64,000 nt of DNA from Podarcis filfolensis. Lineage: Eukaryota. Both the position numbers and the translations under genes were made by a program. Where the stretch lies: assembly GCA_964270895.1 (NCBI GenBank), contig OZ185443.1; one strand, given 5' to 3'. Positions 1 through 64,000 of this stretch are shown piece by piece. The first letter of the stretch is position 1. Every line of letters starts with the position of its first letter. The notes under the pieces are model-generated. The model did not search any database, had not been told where the DNA came from, and worked only from the letters and a program-made list of their open reading frames with translations.

Positions 1-1443
1 TTGATGCACACCCCTAATCCTTACATCTCTGTCTCAGAGTAAGCTCCAGCAAACCCAGTGGGACTTACTTCTGAGTAAGGAGAAAATATCTCTCTTAATC
101 AATATAAATAGAACCCATTCTAGCAGTTATCCATTTGAATTGGCTTTAAAATTATTATGAGAGTTAATTTCATTACAATGCACCATATTGCAACCTTTTC
201 TAATGGCAACCAACATGTCTCAGATGAAAATATTTACAAGCTTTTAGCACCTCTATTATAATACCAAGGATCAGTGTCTTGGTGCCGCCCATTTAAACTC
301 TTCTCCATCTGTTCTAGATTGTATTCATTACTCCTCAACAGCCTTTCCTGCAGTTTTAAAACCAAAAATGATGTTTGCACTTTCAGTTAAAGATATGCTA
401 GAAAAGCACAGTTGTCCTCTACAATCTGCTATACAAAATTAGCCGTAGTCAGGTGTGAATGGCAAGTTATGTACTGCATGAAGCATCAGTATTCATGTGT
501 GTGCCTTTACATGTATGCACACTAGACACATAGTGTATGCATGCCCATCTTCCAGCCCCGGCAAATATTTAGCTTTTGGACACTCTGCAGGTCTGAGGAA
601 CCCTGCAGATAAACCCTGAACTCTGAGGAACGACATCTCACCAACTGAATTTTATTGAGGCATCCCCAATCCCCAGTTAGGGGCAATGGCTTTCCAAGAA
701 GTAGTAGTGAAATACAGGGAGTCATAGTTCAGCTGGAAAGCACATACTTTGCACACAGAGGGTCCCCAGTTAAAATACCCAGATTGTTGACATCCATTTG
801 CCTTGATAGACAATGGAATGTGCCCCTTGGAATGAAATCAAACTGCTGGAGAATTACAGCACCTGCTATGGCTGCAGAGACTGGTAACTCATAACTGCTG
901 CCTCCTGCATTATTTTTGGTGCATTAGCAGCACCAAAGTGACCTCTTCATGGTGCAAGCCTAGGCAGTATGTATGGTGGTCCTGGGCTACCAAGATGACA
1001 AGACCCCACCCTCAGCCTCCTCTCAGGAAAACAGAGCAATACATTTGGCACCAGCTTGGCTGCAGGAGTAGCTGGAAGAGGGAAGGGTGTACAAGACACT
1101 ATCCAACTGTCTTAGGGACTCTACTCTGGATTTGTGTGGGATTTACTCCTTAGCCTTTTCTTTTCCCAAAGATGCTCCCCAAGGCAGCAGATAAGGATCT
1201 CTAGGTATGGCTGGAAAAAGACTCCTTTCTGAAACCCTGGAAAACCACTGCCAGTTAGTGGAGACAATACTTAGCTGAGTGGACCAATTGTCTGACTTGG
1301 TATGAAGCAGATTTCTATGTTCAAGTAGGAATGGATACATCAGTGTATTGTTGGTCACATCATTCATAAGTCCATTCCATCCCATTTCCACATTAATCTG
1401 CAAGTTTTTACAAAAGAAGCAACTGCATGAAAAATTGGATTTT

Positions 1444-1702
1444 CCGTATTTTTCGCTCTATAAGACGCACCAGACCACAAGACGCACCTAGTTTTTGGAG
1501 GAGAAAAACAAGGAAAAAAATATTCTGAATCTCAGAAGCCAGAACAGCAAGAGGGATTGCTGTGCAGTGAAAGCAACAATCCCTCTTGCTGTTCTGGCTT
1601 CTGGGATAGCTGCGCAGCCTGCATTCGCTCCATAAGACGCACACAGATTTTCCCTTACTTTTTAGGAGGGAAAAAGTGAGTCTTATAGAGCAAAAAATAC
1701 GG
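1444..1702. mobile_element. Tc1/mariner-superfamily (Tc2/pogo-type) MITE
   Basis: TIRs CCGTATTTTTCGCTCTATAAGACGCAC ... GTGAGTCTTATAGAGCAAAAAATACGG, with TA at the 3' flank. Confidence 0.85.
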
Positions 1703-2514
1703 TAAATACAATTTTATCTTCAAGTTCACATTTCTTTTTTTTTGTAAATAATTTTTATTCATTTTCCTTTTTTTAAAAAAAACCATTCATATTAATGACA
1801 AATCAAACCAAATCTTTCCACATTCAAAAACAAAAAACAATATAGCCAATTATATAATCCGAATTAATTAATTAATTTTAATGGGACTTCCCATGTTCTG
1901 GATTTCAAGAGCTAAATGTCCATCCTTTATCTTTCTGCTATCTTCTTTTTTACTACACAATTTTCAAATCCTGATATTGACAACCTCCTCTCTTGATCAA
2001 TCAGTCGCTGGTATAACTCTCTATCTTGTTTTATTTGACCATTCCTTATTTCTATAATCACGCAGGGGGCTTTTTCCACATTGTTCTCAGTCTTCAAGAG
2101 CATTTGACTGCAAGTTCACATTTCTAAATGTATTTCATCCTAAAATATGCATCTCCGAGGCATTTTGATACTTTGTTTGAGCTGAGAACTGCATCACGAC
2201 ATTCAGATGTGTGAAATCTGAAGTATAATTATGTTCCAATCCACACATTAGCAAGGGAAGTAAGGATCAGATCAGTTTGCACTGGAATTCACAGAAATCA
2301 AATTCTTCAAGAGTATCTAGGCAAGTCTAGGAAAGACACCTGGCTGAAACCCTGGACAGCTACTGCCAGTCAGTAGAGACAATAAGGAGCTACTTAGGAT
2401 AAGGGAGCTTCAAATGCTCATATATGTACACCCAATTTAGGAGAGAGACAATACAAAGATTATACCTTCTAATTTAATACTCCTTGCCTCTTTGACCCAA
2501 ACAGAATTGGGATT

Positions 2515-2650
2515 CAGGTAGGTAGCCGTGTTGGTCTGACACAGTCAAAATAAATTTTAAAAAAATTAAAAATGTCCAGTAGCACCTTAGAGACCAACTA
2601 AGTTTCTTCTGGGTATAAGCTTTCGTGTGCATGCACACTTATTCAGAATT
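2515..2650 (-). mobile_element. Penelope-like element terminal fragment carrying a degenerate hammerhead motif
   Basis: GGTAGGTAGCCGTGTTGGTCTG...AGCACCTTAGAGACCAACTAAG...GCTTTCGTGTGCATGCACAC resembles squamate Penelope-type termini as I recall them. Confidence 0.65.
2613..2650 (-). ncRNA. Minimal type I hammerhead ribozyme relic (probably inactive)
   Basis: Minus strand reads AATT-CTGAATA-A-GTGTGCATGCACAC-GAAA-GC-TT-ATAC, a CUGANGA/GAAA core with a palindromic stem II. G8 is replaced by U and stem I is degraded. Confidence 0.55.
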
Positions 2651-2829
2651 CCAAAAGGAATTGGGTGATGTACACAGGAGGTTGTCTCTTGCCCATCCCT
2701 GCTTCATTTTATGCCCAGCTATAAAAGGTTCAAGATTCTTTGCTTTTTCTGTATCTGCTTACCTGAGCAACTACTGGTGGTTTATACATCATAATACGAT
2801 GCTGCCTTTATAATTACCTTTAACAACCT

Positions 2830-3302
2830 GCTTCAGTCAGCATTTGACAGTGAAGACACACCTTCTCCCACCCAGGCTTTTCCAGATAGTTAAAGCTGGA
2901 TGCTGCCTTCTGTAAATTATAATGCTTTATTGCACTTATGTACTTTTTACTGATGTTTTTAGTAGTTTGATGATTTAATTGTTTATTTCTGTAATAGTAT
3001 TTTTTATTTTCTGTACACTGCTTAGATATATTTTATATATTAAGCAGTACAGAAATGTTGTTGTTGTTGTTTAGTCGTTTAGTCATGTCCGACTCTTCGT
3101 GACCCCATGGACCAGAGCACGCCAGGCACTCCTGTCTTCCACTGTCTCCCGCAGTTTGGTCAAACTCATATTGGTAGCTTTGAGAACACTGTCCAACCAT
3201 CTCGTCCTCTGTCGTCCCCTTCTCCTTCTGCCCTCAATCTTTCCCAACATCAGGGTCTTTTCCAGGTCTTTTCAGTACAGAAATAGTCTTAAATAAATAA
3301 AT
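2830..3302 (+). mobile_element. L2 LINE 3' end (split by a BovB insertion)
   Basis: GTGAAGACACACCTTCTC..CAGGCTTTT L2 ORF end and an AAATAAATAAA tail after the BovB TSD. Confidence 0.6.
3057..3272 (-). mobile_element. BovB (RTE) LINE 3' fragment
   Basis: Reverse complement of the BovB ORF end and ACGACTAAACAACAAC tail. 12-bp TSD CAGTACAGAAAT (3045-3056, 3273-3284). Inserted in an L2 3' tail. Confidence 0.9.
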
Positions 3303-6085
3303 ATGGACTTGCCCTGGTAAGTGGGGATAGCTGGAGCATATGTCTATGCAGTATCTTGATGCTGACAATGGTGGGAACCAAATACAAGGACTGACAATGT
3401 CACCTAATTTCCTCTACCAACCCTATAAGAAGTGCACAGTCATGCATCAGTACAACACAGAATCCTTATCATGACTCCAAAGCTACTATGAAGCTTATAT
3501 TCTTTCTTTTTTGCATTATTTAATAAAAAAAATATAGCTGGAGCTTTGAAACTGCTTGCTTTCAAGTCTGGCAGAATGTACTATTCCATTCCAACCTGAA
3601 CGGGAAATTGGTGTGTACTCCTATTGGCAGAAGTGCTGCATTAATGTGGAGCAATCAGCAGGTAGACTATAAAAAGCCTGCACAATATTGTGGCACGATT
3701 TCGCCGCCCACTGGTTCACAACATTACCTTAATGTTACACCATTATGTAATGGAGCTAAAGCCAAAGCACACCGCCAGGAAGCTCAAAGTCATAACATAT
3801 TCTGCAATATTCTACCAGATGGTGATCCAGCCGCTGAACTTTTGGCTGGCCCTTCAATTGATCAGACCAACCAACCTTAGATTTATTGCACTCTTCAGCT
3901 AGCCTCACATGATTATCAGAGTTACTCTTTTGACACCAACTACTCAAGTTCTTGGAAGACCTCAACTATCTGGAGGTGAGGTTAGGTCAAACATAAAATA
4001 TTATGGCTTTTTTGTTGCATTTTTTTAAACAATGCCGGTTCTCTCTGGGTAGTACTTATCATTAGATGTTAATCATGTAATGCTAAGAATACGCCACAGG
4101 TGCACAAATAGTGCCGTAATGTTCCAATGGGTTTTCTTTTTATAGCTGTCAATCTGCTAAAATGGCAAGTGGTCATGTAGCATGATTGCCAATAAAAACG
4201 GGATGCTTTCTTGTACACAAAGCTATTTAGTGCCAAATGGGCTACAAACTAGCTGGTATATTCTTGGATAGGCTACATTTTGGTTTAATCCAACATTAAA
4301 AGCTTCCTGCCTTTTAGTCTACAAACCCTACTAGCGCCTACTGCCTATACAGGGTATATAGATTTGTATACAGCCTGTGGCTATGTGCAAAAAGGAGAGA
4401 AAAAAACAGTTGTCCAATAGTAAACTCTGTATGATGTTGAGGGAGCACTAGCTATTGGGTATCTAACAAATATGGTTAGTAAATGAGTAAGTCAGTAATA
4501 AAAGAAAGGAGCTACCAAAAGAATTGGGACTCATTGAGAGTCTTATGATAAGAGATTGAAGATTTCTGATCAAGGGGTAAGCAAAAATAGCCTCTACAGG
4601 TTCTCCACCCTATCTGCAGCAACATCCCCCCCCCCAGGAGTGAAGTATGCTGAGTATTTTGTAGGGGAGAGGGAATTCTCCAACTGTTTCTTGCCAGGGT
4701 GTTTCATCACTAGAAGCTTGGGAGACACAGCTTTTTCCCCCTGGGAAATATAAGAAGCAATCCCATATGGAGCTAGATCATTGGTAAATCTGGCACAGCA
4801 TTGTCAACACTGACTCACAGTGTCTCTCCACTGATTCAAATGGAAGTCTTTCCCAACCTTTATCTGGAGATGCTGCAGGTTGAATTTGTACGGTAAAGAT
4901 ATGGGATTTCAAGTTATAATGAAATGATAAATCAATATATAATTTCAATATATAATGACTGTCAACTTGGACAACTTTTAAAGGGGTCTAGACAAGCTCA
5001 TGAAGAACTGGCTACTAGTTGCGATGGCTGTGTAAGCTTGGGGGGGGTGGCGGATCCAAAAGCTGCACTGATCCATGATAAAGCCTCTTGGGGGCACATG
5101 TCACCAATTCTAAAATATTCTTAAAGGGCACATCTTGGAGATTGGGAGGGTCATAAGAAACTTTTGCCATCATAAAATAACATCTGGGTACCTGTGGAAG
5201 TGAACAGTTAAAAACTACATGAAAAAACAATTACAAAAAATAAAAAGGACAAATAAGAGAAGGGGTAGTGTGTTGGGGAGCCATAAAAAAACCTGTTGGG
5301 ATCGCAACATCCTTGTCTGGTACAACCAGTTGAGAGAAATCTGTTTTATAATTAAAAAAAAAACTCTTAGAGAAGGAAGAGGTTGTATGCAGCCTCTGGA
5401 TTTCAGGCTAAGTGCCTTGGGAACTGCTTGCCAATATAGCCATTATGAGCCCTCTGGGTTCACACACAGCTACAAACGTAGTTGAAAAGGTTTTTGGCTT
5501 CATATAAGGGCACATGTGGTCCTACACTAGAATCTTTAAATGCAATCCTAAATTATGACACAGGTAAAGAAAACTTGACCGCAAAATAAAAAGTATTTTT
5601 TAAAGTCTTCTGTTTTAATAATAATTATCATCATTCCCGTCATCCATAGGCCTTTAGTGCAGCATGGAATCCCAAAATATTTGGCCCTTCATGATAGGAT
5701 AAAGGAGATGGGTAGTAAATATACTACATTAAAGCACCGGATTGATTATGAATTTCCTAAACTGAAAAGGGGATTTATTTTCTCAGCACATTCTCCTTGC
5801 GTCTTCCCACTGTCAACTTGACAAAGATGTATGTTATTAATTGACACTCTTCCTGGAAAATAAAAGCAAACACATTTTTCATCTCCCTCTTCAAGTGCAA
5901 ATGCTCCAGTTTCACTGAGGGTATGGCAGAAAGCATTAAAGATTTAGACTGCTATTCTATATACACTGTGAGTGTGCCCCATTGAAACAGTCAGCCTAAT
6001 CCAAATGTCAAGCCTGATTGGAAAACATAAGTCTGAAATTTTAAACACAGGCAGCTGCTGTCCAATCACCATCCAAACACTAGAG

Positions 6086-6220
6086 CAGGCTCCCTCAAAC
6101 TGAGCCCTCCAGATGTTTTGGCCTACAACTCCCATGATCCCTAGCTAGCAGGACCAGTGGTCAGGGATGATGGGAATTGTAGTCTCCAAACATCTGGAGG
6201 GCCAAGTTTGAGGAAGCCTG
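6086..6220. mobile_element. hAT-type palindromic MITE
   Basis: CAGGCTCCCTCAAACT ... AGTTTGAGGAAGCCTG with a perfect 8-bp TSD CACTAGAG (6078-6085, 6221-6228). Confidence 0.9.
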
Positions 6221-6245
6221 CACTAGAGGTTGAATAGTGCTAACC

Positions 6246-6381
6246 CAGGCATCCCCAACCTTCGGCCCTCCAGATGTTTTGGACTACAATTCCCATCATC
6301 CCTGACCACTGGTCCTGTTAGCTAGAGATCATGGGAGTTGTAGGCCAAAACATCTGGAGGGCCACAGGTTGGGGATGCCTG
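6246..6381. mobile_element. hAT-type palindromic MITE, related family
   Basis: CAGGCATCCCCAACCT ... AGGTTGGGGATGCCTG with an imperfect 8-bp TSD (TGCTAACC/GGCTAGCC). Confidence 0.85.
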
Positions 6382-8302
6382 GGCTAGCCTATCTCCACCA
6401 CTCACCCCTACTCTACTGTGCCACAGTTTATGTGCACATGTGACCTCAATGCTCCTCTGTAAAGGAAAGCAGAAATGCATCCAGGCAAACTTTGATTTAT
6501 TCTCTTGCACTGGTGCTGGCTCCAGATCCATTTTTATACAACTGTTTTTAAAAACCATACCATATACATGCATTTCTCTGCCATTTTCCAAAATGGTGTT
6601 GTGAATACATGTGCAAATTCAGTAGGCACTGCTATTGCTTAGGGACAACATTGCAAAGCAGGGCAGAAGAAGGGACTTTTCAGACAATAATGTGTTTGTG
6701 TAGTGGCTACTTGAGAAGAATGCACACAGCAGTCCTCAACCTGAGGGCAAAATGGGCATGTATGTCTACCACTATGCAAAGTTTGGCTTTCCAACATGCA
6801 CTGGCAAGTGATGCTTCCCTAGCACTTTCTGTCATGTACTGAACACCAAACACCTATGCATGGCAGCACCTTCAGATCATTATTTTCAGGCTTTTAAAGG
6901 GACCACTATGTCCCCAGGTGGTTATAATAAGGCCCTAGTCATGAGGCAAAGGGTGAAGAAAACACATGAGAGAGTCAATGGCAAATATTAGCAGGAAAGT
7001 AGGCTAATAGTGAGCCTACTTTCTAAAATACTAGCAGCCTAAGCCAAGTGTTTATGGTAATACATTATAAGTGCTTCCAAGACATAGCTTAATTGGATTT
7101 TATCCAGTCTCCTTTTGCTAGTACTACTTATCGGGCACTTAAACTTCCTGTTTTGTGGGAAGGAAGCCTTCCATTAGAGTGATAAGAAAGAACAAACACT
7201 GTTATAACCACACAGAGAGAGAGAAGCTAGAAGAGCAGTGCACTTGTATGGAGAGTATAAGACAAACAAAATGAAATAAGTGAAAAGAGAAACCATAATG
7301 AAGGGTCTGCTATATAAATTAGCATACCACAGATTCAGAGCTGTCTCGGGTCACTGCTGTATTTCAGAGGTATCCTAATATACGTAGTACTTGGCTGAAA
7401 AGGCAATTCAGCAAAATGTTTTTGATTAATCAGTTCAAGACTAGATCATAGTCTAAAAATAGTCCTCTCATTAAGACCTGGTCACTCCAGCTCTGTCACT
7501 GCTACAGGACTGACATGCTCCTTTTTTGTTATCTCCCTTCTCGTGTACTTTCCTCGGTTCCACATCTATTAATAAAAAAGGTGCTGGCCACTGCAGAACA
7601 ATTTACAGTCTATCTGATATCAAGCTGAAGGCAGATTAAAAATGAGGGGGTGGGGAAGAAGGACTAGAAGAATTAACACTTAGATGTAAAATTCTCTATG
7701 AAATTCATGCTGGAATTTGTCTTATTTAAATAAGAGGACAACATGTGAAAATCTGATATTCAAACTAAAATACTTAGGTGCCTTCTATTGAATCAGAGCA
7801 TTGATCAGTGCTGGCCCAGTATCATGTGCTTTGTCTAATTCAGACTAGTAGGGACTTTCTCACAGAGCCTGCTTTAAGTCAAGGGTAGATAACTTTATTT
7901 TCAGTCCAAGGACTACATTCCTTCTTGGTCTAGAGGGTGGACACCTGCCAATGGTGCCCATAGCCAAGACAAAAAAGGGTGTGGCTGCCAACATACAAAC
8001 AGTATGCATGCTACACATACCACTCACATCCACTTCCACCACTTCAATTGGGGCTGAAAAAATAATAATGAAGGCTAATTCCTAGAGGGTATTGATCTTC
8101 CTGAGAACTTTATCATTTCTTCCTCAGCTGTACTCTAAAAGTAGACTGACCTCCCGAAATCCCTGCATTTAGGCTTAACTGTCCTATTCTGATCTGATAG
8201 AGGATTCCATGGAGCAAGGCAGGTGAGAAGTAGCAGCACCATGGATAGCTCCAAGTGAACAACTTGCTGAAACAAGTTGAATCCAAACTAAACCTTGGAA
8301 AG

Positions 8303-8438
8303 CAGTGTTTTCCAAACTTGGGTCTCCAGCTATTTTTGGACTACAATTCCCATCATCCCTGACTACTGGTCTTGCTAGCTAGGAATGATGGGGGTTGTAG
8401 TTCAAAAACAGCTGAAGACCCAAGTTTGGGAAACACTG
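8303..8438. mobile_element. hAT-type palindromic MITE
   Basis: CAGTGTTTTCCAAACTTGGGTCT ... AGACCCAAGTTTGGGAAACACTG, with the same internal core as 6086-6220. Confidence 0.85.
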
Positions 8439-9005
8439 TTCTAAAGTCTCTGGCCTTCACTACCTTCCCCGGACTCAACCTACTTGTGGAGAAACTAGAT
8501 CTTGAAGGGCCTGAATACAGGCACTTCTCCTATGCTCTGTAGCCTCTTGCCTGGTGTGTGCTGGCGAGGTACCATGGGAAGCCCTCGGTTTCTCAACCTC
8601 AGATGCCTTTGAAGGCCCTAGCTCTAAAAGCCTGGTTCAATGGGAGGTTGTTCTATGGAACAGCATGCTCCAGCAGCATGCTGAGTCCTGAATCTGGTCT
8701 GACTTCTTAGCTAATACCTCTCCAGCCTCTGACATCAGGGATCATGACATTAACAAAGCTCTAATAAAAACCTAATTGTGTCATGGGGCATTTTTGAGGG
8801 GAGAGCCACAGTGCTTAGGGAGGAGAAAGCTAAGCCTAGTTGTTTCACACGGACCCCTGAAAACATCCCCATCATGTCATTAGGTTGATCAATGGAAGTG
8901 ATATCACTTAGACAGTTACATTCTTTAAAACAGCACCCCACAAATTGCATTTAATAGTCTATATTTTCATGAAACAAGGTAGATCATCCTCCTCTAATTC
9001 ATGAC

Positions 9006-9051
9006 AAGAAGAAGAAGAAGAAGAAGAAGAAGAAGAAGAAGAAGAAGAAGA
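9006..9051. repeat. (AAG)n microsatellite
   Basis: About 15 perfect units. Confidence 0.99.
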
Positions 9052-11426
9052 AAACACTTGGCCAATATACTTTATCACATTGCTGCAGGTCTAGGTTTAG
9101 CCTACTAACAATGTTGCTGCTGTGATCAAGTGTGAATGTCAATGACACAATTCCCATTTACAGGGTAAACTTTGAGTATAATCACCAGCAATTCAATTCC
9201 AAATTATAAGTAGTAGAGTCCAAATCTTAAAACCCAAGGCTGCATTCCTATACACAATTGCCTGGGGATAAGTCTCATGTAACTTAATGGGACTTCCTGA
9301 GGTGAATGCTTGCATAGATTGTCATGATAGATGTTTATATGGATGTCCCAAAACAGCCACACTTGCAACTGGAGAAGACTACAGTATTTTAATGAGTGAT
9401 ACTGTAATGCATGAGCCAGTAAGCTGCTACCATTCACTCAGAAGGATAAAAAAATGTATACAATAATCAATAAAATAATAGTATAGTGGGCCAGCCTTGT
9501 GCTTTAAATCATTTTTCTTATCTTTAGACCAAACTGCAGAAGTAGAGATAAGGACTTGCTCTAAGATGTGGTAGTTTGTGGGGGAAACGAGCCTCAGACT
9601 GTTTTGTAGTTCTTGGTGTGTGCTTTTAATACAGTTATTTTACTGATCAGTTAAAGTGTCAAGTTAATTAGCTGAATAAATTGAATGGTGTGAAAGCCTC
9701 ACCATAGGGGGAAAAAACTGGGAATGCTGAATTGTGATATATTGATGATTGTTTCCCACCCCGAATCTGCACAAATGTTACATGATTGTGCTAGTATTGT
9801 TGTGCAAAATTTTAAAATAAAATTGATATATTGAACAAATATGTAATAAAGCCTAAGGAAACTATAGCACTGCTACACTTCTGGAATGAGCTCTCTTATT
9901 CCTCTTAATAGAGCAATGATGCTGAGCTGGTAAAAATAATCATGTAAACCATGCCATCATCTCCTAGTTATGCAACCCCTCTCACATTTGCTAGTGCTTT
10001 GGTTTAAGTTTTCTGTAAGTAAATTTGTAGACATCTTTATAAACCCTAAACTCTGTGAGCTACACTGTAGGCTACAATGGTATCTATCATATCTATGTTC
10101 TATCTCCTGCAACCGCCAGCCTTTCAAAAGCTCTGCTTTTTTAAAGGAATACAAGTATAACTACACAAATGGTGCAAGTTTGCTTTTTTCACACAAAGAG
10201 AGGAGCCACTGACCTGTTGTTATAGTTCTTTCTTCTGCCATCATGTGGGCTCAGGGCTCAGTTGTTTCTGCTCTCCACAGATATAAATAATAACATTATT
10301 ATTATGAGCCCTCACATTTATTTCAAGACCACAGCAGTGTTCAGTCATTCAGTGCTCATGAGTGGACTTATGAGAATATGGATGGCTTAGCCCCATTCCC
10401 TGGATGCCAATGCCCACCATGCCCCCATCTTATGGGTGAGCAGGACCAATCTGAATGGGGCCTACAGACATATAGCAGTATGTTCATGGGAGCCTCTCTC
10501 TGCAGGCCCTGGGAAGAAAGAAAAAATGCTTACATCTGCATGCACATTGGCACCTTTCAGATGAATTCAAATCACATCTTGGTGAGGGGGCAGCTGTGTT
10601 GGCCTCTAGCAGGTGGGTCTCAGAAGCCTGTACACATGTTTGATGCCCACAGGTACCAAACATCTGAAAAGGGCTTATGAGGCATGTTGGAAGCATTTGG
10701 TGAATTTGTGCAGAACAGCTGGTTACAGAGCAAAGGCATGTACATTTCAAAATTTGACATGTTTTCCACCCCACCTTTAAGGCCACAAAATCTCTATCTT
10801 TGTTGTGTACGAACACATCTGTATAGGAAGAAAACGAGACAACCATGCAGCCAAAACTGGTTCACAGGACCATTCAGAGGGGAGCAGGAATCAGATAGCA
10901 TGTCTCTGTGAGCAATATCCTTGTAGGATGAAATGCTTTAGAAGCTTCCACAACTGTAGTAATTCAAGCATCTTAAGACTTTATTCTCTACAGGGGATAA
11001 AAGCCAAATGAATATTCTAGTTGGCTTGGTAGTTAGATTTTTAATTACTTATTTGTCTTGGGAAATGATTCAAGAGCCAACCTTAATGCTTTGCACTGTC
11101 ATGTTATGGAATTGCTTCCCTATGCTGCCATTGGACCAGATAAGGAGGGGATGGGTTGCTTTTATCTTTTTTCTTTCTAGAGCTGAGTGAAAACTCTTCC
11201 ATTATTATTTGTTCAGGGGTGTTTTGTTTGTTTGTTTGTTGTTTTAGGAAAGATTGGAGGGATGCTTAGTATTTGGTTGCAACATCAACTTAAACTGCTT
11301 TTCTAATTGAGCAACTACTGTATGTGGTAATAATAACGATAGTCACAGTGACTATTTTCTGGGAGCTACCATAAAGGCCCATTGCCACTGAATGCTCTTC
11401 AATATGGCAATGGCTATAGTGGAAAT

Positions 11427-11747
11427 GCAAGAAGATCAAACCTATCCATTCTTACGGAAATCAGCCCTGAGTGCTTACTGGAAGGACAGATCCTGAAGCT
11501 GAGGCTCCAATATTTTGGCCACCTCATGAGAAGAGAAGACTCCCTGGAAAAGACCCTGATGTTGGGAAAGATGGAGGGCACAAGGAGAAGGAGACAACAG
11601 AGGACAAGATGGTTGGACAGTGTTCTCGAAGCTACCAACATGAGTTTGACCAAACTGCAGGAGGCAGTGGAAGACAGGAGTACCTGGCGTGCTCTGGTCC
11701 ATGGGGTCACAAAGAGTCGGACACGACTAAACGACTAAACAACAACA
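11427..11747 (+). mobile_element. BovB LINE 3' fragment
   Basis: Translates as ARRSNLSILTEISPECLLEGQILKLRLQYFGHLMRR...KSRTRLND, has a (CAA)n tail and an 11-bp TSD ATAGTGGAAAT. Confidence 0.95.
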
Positions 11748-12276
11748 ATAGTGGAAATAAATATTATTTGATGTCAGCAATCCCAGGACTTGTCAAAGGC
11801 ATTGGGGACATGTTTTAGCCAACTGCCCTTTGAATTCAAGTCTGCTTGTGGACCTGTCCAGGCATCCTTGCGCACACACCCTTTGGTGATAAACATCATG
11901 TGGAAAGAGAGTGGGGTACGGTATAGTTGCCCCACCTCCGCTGCCATGTCCCCTGCCAGCCTCATCCCCATGTGTTTGTCCATGTGTTTGAAGCACTTCT
12001 GCAGAAAAGAACCCCACTGAATCTGCACAGGTTGTGCCTATGAGCTGGAACCATGAACAATCAATCTATGCCCTTCAGTAGGCTTGCCCTGTGCAGATGT
12101 GCCCCAATGCATGGACAACATGGGAGCAGGACCAGCAGGGATTTGTTGGCAAGGGTTTTGTGTGTGTTCCTGCTCTCTTTCCATACCAAGTTCATCATTT
12201 GGAGGTAAGAATGCCTATATTGGATTTCGTGGGCTATTTAAAAAGAAAAATTAGCATCTTGTAGTAAACCTAGGTA

Positions 12277-12534
12277 CAGTGGTACCTCGGGTTACATACA
12301 CTTCAGATAACATACGCTTCAGGTTACATATGCTTCAGGTTACAGACTCCGCTAACCCAGAAATAGTACCTTGGGTTAAGAACTTTGCTTCAGGATGAGA
12401 ACAGAAATCATGTTCCGCCGGCGCAGCAGCAGCAGAAGGCCCCGTTAGCTAAAGTGGTGTTTCAAGTTAAGAACAGTTTCAGGTTAAGAACGGACCTCCG
12501 GAACAAATTAAGTTCTTAACCCGAGGTACCACTG
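12277..12534. mobile_element. Tigger/pogo-like MITE, copy 1
   Basis: TA-CAGTGGTACCTCGGGTTA ... TAACCCGAGGTACCACTG-TA, with internal CTTCAGGTTA repeats. Confidence 0.9.
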
Positions 12535-14420
12535 TAATATGGTTCACAGCAACACTTTCACTTGAGTACATCCCTTTATATATTTCAGCTCACATAGTTA
12601 TGAAACAAAGTCAATAGAAGGAATTATGCTTCACATTATGCCAGTAAACTTGATCTAAGTGTCTCACAGGGTTTCCACCTTATATCTTTATCCCAGGTAA
12701 TTGTACTATAGCTCACGCAGAATTTTTTTAAAAAGGAATGACTCCCGTAACAATTACTGTAGTCTTTCTTTACCAAGAGCCCTCTCATGTGGGCAATCTG
12801 CTTTGGCTTCCATTAGTATTTGCTTGTTTGTGTAAAGTAAATGCCGTCTCTTCCTCTAGAACAGGAATAGTTTATCGCTCCCTCCCATAGAGCATGAAAG
12901 GACAAGCTCTATTCTAGGGGGCTGTCCCTGCTATGAACATACCCACTAACCCTGTAACCAACACTATTGAGTCACCTAGTGGCAATTTATAAATATCACA
13001 AGCGCAGCAAGTGCTGGAAGAGAGGAAAAGCTTTGAGCACCCAATCATTTGTTGAAGCAAATGCATGTTTAAACAAACGTTTACACTGCAGCCTAGGTTT
13101 CAATCGCAGGCATGTAATTAAGAATATAGAAATCATTTTGAGTTAAGTTTATTGAGTGCACAACCTTTTGTATTTTATCATATTGTACACCACTTTAGTA
13201 AATTTTGTTTATGAAGTGGTTTATAAATCTAAAAATAAATAAAACAACTAGTACAGTGATTAGATCAACCTATTATCAAGGTAAAGAAAGCAAACTTTTA
13301 GGTACAGAACTATCAAATTTTATGGTGGAAAGAAGTTGCAAAACTTCTCCAATTTAGGAAATTTCCCCTAGATTAATTTTATTCAGTATGAAATAACCTG
13401 TAAATGGGGAGGGGGGGTGAACTCTTACTGCCATCAACAACTGCCCTCACCTGCCCTGCCGCCTTTTGTACAACCACACTAGGGAGTGGCACTGGTTGTC
13501 ATGTTTCCTCCTCCTTGGTCTCAGTGCTGGTCTTGCAGCAGGGAGGTGCATGGGGGGGGCAGAATTGGCTGGCTTCAGCCATCATTGGCTCTGGTTCCAT
13601 TTACTGTCAGTCTTCCTGCCTTCTGCCCTACCAGTTCCAATGAGCATCAGCCACTATGGCCATTTGTAAGGGATGGTGGAAACTGTAGCCCAACCACACA
13701 TGGAAAGCCACAGGTCACCCACCCTGGTGTAAACAAAGTTCCCTGCATAGTTAATCAGTTCAAAGTCCTGGGGATGAAAAATTGGCAGCGTAACAATTCA
13801 TAATTGTAATTAATGGTGGCTGTCTGCATTTTTAAAAATGTTAAAAAACGGTGACTGAAGAAAAAGTGGCCTATATTATCTCCATTAGTTCTTTTGCTAC
13901 ACAATCATCCAGAAATTGTTTCACATATTCTGGTAGGTAGACAGGCAATGCCAGACCTGTTATCAGGAGTAAAAAACTTAATATAAATTATTATTACATA
14001 GCAATACCGCCCAATTAAGGTGGGGAAGCAGATGGCCCCTTCATTAAGAATTAACTTTAAAAAAATCAGTTGTGAAGTAAACAACATAGGGATATATAAG
14101 GGCAACAATGGCTTGTGAATATCAGCAAATACAACTGTATATTTAAGAGAGCAAGTGCAAAATAGTCCCCATGGGGGACTTATATGATGGTGGGGACCTA
14201 CATTCAAATTTCCATATAGCCATACAACTCACTTAGTGGTCATGGACCAGTCACTAATTTTTAGCCTAACCTACATCACAGAGTTGTTGTAAGAATAAAA
14301 AATGTGCATGGATGGTTGGAAAAGGCAGGATAGGAATGAACAAATAGCAGATTTACGAATGTGAAACAAAACAAAACAAAACAAAAATATTCTTGAAAAT
14401 TCTACCCCAGTTGTAATTAA

Positions 14421-15146
14421 ACAGACACAACAGTTGTAATTGACACAACAGACTGGACAGTCCCAGAAGAAGAAGATCTGCTGAGTAACTTTACCAACCT
14501 ACCAGATAAAGAACAAATAAGCATACTCAGTAAACTGACGAAACTACAGGCCAAATTGATCGAAATTCACCAGCAAGGTCAACAAAATGCAGTAGAAACA
14601 ATACACAATCAAACCTCACACCTATCAGCCCTCTCCCCAAAATGCATAGTCAAAAAGAGAGCTACTAATGGAACTTTTAAATGTATAGATGCAGAGCTTC
14701 AAATCCAGCCTCCTTTAAAATATGAAATGACAAGGAAAAACTCCAGTAATGAGACCACAAATTCCTGGCTGAGATATCAAATACTAGCCCCAAACGAAAT
14801 AGGTACCCCTTATTTAAGTACTACAAAGGATTCTAACATTCCCGAACAAAAGATGACCTCCAACAGACCTGACACATTGAACTCAACATCAAACGAGACC
14901 AAAGAAATGGAAGTAAAGACCGAAAACAATCCTACGGTCCATAATAGTCCACCAACCACAGAAATCTCTCAGGAACAAGGAACAGCTAAGGAAGAAAATC
15001 AAGAAAGGGAGGAAATTCTAATTTCCCGCACTTTAAAAAAGAATCTAAAAGATCCACCATTATGTTCCCCACCGAAAGTAGTGACAAATGGCTGTATCGG
15101 CACAAGACAAAATTCCTCGCTGGACTCAATAACAGAATTAGAATGA
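14421..15146 (+). CDS. LINE ORF1, 3' portion (5'-truncated, no start codon)
   Basis: The track ORF 14556-15146 extends upstream without stops to 14421 (DTTDWTVPEEEDLLSNFTNLPDKEQISILSKLTKLQAKL...). It lies inside the TSD-bounded element directly before ORF2 and has the same A-rich strand bias. Confidence 0.75.
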   Translation, partial: TDTTVVIDTTDWTVPEEEDLLSNFTNLPDKEQISILSKLTKLQAKLIEIHQQGQQNAVETIHNQTSHLSALSPKCIVKKRATNGTFKCIDAELQIQPPLKYEMTRKNSSNETTNSWLRYQILAPNEIGTPYLSTTKDSNIPEQKMTSNRPDTLNSTSNETKEMEVKTENNPTVHNSPPTTEISQEQGTAKEENQEREEILISRTLKKNLKDPPLCSPPKVVTNGCIGTRQNSSLDSITELE

Positions 15147-18100
15147 CTAAATGCTGTCAACCAGCCACCAACTCAAAAACGGATTCTACGCTTGCTGTCC
15201 TGGAATATTGCAGGGTGGGGAAACAAAGACGGAGACCCAGACCTAATGAACTTCTTTAAAGATTTTGAATTAATACTTCTACAAGAAACATGGTCAACTA
15301 GAGATATTAAAATCAATGGATTCTCCTCCTATACGAAACCCGCATTGAAAACAAACACGAAGGGCCGGCCGAAAGCAGGGTTCTGTTGTATGATCAAAGA
15401 CAACTTAGGGTTTGAAATCAAGCAGCTAGAAAAATGCTTGCCACTTGCACAAGCCCTACTTTTAACCCAAAAAGAAGATACCTTGCTACTTGTAAATGTC
15501 TATATCCCCCCATCCAAAAACAACAGCAACAGTGAAAATTGGTCACAACTAACCTTTTATATAGAAAATTTGACCGCTAAATACCCAAATGCCTCATTGA
15601 TAATAGCAGGTGATTTTAATGCCAGAGTGGGAACCAACAATGAACAACTATGTAGCAAACTAAATTGGAATACTGACAATGATATCGCACATGCCCTGAA
15701 AATAGGACGATTCTCCAGAGATAGGGTTGTAAACAACGAAGGCTTACGCCTACTTGAATTATGTAACAACTTTAATTTACAGATTGTGAACGGTTCAACA
15801 AAAGGCGATAGAAGCGGGGAGTTTACATACTTCTCCCCCCGAGGATGCAGTGTCATCGACTATATTCTTGTCCCTTATAATATTATAAATTCGATCATGG
15901 ACCTCAAAATCGGAACGCGTACTGAAAGCGACCATCAGCCATTATTGTTGTCTATTAACTTAAAGGATGAAACCAAAATAACCAAGCACAATATTATAGA
16001 ACCCTCTCAATACAAACAAATGACCCAATTAAAATGGTCCCAGGAAATGAGTGCAGTAGTGGGGCAAAAACTTACAGCCAACCTGAGAAAACAAGTATTA
16101 TCCAACTTAAAGACCACTAATTCCTACAGCGATATTCCGAAAATTTATAATGAAATCTTCCAAATGTTCGTAGAACTTAGTACTCCACCTAAAGTTTGGG
16201 TACTTAAACATAGCGCTAGCCCTTGGTTTGACGATGAATGTTTCCAACTAAAAAGAAAACTGCGCCAAACATTTAAAAATAATCGCACTAAATTAGAGCC
16301 CTCTTATCTTGATGAAAAAAGACAATATCATTACATTCTGGCCGAAAAGAAACAGAAATATGCAACCCAAAAATGGCTACAATTACTTGACTCAATTCAG
16401 AGCAAAAATAACAAAGCGTTCTGGAACCTAGTGTACGGAGGATTGAAAGCCGAAAATCAACTAACTCTACCACCAATTGCAGAATCCAAATGGTCCCAAT
16501 ATTTTACATCTGTATTTAACAATCTACACAGTGAACTTAAAGGAAATGAAACCACTAAAAATAAAATCAATAAACTCCAGGAGTGGCCAAGGGTAGAAGA
16601 AGAGGAAATTAGAGAGATAGTTAAAAATTTCAAATCGGGGAAATCTCCTGGGCCAGACGGTCTACCAATAGAATTATTTAAGACCTATATAGATTGGTGG
16701 GCAGAACCCTTAGCTCAATTGTTTACTCTCATAGATAAATATGGGATCATACCTGAGATATGGTTAAGATCAATAATTATCCCAATCTTTAAAAATGGCG
16801 ACCCAAAAGAACCAAGGAATTATAGACCGATAAGCCTATTATCAGTGATAGGGAAAATCTACGCTAAGCACCTTTTATCTAAACTTCTTACCTGGATGAA
16901 AAATCTAAATTTACCAGGGAAAGAACAAATAGGTTTCTCCAAAGGTTGCTCTACATTAGACCACTGCCTTATACTTATGCATTTGGTTGAAAAATATAGA
17001 TCTCAAAGGCAATCTAAGATATTTGCTGCTTTTGTAGATTTTCGTGGTGCATTTGACTCAATTGACCGCCCAAAGCTGTGGAGGAAACTCGCAGAATTAA
17101 AAATTGATCAGCGCTTATTGATCCTAATAAAAAATTTATACTCTTCCAATATCTGTCAAGTCAAACTTAACACCAAAGGTCACCTTTCATCAGACATCCC
17201 AAACTCGAAAGGGGTAAAACAAGGGTGTATTCTTGCCCCCTTCCTATTTAATTTATTTTTATCAGACTTGCCAGATCACCTTCAAAAAATAGAATCACAT
17301 GCCCCTAAACTTAATCAGAAACCAGTTTCTCTGTTATTATACGCAGACGATGCTGTTCTACTATCATTAACGAGCTTGGGTCTGAAACGTCTTATATCTT
17401 CTCTGATCCTTTACTGCGAATGTAACAAGCTCTCTATAAATTACGAGAAGACAAAAATTTTGGTCTTCTCGAATGGTTGGAAATTAGAGAAATGGAAAAT
17501 AAGAGGGCAGGAAATCCAACAAGTGAAAATCTATAGGTATCTGGGAATCTTATTCCAGAGCAATTTAGGGTGGGCAAATCATCGCACAAATGCCATAAAA
17601 CAGGCAAAGTGCACCTCATCAGCAGTTACCCGTTTTTATTATCAGAAAGGCAATCAATTTATTCCTGCGGCCAATCAGATATTCCAAACAAAAGTGCAAT
17701 CCCAGATATTCTATGGAATACCGCTATGGGTCCAAGCATATAATAGTGATTTAAAAAAGATTCACTCCAGCTTTCTGAGACGTATTCTTGGACTCCCAGC
17801 TGTGATCAAATATGAAACAATGTGTGCAGAAATAGGCATACACACAATGGAATATTGGGCCTGGTCCTCCTCAATAAAGTACTGGTTACGCTGCCATTTT
17901 CGCTGCCCTCCATCAAGTCTGCTCGCTGATTTGCTCAAAGACTCCTACAAATCAAGATGGTATCAGTACCTCGAAAAAAAGATTGAATCTTTAGGCATCG
18001 AGCTGGAGCCCCTGTACAATTCTAATGAGCAATACATTTTCCATAATATCCTAACTAGACTAAAGGATGTCGAGAGGCAAAATATTATGGCAGCTGTAAA

Positions 18101-18647
18101 CAAAATTTGTTCGCCCATATTCTATGATTTAAATATCTTAGATAGCAGAGCCAATTACGTCACCAAATTAATAATTCCAGCCCAACGTAGGGCTTTTATG
18201 CTGGCCCGTTTGAATGTTTTTCCCTCAGCATTTGTCAGGGGAAGATATCAAAACATCCCTAGAAACAAGAGATTCTGCAGATGTTTTATGAATGTCCCGG
18301 ACACGGTAGAGCACATTCTCTTTCAGTGCCCATTGTACAGTACGCTCCGTCAACGCGTGCTGTCCCCTCTTTTGGGTGGTCTGGAGCCCCAACAAGGTGA
18401 ATGTGTGGGATTCTGCCTATCCGACGTTGACCAAAGGGTAACGGCGGGGGTAGCCGAGTTTTTGGTAGCAGTCCTCCAAGGAGTAGGTTAACAAGGAAAA
18501 CCACTGATTTTATATGTATATAAATATATATGTATGTAGCCAACTGCTGCCTTTCTGTATATATCTCAAGGCTTTTATATGTTACTTTTTCTTTTATCGT
18601 TTTGTTTGTATAATGCCTAATAAAGGTTTGAATAAGTAAATAAGTAA
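14423..18647 (+). mobile_element. 5'-truncated non-LTR retrotransposon (LINE), RTE-X-like, young copy
   Basis: Contains an ORF1 remnant and an intact APE-RT ORF2. The T-rich 3' UTR has AATAAA (18619-18624) and a (TAAG/TAAA)n tail. A 10-bp TSD GTAATTAAAC lies at 14413-14422 and 18648-18657. The clade call rests on RTE-like RT motifs (GVKQGCILAPFLF, LLYADDAVLL) plus a C-terminal CxC..EH..CP.Y..R knuckle; it is an inference. Confidence 0.9.
15147..18491 (+). CDS. LINE ORF2 polyprotein: apurinic-like endonuclease + reverse transcriptase + C-terminal zinc knuckle
   Basis: Uninterrupted frame of 1114 codons (the track ORF of 1099 aa plus 15 in-frame codons back to the TGA at 15144-15146). APE motifs: SWNIAG, LQETW, NVYIPP, GDFNA, SVIDY, SDHQP. 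RT motifs: RPISLLS, FVDFRGAFDSI, QGCILAP, YADD, YRYLG. Knuckle: FCRC-x8-EHILFQCPLY. Confidence 0.95.
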   Translation, partial: LNAVNQPPTQKRILRLLSWNIAGWGNKDGDPDLMNFFKDFELILLQETWSTRDIKINGFSSYTKPALKTNTKGRPKAGFCCMIKDNLGFEIKQLEKCLPLAQALLLTQKEDTLLLVNVYIPPSKNNSNSENWSQLTFYIENLTAKYPNASLIIAGDFNARVGTNNEQLCSKLNWNTDNDIAHALKIGRFSRDRVVNNEGLRLLELCNNFNLQIVNGSTKGDRSGEFTYFSPRGCSVIDYILVPYNIINSIMDLKIGTRTESDHQPLLLSINLKDETKITKHNIIEPSQYKQMTQLKWSQEMSAVVGQKLTANLRKQVLSNLKTTNSYSDIPKIYNEIFQMFVELSTPPKVWVLKHSASPWFDDECFQLKRKLRQTFKNNRTKLEPSYLDEKRQYHYILAEKKQKYATQKWLQLLDSIQSKNNKAFWNLVYGGLKAENQLTLPPIAESKWSQYFTSVFNNLHSELKGNETTKNKINKLQEWPRVEEEEIREIVKNFKSGKSPGPDGLPIELFKTYIDWWAEPLAQLFTLIDKYGIIPEIWLRSIIIPIFKNGDPKEPRNYRPISLLSVIGKIYAKHLLSKLLTWMKNLNLPGKEQIGFSKGCSTLDHCLILMHLVEKYRSQRQSKIFAAFVDFRGAFDSIDRPKLWRKLAELKIDQRLLILIKNLYSSNICQVKLNTKGHLSSDIPNSKGVKQGCILAPFLFNLFLSDLPDHLQKIESHAPKLNQKPVSLLLYADDAVLLSLTSLGLKRLISSLILYCECNKLSINYEKTKILVFSNGWKLEKWKIRGQEIQQVKIYRYLGILFQSNLGWANHRTNAIKQAKCTSSAVTRFYYQKGNQFIPAANQIFQTKVQSQIFYGIPLWVQAYNSDLKKIHSSFLRRILGLPAVIKYETMCAEIGIHTMEYWAWSSSIKYWLRCHFRCPPSSLLADLLKDSYKSRWYQYLEKKIESLGIELEPLYNSNEQYIFHNILTRLKDVERQNIMAAVNKICSPIFYDLNILDSRANYVTKLIIPAQRRAFMLARLNVFPSAFVRGRYQNIPRNKRFCRCFMNVPDTVEHILFQCPLYSTLRQRVLSPLLGGLEPQQGECVGFCLSDVDQRVTAGVAEFLVAVLQGVG

Positions 18648-19540
18648 GTAATTAAACCAAATGGTCAATCAGCCAAGTGCTAGCACATCTTCAGTTCTAT
18701 AGCCCCACCACCACCCACATTAATTAATAATTCCCAACATTATCTTAATGGTCCTAAGATATGCTTCAGGAGCTACTTTGCCAATGCGTAGATTGATTTC
18801 TGTGCCAGAAAAGCAATGTGGGGAAGTAGACTTTGTTTAGTCTTATCAACTCTTCAGCGTTAAACAAATAACCCTCTCCAGCTTTTCATATCCAACAGCA
18901 TATTATTCAAAGTTCTTTCATGGTCCCTTCCCCTCTCCTGTCTTCAGACGTTTACAGAGCAAGACAGATTAGAAGGGTCTTTATAATTGACCATACACAC
19001 TTGATATAAAAAATAAATGCAGTCACCACCACTAGTTAAAAAGGAGCTTCGTGGAAACAAAAGTGCTGTATTTCAATCTGACAAAGACTGTTTAAATTTG
19101 TGTCAGCATTTCTAGCAGATTTATTCCGAGCCTAGGCTTTGCAGTTTAATATATCAGCCTCATCAAGCACAGAAACTTTGTTTCAGAGGCAATTTGTTTT
19201 AAAGAATTATGGGGAATGAAAGCAATTGGACTGGACTTTTTTCTTTTTCTTTTTCTCTTTTTGATTTCTAGAAATGCTTTATACATTTAAAGAACTGAGA
19301 AAAAGCCTTTCTCACCTCCCCTTTTATCTTTTGCAACAAAGCATGCAACGAGGCTAGTCTCTTAACTGCCATTTAGGAGACTGTGATCCTTAAGCCGCTG
19401 TCACAGTCCTTTCCTGTAGCTCCATGGAATAAAATCTCCACTTCAGTGTCCCAGTGAGCTTGTGGGGGCTTGGCTCTCTCGGAGCTGTTTTGGGGTCACC
19501 AATGTTTCAGCTTCCACACAAAAAAAAAGAAAAAGAAAAA

Positions 19541-19795
19541 TCTCCTGCCAACATAGCAGTTCGAAAGCACGTCAAAGTGCAAGTAGATAAATAGGTACCG
19601 CTCCAGCGGGAAGGTAAACGGCATTTTTGTGTGCTGCTCTGGTTCGCCAGAAGTGGCTTAGTCATGCTGGCCACATGACCTGGAAGCTGTCTGCGGACAA
19701 ACCCCGGCTCCCTCGGCCTATAGAGCGAGATGAGCGCGCAACCCCAGAGTCGGTCAAGACTGGACCTGGTCAGGGGTCCCTTTACCTTTACCTTT
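19541..19795 (+). mobile_element. Sauria SINE (lacertid type), 5'-truncated
   Basis: Matches the 3' two-thirds of the other copies and ends in (TTTACC)n. Confidence 0.9.
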
Positions 19796-20465
19796 AAGAA
19801 AATGAGTCCAGGTTAAGCAGTAAACTTTTCTATGACAGTCAGAGTCCTGGCAAAGGCATCAAGGTAACAAAAAAGCATATGGATACCCTCCAACAATCCA
19901 CATGAAAATAGGGACATTCCAATGACACCTATTTTTAAATTGTGTGGGTCGTACCCAGGGGTTTGCAAGATTAGACAGCTCACACAACCAATCTTTTTCC
20001 TCCCCCTTCTCCCCCTTTGTAACCAGAAAAAGTCTGTCCATAAGGATTCAGTCCCCCTGGAACCATGTGGCTTGTGACCTATGGAGCTGAGGTGGGAGGA
20101 GGAAATTGTCTCAGATTGGTTAAAGGAATCTTTGGCACATGGAGCTAGTGCAAGATTCCCACACCGATATACCATGACCCAAGCTGCTCAAGAGCCCTCC
20201 CCCAACTCTTGAGAGAGCCTTTTTGTGGGTGCCAGGGGCTTTAGAGACTGGAAGAAAAAGCTAAGTTTTGTATGAGAATGTTAAAAGAAATACATAAAGT
20301 TCAACATATCAAGCTGCCTTTATTTAGTTCCAACTGTTCTACCATAATTCTGTGCTGCATTAGGTCTCCTAACTGCAAAATTACTGCTAGGGGTCTTCTT
20401 GCCTCCTCTTTAACTGCAGTTAAAAGATACATGTATCAGCACTAACATTAACTACAAGTAAGGCT

Positions 20466-20970
20466 AAACAGCATCTTAAAAAGCAGAGACATCACCTTGC
20501 CGACAAAGGTACTTATAGTTAAAGCTATGGTTTTCCCAGTAGTAATGTATAGAAGTGAAAGCTTGACCATAAAGAAAGCTGATTGCCGAAGAATTGATGC
20601 TTTTGAATTATGGTGCTGGAGGAGACTCTTGAGAGTCCCATGGACTGCAAGAAGATCAAACCTATCCATTCTTAAGGAAATCAGCCCTGAGTGCTCACTG
20701 GAAGGACAGATTCTGAAGCTGAGGCTCCAATACTTTGGCTGCCTCATGAGAAAAGAAGACTCCCTGGAAAAGACCCAGATGTTGGGAAAGATTGAGGGCA
20801 CAAGGAGAAAGGAAAAACAGAGGACTAGATGGTTGGACAGTGTTCTTGAAGCTACTAACATGAGTTTGACCAAACTGCGGGAGGCAGCGGAAGACAGGAG
20901 TGCCTGGCGTGCTCTGGTCCATGAGGTCACGAATAATCAGACACAACTAAATGACTAAACAACAACAACA
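20466..20970 (+). mobile_element. BovB LINE 3' fragment
   Basis: Track ORF 20497-20958 (PTKVLIVKAMVFPVVMY...RIDAFELWCWRRLLRVPWTARRSN...) is the BovB ORF C-terminus, followed by a (CAA)n tail. Confidence 0.95.
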
Positions 20971-21540
20971 AGGCTCACCAGATTCCTATTTCAGTAGGGT
21001 TGGCTAACCTGATTCAAACCCTGGTTAAGCCATGGATTGATAAGCCTATAGGTGCAATGTAGCCCTTACCCTTGGCTAAGGGAGGTGGCCCTGTCTCCAC
21101 AGTAGCTGCCAATACATTAAGTTCTTCAAAATAGGCCCTTCTGCAAGTTTTTCCTACCATCCAAGGTGAAGTACAAGACTAACAGAAGTTCTTCTAAGTA
21201 ATGGTACTCCATTTATTTATCTACAGCATTTTTAAAAGAATCCTCACAGGAGAGGGCTTGATGTTGTTACCCTCCTCACTCATCAGTGTCAGTCTAGCTG
21301 TCTTTCCCTCCCTAGATTTATTATTCCCCACAGGTTTAGATCCTGGAGCAGAACTGGAGAGTGTCCAGGCCGCAAGGACAGATCAGTTCCTTAAACACAG
21401 TTCTTCCCTACTCCCTTTTTTATTTCCCCAAGCTTTTTACATACTTTACAGTTTTATTCTTGCCTGATTATTATTGAGGTCTTGTTGCCCTTGTAGTTTG
21501 TTTGATCATTTTATTTATATTTTCTTTTCCTTAAAAATAT

Positions 21541-21586
<46 letters not shown>
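21541..21586. repeat. Compound (TC)n(AC)n microsatellite
   Basis: Seen directly. Confidence 0.99.
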
Positions 21587-21591
<5 letters not shown>

Positions 21592-24500
21592 AATGTATAC
21601 TGCCCTTGGGAGATGATTGAGCAGTGCTATAATAATGTATATAATAAAAAATAAATACATTTTTTGAGCAAAAAGGCACACAGGGAAAGAGAACACAATC
21701 CCCCCAGGCTATTTCCAATTTTTAACTGTAGTTAAGAGACTGAGCCAGCTGCGTCTACATCAACCCATCTAATACAACCAAATTTTCATACGACATGTGG
21801 TTTTTAAAATCTTCTAGATATGACAGTGCCAAATTTGGTGACAGATTAATATGATTACACCAAACATATCTGGGAGGTCTCCAGATTAAACTGACAAGTC
21901 CCTCAGTATGACCTAAAACATCTTTGTAGAGTTAATTATGAATAGCAGGATTCAGTAATTTAATTCTTCAGCACATCTGCTGCACAGACGACATGTTCTC
22001 TGCCAAAGCTTCACACATATAAAGACTGAGGAGAACAGTCCCAACACTGGATGAAGAGCAAGAATCACACAGATGGTTAAATTTTACTGGACTCTGGAAA
22101 TTCTTTGGCGAGTTGTATCTCAATAAATTGGAGCTCTTGTGAATTTTAAAATTCAAAAACTGCACTGTGGAGATACAGAAATTGCTATGTACATCAAAAT
22201 CTCTATGCAAACAGGGAGATGGCTCTAGCCCCAACAACCATCCCATGCCCAAAATGGAAATTAAAAGTCAAAGTGAAATAATTCACTGCACACATAGATC
22301 TAAAAGATTAGTTGTGTGGGTGAAAGGCGACATTATATATTTAGCTTGTGCTTAATCAGGAGTGAAAGGGTGTAGTTATTCAAATCTGTTTAATTCTGGT
22401 GGGACTAACCTAAGACAAAAGTCTGTGGTATTTGTGGATGGGTAAGATGAAGCAAAATAGCCAGGGTTAATGAAGTTGGGCTAGTGTCATGACTTCTTTG
22501 CAGGACAGTAGAGATAAGTGGGGATTTGGCTAGAAATTGTTCTTTGTGAGTGCTCTCCTATGGTTACTGTCAGGGCATCCCAGTGGACACATTTTGCAGA
22601 TCTTCCTGCCTAGCGGTGGAAAGTACCTCATGGAAGCATCCTCCTAGATACCTTTGAGAGCACCGCCACTGTTGCTCCTTACTGCTCAGACAACACAGGG
22701 GACAAAAGGAGAGCGTTTTAGCAGGGTGTCATGGAGGAACAGGGAAGACTATGGATCTGCTAGATCCCAAACCCTCCCATTGTCTTGACATGCTTGCTGC
22801 ACGGTAGGAAAAGTGTACCATGACTGGAACTGTCTTATTTCTTTTTGTTCAAGCCACAAATGCACGCACACATCCAAACAAACACACCACCTTCCAGGTT
22901 GCCTAGCACAAGACCACCAGAGCTCAGAACAGGATCTGGCAGTTCCACCATAATAGATTCTCCATTTATGACCTTATCTGCTCCTATACTTTTGCAAGGA
23001 AAGGTGTGTAGGAATAATGGGTTTATGAAACCACTACAGTGTTGTAGGCCATATTAGCACTAACATAATTATTCAAGCTGTGTATAGTCTGGGAGGGACC
23101 TTGTCAGTAGTACAGTACACTGCACAGTTTAAGCAATAAAGCTTTTTACCAAGAACCCCAAAGTTCTGTGCAGTGCTCAGCATTCTTCATTAGGGATCCT
23201 AGTCTCTTGACAAAACTATATTTCCTAGGTCTCTGCTATTGTGGTGTGGACATGACGATAACAGTGCAGATTCCTAGACGCAATGGTGAAAAGAACTGGT
23301 CAGCAGGTTCACCTTGAAATGCAAAGTGAATCAAATTTTTCTCCCAACCCTAACACGTGCGGAAGAGGGCTTACTCTCTCCCTGTGCTCTGAAGTGATGA
23401 CTGTAAGGAGATCCTTTCACAGATTTTCTTCCCTTTAGTCTCATTTCCTTTGAATTTCACATGCCATCAATGCAACTGAGGAGGAGACTGTCTGTACAGC
23501 ACCTATTATGTGACTTAAATTGTATGAATTATACATTTAAAAATTACCATGAGAGACAAAATTCACTCCTTTAAAATATGACTGAAAGTTTCAGTGCTGT
23601 AAATCTGCTTTTTTCCACAGGCAGGATTTTAGATCATTAGTAACTAGGAAGAATGGCAGATGACCTGTCCTAGAACTGAGCAATGTTTTTGCAACAAACA
23701 AACAAACAAACAATGCACATTTGATAGGAAATGCAGATTTTGGTAGAAAAGGAAATACAAACGATTTTTCACCAGCAGCCTGAAAACAACAGCTTGCTGC
23801 AGCAGTTTGGATGCTACCAAGTTACTGTCCTACAGAACATATTGCCAAGCTAGATTGAATGCCAAATGACTGAAGTGCAAAGTTCACCCTGTGAGGATGA
23901 AGAAGATCAAGATGAGCAGTCTCTAGCATCAGAGAGTGGTGTGTTTTGTAAACTGCAGTGCTGCAAAAATGTTCACAGCATTCGAAATATCGTGCAAGAT
24001 AACTTTGGAGCTCCCGCAAAACAAAATTTAAAAAATGAATGCTCCTGTTTGGTTTCTGAATTACATCACCTTTGAGTGCTCACCATCACTGACCTCCCTT
24101 AAACAACATCTCTTTAAAGCATCTTTTTTTGCATGTAGGAGATCCTACCTTCAACCTCTAAACAAGGCTAGGAGAGACCCCTGCCTGAAACACAGAAGAA
24201 CTACTGCCAGTCAGTGTAAAGTACACAATACTAATGGTCTGACTTGGTAAAGCTTCCCATGTTACCCTGTTGCTTGCATTAGAGCCCAAAAACCTTGCCC
24301 ATGGCATAAGCATCGGAGCTTCCTTTTCCTATATCAGAAAAGGACTAAGACTACATCATCCTCAGTGGAAGAATAGTGCTAGTCATGGCAATTTCAATCA
24401 AGACCTTCTAGGTCAGGCATCACTACATGCTGTGGTAGCTATACAGAATGGTGTACATGGGACAGTGTACACGGCTTCCACTTGTCTCGCTTAGAGTTCT

Positions 24501-25259
24501 CCAGATATTGTTGGTGCCATTTCCCAAAGGAACTTATTGTACTGCTGAATTGCTCTTAGAGAGAAGAGTTCCCTAATACTTAACAACAGTTTCTGTTCCA
24601 GTAGTTTAAACCCTTTGTTTTCATGCTCTGTCCTCAGTGGATAGAATGAGCAGCTGTTCCATCTCTTTCCCTGTCTTTTAAATATTTAAAAACTGTCAGC
24701 AAATTTTCTCCTCTACCACCACCCTTTCCTTTCCTCCAGGCTAAACATGTCCAGTTCCTGCAATCTGGAGCCAACAGTATTCCAGCCAATTGGATTTGGA
24801 TAATTGGGGTTGGTGAAATAAATGTTCAGTGCCTACTTTGAAATCCATGGAGGTCGTGTCCCATATGATTATCTGGGCAAAGGAGACTGGATTCCTAGTG
24901 CTTGCACTAGATACTGGTAGGTCAATATTCAGCCTTCAAATAAATGGAATGTTTTAAAACAATAGATGTCATCTATATAGCCAGAGTAAAGCAATGTATT
25001 GGATTTTGGGTGCTTTTTTTCTTCAGGATAATGGGTTTCAGGTTCCTTTTGCTATTATATTTGCATTCCAATCTCCCACCAAGCAGTTCAGAGTAGAATA
25101 CATAACTCTGTCCCTTCCCACCAATTTATCTTCTCAACTTTGTGAGTTAAGTATGACTGAAAAAGAGTGACTACAGGTTGGGATCTTGAACCTTCTTTTC
25201 AGTCCTACACCAATACTCTAACCCAGAAAAAATGAACAATGGCCCTTGACACATTGATA

Positions 25260-25415
25260 GCCCTCCAGTATAGCTCAGTCAGCAGAAGATAAGACTCTTA
25301 ATTTCAGTCACAGGTTCAATCCCCACATTCGGCAAAAGGTTCCTACACTGCAGTGGTTTGGACTACATGACCCTCACAGTCCCATCCAACTCTACATTTC
25401 TATGATTCTATGAAC
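25260..25415 (+). mobile_element. tRNA-derived SINE with CR1-like tail
   Basis: TAGCTCAGTC..GACTCTTAAT..GGTTCAATCCCC head and a CCAACTCTAC..TTCTATGATTCTATG tail. Confidence 0.7.
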
Positions 25416-26424
25416 TCCCATCATCCTTGGCAACTGGGTCACACTCTCCCTGATCTGAGTACTATATTTGGATGAAAAAGTATCAAGCATCACCTAATAG
25501 TAGAACCTTACAGAATTATGACAATAAGTCTTGAGAAGATTGGAAAGAATGATGACCTGCTATCTGGGTTCTAAAATGAAAGAGTCTGCATCAGTTATAT
25601 AATATTTTTTCAGGACCTGTATAGCACTTTGTCTAATGGCTCTTATTCATTTGCTTCTGACAACCATCAGAACCACCATTCAGAATCTGTTCTGAAGCAC
25701 AGGCACACCAATAATAATATTTTTTCTGTATGAGTTGTGTGTAATTTTACAGAACAGACAGGTTCAAATCAACTGATAGAGAATGTCTGGAAATCACATT
25801 AAAAGGTGGGGGGAGGGGAGAGAACAGAGAAGGCCAATCTGCCATTTACTGACATATTAGCCGGTTACTCCATTGGGATGAAATTCAAGTTTTGAGACTG
25901 CTCTTAGGGAAAACTTAATTTTTCAGCTACCCGATTTACCACCTGGGGTTTCCTTCTTCAAAATAAGCCTTTCTCACAGATGAAGAAGGTGATGTTAAAC
26001 TGTTCTTTGGGATGTGTTTGACAGCTAATGCAGGCTATTCCAAACAACTAGAAAACTCTCCCTAAAATCTAGGCATTTTTTTTCCTGGTGTGGTTCAGTG
26101 CCGTACTCGTTTTATTTCTTAAGTTGTTGCTCATGAATATCATGTCAGCTTCAGTTTGCAAGCTGTATTTTATCATGAACATCATTCCACAGTAAATCTC
26201 TGTCTTGTGCTACACTGAAAGAGTGAGCATGACACTCAATTGGTCTGTACTGATGGTTGTAAAAAAGAAAACCCCACAGCTCTCTATTTCCTCCTACCCA
26301 CCCCCAGATTGCTCAGGCGAAGGCCAGAATCAAAAGCAGGCACAGCAACAAGTGTGATTCTTAGCTCTGTACAGTAGGTTACATTCCACCACACACCATA
26401 TATTTTCTATACACACAAAGCTCT

Positions 26425-26462
26425 CCATCCATCCATCCATCCATCCATCCATCCATCCATCC
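26425..26462. repeat. (CCAT)n microsatellite
   Basis: Seen directly. Confidence 0.99.
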
Positions 26463-28299
26463 AAGCAGTATTATCACAAGGACACATCCCAGCCAGGCAA
26501 AAGCACCTGCAGAGGGTGCTGAGCAGGACCAATGTGAGTTGTGGCCTAAGCAGAGTTCAGAGGGCTGAATAAAGAGACCTGAAGAGTACACTGTAAAGTT
26601 GAATGCTTACAAACAGTACAGTATGCAGTACAACAGCGGCATGATGATGCTGTAGGTTTAGTTTAGGTGCTTACTTATGTAACTTCTCTAGAATATTGTA
26701 GAGGCATTGCAGAAATTTGTTTGGCATGAGCTTTTAAAGTGACTGCAATATATTTATTACCCACTATAACTTATGCATTATCAACTAAACATCTGGCAAG
26801 TGGCCCCTTTAAGAGAAATAGCTATGACCCAGGAGGTCAGCTCCTGGAGAGCAGACAGGGAGTTGTGCTCCAGCTAGAGGACTTAGTTACTAACTCTGTG
26901 CAGGCTCCCAAGACTCACTGGAAATAAAGTTTTATTTTTCATTACCTCACCTTGTAGCAAGCTCCTACACAAACAACAGAAAACAATACACTAACTGCTA
27001 ATTTGTAATTATCGTACTAAAAGCTATTGTTTAGCTTTATAACAATGCTGTTTTCCACAATGTGTGTCTTTGATTGTGCTTTTCACAACAAGATTGGTAA
27101 GTAACTAATGAAATTTGCTCTTCTGTGGAAGGGGGTTTATTACCACATTTACAAAAATGTTAAAAGCTCTTGCATTATGACAAACCAGTAATAAATTGGG
27201 TTGACCTCTGGATTAGCATTACCCAAACTCATTATTTGTTCTATTCACACATAATTTACAACCATGGCAACCCAGAATGACATGTCAAATGTAAGTAGAA
27301 TGGCTTCAGCACAGCACACAAATATCAATTAACTATTTTCCCCCCTTAGAATTCAATTAGGCTAATGCAGACTGTCCTATTTAAAGAGTTCAAAATGTCA
27401 TTATGAACTATGCTTGTGGCCATTTTTCTTAACCCTATTAAAACATACCTTCTACAATTTATATTTGTGGTTCACATGAGATAATTATGTTTTTATATAA
27501 AGTCCCACTTATATCCACAAAACGGAAATGTTGCCCAGTGTTTATATATGAAGGTATTAGCTAAAGGGTCTCTAAACAATTATAATCACCCCTAGCTATT
27601 GAGTTATCATACGAAAAAATATGTGAGTTAAATGTATCTTTCTTATCTAAATGTGCATTGTGCACCATTTGACATGTGCCAATGCACCATTGACATGTGC
27701 CAATGGGGCAAGACAACGTGTCAGTGGTTTTGAAGAGTCTCTTTGCGATAGAGATGGGGACATAAAAGAAAATTACAGGTAGCAGGAGGACTAAATAAGA
27801 TAATAGATATGCTTAGCGTGTAACAGTGATTAATGAAAGTCAGCACATAATATTCAACAGGCTTATCCACTAAGATTTCTAATTATCCTGGCTGGCAGTT
27901 CCCTTGCAATACTCTTTGTACTCTCTAGTGTGTTAATAAAAACAGAGCTAGCATAATGAAACCATCTGTGGTTATACTGGTGACTATCCAAAACAAATTG
28001 TGTAAAAAATATCCTATGACCAATATGATGTACAGTGAACCACCTACTGTTTTATCTAATTTTGAGCCAGTCTATTATGGGAGCCAGCTTCTGAAGCGAG
28101 GAAGCTCCTGTACTCATGGTGGCTCTTCAACTGTTTTAGAGCCCTAGAAAATCAGTGCAGAAGATTCCCTACTTTACCTTTCCCCTCCATCAGTTAAAGT
28201 GTGACGGGAGAGGTATGTCAGAGGGAGGGAGAAGCTGCCATGTTCATCCCCACTGCTCCCTACATGTTCACAGAACTCTTAAATGCAATTCCAGAATAA

Positions 28300-29080
28300 T
28301 GTAAGTTGGATCCTCTTAACAGAGGGTCCATGTTGTGCACGGCCCTGGAACTCTTCCCCAACCGGCTTGTGGGTGGGGCTTGCCCCGCTCCAGCCAGTGG
28401 TGCCACAGTTATGCCACTGGCTTTTAGCCAATCGGCAGCATGGCAAGGTTGGGGGTATTTATTCGGCAGCGCAATGTGGGGACCCTCTCTTGCTTCGCGC
28501 TGCCGAACACCCGCCCACCCACCCATTAGTTAGGTCGTGTCTGGCCTTGCTTTGGACTTCGGTTTGTTGCCTGTTTTGGAACGGGTAGGAATTTTTCCAA
28601 TGTGGCAGATTGGCTGTGGTCACTTGGTTTTTGCCTACCTCTTAGCAATCGTCACAACTTTGTAAGGTTTGGCAGTTAGGCATTGGTTTAGGGGAATGTG
28701 GGGAAGGGAGGTGCGGCCATCACCTGCCCCTTCAATTAATAGGGTATTCCGTTAAAAGAATCTGGGGGGTCTGGATGTTGTCTGAAGCCCAGGGAGGGGC
28801 TAGGGACATGCCAGGACCCCAGGGAACCCCAGGGGTGAACACCAGTCAATATACATTGATGGAGCTCTCCTTGCTGGTTGTTTACCCTTCTGGGCTTCCT
28901 GCAGGGTGGGCAGGAGCCAGTTATAGTTTTGATACCAATGCCTAAGCCAATACCAGTCACACTTATGTATTTAATAAAGTTGTGGCCAAAATTTGCCCAT
29001 TAACCTTTCAACTAAATTCTGTCTCCACTGTATCTTTATTTCCATGGGGGGTGGGTTTTGGGGCTCAAAGCACAACTACA
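28300..29080 (+). mobile_element. Solo LTR (about 780 bp)
   Basis: TG...CA ends, imperfect 4-bp TSD (ATAA/ATAT), AATAAA at 28973-28978. Several blocks are homologous to 58212-58996. Confidence 0.7.
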
Positions 29081-31283
29081 ATATTAAGCATAGTAAAACA
29101 AGGAGGTCTAAAGAGAAGAAGGATAATAATCAACCCATCGGTTGATTATTGTCAGTGACTTGTTGTTGTTGCTTACTCAGCATCACAAATTTTCCTTGGC
29201 AAGGCATTTTATCTTCACACTATCAGTTTATTCATATGGACTTTGAAGTGAAGCTATTGTACACAACCTTTTATCTGAGTATTCTGCATTAATTCCAGAG
29301 TTGGGAACCTATTTAAAGCCACAATCCTTTAAGAACCCATATAAGTACTCCTATATCCCTTTATCACTTGTGTTATGCTGACCTGCAGCTAGGACATCGG
29401 CACAGCATGGAAGTTCTCTTAAGCAAAGGCTTGTACTTGACTTCTGAAGTGTATGTAAAAAGAAAGAGTCTCTGTCAGAAGCCTTTTGAAACAGTGAAAG
29501 TGTGATATTTTTGTGATGGTTCAGTGTAGCAAATATTTAACCATTCAACACCCCACACACACAACCAAGATCCAGAAATAAACTGTTTCTTTTTTCTCTC
29601 ACACACACAGCCTCAGTTTATGCCCCAAATCTGGACTATTTTTATTTATTTTATTGTATTTTATTGAATTCATATACCACCCTATACCTGGAGGTCTCAG
29701 GGCAGTTCACAGAACAAAATAAGAATAAACTCAAGTTGATAAATATTACTACTTTCAGTGACGAACATCTGAGCAAATCTGGATGGGAAAGGCAGTAAAA
29801 ATAATACAAAAGGTAGGGGATCAGAGGTGATCCTACATGACAATGAATGGTGTTCCACAGACACACAAGACCTAATACTTGAAGAGAGTGGAGTATGTGA
29901 GGATGTGTGAAGAGGGACCCAGCTTTATTTCACATATCCACCCAAATGTGGGCCTTCCAATGTGAAAATTTATTTATTATTTGGTTATAGTATTTATAAT
30001 TGTTGTAAGGAAAAGTAGAGGGGGCAGGAGTGTGTATGCCATCTTTAACTCCTTAGGGAAAAGTTGGGGACTATTTTGCTGACTGAAACCCCAGACTTTT
30101 TCTGGATTTCTACTTGTACCCTAGGCACTTGGGGCTGGTGTATTTTAGAGAATTTGATTTCTGGCCTATGTAGGCCTAGTTCTTCTAGTTTAGGAGCTCC
30201 ATCCCATAAGGAACATCAAATTCATCCCAGTTCCAGACAGAAGATTAACAGGTCAACAATAATTTGAAGTAATCTATGTAAGGCCATGAGTCAAATGAGT
30301 AATCAGGGAAGGGAGAGCATTTTGTTGTCCCTGCTCTGCAGCTCCAGGCTTGTGCTGTTAACAGTAGATCCCATTCTAGGTTAAAAATGTAATAACATTG
30401 CAGAACACGATGCTTTCATTACAAACCTCCATATTTAATGCAGCAAATTAAATGAATGATGGATACCAGCAGTGACTAGACACAGTAACAATGCAGTAAA
30501 ATATGTCCCACCAAACAGTGCAGCAATATGTAAATGATGTGGTTCATATGCACAGAAAAAGATAACAAGCTCTTCAGAGAGTACAAATGAAGGATCTTCC
30601 ATGTAGCAATTTTTGTTATTATTTACCTGACCTTGGTATATATAATGAAGCTTGCACATAGCATTTCAAAGATATTTCTTCTCTCTTCCCACCCGCAGTG
30701 CCTCAACAAATGACACACTGACTGGCAGAAGTAATGGAATGTAATGAAGTATAATGCTTGAAGTTGTGGAAATCTAATAGGAAAAATAAATTTCTAAAGC
30801 TCGATGATGTTATTTATGTCAGAGCAACAGTGTAGTAAAGAGACTGGTTAATCTCAAATGACTGTCTACAGAACTTGGTAACCAGTGCTGGAGAATATAG
30901 GAGAATAGCACTATTTTAACAAGAACAGAATTTGCCACTGGGTTAGAACATTATGCTTACCTTTATTCGTAACTTGCAACACTGAGAATTGGATAAAAAG
31001 TGGAGGGCATTCTTTATTTATTTATTCCAAATACTTATTTCCCAGTTTATAGCTCTGAGGAGCTGTCAAAGAGACTTACAAAAGATTACATGAAATACAC
31101 TTTCAAATAAAATTGTTAGGCCAAAGGTTAGACCAAGTAGTAGCCAAACTGGGAACCTTCTGCTGTTGTTGGACTCCAATTCCCATCAGCCCCAGCCAGC
31201 CTGACTAATGAGCAGGGATGATGGGAGCTGTAGTCCAGCACTATCTGGAGGGCAACCCATTGGCGCCTGCCAGATTAGACACA

Positions 31284-31286
<3 letters not shown>

Positions 31287-31325
<39 letters not shown>
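31287..31325. repeat. (CA)n microsatellite
   Basis: Seen directly. Confidence 0.99.
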
Positions 31326-31332
<7 letters not shown>

Positions 31333-32384
31333 AATGAAAGTAACTGTTTCTGTTTTCATCATTGCTCCCACAAGGGTCTTAGTATATGTAAGGCCTTTTA
31401 ACCATGCAGTCTGATTTTCAGGTATATTTATATGTAGAGAAATGTGAGCAATATAGCACAGGCTGCTGCGAAGACACTGGCAAATGTACATGCAAAGTGG
31501 CCCTTTGATTTTGGGGAGAAGCTAGGACTTTCAGAATAAGATGCAGTAGGATGGCCTGGGATTTCTGCTGATCCACCTTGCTGTGAGCCCTGCAAAACCT
31601 GCTCCTTGCTTGGTCTGGCCTTTTCCCATCTGGCCTGGGAGGACAGGGCCTTGATTGACTCCCACTGCAAAGGCTGCTACTGTTGAGGATATTTAGAGTC
31701 TAGAGACCATCAATTAGGAATTGTTGCTGGAGTCAAGATTTGGTTCTGGAGATGCATTATTTTTACTGTTTAGGGTATTCTTCTGTTTTTACTGTTAGAC
31801 CTTATTATAAATGATCAGTAGATGGTTCAATTTTATTGCTTTTTATTAATAATGTTGTATTTTCATTAGCCTGTTGTTTATAACTAAAACTTGTTATGCC
31901 TTGCAACTGTTAGCAAATTATATAAACTTTTTAAAGTGGTGTGCTGCCCTGAGCATGCTTTGCAGTAGAAAGGCTGCTTTGGAATTATTATTATTATTAT
32001 TTATTTGTACCATGCCCTCCCCATTCATGACGGGTACTGCAGATTTGCCTAAACAGGTACTGCAGTTACTAAACAGAACATAACTCCACATGGTCAGTTA
32101 TTCCCTGATAGATTACACCTGTACATACAGAGTCTAGAGGACTTTCAGTTAGACGTACTAACCAATGTTTATATATAATGAAATGCAACATTTGACCACC
32201 TTAATTTATTTTACAACAAGGGTCTTCTGGGAGGGTCTTTCTTGAGTCTTCCTCTAATCAATACTCCCTTACAAAACCAGCCCCCATCCTGGCAAAAACC
32301 ACCACAAATTAAAAGATGAGAATCTGGGCAACCCATAAAAATACCGGTACTCATCAGATCATCCATCTCAGCTATTATTATATT

Positions 32385-32618
32385 TGTTTTCTATTTACTG
32401 CATTTCTATCCCACTTTTATCTCCAAGGCGCTCAAGGTGGCAAACATGGTTCTCCCTCTCCTCATGTCATCCCCACAACAGCCCTGTGAGGTAGGGCTAG
32501 GCTGAGAGGCAATGACTTGCGCAAGGTCGCCCTGTGAGCTTGATGGCTAAGTGGTGAATTGAACCCTGGTCTCCCAAGTCTTGGTCTGACACTCTAACCA
32601 CTACACCACACTGGCTCT
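32385..32618 (-). mobile_element. tRNA-derived CORE-type (MIR/Squam3-like) SINE
   Basis: The reverse complement starts AGAGCCAGTGTGGTGTAGTGGTTAGAGTG...GGGTTCAATTC and has a CORE-like CTCAGCCTA..CCTACCTCACAGGG segment. Confidence 0.8.
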
Positions 32619-35600
32619 ATAAAAATATAGCTTTCTGTGACAAAATGTGAGGTAAAATGGTTGAATCGAGCTAACAGGCACCAGCTGAAATGTTTAATTT
32701 TGCAGCACAAGGAACACTTTCACACAAGATTTTTGTACATTAAAGTCAACTAATTTTAGCACATAAAAGTAATATTTGATGTCACAAATCCTATAAAAAA
32801 GCTGCCCATATACAGAGTGGGTAACTACTGTGGGAAGGAATCAAGGAGAGAGAGTGTATGGCATTAAATTATTATTTATTCCATTTATTAAATGTATAAG
32901 CCACTGTTCCTCCCAAATGAGCCCAGGGTGTCAAACAGGTAACCAAACTGCACAATTAAGACTAAAAATAACTTTTAAAAATATATATTTAAAACAACTA
33001 AAAACATCCAGAACATTTAAAAACATTTAAGAATACTTCAAAACCACCACATGCCCACACAGCTAATGATTTCAAGGTTTTCAACATTAAAATTTCAACC
33101 GTTTATAAATTTTGTCAGCCTCTTTAAAGACCTCAGTCAAAAAGCAAGTAGGAATCTACAAAGAAACAAAAACGCGGGTGTTTCTTTTACATTTATCTTG
33201 AGAAATCAAATATCCTTTCCTACCTTTCAGCCTGATGGTGATGCTGAGGGGAAGGTTTTTTGCGTGGCTTCAGGGGGCAATGTGAGTAATACTTTGTGCA
33301 AAGTATGCCTCACACAAACAGCTATCGGGTTTCAGTAGACTCCATTTGACTCCATTTCAAACATATGCAGAAAGACTAACTTAGTCTCACCCCCTTTTTT
33401 TAAAGGAGCCTGACTGCCTTTGTGAAAATTTCTCCCCTCGCATAAACAGAGATGTATGGTGGTAAGAGTGCCTTTCCTCGACATTTTGCTTTTTATTCCT
33501 GCACTGCAGCAGCTGTTCTTCCATTTGCAGAGGGTTGGACAAGATGACCCTTCCAACTCTGATTCCACCCATTTTGCCAGCCCCAAATAGGCAGAAAGAA
33601 GAGGGCCGTTTAGATTCAGCCATAGAACCACTTCACATTGTACGCATGCATCGCTGTTGCAGAACGCCTGCGGGAATGAAATCATTGCACACAGGTGGCC
33701 CCCTCAGCTGCTATTTGGAATGGAAGGTACCTGTCAGCGGCATCTGAGATGCCTATCAGATTTCCCCACCCCTCTTGTGTACTGTGTAGCTGGTTGCTTG
33801 GGGAGGGTTCTTCCTCTGGCGACATGGAGACAGAACTAGGATCTTCTCTAATATGAAAGCTTCCCAGCATCCCTACTCATGAACAGGACTGGCCCGAAAT
33901 ATTTTGCTGCCTGAGGTGAGGAACAAGATGGTTCCTCCATCCCCATTCTGAGTACAGAAGCTTTACCTAATGGTACAGCCAACCTTGGTTGTGAAAAGAA
34001 GAAGAAGAAGGAAATAAACTGGGCAATGGAAGTATCTGTTTCCTGCTGTTTTTCTGCACTGAGGTACTGCCTGTGCTGTGGTAATTTCCCTAGTTCTGTG
34101 GGATAATTACACAGCCCACTGAAATTGAAAATGGACACAATACTCCAGAGAACATAGCTAAGCTTCCCAAAGCCAGTTTCATGCTTCTAGATCTTTTCTC
34201 AGAGAATCACACACTTGGGCTTAGTTCAGGTACGTGGATCTCAAGGCCTTTACAAATTCTCATAATTAGCAGAGACAGTATTTTCTGCTGAAAAGTGGGT
34301 CAAGTCTCTTGTTTTGTTTTGCTCTTCTTCCCTTGTATTTTATTGTGGTTAGTTCTGCATAATGTGTTTAGCCCCACCGTGTCAAGTGTGCGTGTTAACA
34401 ATATGTTTGCAAGGCAATTTGCGATTTACCGGTGAAATGAAATGTTGAGGTTCCAGTCAATGAGAAATCATTCATAAATGGAAAAAAAACCCAATATCCA
34501 GTGTGAAGCAAAGTTATCTGGCATGCTCTAGAGTAGGATGGGCATATATCCCATTATTTGAAAGGGTCACCTCACATTTCCATAGAATTTAACAAATGCT
34601 TCTTATTTGGGATGCTCAAACTCCAGCATATTTAGGCAGAGTTCCACATTCATGTACATTATTTTAATACTGTGTACCTTATGCCTCTCATCAAAATGTG
34701 TGAATTGACTCCAGTGAAAAGTAACTTCCTGCATGTGATACTCTTAAGAAGGAGCAGTAGAAATGACTACCAAAGACCCATGGCTCCTCCCAGACTCATC
34801 TGTACAATTCCATTTATATCCAAGGTGGAGACACCTCAAGGCATGAAGGCTTTTCTGAGTCCCAGATTCAGAGACCCAAAGGAGCCTTCATATGTAGAAA
34901 CCATGTAAGATGTTTATACTAATGTGTGGGTGGCAGGTGATCTATGCAACTTCATATGAGTAATATCTGAAGCATGGCTGTGAAATTGGGTGATCTGTGA
35001 TAACTCATTCACACATCAGTGATGCACCATGCATGTGTGAACCAAATGCATTGTTCAGATGTTCTATATATTGGGTCCAGAATGTTTCTTCACCCAAGGG
35101 CCACATTTCCTCAGTAGAAAATGACCAAGGGCCATGCACCAGTGGTGAGCAAATAAAAAATCTGTAGGGTCAAGGCATTCACCTGCAAAATACAAACACA
35201 CACACACCCCCCCACATTCAGCTCCCTTGTCTTCCATGCTGTACACTTTAGATGGACTAGTTGATCAACAGTTGAGGCCCTACTCTGTAAATATTCCCAG
35301 CATCAGAAGGAGGGACATATGCAATAGGCTTCTCATTCCCTGGAGCAATGCAATGCCAGAGATATTGTGGGAAATTAAAGTGGCAGCTTGACCCAGGTGC
35401 CCAGCACTGCTCATAGTACTTCTACACACTATGTTGCTGCCACCAGGTAATCCCTACAGAGTCAACTGATGTAGAAGGAAGGCCGGACAGAAAAATAAGC
35501 CCACAGGAAAACCCATGCTCAGAGCTCAATCGTATAGTATCATATCATACAGTATGATATTGCATTATTATATTTTCACTCATCTGTCCAACTCCATTCC

Positions 35601-36591
35601 AAATGATGTGGAAGCCTATGCTCTTCACATATTTGGGGAGCAAGGCCAAGGCTCCTTGCATATAATATGTGAAGAGGGCTCATATTAACTATAAAATTAG
35701 CTTCCTTTGTCAGGCCATTTAGTTTATATGGAGTGCCTTTGCCTACAGTAACTGTCCAGTTCACACCAAGCCTGTTCAAACCTGACCTGTACCTAACATT
35801 TAAGCAAACCATGGTTGGATGGCCATATGTCATGGATGCTTTAGCTGAGATTACTGCATTGCAAGGCGTTGTGTCCTTTTCAACTCTAAGATTCTATGAT
35901 TCTGTGAACCAAGAAGTCCATGTGCCAAGCGGAAAATATTTTGGCCTTGAGTGAGTATATATGTCAGTGCTAGCCATGAAAACAAGTTATGCAAAAAGGA
36001 ATATCAGGCATATATATTTGCTTTGGAGGTGATCATTGGTCCCCAAACCTCACTGAAACCATGATGTTCAATGTGCAGACCCATCAGATGTCTCTCTCTG
36101 CAAAGCATGCACTCTTTGCCCAGTTGCCTCATTTGTTTGTCAGCAGCAAACAAAATCAATTTTCTGCAGCTGCCAAGAGCATCTGCAGTGATAAAACTGG
36201 AAAGATAATTTTAATAACAGCTTCTAAAATAGCAGATACCCAAATATTCTACTCCCTAAACGCCAAAGTCAGAAAAATAATAATGGACACATGGGATTTA
36301 TTTAAATATATGTTGTTGGCATCCGTCTGTCTCGGGAGACAATGGAGGAATGTGCCTTTGCGAGTGAAATAAAACTGTTGGAAGGTTGCGGTGCCTGCTG
36401 TGGCTGTAGAGATCAATACAGGAGAGTCATGGTTTGTTGCAGCTGAGGCAGATGAAGGTATCCAGTTATGCTGCTGCAGATGCACCATGATGTTTCTTCT
36501 CTCTGCTCTCCTCCCAGCAGTCATTCTTTCTCTGATCACTGCTATGGGCATATGGCCTGACCATCTCCAGGCCCTGCAATTGTTTACATAC

Positions 36592-36694
36592 CATATTTTT
36601 CCGTCTATAAGACGCCCCCATGTATAAGATGCCCCCTAATTTTTGACATTACTTTTTAGGGGGAAACTTTAGTCTTATACACAGAAAAATATGG
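36592..36694. mobile_element. Tc1/mariner-superfamily mini-MITE (103 bp)
   Basis: TA-CCATATTTTTCCGTCTATAAGAC ... GTCTTATACACAGAAAAATATGG-TA. Confidence 0.8.
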
Positions 36695-37047
36695 TATTTA
36701 TATAGACATGTGTGTATGTGCGTGTGTGTCTATATATATATTACTCACGTGTGTGTAAAAGACAGCATGGATTGATTGTGACTGACAAAGGGCACAGCAC
36801 AATTAAATTATGCATGTGGCGTTTCAAAATGCCAGTCAAATTGGGTCAGGTTTTCAGACCAACAAAAATATGAATGTGCTTTCTAATACAATACTATTAA
36901 TAAAGGCTGACCCTGCTCCGACTTTATCAACAATTAACTATAATGGCATAATTTGTTCTCAAGAAAAGCATTTGTTTCTTCAGTATTAACCAGATGGCAG
37001 GAAATTATAAAATCATTCTTTCACTTAGAAAGTGGACAAAAGATAAA

Positions 37048-37372
37048 CCGTATATACTCGAGTATAAGCCGACTTTTTCAGCACATTTTTTATGCTGAAA
37101 AAGCCCCCCTCGGCTTATACTCGAGTGAGGGTCCTTTCGGGCTGTTCCTTCCTCCTCCACCACCTTTGCCACTGTCGGTGGCGGCGGAGAAACGAGCAGT
37201 CCGAAAGCAGCCTTTTCAGGCTGCTTGTTCTTCCTCCGCCGCTGCCACCACCACCAGATTTGTGGTGTGGTGAACTGGCTTATACTCGAGTCAATAGGTT
37301 TTCTCAGTTTTTTGTGGTAAAATTAGGTGCCTCGGCTTATATTCGGGTCGGCTTATACTTGAGTATATACGG
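37048..37372. mobile_element. Tc1/mariner-superfamily MITE
   Basis: TIRs CCGTATATACTCGAGTATAAGCCGAC ... GTCGGCTTATACTTGAGTATATACGG-TA, plus internal repeats of the TIR core. Confidence 0.85.
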
Positions 37373-38336
37373 TATATGCTTATGCATTTAGAGTTCCATT
37401 TCTGTCCCTCCTATCTAGTGTCATCTGATGCTGCCATATTTTTATCTCCCTTCTCCAAACCCCAGTCCCTTGAATCTCCAATAGAACCTGGTTTCACCAT
37501 ATGAACTGTTAACCTATGTGGACAGAATCCTTAGCTGTGACTGGCTATCTTTGCACCTCTTCCCCTATGGAACCCTAATCCTGATGCTTCTAACAGTTCA
37601 AAACCAACATCTGGTTCTGTTGTATCCCCACAAACTGGATTTAGTGCCACATCAAACAAAATTGCAATGCAAAGGAAGGAAGTTGGGCCAGCACACTATA
37701 GGAGAAAGGGATCAAATACAATAGAATCCTGGACTTAATGGTTCTCCAGGAGTGCAATGGTGAGAAATTTCTCTCAATGGTGATAAATTGTCATGGATGC
37801 TTTAGAAAAGCTGTTCATGTCAACATTTCTTTCACACAATGGAAGGTAGAGAAGCTGTGTTCTTGTTCATATCTGGCCACCCTATCAAAGGCATTGGTTG
37901 CATGCTTACATTCTCCATAGAAAGGAGAGATCTTACCTTCCCCATCCTCCAGTTAGGATTAGGATTTTCAGTATTCAAGCCAGAACTGTTTCTCCTTTAT
38001 ATACCTGCTGAATCAGAAGAGGAAGTAGGGCTGCTTCTCTCATCTATCCTTACTTTCCCTCAGCCCTTTCCTTCTGTCCATCCCATTCATGCAGTGTGGG
38101 ATGTTTGCCATCCTCTTAACTATTCCAAGTGAAGTATGGAAAAGGAATCAAAAGACCTAGAGTGGTTGTGGTGAGGTGGAGAAAGCCACTTGCTGTTTTG
38201 TCTCCTGATTCTGCTTCAAATTTCATCACTGAATTTCTGGGTTGAAATATGGTGGCAATCCTTTTGGGGTAACCCTTGTTTCCATTTGCATCTTGAGAAA
38301 GGAAACAGAAACTACAGTCCTCAGCACACTGACTGA

Positions 38337-38545
38337 GAGAGCCGGAGCAGCATAGTGCTTAGAACCTGGGAGATCAGGAGTGAAATCCCTACTCAGCAAT
38401 GAAACTCACTGGGTGACCTTGGGCCAGTCACTGTCTCTCAGGCTAACCTTGCTCACAGAGATGCTATGGAGTCAAAATTGAGGGAAGAGAACCATGTAAG
38501 CTGCACTGAGCTCCTTGCAAAAAGAAAAAAGACAGGATATAAATA
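38337..38545 (+). mobile_element. Degraded CORE-type SINE
   Basis: CTGGGTGACCTTGGGCCAGTCACTGTCTCTCAG core. Confidence 0.65.
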
Positions 38546-39339
38546 TTGGAAGCAAGCAGATATGTAAAAACTTGAAAGTATTTGAAATCAATGGTGCTAT
38601 TTTTCTAGAAAAAGGGGTGCCAGAACTCACTATTAACACCTCCCTCTTTCCCTTAGAATGGCAATAGCATCCAGCTCAGGGGGGTTGGAACTGAGTGAGT
38701 TCTGGCTGAAAAAAGCCCTGAACTTACTTCCAAGGAAACCTCTCTCACACACACATTATTTTATTCTAAAGTTATGGAACTTCCCTTCCATATTGGTGCA
38801 TTTGCTACTGTATCCTCCCCTTAATCAAATGTGGTTTTGTGCATAATCCAAATAGTTTAGTAAGTATCTCCATGTTATCTCTTGACATTGCATGTTCCTA
38901 CATTGCAGTGTCTGACAAGGTACGCTGCCATAGATATTCCTGTTGCTCTTTTCAGAGGAGTTAGGTTTATGGATGCAAGCCTATATTTACTCCTCCTTGG
39001 CATCCTCTTTCAAGCAGCTTTCCCTAGCAAGTGATGTCATGTGTCAGAAAGCCCTAGTTTAAAAGGCATAATGCATAACACAGCTGTATCATTTAAAAGT
39101 TGGCATGCCTCTGGCATACAGTTATCCTTTCTCCCACCCCTTCAGGGCATATGTACAATCAACTGTGAGTAAGAGCTGTTTATTCAAGTGTGGAAAAGTG
39201 AACCCAAGCACACAGAAATACGGACAGTGACTGAGATTGGTGATTGGTCATAAGAAAACAGTTATACTTGATTACATCAGTGAAATTCTCAGTGGTGACA
39301 CAGAGGTCTATAATTGAAATGCTGCATGGTTGCGCTTTG

Positions 39340-39540
39340 TTCATTATTTCATTTATATCCCAACTTTCCACAAAGGAGCTCAAGGCAGCATATTCCCTCT
39401 CTCCCCATTTTATAGCAATCATAAACTCTGTGATATAGGTTAGGCTGAGAGAAAGTGATTGGTCTTAGGTCACCCACTGAGCTTCACGTGTGACTGAGTG
39501 TGACCACAGTTGCTTTCCAGTACACTACTCACTCTATGCC
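39340..39540 (-). mobile_element. Degraded CORE-type SINE
   Basis: GTGATATAGGTTAGGCTGAGAGAAAGTGATTGG..GTCACCCACTGAGCTTC, homologous to 32385-32618. Confidence 0.65.
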
Positions 39541-39587
39541 AGATCACCTTTTACAATTTGGTTTTTGGCGTAACTACCTTACACTGA

Positions 39588-39925
39588 GGGACGTAGATGG
39601 TGCTGTGGGTTAAACCACAGAGCCTAGAAGGTTGGCGGTTTGAATCCCCGCGACGGGGTGAGCTCCCGTTGCTCGGTCCCTGCTCCTGCCAACCTAGCAG
39701 TTCAAAAGCATGTTAAAGTACAAGTAGATAAATAGGTACCACTCTGGCGGGAAGGTTAACGGCGTTTCCGTGCGCTGCTCTGGTTCGCCAGAAGTGGCTT
39801 AGTCATGTTGGCCACATGACCCGGAAGCTATACGCCGGCTCCCTTGGCCAATAAAGCGAGATGAGCGCCACAACCCCAGAGTCGGTCACGACTGGACCTA
39901 ATGGTCAGGGGTCCCTTTACCTTTT
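39588..39925 (+). mobile_element. Sauria SINE, near full length
   Basis: tRNA-like head GGGACG..GGTTTGAATCCC, (TTTACC)n tail, 13-bp TSD TACCTTACACTGA. Confidence 0.95.
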
Positions 39926-40246
39926 TACCTTACACTGACTACTGCTGGAGATTGAGTTTTAAAGCAGATTTCAAAGACAGCATGTTTTAAGGCCTGTGCC
40001 TCCAAATGTCATTAAATGGTGCCTCCAGATTCAACTGCATACTGGAAATAAACAGGTCACCTGGAAGACAATATTTGCACAACATATTGCAGTAAAAGTG
40101 GGAAGTATGATAACCACTTTCTAAACCACTTTCCTCTGTAATATAGACACCATGAGCTTGTTTGAAGTGCAGGCTCCAGCCTTCTAACTGAGAGATCCTT
40201 TCCCCCTTTCTTTCTCCTCCTTTGGGATCTCTTCATCAGCAGGGTC

Positions 40247-40694
40247 AGTGCAGGATTTACCTATAAGCTAAACAAGCTATAGCTTAGGGCCCCACTCTCT
40301 TGGGGCCCCCCAAAAAATTTAAAGGGAAAACAAAACTGGATGTACATTTCCAAAATATAAGATAAAAAAACCAAATAAAATAAAATCTACATACAGCAAC
40401 AGTATTCTGTGTTGTGCAGGCTCCTATGATGTAAGTAATGGGCCCCACCTGCTAGACTTCTCCCTAAAATATCACTGGTTTGCTCATTTCTATATATAGG
40501 GTGCCTATGATAAAATACATATTTTGTTATGTGCAAATGGTTTTAGATACCTATTAGGTCTATAAATTACCATATAGCATATACTCAACACAAAAAAACA
40601 GTGACAGTTTATTGTTGACCAACGACAGCTGGCCATATAAAGGGCCCCATTACCTTCAGTAGCTTAGGGCCTCATCAAACCTAAATCTGGCCCT
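40247..40694. mobile_element. Non-autonomous DNA transposon (hAT-like)
   Basis: Ends CAGTGCAGGATTT... and ...AAATCTGGCCCT, with subterminal TAGCTTAGGGCC repeats. Confidence 0.6.
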
Positions 40695-41389
40695 CAGCAG
40701 AGCCTGCACACCTCCTAACACACAAACTGCTCCAGGGCCCTCCCAAGAGCAGGAAGCTCTTTCTGCCTCGCCTTACAAAGTTCCCCCACACCGTTACTGC
40801 CCAGACCTGCCTTTTGAACAGCTGCTACCCTCAGCTGGGGCTGACTTGGAAGCCGCCACTAGTCCCATGGAAAAATAAATTGGGATTATTTCCTTCTGAG
40901 TTAATAAAAAATAATAATCTTCCCCTATTGTTTAAGCATCTTTCTCCCTTCTCCCCTTCTCTGTGTGTACTGTTTGTATGTGTGTGTGTGTGTTCCTTGT
41001 GTCTATGTCTCCCTTCTCCCCTTCTGTAGGTGCACGTGTGTGTTTGTGTCCATCCTTATTTCAGACATCAAGATATATTGGTATATCGCAATGTTTAGCT
41101 GGTGATATATTACGACGTTGAAAAACATACATCGCCCTGCCCTAATGTCAAATGATATGTGGATGCTGTGAAAGATTTGCTTGCCTGAGGAGCACCCATC
41201 CCACAATAAAACACCCATCTGGACGCGTCCTTTGCATTTTTGCTCAAATCATGTTCACTGTGTATTTAACGTAGTCAACATTCTGAATGCAGAAATTCCA
41301 CTTACCAACTCGCAGGCATTTGGACAGCAACAGCTATTCAGTATTAATTTTAAACATAGTATATAAACATGTTTAAACAGTGCATGCAT

Positions 41390-41414
41390 ACACACACACA
41401 CACACACACACAAA

Positions 41415-41451
<37 letters not shown>
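41390..41451. repeat. Compound (AC)n/(AT)n microsatellite
   Basis: Seen directly. Confidence 0.97.
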
Positions 41452-41454
<3 letters not shown>

Positions 41455-42169
41455 CTTTTTCCAGCTTTGATCACATAAACAAGTCACCAACGTTTCCCAG
41501 ACAAGGGAATCTAGGACAAAGACATTTTTAGGTCATGTCCAGCTCGATTAATACAGAAATACCTAGAGTCTCATATTGAATATGAAATAGCCTGCATAAT
41601 TTAATCAGAGTTTTAGTGGCACTAAGCCTCTTCCTAACGCACTACTACTTTTGCTAGGCTGAAACATATACAGAGAATGAAGTCTTAATACAACAAGAGT
41701 TCACATCCACATTTGGCTATTCATTATTATTATTATTACTTTATAACAAATATAGTATCATTTTGCATTCTTCCCTCTTCCCTCTTCTCTAAACAGCACA
41801 AAGTTCAAGGCAGTCATTTTCCTTTGGAGAGGAGCACAGAAAAATGGTGGTCTACAGTCTGTTATAGGAATTAAAGGAGCACAAAAGCAAGCACACATTG
41901 CCAGAAGTGTATATGCTTCACAACTAAAACAGTAAGTGTGTATTTTTTATCAGCTGCATGGGAAATGCCAACTACTGTATGACCATACCTGAATAGAGAT
42001 AGCCCTGCCCAGTCATCCAGTATCTGGAAACCACCCATTTGGATCACTGTAACATAGCGAAGCCATCCTTGCATAAACTCAGCAGGCATGTGTCTGCATC
42101 CTAAAAAGCTTCAGATGTTTTTTTGAAGAAACATTCAAAGGAGATAGCTATTCAATTGTTACTTCACAC

Positions 42170-42815
42170 CCTATTATGTTCCTGGGCCAGGTTCAAAGTT
42201 CTTGTGTTAAATTACAAGGCCCTTTACAACTGGGGTCCAGGATACTTTAAGGGACAGCTGATTCTTTATATTCTTGCCTGATCTATGTGATATTCAGGTG
42301 AGCTGCTGTTACTGCCCCATCCTATGGATCAGAGGCACACCTTGTAACAACCACTGTACAGTGGTACCTCAGGTTACATACGCTTCAGGTTACATATGCT
42401 TCAGGTTAAAGACTCCGCTAACCCAGAAATAGTGCTTCAGGTTAAGAACTTTGCTTCAGGATGAGAACAGAAATTGTGCTCCGGCGGCACGGCAGCAGCA
42501 GGAGGCCCCATTAGCAAAAGCGGTGCTTCAGGTTAAGAACAGTTTCAGGTTAAGTGCGGACCTCCAGAACGAATTAGGTACTTAACCTGAGGTACCACTG
42601 TACATTCAGTATTGTACAGGCCCAATCCTGTGGGTAGCCCTTCTGACTGAAATCTGACAGGCCTCCTCTCTGCTGAACTTCAGGTGCACAACAGACTTTC
42701 ATACTTCAGGCATCTTTATTAAGTTTAATTGCTCTTCGTGTTGTTGTTGTTTTAACATTTTATGTTTACCACTTAGAAGTTCTGAATATTAAGCAGTGTG
42801 AAATAAATAATAAAA
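42170..42815 (+). mobile_element. L2 LINE 3' remnant interrupted by a MITE
   Basis: Translates as ARFKVLVLNYKALYNWGPGYFK (an L2 ORF2 C-terminal motif) and ends in an AAAT-rich tail. Confidence 0.7.
42359..42600. mobile_element. Tigger/pogo-like MITE, copy 2, nested in an L2 remnant
   Basis: Same TIRs and TA TSD as 12277-12534. Confidence 0.9.
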
Positions 42816-43939
42816 AGGTTGTTACCCTAAAACAGGTGTGTAATGCTGATGCGAGATGAAATGACCCAATTTACCCGAGCCTCATATTTCCTCGCTGCAG
42901 ACATTACTGTGAGTAACGTGGAACCTTGCCATTCAGAAGTAGTTTCCGTTATCTCTGGTAATGTATTAATCCAGCATAAAATCCGCTTTTGATCCTTCTC
43001 TTTCTATAAAAAATTAACCTTAGAAATTCACATGAAATTCTTTTCTCCCAGCCCCCTCTGAAAATCCATTTAGCTTCCTTTTCATTATGGAAATTCAATT
43101 CCAGGCATTTCCCTCCATTCTTGTGTGCATAAAAACTTAGTTGGAGCTGAACATCAGCACAGGCGGGGAAAAAATCCTCGTTCCAATATAAAATATAATT
43201 TTGGCTCAAGTTATAATTTAAATGTGATGGATGATCAGTTTCCTGCATTAGATTGCAATAATATCCCTACTATCCCTGGTAATTCAGCTTTCAGAGGAGA
43301 AAGTCATTTTTAAAATTAGAAATAGCTGCGGAATGAGATGATGCTTTCGTTCTTTCTTTCATTGGTACCCTCATACTGTTACCATGAAAGAAAGCCCAGC
43401 TATAACCAGTTCTGTCAACTTCATTGGGGTCAAGGCATCACCTTGTTTCCCCAATTTACAGCACTTTTATTCTGTCCTGCTGACAATGTGCTTAATGAAT
43501 GCAAAGATATTGTAGCAATACTGGCCACTTCAAAGATGTTTCAGTGCAAAGGGATTCAGTATAATTACTGCAATCCAGCCTCCGTGTGATAAGAATATGG
43601 AAAGTACTGGCACACAGAAGCAATTTTTCCTGTGGATGCCAGAACACCTGAAAGGCAGTCATTAAATGGATGTCCTGTGAGCATTCAACTGGTGGCTGGT
43701 AGCACGGGCATGGAGGTTCCTTGTCAGAAAGGTCATATCATGAACAATTTCCATACTTGGTTTGTTGGCTGGGAAATATCACTCTTGCTAGGGGTGTGTT
43801 GCAAAAGGTCCTAGCTTCATAGCCCAGACAAACTCTGTGGAAGAGAAGGTGGAGTCCTGCTTAGGGTACAGATTTATCTCCATTACAAACCCTGCTGTGG
43901 AAGAGAGTTGCTCTAGCTTCTTCTTTTTTGTATGTGCAG

Positions 43940-44075
43940 AGGCCATAACTCAGTGGCAGAGCACATACTTTCTATGCAGAAGGTCCCAAGTTCAGTCCTT
44001 GGCATCTACAGGGCTGAAACCCTGGAGAGCCAATGAAAGTCAGTGTAAGCACATTGTAAGAGCCTTTATACTGGA
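43940..44075 (+). mobile_element. tRNA-derived SINE fragment (family also at about 1215-1325, 2320-2420, 24165-24260, 55960-56065)
   Basis: ATAACTCAGTGGCAGAGCAC..CAGAAGGTCCCAAGTTCAGTCC head followed by the shared GAAACCCTGGA..GCCAGTCAGTGTA segment. Confidence 0.6.
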
Positions 44076-45043
44076 TCAGACCAAAGGCCTTTCTAGCCCT
44101 GTTCTCACAGTAGTCAACCAGTTACCTACAAGCAAGACATGTTCAAAACATCACTCTCCCAGCAACCTGATCCCTTGCTGGCCTACAACTTTCAACAGTC
44201 CAAGCCAGGTTGGTCAATGAACAAGAAAGATGGGAGCTGTAGTCCAAGAACAACTGGATGGCACAACATTGACATAACCATAGTGCAGATAATACTGAGC
44301 TGGATGGATCAATTATATAACTTTATATTTATCTATATCCCGCTTTTCCACCAAGAAGGGAGCTCCATAATATCCTATGGGTTCTGGCTGTTCCCTCCTG
44401 GAGACCATAGGATTGCATTCTTAACCTGACTCAAAGCAGCTCGTTCAAACAGGCATTTGCTTTCCTTTCCATCATGAATTCCCCTTTCCCTTCTTTGTAG
44501 GCCTTAACCATAGTTTAAAAATAGATCTGCTCTAACGCTAGTTAGAGCAAGACATACTGAGCCAAACCTTGGTTTAGTGAGACAGCATGCATGTGTCGGC
44601 TGTCAGTAAGGAGTTTGCAGGCGCTTTGGGTTTCTGCCATCACTGCGTCTCTCCCCTCACTAACCATGGCCTCTATGCATGGTATGTTCTTTCCTGTAGC
44701 TTGTGGTTAGTGAAGAGAGAGCTTCATCACAAGTCGCAGTTTGGGCATCATGCTGAACCTAATTTTAGCTCAGCGCAGTGCAGCAGCAAAAAAAACAACA
44801 ACAGCGGATCAGGGCGGAGCAAAGTTGCTGCAAGCTGTGTGAATCAGCTCCGTGAGCAGGGATACCATAATAATTAGGTTTTTAAACCAGGGTTCGAAGT
44901 CAGTTTAAAAACTGATTTGATATGGAAACTCATTAGCAACATTAATAACAATAACTGTTATTATTGCTTCTCAAAATTGACAGAGCCATGTTCATAGCTG
45001 AACTCTTGTGTAGCTCCCTTAAATGTGAAGAGAGTTATTGATA

Positions 45044-45285
45044 CAGTGGTACCTCGGGTTACATACGCTTCAGGTTACATACGCTTCAGGTTACACACTC
45101 TGTTAACCCAGAAATATTGCTTCAGGTTAAGAACTTTGCTTCAGGATGAGAACAGAAATTGTGCTCCGGCGGCGCAGCAGCAGCAGGAGGCCCCGTTAGC
45201 TAAAGTGGTGCTTCAGGTTAAGAACAGTTTCAGGTTAAGTACGGACCTCCGGAACGAATTAAGTACTTAACCTGAGGTACCATTG
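45044..45285. mobile_element. Tigger/pogo-like MITE, copy 3
   Basis: Same TIRs and TA TSD as 12277-12534. Confidence 0.9.
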
Positions 45286-46023
45286 TACTGTCAGCCGCCC
45301 AGAGAACATTGTTACTGACTGGAAAATAAATAAATAAATAAATAAATAAATATTGTACAGTACGTATTCCTGAAAGTTTATGTCCATACCCTTCAGCGAA
45401 TTTTTTAAAAAAGATTATTCACTGAGCATTATCCATATTTATTTTAAAATGATAACATTTTTAGAAAAAATATATATAATTAGATTTAACAATTAAAATG
45501 CTGATTCCCCCCTCAACATTCCAAACTGCATATCTAATGCAATTGTTCTACACCAGATGTCCCTTTTTTCTCAACTATTATGAGTCATCTCCTTTGCTAA
45601 AAATTGTAATTAACCTAAATATAAAGTAACTTAAGTATGCATTAGAAATGCAAAATACAACTGGTAAATGTAACCCCAGACCTTTATGATTCACTGAAGC
45701 TTAATCATACATGTGCACAGCTTAATAGAATTTATTATTGCACGTTAGGAAGAATATATAAATAATCATGAGGAATAATGGCTATTATAAATTAAAGGAT
45801 TATTAAAGACTACATAGCTTAATTGTAAGCATCTGCTTAAAAGACTCAGATCAAGACAGCACATTAAGTGTCTAAACACACACAAACAAACATGGACACT
45901 AGTACTTAGGAGCATATTACATTACCCTAAATAAATTATTTGCATGTGTACTTTTCACCAGTTGGCCAGAATGTATTACTTTAGATTACCTTGGGCAAGA
46001 TAAAGCAACTAACAAATTTAATA

Positions 46024-46062
<39 letters not shown>
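46024..46062. repeat. (TAA)n microsatellite
   Basis: Seen directly. Confidence 0.97.
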
Positions 46063-46063
<1 letters not shown>

Positions 46064-46147
46064 TGGGCAGATATACATAATCCAAGAAGAACTACCACTC
46101 ACTGTGTGTATTCTACTATAGCATCACAGACAGTAGAGCCTATTGAT

Positions 46148-46400
46148 CAGGGGTCAGCAAACATTTTCAGCAGGAGGCTGGTCCACTGTCCCACACACCT
46201 TGTGGGGGGCCGGACTATATTTTTTTCAAAAAAATTATGAACGAATTCCTATGCCCCACAGATAACCCAGAGATGCATTTTAAATAAAAGCACACATTCT
46301 ACTCATGTAAAAACATGTTGATTCCTGGACCGTCCGCGGACTGCATTTAGAAGGCAATTAGGCTGGCTCCAGCTCCCGGGCCTTAGTTTGCCTACCCATG
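46148..46400 (+). mobile_element. hAT-type MITE
   Basis: CAGGGGTCAGCAAAC ... GTTTGCCTACCCATG with a perfect 8-bp TSD CTATTGAT. Confidence 0.85.
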
Positions 46401-46436
46401 CTATTGATCAAACTAGACGTTACTTTGATTGCATAG

Positions 46437-46871
46437 TGTAATGGTTATAGGGGTTGCTCGTGCGTAAGTTGCCGCCACTCCTGGCTAGGTTACCTGGTTG
46501 AACCCTTTCTGTCTGGACAGCCCTTCACTTCGTGGCTGTTTCAGTCGCTGGCAGAATCCGTCAGTGGGCGTTTCTTGAACTTCTTCCAGCAAAGAAGTTC
46601 TTTGATGCCAAGTCTCCTCCTACTCTCCCTGCGCGGAAGTCTTCTGCGCAGGGAGGGTGTGGGCAGCGGGGCACCCGTGCTCTCTCCGCTGGTCTCCGGT
46701 GAAGAGTCCTGCAGCCTCCTCTCCGATTCCCCCATCTGCCCCCCTTCTCCACTGGTGTTACGCTGATTTCCTTCCCCAGCAGATGGGCTGCCTCTCTGCC
46801 TGCTGGGACCCTCTCCGGCATCCCTCTGGAGCCTTCCCTCCACCTCTGGCTCCGATGGCAGTTCCCTGACA
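46437..46871 (-). mobile_element. Solo LTR-like element (435 bp)
   Basis: TG...CA ends, perfect 5-bp TSD CATAG (46432-46436, 46872-46876), GC-rich interior. Confidence 0.75.
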
Positions 46872-47250
46872 CATAGTTAGCAACCACGTCAAGCACAGAG
46901 CACCTGATTTTCACTGGCACTTGTGTGCATGGATGGGGAAGGAAGGTTAATGGCCTTAGGCTGAAAATCTCCCATTGATACCAAACAAGAGTTACCCAGG
47001 TATCAGGATTGTAGCTGGGGAAAGAAGGATTAAACCTCTCCCTGCAATTGGTGGTCCTAATTGTAATTAGAGGAGGGGGTCTTGCTCAGTCGGATAACAC
47101 ATACTTTGCATACAGAAAGTTTCAAGTAGAATACTTGGAAACTGTAATTAAAAGAGTTCCAGGTACTTCAGCAGAATGCTAGTTTAGATTTTAAATGACT
47201 CTGGAGAATCAGGGGAGGCTTCCTTGGTTCTGCTGTTGTTTTGTAGTAAA

Positions 47251-47476
47251 GTAAAAGTAAAGGGACCCCTGACCATTAGGTCCAGTCGTGACCGACTCTG
47301 GGGTTGCAGCACTCATCTCACTTTATTGGCCGAGGGAGCTGGAGTACAGCTTCTGGGTCATGTGGCCAGCATGACTAAGCCGCTTCTGGCGAACCAGAGC
47401 AGCGCACGGAAACACCGTTTACCTTCCCGCTGGAGTGGTACCTATTTATCTACATGCACTTTGACGTGCTTTCGAA
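47251..47476 (-). mobile_element. Sauria SINE, 5'-truncated, with 50-bp flanking duplication
   Basis: Reverse complement of the SINE 3' half, flanked by direct repeats at 47201-47250 and 47477-47526. Confidence 0.9.
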
Positions 47477-49125
47477 CTGGAGAATCAAGGGAGGCTTCCT
47501 TGGTTCTGCTGTTGTTTTGTGGTAAATGTTCACCTAAGTGAGTACATCAAAGGTTCATATCATCTTAACTATTTAAAATAACTGTAGTACTGATGATCAG
47601 AGGCACAGAACAAACAAACACGATTGCAACAACAGTACCAGCAGTTTGCTTTATCAGTTAGTTTGCATCGTCAAGCAACTTGTTAAGGATCAGAGTGAAT
47701 GAATTGCCGGATCCTGGCCAAGAATTCCAGCTCCTCACTATTGCAAATGAAAGATCTCCTGTATCAAAAGTGGGCATTCTTTGCCCTTCCACACAGAATC
47801 ATGGGGAGAGGGCTAGAAAGCACAGCCAAACTCCTCCCCACAAAAGTTATTAGAACAAATAACTAATAATGCATGCATAGAGATTCCAGTGAATATCCTT
47901 ACATCTTAATTAAGAGATTTTACCAGACCTCAGTAATGTACAGTTAAACAGGAGAAGTTAAAGGAACAAGGATGATTTCCCCTTGCACATTTTCAACTGC
48001 CTTTGCCACTTTGCAGTTCTGTTCTCCTCACACTGTCACTGTGAGTTATTCTCACAGGAAACACTGAATATCAAAGTCAAGTTCCCTTTTCTGTACTAAG
48101 GACTTGGCACCGAGTTCAGGGCATGAAATTTCCCTTTAGCTTACATGATAGTGTTAATCACAGGTGAGCAAGAGATGAAAAATTTATTGAACAGATAAAT
48201 GATGCAGGGCTTAGAAAAGTTTGGAGCAAGATATTTTGACCCTGGTCCAACAATGGACATCAGCGTGTGCAGCAAGCAGGCTTTCCTCTCTCCCTGTTAG
48301 AGGAAACAAACCATGTGTGCTTCCAGTGCCTTTTCAAAACATTTATAATAGACTACTAGCTTTGTAAATCTTATGACAGTCATATTTGCCCCAAGTGGGG
48401 GGTGGGGGGGAGTTCCACTGCACAAGCAAAAATCCTTGCACTAATGAATGATCGGAGTGGATATCACCCATTCTTTCCAATCTTACAGTAAATATCAGTG
48501 TACCTCACATGTTATAAGAAAGATGCCATTTTAGTTGGTAGCAGCTGGTATTTACTTTATTGAGTGGGAGGGTGGGTTCATACATCCATGCTCAGCCCTT
48601 GATATTCCATTGCTTGATTATTCAACCCTTTATGCATGACTGCACTGGAAAACATTGTTGGCATCAAGTGATAACAGGGATCTGTATTTGATTTGCAGCA
48701 CTTAATAGTCTTCCAATTATGAACAGGCATGTTTAAACAGAAGATTTGGGAACCAACAGGCTCTCAACTACATGGGGAGCATTCATAAGAAATAGATGGC
48801 ATGTGAAATCGCACTGCAGTTTTCTTCATAGTATCATTGCTCTGGGGATCAGGACTAAAGAAGATAGAAGATAATCACATGAACATGGGATAACAAACCT
48901 GAGATAAGAACTCCGAATAATAATCATCAGTTTACCAACTTAATCATCAGACCACATTAATATCCACAAGCTCAATATTAAAATACATAGCCTCAAAAGA
49001 ACTTGCCTCATGTAAGAAAACAACTCACAATATTTATTATATAAATAAGCTCTGATGAAGTATTTTTTTGTATAGGGCTTTATTTAGAAGTAGCTTTATT
49101 TCTAATAAAGCTTTATTTCAAATAA

Positions 49126-49480
49126 GGGACACGGGTGGCGCTGTGGTCTAAACCACAGAGCCTAGGGCTTGCCGATCAGAAGGTCGGTGGTTCAAATCCC
49201 CGCGACGGGGTTAGCTCCCGTTGCTCGGTCCCTGCTCCTGCCAACGTAGCAGTTCGAAAGCACGTCAAAGTGCAAGTAGATAAATAGGTACCGCTCCAGC
49301 GGGAAGGTAAACGGCGTTTCTGTGCACTGCTCTGGTTCGCCAGAAGCGGCTTAGTCATGCTGGCCACATGACCCGGAAGCTGTACGCCGGCTCCCTCGGC
49401 CAATAACGTGAGATGAGTGCCGCAACCCCAGAGTTGGTCACAACTGGACCTAATTGTCAGGGGTCCCTTTACCTTTTACC
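49126..49480 (+). mobile_element. Sauria SINE, full length
   Basis: Head with A and B box-like motifs (GGTGGCGCTGTGG, GGTTCAAATCCC) and a (TTTACC)n tail. Confidence 0.95.
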
Positions 49481-50406
49481 TTATTTCTAATGTATAATTA
49501 GGTTTACAATGAAATGGATTTTTAGGTGAATATTTTTTTATTATGACAAAAGTTGCAAAGTTGGGTTTCAATTTAGTTCATGTTATGAGATGAATGGCAG
49601 TAAATAAACTTCTTTTTAATAAAGCAACATGTACAAAGCATGCCTGCAAAACTAACGGTGAAGAAAGATGAAAAATAGCTTTTGAGTTTGTCAGTGAATA
49701 TCCACTTTACTCGTCTGTTCCAGCTAACTTTATGTGGATCATGGCCTGGAAGAGTCTCACCAGAACTTTTACACCCCCAGGGATCCATAATTTATATTCT
49801 TTTAAAAAGCCTCCCGTAAAGTCTCACCTTTCCAAAAGCTATTTCAATAAAGTTTTATTTCCAGCTCTATTTCAATTGTAATTTGACCTTGATTTCTAAA
49901 TTTCAAGAAGGTTATATCAAGAAGATTCCCTTTGAGAAGTCTGGTTTTTAAAAACATTGGCATTGTGGAACATTTTCTCGACGTAATGAAATAGTTTTTG
50001 GTGCATGTCCCTTAGGATTATTTCCCTGCTCCCCCTGTTGTTCTCATGATCCCTATGGGAAGGAATTATTACAAAAGAAGCCCGCCGCTTCCAAAAGATA
50101 GAGCTGCAGAACAAGAATTAAACTATATGTCTTCCTGCTGACAACTGGGTGATCTGATGCATGGCTGCGTGCCTCCCCTCTCTTCTAAGAACTGTATGTC
50201 TTGAAATGGAGGAGGGAAGAATGTAGCTACTCGGCCCCAAATGAACTGCTGAATGACAGCAATTGTACATTTTCTTTTCTGGTTGAGCAGGAGCTGCCTA
50301 CTCTTATGTGAACATGTGTGCACACACAGACAGAGTATTCCGTGAGTTAGCACAGTAACTTAGAATCATAGAATTGTACAGTTGGAAGGGACCCCAAGGA
50401 GCATCT

Positions 50407-50731
50407 CAGGGGCAGCCCAGTTCGTTCGCCATCTGAGGTGAAACAGGAAATGCCGCCTCCTGCCCCCTGCTTCTTCTATGCCCCCTTTCTGCTCCTCGTC
50501 ACTTCTGCCAGTAGGAGCTGAGGCATTCCACAAAGTGTTGCCACTCCGTTTCTCTGCCCAGAGGTGGAGAAGATGAGTGGGAATGCGGCACGCTGGAACG
50601 CCTCCCTCTCGCTGACAACAGTGGGGTGTTCCGATAGCAGCAGCAGCAGTGGGGCAGGCAGAGTGCTTCCTCCTGTGCTTCCGCTGCCTGAGGTGGGTGC
50701 TTCACCCTGCCTCATATGTGGGCCAGCACTG
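50407..50731. mobile_element. MITE nested in a CR1-type tail
   Basis: CAGGGGCAGCCC ... GGGCCAGCACTG with an imperfect 8-bp TSD (GAGCATCT/TGTCATCT). It interrupts an AGAATCATAGAATTG...GTCATCTAG CR1-type end. Confidence 0.6.
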
Positions 50732-50862
50732 TGTCATCTAGTTTAATCCTCTGTGATGCAGGAATCGCAGCTAAAGAATCCCTGACAGATGGCCACCCAA
50801 CCTCCTCCTGAGCATCTACCACCTCCTGAGGGAGTCCATTCCACTGTTAAACATATTTTACA

Positions 50863-50907
<45 letters not shown>

Positions 50908-50908
50908 T
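50863..50908. repeat. (TAA)n microsatellite, the tail of a minus-strand L2-type end
   Basis: Adjoins TTTATTTATACCCCGCTCTCC. Confidence 0.95.
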
Positions 50909-50950
50909 TATTTATACCCCGCTCTCCCCATCCAAAGCCGGGCTCAGGGC

Positions 50951-51224
50951 ATTTCCGTGCGTTGCTCTGGTTCACCAGAAGCAGCTTAGTCATGCTGGCC
51001 ACATGACCCGGAAGCTGTATGCCGGCTCTCTCGGCCAGTAAAGCAAGATGAGCGCCGAAACCCATTTTATCTACTTGCACTTTGACGTGCTTTCGAACTG
51101 CTAGGTTGGCAGGAGCAGGGCCCGAGCAACAGGAGCTCACCCCATTGTGGGGATTTGAATCGCCGACCTTCTGATCGGCAAGTCCTAGGCTCTGTGGTTT
51201 AACCCACAGCGTCACCCGCATCCC
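50951..51224. mobile_element. Rearranged Sauria SINE (internal inversion, no tail)
   Basis: 50951-51063 is an internal SINE segment in + orientation; 51064-51224 is the SINE head in - orientation. Confidence 0.8.
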
Positions 51225-52789
51225 ATGGTCCTTCAGATAGCCTGGTCCAAAACTGTTATGGGCTTTCAGGTCATCACTAGTACATTGGAATGGCTTCAAA
51301 GCACTCTTAACTTTGACCAGATCTTTCATATGTTCCTTACAAATGCCAATTTAATTGACATTCACACTACAGGATTTTTGTATTTTTGACGCCAAGATTG
51401 TTATCTTCTGAGAAAAGCTATATTTTTATTTTTATTTCTTTTGCGTCCATAAATGTGTTAGGATTCGGTTTCTTCGTTATCAGTGACTGTAGCACAGATA
51501 TCCGCAAACATGCAACTGTGCTCATAAAGAGAAGAAATATTATCCCCAATAAAAGAGAGCTCACCAGCAATTAATTTTCACCAGACATCTTGAGTTACCC
51601 CATCCAATTATGGAAATATATTAATTTTCTTTTCTTAGTGGAACAATGGATTAAGATATAACTTTGACTGATAAAAAGCAATCTTGCTCCTAAATTAATG
51701 TCCCCACTCTCTGTCCATGCCTAAACTATGAGTCTCCCTGTGGAAAGCACAATATTGCCCCTTTGATGAATGAAGCAACATAGTCGATTTATAGGAAGCA
51801 AATGTAATTCAGCAGCTCAGTTCTTTAATTTTGCCTGCAACCTGTACTCAGGCTTTCAAAACGGTATCTTCATGCAGCTGTGTAACTCACAGAATGGGCC
51901 TTCAGAGGAGGCTACTGTGGCTTCATTTTGTAGTAATCTTGTGAGCCTGGGCTGTACAGCCAAGGCAGCTGTCAGATAAATATGGATTACTTTATATTGG
52001 GATCTTTCCTTGAGATCTTTTATAGCCACCAGACAGATACAGCAGTCCCTCAAGTACAGAGCTCAATGCGAAAACATTTCACCTCTAGCCACAAGCTTGA
52101 TGCTGCTGTCGGAAACTGTGTATGCATATGGAAGTCTGCAAATCACCCAGGAGACACCTACAGTATGGATTTTTCAAATTCAGTTGCTACATAGGAATTG
52201 CCTGGGTGATATTTCTACCTTCCACATGCAATATGCAGCTGCTAGCTGGGTGCAAAACTGTTTGATCTTCCCTAGCACTCTATGTCTGCTTCTGCAGCAG
52301 TCAGCTTCCATACCAAACCTCACTATCTCCCATAGCATTGCCTTATATAAGATGAGGGTGCTAGCTGCTGCATAAGAGAAGGGCAAATCCAGATCTTTCA
52401 TGGGTTTTTCTAAGAGACATCTTTAGCATATAGGATGCCTTCTTCTATCCGTGTTCCTCTACTGTCTCCTCTCTCTTCCTGTTCCTAGCTCCTTATTTTC
52501 CAGATTCCACAACTTCTGTAGGGCTGAAGCTCCGTCTCAAACATACTGAAAGACTTTCTTGCCCATTCAGTCACATCTATGCCTACCTGACTATGTTCAA
52601 ACTGAATGGATCCATGAGCAAATAACAGGTCCAACTCAGGTGGTGGAACAAATCTGCATACTCCATTTACCATCAGTTGTACTATTCCTGGACCATCAGG
52701 AACTGTGAAGGAACTGTGACAAGGGTCTTCTATACTTCCACTGGACCTACCCCATGCTTGGAGCCTTGAAGGTGCAAGGATAATTGTCC

Positions 52790-52837
52790 TCATTCAGGAC
52801 AGGAATCAAAACACAACGTTGGTCTTGGAAACATCAC
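52790..52837 (-). CDS. Candidate terminal coding exon (VMFPRPTLCFDSCPE*)
   Basis: Acceptor cacacattcttatAG. All three frames close within this exon, so it behaves as a last coding exon. The exact frame is uncertain. Confidence 0.35.
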   Translation of the reverse strand: MMFPRPTLCFDSCPE

Positions 52838-53086
52838 CTATAAGAATGTGTGTGGAGTAATTGTTTACACTCCTGTTGTTAAAGTGGTGCTCAACACGAA
52901 ACTTTGCCTTCAGATACTGGCAGTCTCAATCTCTTCCCCTTGTCACAGCTTCATGGTAAAATATAACGAATTAACTGAAAAAGGTAACAGCTATAGGAAC
53001 TGAAGGTCTACTTTGAGCCAGCCTTTGCCATAAAATCATTGATGAAAAAAGGAGAAAAGGTACAAGGGGAATCCCTTCTCACTCAC

Positions 53087-53114
53087 ATAGTAGTCAAAAC
53101 TTAACATTAGTTCC
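53087..53114 (-). CDS. Candidate 28-nt exon (ELMLSFDYY), phase 2/0
   Basis: Donor TAT|GTGAGT is good; acceptor gaaacAG is weak. The phase fits the exon at 53687. Confidence 0.35.
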
Positions 53115-53686
53115 CTGTTTCAATAACCGTTGTAATAATTTACAGATAGCTTCTCCCAAAGTGCAGCTTCAAAAGGATGCCCCACTCAGTTTTTAATATA
53201 CTCCAAGTCAGGAGGAAGAAAATGCTTCCAATTGAACTCTGCCTATGGTCTCTCTCAAGGGAAATAAACCTTTTAAGAGGCAGAGAGAGTTCTCTGCACT
53301 TGATGAACATAATGAGAATGGGACATCTCATCCAAGCAGTCCAGTCCCACTATAAAGTATTTAAAGAACGACAGAATTCAGATATAGCAATTAATCATCA
53401 TATTATTTATAGTACTTCAGGAGTAGCTCACACTACATTAATCAGGGATAACGTCTGCTTAATTAACAATGCTGCCAAAAATGTCCAACAAGCCCATAAA
53501 AATAGCACAGAGTTGAAAAAGAATTGCCAAGGGATTTATAACCAGGAAACAAGGCATCGTTTTTGTTCATCCAGGTGCTTCTCCAAGCTGAACTTTCAAC
53601 ACCATTTCCAAGCACTGTGTATGTTGCAGGCCCTATCAAATCAAAACTTATTGTTATGGTCAATAACCAGTATCTATGGACCTTAC

Positions 53687-53737
53687 CTGTGGTAAGAACC
53701 TGGTAACTTGATGGCTTTCAGTGAGGCTGGCCTAACT
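53687..53737 (-). CDS. Coding exon (VRPASLKAIKLPGSYH-R), phase 2/2
   Basis: Very strong acceptor ccttgtttgtttgtctccAG and donor CAG|GTAAGG, 51 nt. Phase 2 matches the donor at 57439. Confidence 0.75.
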
Positions 53738-54374
53738 CTGGAGACAAACAAACAAGGCAACTTCAGGGGAAGCCAAAATTCCAGGGATACCTGGTACAGC
53801 TAATTAAATGTGTTGGAGGAAAACATCTTGCACCTACAAGTTTGATGGAAGGGCAGAGAGGCGGTAGAGCAGCTTGTCTGCTGGATGATTTGTCCTGCAT
53901 TGTAATTAACACAACTGCATCTTTTGGGTCTGCATACATAGGCACAGCATTATGTATTGATTTATCACCTTCCACACACATCTCAATATGATGTATAAAA
54001 TGCTATAAAAATGGCTGAAAAACAGCTTAAGACAACAGAAAAAATAGCAAATTTAAACAAAAACCAAGAACAAAACAGACACCCACAGCAGTGATTATTC
54101 ATCCAGCTGGGAATGCTTAGAACAAAAATGTCTTCATTTATTTTGTTTTGTTTGTTTTTGGAAAATGCAGATAATGAGCACCTGTCATATCTCAACAGAA
54201 TGCTGATCCACAGAATGTGGACTGCCATACTAAAATCCCTGCTTTGAGTTACTGTGGAGTGGGCTCCTGAGATCTTCCAAACTTGAAGGAGAAGCTCTCC
54301 CATAAACAACAGTGGACCTACTAGATATATAATGGTTAAAGCAATCTCTTAAATAACCTGGGTCTGAGCTGTAT

Positions 54375-54600
54375 AGGGCCCTATATGTTACTACCACAAC
54401 CTTGAACATGGCCCTGCAGCAAAATGGCAGTCAATACAAAAAACCACACAAGCAACCTAGCCACCATGTTCTGCACCAGCTGCAGCCTCCCAACCAATTT
54501 CAGGGGTAGCCCCACATAGAAAGCATTGCAGCAATCCAATCTGGAAGTTTCCAGTGCAAGGGAGGAAGCAAAACAGAAAGAGATGCTGTTTAGAGACAAC
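54375..54600 (-). mobile_element. L2 LINE fragment
   Basis: ALETSRLDCCNAFYVGLPLKLVGRLQLVQNMVARLL matches the L2 RT C-terminal motif. Confidence 0.8.
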
Positions 54601-56349
54601 CCTTAGGAGAAGGACTGCAGATTGGACACTCAACTCTCTTTAGAACAAAGGTTCAAGGTTCACTGAGTGGGGAGAAAGAATCAAAAGCTCCTTGCTATGA
54701 ACTAAAATGGAAAACAAGTACATCATGCAGAAATAGAAAACAAGTACATCATATTATGCTAGAATTGAAAACAAGTACACCATATCCTGGTTAATTCTTA
54801 TTAATTTAATGTACCATTGTGTTATGGTGCTCAATGTACAATAAAATACGTGGAAAGCATTTAATTTACCTAGCGCAGCAAAAACCTTTGTACCAACCTT
54901 GACTTTCGATGCAACTAATCAAATCAGATGCAACTGTATAATATGTAAGAAGATACCTGGCCAGCTACAAGCACACACAATCTGATTTTTAGAGTGGGCA
55001 TCCATATTTTACCGACTTTTACAAAATAGTTATTATCCAGCTCATAAAACTTTAAGTTTTTAATGAGAATGTCCAGTTGGTTAAGAAGTTCATGGCTCAT
55101 AGAGCCGACTGGATTTACAGCTCCTTATTGCTCTAACTCACATTCTGTGGGATGCTGCTTTGTAAAAAGCAAATAAAAGTCCAGCTGATTCTGCTGTGCA
55201 ACAGTGTTTTTAGCTCGCCTTCTTAAGTAATTAAATAATGCCAGGGCCTTTTCCAGTAGTAGCATGTTTATTAGGTAATCGTTCATAAAGTATGATTTTG
55301 TGAGCCCAAAGTGAAAGGCAATGGGTGCCTCCCACTTCTGTGACTTGAAAGGAAGTCTGGTAATTAAAATTAAGTGAAACCTTCAAGAGATATAGTAAGT
55401 ATATGCCTACTTTGCATGTTAGGCACAGACAAATTAGAGCATAAGATCTAGTTTAAGAGGATGATGGAATTTCACAAAATTACATGGCTATTAAAAGTTG
55501 GTTATATGCAAAGAGGTATTCTGATTTACACAAGCAAATTTATTTCAATTAGTATATGCAAATGATAATTATATCAAGTCAAAACAAATTTTTGAGAGCT
55601 TATATAATTATAGAAGGCATTAATGAATCTTTCAAGTTTAAATCTTCAGTTTGAAGACAAGTTGCTGAATAAAATATGGGAGGATGAAATTACTTCTATT
55701 ATTTAAAGCAAGTCTTCAATACGATACAGTTCCAATTAGTTAATCAGTCTTAGTTACTATATGATCTGTGGACATCCATGCAAATGAAGGCAATAAACTT
55801 CTGTATCTTCAAGCTTAAGAAAAAGCAGGACAGAAAAGACAAAGCAAAGATTCAAATTCATGTATAAAAATGTTTTCTTTGAACTTTCTTGCAATGTAGA
55901 TACTGAATGCATGGCATTATAAGTCAGTGGTACAGCACATGAATTGCCTGCAACAGGGCTAGGAATGTCCCCTGCTGAAACCCTAGAGAGCAGGTCAGTC
56001 AGTTTTGCTCATCGTGAGCTATATGGACCAATGGTCCGTCTCAGTATATGGTAGCTTTCTGTGTGACACTGGACATAACCCATAAATAGGGCAATCTGGT
56101 GGGAGACCACTAGCACATGCAACCCTCTAAAACTACAGTTTGCATTCTAACATTCCTTCCATGAATAGAAAGTGGTACCCATTTCCATTGCAGCCCCCTG
56201 CAGCAGACCCCCAATTGCTCCTGTGTTTGGGGGAGCCATTAAGGATGGTGGAGGCTACAGGCTGAAGGAGGAACTGTCAGCAAAAGCCGCTTTACAAGAA
56301 TGGAGGAACAACTTAAGAGCAACTTATTGAGTATGTATCTGTATACACA

Positions 56350-56682
56350 AGGGACGTGGGTGAGCCTAGGACTTGCCGATCAAAAGGTTGGTGGTTCAAA
56401 TCCCCGCGACGGGGTGAGCGCCTGTTGCTCAGTCCCTGCTCCTGCCAACCTAGCAGTTCGAAAGCACGTCAAAGTGCAAGTAGATAAATAGGTACCGCTC
56501 TAGCGGGAAGATAAATGACGTTTGAGTGCGCTGCTCTGGTTCGCCAGAAGTGGCTTAGTCATGCTGGCCACATGACCCGGAAGCTGTACGCCAGCTCCCT
56601 TGGCCAATAAAGCGAGATGAGCACCGCAACCCCAGAGTCGGTCACGACTGGACCTGATGGTCAGGGGTCCCTTTACCTTTAC
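56350..56682 (+). mobile_element. Sauria SINE (subfamily A)
   Basis: 14-bp TSD TATCTGTATACACA (56336-56349, 56683-56696). Confidence 0.95.
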
Positions 56683-56710
56683 TATCTGTATACACAGTGT
56701 ACTTTTACTT

Positions 56711-57078
56711 AAAGGTAAAGGTAAAGGTACCCCTGCCCGTACGGGCCAGTCTTGACAGACTCTAGGGTTGTGCGCCCATCTCACTTAAGAGGCTGGGGGC
56801 CAGTGCTGTCCGCAGACACTTCCGGGTCACGTGGCCAGTGTGACAAAGCTGCATCTGGCGAGCCAGCGCAGCACACGGAAACGCCGTTTACCTTCCCGCT
56901 GGTAAGCGGTCCCTATTTATCTACTTGCACCCGGGGGTGCTTTTGAACTGCTAGGTTGGCAGGCGCTGGGACCGAGCAACGGGAGCGCACCCTGCCACGG
57001 GGATTCAAACCGCCGACCTTTCAATCGGCAAGCCCTAGGCGCTGAGGCTTTTACCCACAGCACCATCCGCGTCCCAGG
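56711..57078 (-). mobile_element. Sauria SINE (subfamily B)
   Basis: 12-bp TSD GTACTTTTACTT (56699-56710, 57079-57090). Carries the diagnostic GTGTCTGCGGACAGC and GGCAGGGGTACC variant. Confidence 0.95.
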
Positions 57079-57438
57079 GTACTTTTACTTACTTGGACAC
57101 AAATGAACAAGTCAGTGTCTATCTAACAAAGCTTTACTCCAAACAAGTCCCCCTAAAAGATGAATAGCTCAAAAGGGTGAAGGGTAAATAAGGAAATAAA
57201 CAAAATGCAAGGGCAAATGTAGTTTCTGGAGAAATGTAGCCCTCTAGAAAACCAATCTTTGAAACACTGACTTTGATCATGCTCAAGAAGTTTCTCTAGC
57301 TAAAGAAGTAAACAGCATTGCCTGTATGAGTTTGTGTGCTCATTTTGAAACAGCAAAGAGTAAAGTGGCCCATTCCATACATGACTGTTCTATTTAACTT
57401 AATGCCTCTTGAATAATGCCTGTTCTGCTCCATCTTAC

Positions 57439-57512
57439 CTGGCAACAGAGGCAGCAAAAGGGTCATTCAGCGCACATTTAAAACTCTCCCGAAATTTAAA
57501 TGTTCTGGTTAC
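57439..57512 (-). CDS. Coding exon (VTRTFKFRESFKCALNDPFAASVA-R), phase 0/2
   Basis: Acceptor attatccAG, strong donor CAG|GTAAGA, in frame with the track ORF 57435-57665. Confidence 0.7.
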
Positions 57513-57581
57513 CTGGATAATAGCATTGTCTCCATCCAAGTGTGTTAAAATGGTAATGAAAAATATTATAGCTAATGCTAC

Positions 57582-57683
57582 CTGCAGTTTTGATCCTTTA
57601 ACTCGGCATACTCCTGACAACTTCAACACATTCTGAGTCCGAATTTTATCATCAGCGGTGCCCAAAGAAGGAATACTAATGAT
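57582..57683 (-). CDS. Coding exon (IISIPSLGTADDKIRTQNVLKLSGVCRVKGSKLQ), phase 0/0; acceptor position uncertain
   Basis: Open frame retaining CpG codons in an AT-rich context. Donor CAG|GTAGCA. The acceptor cattAG is weak; alternatives start at 57675 or 57613. Confidence 0.6.
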
Positions 57684-58056
57684 CTAATGTGGCACTACAA
57701 TACTTTCCAAAATGAATCTATCAATCAAGAAACCAATAAATTACTCAGGTGCATTATGGCAGCACTTTTTAATGTTTTGTTAGTATTCATCCCATGAATA
57801 AAGAGAGTGTTTGAGTGCATGCAGTATCATTCATTGTCAGCAATGCAAAGCGATAAAACACTAGGCTAATAAGTCATGAACAGTGTTGGATAAAATGTGT
57901 TGTCTCTTCAACAAGTGCAGAGAACTTATGTGCAATTATGCATGCCCAGTGACAGTGAGCAATTTATCTTTGTTAAGATTCCAGAAGGCTTAACTTTCCA
58001 TTGCCACAGCCATTCAAATGAGTGGGAAACTAGGGCCCAATCCCTGTATATGTTAC

Positions 58057-58076
58057 TTGAATATCACCAACTATAC
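58057..58076 (-). CDS. Candidate 20-nt micro-exon (G-IVGDIQ), phase 1/0
   Basis: cacAG|GT ATA GTT GGT GAT ATT CAA|GTAACA. It supplies the phase 1-to-0 link needed between exons 59075 and 57683. Confidence 0.4.
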
Positions 58077-58211
58077 CTGTGGCTTTAACTGAGCTACAGT
58101 TTAGCTTAGCAATGAAAGTAAGATGCCTATTAATGCCAGAGTTCTTAAATTTAGACAACTTGTATTCTGTCATGTGTGCAGTATGTGCACAACTGAAATT
58201 GTCATATGACG

Positions 58212-58996
58212 TGGCACTTGCGTGTTCAGACCTTTGAACCTTCCCCTTAAATAAATTCAGACAAGACTCAAATTTTGGTTTGGTTTTTGGCAGAATTTAG
58301 GCCACAACTTTATTGATTACAGCAAGTGAGTGGTTGCATAGGCTCTGGTTCGACTAGCTCCCTGCACCGTTGCAGATAGCACTGACCCAGGGCACCAGCA
58401 TAGGTCAGCCTAGGGTGAACACCTGGGAACAGGCTATCTCAGCCACCCAAATGCCCCCCTGGACATTGTGAAGGGTATTCTCTCAGGAGTTGACCAAACC
58501 ATCGAGTACCTGCATTCCTTTAACAGAATATCCTTCACATAGAGATAGCGAGAGTGTTCTCCCATCCCTATCACCTGAACCAGAGCCTATCCGCAACCTT
58601 ACAAGTTGTGACAATTTGCTACACGGCAGGCGAAACCCAAATGGCACCAGCCAATCAGCCAAGTGGGGAAAATTCCTGACGTGCCCCTGTCCCAACGACA
58701 GATGACACACAACAGCATAGCAAGGTCAAGCGCACAAGCCCTAAAAGTAGGGAGAGGTGGGCAGGTGTTCCAATGCACGCACCGAAAGAGGAAGCTCTGG
58801 GTCACATGCATAGGTATATATAGGTCCCTTGATCCGTTTAGCCTGCGTCCCATTGGCCTGATTAAACCCTTCATTAAACCAATTGGGTGTTGTGGCTATC
58901 CAATCATACCCACCCACAACACAGGGTTTGGTTGCCAGGTCTCACCGCAACATGTGCCCTCTTTAAGGGAGGACCTGATCTGCCAATAGTGTCACA
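58212..58996 (-). mobile_element. Solo LTR (785 bp), same family as 28300-29080
   Basis: TG...CA ends, perfect 4-bp TSD GACG, AATAAAGTTGTGGCC on the minus strand (58309-58314). Confidence 0.8.
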
Positions 58997-59074
58997 GACG
59001 TAAGTACGGTAGGTCTACTTTGTCCAAAATAAGAAGTCACCACAAGCATGGATTTGTGGTGCATGGCAGCTTAC

Positions 59075-59146
59075 CTTGGCCAAAGAGCTTTTGGACATTG
59101 ATTGGGGAGTCTGCTGCCAATACACCATCACTTCCTTTTATAAAAT
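59075..59146 (-). CDS. Coding exon (D-FIKGSDGVLAADSPINVQKLFGQ), phase 1/1
   Basis: Acceptor gtgtctctgttcAG, strong donor AAG|GTAAGC. Only one frame is open over 72 nt. Confidence 0.7.
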
Positions 59147-59382
59147 CTGAACAGAGACACACAAGGAATACTTTGAACTTAGGCAAATCACTGGTCCCTC
59201 TCATTCAATATTGTCTACCAAAACTAACACCAGCTTTCCAGGGTTTTGAACGAGACTCTTTCCCATCCCTACTGCCAGGGACTGAACCTGTCAAGTTCTG
59301 CATACAAAGTTCTTCTGCCCCTGAGCCATACAGTTTTGCTCAGAGATCAAATTTGGGACAATAGTAATTGTGGCTCAAGCAC

Positions 59383-59438
59383 CATGGATCCACCAACTTT
59401 GAATATTATCCTGAACATTCTGACAGCCTTCCTGAAAT
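59383..59438 (-). CDS. Candidate coding exon (FQEGCQNVQDNIQSWWIH), phase 2/1
   Basis: Strong acceptor ttttaccttccctAG. Donor ATG|GTGCTT is weak. Phases fit both neighbours. Confidence 0.55.
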
Positions 59439-59923
59439 CTAGGGAAGGTAAAAGAATTCATTTAGTACAATTTTCACAGCAGATTGATCTCATCCAAAGC
59501 CCCCAAATTTGCTGTCAGATTGAAACAGAACTCCCATTTGGATCACACGCCTCTCTGGATTTTGCAATGCATTTTTGGTGCAAAAAAGGTACACAGAATT
59601 ATGAAGGGGTTGGTTAGCAGAAGAAGGTGCATACAAAATGTACATTTTATTGAGGACATCATTGGAAAGTATTATTTTACATATAGGTGTGTATTTTATG
59701 TAAAAAGTGTGCACAAATGCATACAGTGGTATCCCAGTATGCAATAAGATGGGACAGGATGCTGTGACACACACAGTACGATGAAACAGGAAGCAATACA
59801 CCTATGATTGAGTGCCAAAGACACCAAAACAAGATAAAATTAGCTGCTCAGCCTATCCCTTCTGAAACCCCCAGGATTTTAGTCAAATCTGCTGTACTGT
59901 ATTCTTTATCCATGACTATTTTA

Positions 59924-60282
59924 GGGACGCGGGTGGCGCTGTGGGTAAAAGCCTCAGTGCCTAGGACTTGCCGATTGAAAGGTTGGCGGTTCGAATCCCC
60001 GCGGCGGGGTGCGCTCCCGTCGCTCAGTCCCAGCGCCTGCCAACCTAGCAGTTCGAAAGCACCTTCGGGTGCAAGTAGATAAATAGGGACCGCTTACCAG
60101 CGGGAAGGTAAATGGCGTTCCGTGTGCTGCGCTGGCTTGCCAGATGCAGCTTGTCACACTGGCCACGTGACCCGGAAGTGTCTGCGGACAGCGCTGGCTC
60201 CCGGCCTATAGAGTGAGATGAGCGCACAACCCTAGAGTCTGGCAAGACTGGCCCGAACGGGCAGGGGTACCTTTACCTTTAC
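59924..60282 (+). mobile_element. Sauria SINE (subfamily B)
   Basis: Full head to tail, TSD CTATTTTA, same variant as 56711-57078. Confidence 0.95.
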
Positions 60283-60580
60283 CTATTTTAGTATGTTCAT
60301 TGCAATATCAGTATTTCTGTGCAACTTAAATATCATTTTATGCTACACCACTCCTATAATCTCATCAAATCTTGCTAACCCAAGAAATACTATCCAAATG
60401 CTGTAAAGACTCTTAATACAATGCTGCATTGTGGCTCTGACAAAGCGTATGGTGGATACAAAATTGCAAAAGGAATTCAGTTTCCTCTTTCTAGATGTAT
60501 AGAATTAGAAAGCTGTGGGCGGGACACAACAATTTGAAGAATTCCTTGAGGAATGCTACAAAATAGTTTGTATAGTTTAC

Positions 60581-60612
60581 CTGTCCACAGGAACATGGGG
60601 CTTATCTATGAA
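60581..60612 (-). CDS. Candidate coding exon (FIDKPHVPVD-R), phase 0/2
   Basis: Acceptor ttccattcttgtcattgacAG, donor CAG|GTAAAC, 32 nt. Confidence 0.6.
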
Positions 60613-60769
60613 CTGTCAATGACAAGAATGGAAACCTTATGGTTCATAGTTCTCTTCTCTTTGACCTCTGAAATCTTAATACACAAAAAATAATCTTTTT
60701 ATTATTATTTATTAAATTTGCATACTGTCCTTCATCTGTAGATCTGAGGGCAGTTCACAACATAATATG

Positions 60770-60942
60770 GGCTTCTCCTGCTCTGGAGGGTAGGACATGT
60801 ACTAATGGCTTCAAGTTACAAAAAAAGGAGATTCCACCTAAACATCAGGAAGTAAGGGTCATGGATGCTTTAGCTGAGATTCCTGCATTGCAGAGGGTTA
60901 GATGGCCCTTGGAGGTCCCTTCTAACTCTATGATTCTGTGAT
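60770..60942 (+). mobile_element. CR1 LINE 3' fragment
   Basis: GGACATGTACTAATGGCTTCAAGTTACAA..GATTCCACCTAAACATCAGGAAG and a TTCTAACTCTATGATTCTGTGA tail. Confidence 0.75.
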
Positions 60943-61250
60943 GTGTTATCTATTCACAATCTATTCAGAAGCTGCCAGTACACAGTCTTAAGGGTAATTG
61001 TTTTAGCATAACATCTGACAGTCACCACAGTATTTTTAAAGGAGACAAAAATATTATTCTTGCAGTTTGTGCATGCATACTATCTCTCAAGCACATACTG
61101 ATGTACTATATTTACTTCTATTCAACGTTCACTTTCAGTTTGTAACACAAGTAATCAGAAGTATTTTAAATACATACAGGCATATATTTAACTTGTGAAT
61201 CATTTCTTTTCCCCCCTGACAGAATCCTGATGACTTCATTATCTTCATAC

Positions 61251-61307
61251 TGTTATGCACTTCCCAAAATAATTTCCATTTATTTTCAGAGCATATTCAG
61301 ACATAAA
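61251..61307 (-). CDS. Candidate coding exon of unidentified minus-strand gene (FMSEYALKINGNYFGKCIT), phase 0/0
   Basis: Acceptor attcatttccAG, donor ACA|GTATGA, 57 nt open, phase-compatible with the next exon. Confidence 0.55.
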
Positions 61308-62208
61308 CTGGAAATGAATATATTTGGCACACATGTATGAGCCAACAAACTGGTGATAACAAGAGAAATAAAGTGCAGAGAAGTGCGTGTGATCTCTGCG
61401 TTCTTGCCCCTTCTCCTTCCACTAGCTTTACAGATTTCCTGTCCTGGGGAAGACAATGGGTCAGTGCCATGGAAATGAGAATGAGAAGAAGTATTAGTGA
61501 GTATAATATAGCAAGTGGCAAGGGAAGAGACATATAATTTTATGAGACCATATTCTGTAGTCCTGTAAAACCTGCTCCCTGCCCTGCAAGCCCTTTATCA
61601 CCTGGCCTGGGAGGGCAGGGCCCTGACTGGCTCCAGCTACAGAAGCTGAGGCTGCTGAAGAGGCCAGAGACCATCTTCACTGTCTCTTAGCAAAGGCCCA
61701 AGACATGGAGCCTGAGCTTTCACAGCTGCCACTTGTCATGAACCACCATCAGAAGGATAGGCAGCAACAGCAGCCAATATGTTCTGTGCTTGTGATAATA
61801 TTTTATTCTCTTGTTAATTATGCTGTTTGAAATGTGCATTTTAGATTTCACTTTAGCAATGATTCCTTTTGAAATGTTTTTAAGATAATTTTGGGGGGTT
61901 CATTTCCCTGTGTTAAATGTGCATTCTGTAGCTGACCTCCTTCATAACGTTTTCTTTTGAAATCTTTAAGATAATGTTTTAGTTTCCTGTTAATAAATGC
62001 TGCTTTGAAAATATCCTTTATATTTCACTTTCTGCAGTAATGTTTCCTTCTGTATTCTTTTATTTGATGTTTTAATGTGGGTTGTAAACCGCTTTTAAAA
62101 ATCATAAAAATATAAAGCAATATAGATTATTAATATTATTATGTTGCTATTATTATGTTATTATTATTATTTTAGGCCACATCTACTTTCCAATACTTTA
62201 TATACCTA

Positions 62209-62258
62209 GACCCCCAATTTGATTTTCTTCTTCCCATTCTGTCTTAGCCTTGGTTCTA
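62209..62258 (-). CDS. Candidate coding exon (K-TKAKTEWEEENQIGGL), phase 2/1
   Basis: Acceptor ctccttatgttcttAG overlaps the end of a CR1-type repeat; donor TAG|GTATAT. No phase 1-to-0 linking exon to 61307 was found. Confidence 0.3.
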
Positions 62259-62559
62259 AGAACATAAGGAGAACCCTACAGGGTCAGATCAAAGGCCCAT
62301 CAAGTCAAACGTTCTGTTCTCACAGTTGCCAACCAGATGTCTATGAGTAACCCTGCAGCCAGGGCCTGAGCACAACAGTGCTCTCTCTATTCAAAGATGT
62401 CAGCAACTGCTACTCAAAGCTACACTGAAGTGTCAAAAATATTCATTGCGGTTCTCCTCTTTCTGACACTATTTTCATACTTGTGTCAAAGCCACTGACA
62501 AGATCTGTGGTAAATCTCACTATGCCTGGTTTTGCTAATTATACATTCATGTTTTCCTC

Positions 62560-62960
62560 CACCTAGTCTTTTTCATTTTTAAATCTTTTCTCTGATCTTC
62601 TTCTCTTGGCCGCATCTGTTTGCTATTTTAATTCTCTTTTTCAACCTCCTTCTTTGACCATTCTTTCCACAATTTCGTCAGATGCCTTTGGTCTATATAT
62701 TTTGGGTAAGAATTCTGTTGTCTCTCCTTCATTACTACCACCTGATTGTAATATTATGCCTACTTCTTCCACTTTAACAAATTAGTTTTGCATTCCCCCG
62801 TCATTTTCTCAGTTGTCCTCTGATCCAGTACCCTCTCAGTTTTAAGTAAGTGATGCTCTGTTTTATCTCCCCCTTCCTCTCCAGGCTATAAGCATGCAAC
62901 TGTTTCCAAAATTCTTTTTAAAAAGATTATTTGGATCCCTACGTCTTTCCAAATAATCAC
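62560..62960 (-). mobile_element. Degraded L1/Tx1-like LINE 3' ORF remnant
   Basis: Purine-rich minus strand with stop-interrupted EWSKK..REEDQRKD-like text. A similar remnant lies at about 1740-2120. Confidence 0.35.
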
Positions 62961-63669
62961 TATGTTTCTCTCCTTTTGCCTCCAAGCTATTGCAGTAGTT
63001 TACTTATTCTCTGTGCCTCCATTTTGTTTCTTCTAACTCTTTTTAGGCTGGAAAACCTATTCACACTTACCTGGGAGTAAGCTCCATGGAGCTCCCAAAA
63101 TTTAATAAGCTGTTTCAACAATTCTCTGCTTCTTAGTTCTCTTGATTCATTGTGAGACAGTGGTACAGTTATATACAATGATATACTGGCCAATCAGGAC
63201 CTGACCCACAGCCAAAAGTCAAAATGGAGCTTCTCCCTGATTTTAAGGGCTTCTTGGGACTCAGCTATACAACTGCAAATAAAACGTTTTAAGTGTTTTG
63301 TAAAGTGCAATATTCAAGTGTGACACTAGATGGCGATGGTGAGCTATGGCAAATTTAATATATTTTCCAAAAACTTTTTTTTTTTTAAAGCATCTTCACA
63401 GTGTTTTTTTATATGTGTGTAGATTCCACCTTAGGGATGTGGCAAGGTAACAAGCATGCCTCATGTTACTTAGCAATAGCCCTAGGCCCTTGGACAGAGA
63501 AACTCTAGAAGCCTGCTTGACATCTAGCAGAGATGCCAAGATTTCAAACATTAGAAAAAGGATGGAGTGCCTCTCCATTAAAGAAGGAAGATCTGACTTG
63601 GAATAGCTTATCTGGATTTTCTTGCATGCATTGTCAAGCAATATTTCTGGGATGTAGCAGATCACTCAC

Positions 63670-63716
63670 TTTGCCCAAAAGCTATTAGATATCACCGAGA
63701 CACACATTTCATGAGT
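63670..63716 (-). CDS. Candidate coding exon (THEMCVSVISNSFWA-K) with non-canonical CAC acceptor
   Basis: A long polypyrimidine tract ends in GCAC rather than CAG. Donor AA|GTGAGT. Confidence 0.25.
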
Positions 63717-64000
63717 GTGCAACCAAAACAAAAAAAGAAGGAAGGAAGGAAATTACTATTCAGTAATTCAAAAGCACTGAAAAGAGAGATGAGATCCAAA
63801 GTATCTGGAGCAGCTTTGATTTATGAGCTACAGGAAGACATGGACTCTGTAAAAAATATTTTTTAAAAAATCAGTGAGTTTTTATTAACTTTCTTGCTAG
63901 AAAAATATACGGAGGCATCTAATAATAAGACTGTTGCTTGTAGGAAAATATGGGGAATTGTGCAGCACAGCATCAGAGGGAAAGTCTTTCCTGTGCTCAG

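Follow-up and report, generated by a model that had tools for sequence, protein, structure and literature searches.

In the gammaretrovirus MoMLV, a structural protein, a single in-frame stop codon and an enzyme follow one another (gag-UAG-pol), and the fusion protein is cleaved by the viral protease. The stop context in this case is UAG-G, combined with a pseudoknot (PMC13517186). Type II opal readthrough, in which UGA-CUA lies directly 5' of a polymerase ORF in the same frame, is known from alphaviruses and triatoviruses (Sindbis virus, SINV, with UGA-CUA-A; ONNV; PSIV; PMC13517186 Tables 1 and 3). Readthrough has been measured in these RNA viruses, most of which carry a 3' stem-loop; SINV without the stem-loop gives 2.0% readthrough in HEK293 cells, and PSIV, for which structure is not required, gives 7.9-8.6% (PMC13517186).

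How LINE elements translate their ORF2 has not been settled. Stop-start coupling, reinitiation, IRES-type entry and 2A are the mechanisms listed in a 2013 review, and readthrough is not named in the available part of its text (PMC3894237). In SART1, the AUG of a UAAUG overlap starts ORF2 right at the ORF1 stop, and downstream structure affects the efficiency, according to the accessible portions of two papers (PMC5972666, PMC3894237). Mammalian L1 is a bicistronic APE-RT LINE whose ORF2 expression can be AUG-independent. The Candida albicans element Tca2 has an in-frame UGA between its structural and enzyme ORFs, so that a bypass is needed. Our literature search found no account of readthrough in a non-LTR element, although bioRxiv supplements or Repbase entries may document the junction described below; term searches of PMC13343379, PMC8535693 and PMC5563155 returned nothing on this junction.

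The window analysed here is a stretch of 64,000 nt of contig OZ185443.1 of Podarcis filfolensis (assembly GCA_964270895.1). It contains a LINE in which two ORFs, taken from stop to stop, adjoin in a single frame (14421-15146, 241 aa; 15147-18491, 1114 aa), as the initial annotation had proposed; the 1114 codons behind the stop encode an endonuclease-RT enzyme (Pfam Exo_endo_phos/Exo_endo_phos_2 and RVT_1). The APE endonuclease 5' of the RT, the 10-bp target-site duplication (TSD), the 5' truncation and the AATAAA followed by short repeats are those of an APE-type non-LTR retrotransposon (Table 1). The copy is truncated at ORF1 codon 313 of 546 and therefore lacks the ORF1 start, and the fusion size of 1356 aa given at first has to be replaced by 546+1+1114 = 1661 aa for a full-length element. 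The initial annotation called the family RTE-X-like, a candidate assignment. A full-size ORF1, like the 546-aa one of this family, is expected of RTEX (RTE-X) elements, which combine it with APE and RT, ORF1 being rudimentary or absent in RTE, as stated in the available part of PMC3905857; the Pfam search of the lizard ORF1 found neither an esterase nor any other family, and the supplement of PMC11203168 contains neither the term RTEX nor labelled RTEX references, and our tree carries no clade names. There is no second copy of the element in the window, tblastn with every fetched protein gave no further match in the window outside the element, and Rfam gave no match across the window at gathering score.

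Table 1. Features of the LINE and its junction (positions in the window)
Feature	Position	Strand	Basis or remark
Left target-site duplication GTAATTAAAC	14413..14422	.	longest word common to both flanks, 10 bp
Non-family 5' junction sequence (copied from the bases that open the element, with flank-like bases added)	14423..14441	+	sequence; family alignment starts only at D313
ORF1 3' part, codons 313-546 and TGA	14442..15146	+	83-97% identical to 14 ORF1 proteins in databases
ORF1/ORF2 junction GAA-TGA-CTA, candidate readthrough site	15141..15149	+	sequence; +1..+7 is UGA CUA A, as in Sindbis virus (PMC13517186 Table 1)
Out-of-frame (-1) ORF, 38 codons, AUG overlapping the stop (AUGA)	15143..15259	+	
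In-frame open linker, 11 codons, from stop to endonuclease fold	15147..15179	+	
Out-of-frame (+1) ORF, 31 codons, begins 4 nt past the stop, spans A5 run 15175-15179 (C AAA AAC)	15151..15246	+	
APE endonuclease	15180..15959	+	AF2 model, fold match to 1vyb_B
Endonuclease strand 1, residues 12-20	15180-15206	+	N20 is the L1 N14 equivalent
In-frame near-cognate starts	ATT 15183, TTG 15192, CTG 15195	+	first ATG 15246
Reverse transcriptase domain	16803..17549	+	Pfam RVT_1, residues 553-801, E 1.6e-32
C-terminal Cys/His motif C1044-x-C1046...H1056...C1061	18276..18329	+	sequence; C/H columns conserved in alignments
3' UTR, AATAAA 18619-18624, short TAAG/TAAA-type tail	18492..18647	+	
Right target-site duplication GTAATTAAAC	18648..18657	.	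pairs with left copy

The junction reads TTA GAA TGA CTA AAT GCT, the stop being 15144-15146, and the protein across it is DSITELE-stop-LNAVNQPP. The position of the stop is a property of the family: among the 14 distinct database ORF1 proteins of the lacertid family, 12 of which have 546 aa, 13 end at the same residue (...TELE) in a protein-level comparison covering several subfamilies, while the TGA and the CTA themselves are read in the window copy and the other copies are represented by their protein ends. A scan of genome contigs for the DNA of relatives returned 22 loci, all of them LINE-like, distant or degraded, and on contigs of prokaryotic assemblies; none is informative for the junction. 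The two out-of-frame AUGs, at 15143 (overlapping the stop as AUGA) and 15151, had been overlooked earlier. Both are open across the linker, and a net one-base shift in another copy would give a callable ORF2 AUG; as none is reported, the in-frame layout is presumably the family norm.

The stop lies in the type II context (UGA-CUA/CGG), with TGA CTA at 15144-15149 and a downstream in-frame ORF that has no start of its own. The initial annotation had called UGA-CUA a known leaky context, and this holds for the Sindbis-type signal; the mammalian UGA-CUAG motif is incomplete, since it needs G at +7, which is A here. Counted over its two strands, the window has 6738 stop trinucleotides, of which 28 (0.4%) are TGA-CTA and 6.6% are TGA-C; in the sense strand of the element TGA-CTA occurs once among 209, at the ORF1/ORF2 junction. 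The chance of the same frame (1/3), 12 open codons (0.45) and the context together is 0.0006 for TGA-CTA and 0.01 for TGA-C, post hoc values that are uncorrected for the many LINE junctions any scan comes across. Unlike in most type II viruses, no 3' structure was found in the lizard LINE, which is known from its sequence: a stimulatory stem-loop was looked for in 15147-15300 and not found (z +1.31, single sequence), and in 22 of 24 windows the predicted fold does not improve on that of shuffled sequence (range of z over the windows -1.2 to +2.5, single sequence). The junction also lacks D(V/I)ExNPGP, the 2A/StopGo recoding motif of non-LTR elements according to the available text of PMC3894237.

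The first in-frame ATG, at 15246, is Met34 of ORF2, and TTG 15192 is Leu16. The AF2 model of the endonuclease (mean pLDDT 85) aligns over 74-333 to residues 6-238 of the L1 endonuclease 1vyb_B (Z 24.4, rmsd 2.2, 218 aligned), a match that came from the fold search, the sequence search against the PDB being weak (best E 0.08). In this model Met34 is located in helix 1, past strand 1 and past N20, the equivalent by structural alignment of L1 N14, which we take to be needed for the endonuclease; our literature search found no paper on L1 N14A. An AUG start at Met34 would thus remove the first core strand and the N14-equivalent residue, in agreement with the earlier view that this ATG comes too late for an intact enzyme. 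Nor do other copies supply an upstream AUG at the protein level, none of the 14 family ORF2 models starting before residue 16. Because, in addition, 13 of 14 other related families of the squamate clade start past the N14-equivalent asparagine, the AUG-less ORF2 looks clade-wide; one clade member, P0071, starts at residue 9 with strand 1 complete. It should be noted that the contrast with models outside the clade is weak (1/12 versus 45/118, Fisher p 0.055), many of the latter being likewise truncated by gene callers.

As ORF2 has no normal start and a leak-prone stop immediately precedes it, stop readthrough is the probable way in which the enzyme is produced. Our best reading, held with moderate confidence, is that readthrough of the UGA, at a level of about 1 to a few percent, yields an ORF1-ORF2 fusion of the Gag-Pol kind. 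In full-length lacertid elements, ribosomes would translate the 546-aa ORF1 and mostly terminate at the UGA, and in about 1 to a few percent of the events a near-cognate tRNA would decode the UGA in its CUA context, yielding a 1661-aa ORF1-X-endonuclease-RT fusion. This protein would be the main source of intact enzyme, would fix a low enzyme to ORF1 ratio, as in gag-pol, and could, via its ORF1 part, enter the ORF1 particle on its own RNA. MoMLV differs in its cleavage by a viral protease, there being no Pfam protease match in the lizard element. In an APE-type element, ORF1 may be expected to carry a coiled coil and an RRM-like RNA-binding domain. The ORF1 model (long helix 66-107, alpha/beta unit 159-249) has a low mean pLDDT of 33, and with this query Foldseek gave no match at E<=0.001 (Atlas leads <0.9, TM <0.5); only a truncated 362-aa Zootoca model was found as a distant ORF1 relative. 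The ORF1 tail is predicted, with the same low confidence, to be unstructured and therefore could serve as a linker.

Readthrough is supported by the single frame, the single stop and the open 11-codon linker that ends where the fold starts, and likewise by the shared end of 13 of 14 ORF1 proteins, the absence of family ORF2 models starting before residue 16, the late position of Met34, the viral use of UGA-CUA and the rarity of this context in the window. The lack of a 3' structure, the A at +7, the view of TGA and CTA in a single copy, P0071 and the weak contrast with models outside the clade speak against it. Against it also counts that no fused, sense-codon copy or family was found among the database relatives, unlike in alphaviruses, in which Arg can replace the opal codon. 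One protein, P0155, a Cordylochernes gene model, looks like a natural ORF1-ORF2 fusion among the best 150 matches; it was left out of the count because it may be a spliced gene model and lies outside the clade. It also counts against readthrough that rat L1 shows no ORF1-ORF2 fusion, although in that element a spacer of 58-60 nt with two in-frame stops separates the ORFs and ORF2 has a Met (PMC2241872), whereas in the lizard LINE a single stop is followed by an open linker and ORF2 offers no AUG that could be used. Likewise, the in-frame gag-UGA-pol junction of Tca2, an LTR element, on its own gave no readthrough in a yeast reporter, as reported in the available part of PMC2194720.

The main rival is AUG-independent termination-reinitiation as proposed for mammalian L1, which we regard as possible and rather unlikely. 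Here the ribosome would resume 36-48 nt past the ORF1 stop at ATT (Ile13), TTG (Leu16) or CTG (Leu17) and synthesise ORF2 as a protein of its own; that the frame is shared and that CUA follows the stop would then be chance or no more than a minor leak. L1 ORF2 translation is indeed described as AUG-independent in the accessible text of PMC11485995 and PMC5009743. An Ile13 start would retain nearly the whole of strand 1, and reinitiation accounts, without any fusion, for the clade-wide missing upstream start and for the absence of fused families. However, reinitiation gives no reason to expect a shared frame, an open linker or TGA-CTA, whose joint chance is given above, and the three near-cognate starts have weak contexts, with C or T at -3 and a base other than G at +4. 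TGGGA, which is TURBS motif 1, does not occur within 14950-15146, and SART1-like downstream structure was not found at the junction.

Coupling of the SART1 or calicivirus type does not apply directly, as the lizard AUG that overlaps the stop opens an ORF of 38 codons in the -1 frame. Such an out-of-frame start might be followed by a frameshift into the ORF2 frame before residue 12, either +1 from AUGA 15143 or -1 from AUG 15151 at C AAA AAC (15174-15180). The two AUGs are present and their frames stay open through the A5 run, stop-start overlaps drive SART1 ORF2 in the portions available of PMC5972666 and PMC3894237, and P0071 and the sister-group protein P0096 begin M-K-S, compatible with AUGA. 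We nevertheless consider this improbable: two rare events would have to follow one another, the heptamer departs from the canonical XXX YYY Z and lacks a stimulator downstream, the AUGA follows automatically from GAA-TGA, and among 42 relatives whose strand 1 is complete, A-initial codons are, judged by eye, not clearly in excess at the second residue.

Scarcely likely, too, is that the ORF2 start comes from splicing, from an internal promoter or from internal entry of ribosomes, or that Met34 is used with a crippled endonuclease. A cryptic junction promoter was present in Tca2 and IRES-type starts have been discussed for non-LTR elements (available parts of PMC2194720 and PMC3894237, respectively), and Met34 is present in all 11 family models covering that position. 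Yet strand 1 and N20, which a Met34 start would lose, are both intact in the window and in six family models, the first Met is scattered among related families, the window copy has a clean TSD, and no polypyrimidine tract precedes the CAG at 15159-15164. Finally, the idea that a private nonsense mutation created the stop in an element with only one ORF was rejected as very improbable, since, despite the uninterrupted frame and the frequency of mutations from CGA or TGG to TGA, the shared end of 13 of 14 independent ORF1 proteins largely refutes it and searches spanning 612-1950 aa and 423-2000 aa returned no 1661-aa product.

Returning to readthrough, we tentatively suggest, as an extension that we regard as possible and rather unlikely, that a whole squamate LINE clade (Podarcis, Anolis, Rhineura; families 34-48% identical, the other ones including those of UniRef A0A670JKF7, A0A670HKT6, A0A803U059 and A0A803TGL7) has dropped the start codon of ORF2 and produces the endonuclease-RT fused to ORF1, in the manner of Gag-Pol, through stop-codon readthrough. 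If so, LINEs would have a mode of translation that the reviews consulted do not describe, and with it a built-in physical route to cis-preference. The question is testable in this young vertebrate family, which has intact copies and a nine-base candidate signal. Even without readthrough, the results indicate that a squamate clade lacks a usable AUG for ORF2 and that the UniRef and RefSeq annotations of its proteins omit the beginning of the endonuclease. If readthrough is true, non-LTR elements would have converged on the retroviral gag-pol solution, and the ORF1-tethered enzyme would represent a new route of particle assembly.

The junction feature of this lizard LINE is real and family-wide. 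The stop-to-stop reading frames 14421-15146 and 15147-18491 of the window adjoin in one frame across TTA GAA TGA CTA AAT, and the initial annotation was correct in stating that the frame stays open to 18491 after the ORF1 TGA. The element, present as a single copy in the window, is an APE-type LINE, and Pfam assigns an APE endonuclease and an RT domain to ORF2. ORF1 of database relatives has 546 aa and the window copy starts at codon 313; it is therefore a 5'-truncated insertion that lacks the means to make a fusion from the ORF1 start. The full-length fusion would comprise 1661 aa, in place of the at least 1356 aa proposed previously. Nineteen extra bases at the 5' junction (14423-14441) consist of a duplicate of the first ten element bases followed by a flank-matching stretch, the pattern expected of template jumping at insertion. 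Fourteen database models share 94-99.6% identity with the window's ORF2, indicating a young family, whose named members come from Podarcis muralis and Zootoca vivipara. Among the other repeats of the window, an interspersed one of SINE-like size occurs in about eight copies that are 75-94% identical.

Positions of the LINE element, the out-of-frame AUGs near its junction and other repeats in the window
Feature	Position	Remarks
LINE element	14423-18647	between 10-bp TSDs
Out-of-frame AUG	15143	overlaps stop as AUGA; -1 frame; 38 codons
Out-of-frame AUG	15151	+1 frame; 31 codons
Interspersed repeat, ~350 bp	19542, 39587, 47247, 49125, 50948-51233, 56362, 56704, 59923	both strands
Small repeat family, about 320 bp	3058, 11426, 20646	
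Small repeat family, about 250 bp	12275, 42357, 45042	holds 16-bp tandem unit GGTTACATACGCTTCA
Small repeat family, about 120 bp	6096, 6255, 8312, 31144	

The last four ORF1 residues before the stop, TELE, are found exactly as in the window in 13 of the 14 distinct ORF1 proteins of the cluster, which rules out that the stop is private to the window copy and largely disposes of the private nonsense mutation envisaged earlier. The 14th, RefSeq model P0018 (XP_077779110.1), continues into a fragment resembling RVT_2 (copia type; E 7e-7, which misses the Pfam cutoff), either through a nested insertion or through faulty annotation. Searches of cluster representatives spanning 612-1950 and 423-2000 aa returned no fused ORF1-ORF2 protein. 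Contigs of sizes 5824, 5501 and 5533 are common to the ORF1 and ORF2 clusters, suggesting that the same contigs bear both ORFs, called separately.

ORF2 needs a non-canonical route. Its earliest in-frame ATG is at 15246, as first reported, and encodes Met34 (counted from the first ORF2 codon at 15147); upstream of it lie the near-cognate codons ATT 15183, TTG 15192, CTG 15195 and ATT 15207, the first three of which have a pyrimidine at -3 and lack G at +4. When the junction and the endonuclease were modelled with AlphaFold2 (72 sequences, mean pLDDT 85), strand 1 was predicted at residues 12-20 and Met34 fell in the next helix. Model residues 74-333 match human L1 endonuclease 1vyb_B 6-238 (Z 24.4, rmsd 2.2, 218 aligned), and the alignment offset makes N20 equivalent to L1 N14, which we take to be an active-site residue. 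As modelled, a start at Met34 would remove strand 1 and the N20 asparagine, in agreement with the earlier view that AUG initiation gives a truncated enzyme; a start at Leu16 would remove half of the strand, and one at Ile13 would retain nearly all of it. The 14 family ORF2 models start at Leu16 (six, with this residue written as M by the caller), Met34 (five) or further downstream (three); none starts upstream of Leu16, and hence they do not reveal the AUG between the ORFs that had been considered for other copies. The linker is free of stops in the frames of both out-of-frame AUGs, so that any other copy with a net shift of one base would carry an AUG-started ORF2 of 1112-1115 aa. Such a protein is absent from all 14 family models, from which we infer an in-frame arrangement as the rule for the family, assuming that the out-of-frame AUGs are conserved and preferred by callers.

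Relatives were collected with phmmer against 1.84 billion representatives, taking the best 150 matches. An RT tree computed with FastTree for 154 of the 163 proteins (nine without 280 aa of the region were excluded) places the family inside a 25-row clade (SH support 95) whose named members come from Podarcis, Anolis and Rhineura; the Rhineura protein and another relative, P0107, were placed in it by similarity, outside the tree. Identity among twelve clade representatives is 34-48%. The most upstream model start in 14 other families corresponds to ORF2 residue 28-167 in 13 and residue 9 in P0071; nine short fragments from the clade, which begin far downstream, were excluded from this comparison as uninformative. 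One Podarcis family starts at residue 186 in 7/8 UniRef/NCBI models examined, and its frame is open from about 34 in two other models. Among M-start proteins of at least 900 aa, strand 1 is complete in 1/12 within the clade versus 45/118 outside (Fisher p 0.055, with rows that are not independent). Truncation also affects many of the outside models, which shows a contribution of contig ends and gene-caller error. The pattern, which is not proof, suggests an AUG-less ORF2 across the clade.

Other arrangements were also encountered. P0071 and P0096 both start with M-K-S just ahead of the LLSWN motif, as an AUGA stop-start would allow. The gene models of the related elements P0093, P0145 and P0155 (the last from Cordylochernes scorpioides) fuse an ORF1-like region to endonuclease or RT, and a 2A-like ELNPGP or EQNPGP motif lies ahead of this region. 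A contig-collection scan for relatives gave 22 loci, all distant or degraded; these LINE-type RTs in bacterial assemblies, mostly MAGs and many with microsatellites, are probably eukaryotic contamination. One LINE-like contig, from a Chitinophagaceae MAG (L011:951-7013), has in-frame ORFs of 739 and 1281 aa separated by one TAG, followed by GGT CCC CCC GGG and resembling gammaretroviral UAG-G, with an ATG just upstream of the endonuclease motif.

Some leak is expected from the UGA-CUA context alone. Counting both strands of the window, TGA-CTA accounts for 28/6738 stop trinucleotides; within the element the count is 1/209. Combining frame, open linker and context gives post hoc figures of 0.0006 (TGA-CTA) and 0.01 (TGA-C). 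The 3' stimulatory stem-loop that had been suggested for 15147-15300 was not seen, this region folding no better than shuffles (z +1.31). The z value was positive in 22/24 windows of 40-250 nt (maximum +2.45); in 100-120 nt windows of 15147-15270, stability was below that of shuffled sequence (z about +2 to +2.45), and four windows upstream of the stop gave +0.7 to +0.9. There was no Rfam match, and no TGGGA upstream of the stop in 14950-15146. Excerpts of PMC13517186 give 2.0% readthrough in HEK293 for SINV without its stem-loop and 7.9-8.6% for PSIV, where structure is not required, so that a structure is dispensable in some cases of type II readthrough; VEEV, however, fell to 0.8%. The P-site codon alters efficiency several-fold, GAA not being among the codons in the excerpt (PMC9841425).

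Readthrough at UGA-CUA, which would be the main route to the ORF2 enzyme, is the best-supported explanation and, although unproven, the one towards which we lean, since it accounts jointly for the shared frame, the single stop, the context and a linker open up to the boundary of the fold. Reinitiation without an AUG, which has been described for L1 (PMC11485995, PMC5009743 and PMC5972666), would explain the missing AUG, but it leaves those four features to chance and we regard it as rather unlikely. Unstructured RNA at 15147-15270 could favour scanning or reinitiation. An out-of-frame AUG start followed by a frameshift into ORF2 demands two rare steps and is very improbable. A review of non-LTR protein biogenesis names, in its available part, stop-start, reinitiation, IRES and 2A (PMC3894237). 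The literature searched, mostly open-access, yielded neither a non-LTR element with programmed readthrough from ORF1 into ORF2 nor a description of this lacertid family, although an earlier mention in subscription papers or Repbase notes is possible; the nearest precedent is readthrough, at a low level, of premature stops engineered into L1 ORF2 (PMC4176336). The closest working likeness of the proposed readthrough is alphavirus type II opal readthrough, set in a gag-pol-like layout. Given the low-confidence ORF1 model (pLDDT 33), we can only infer that the fusion may co-assemble through its ORF1 part.
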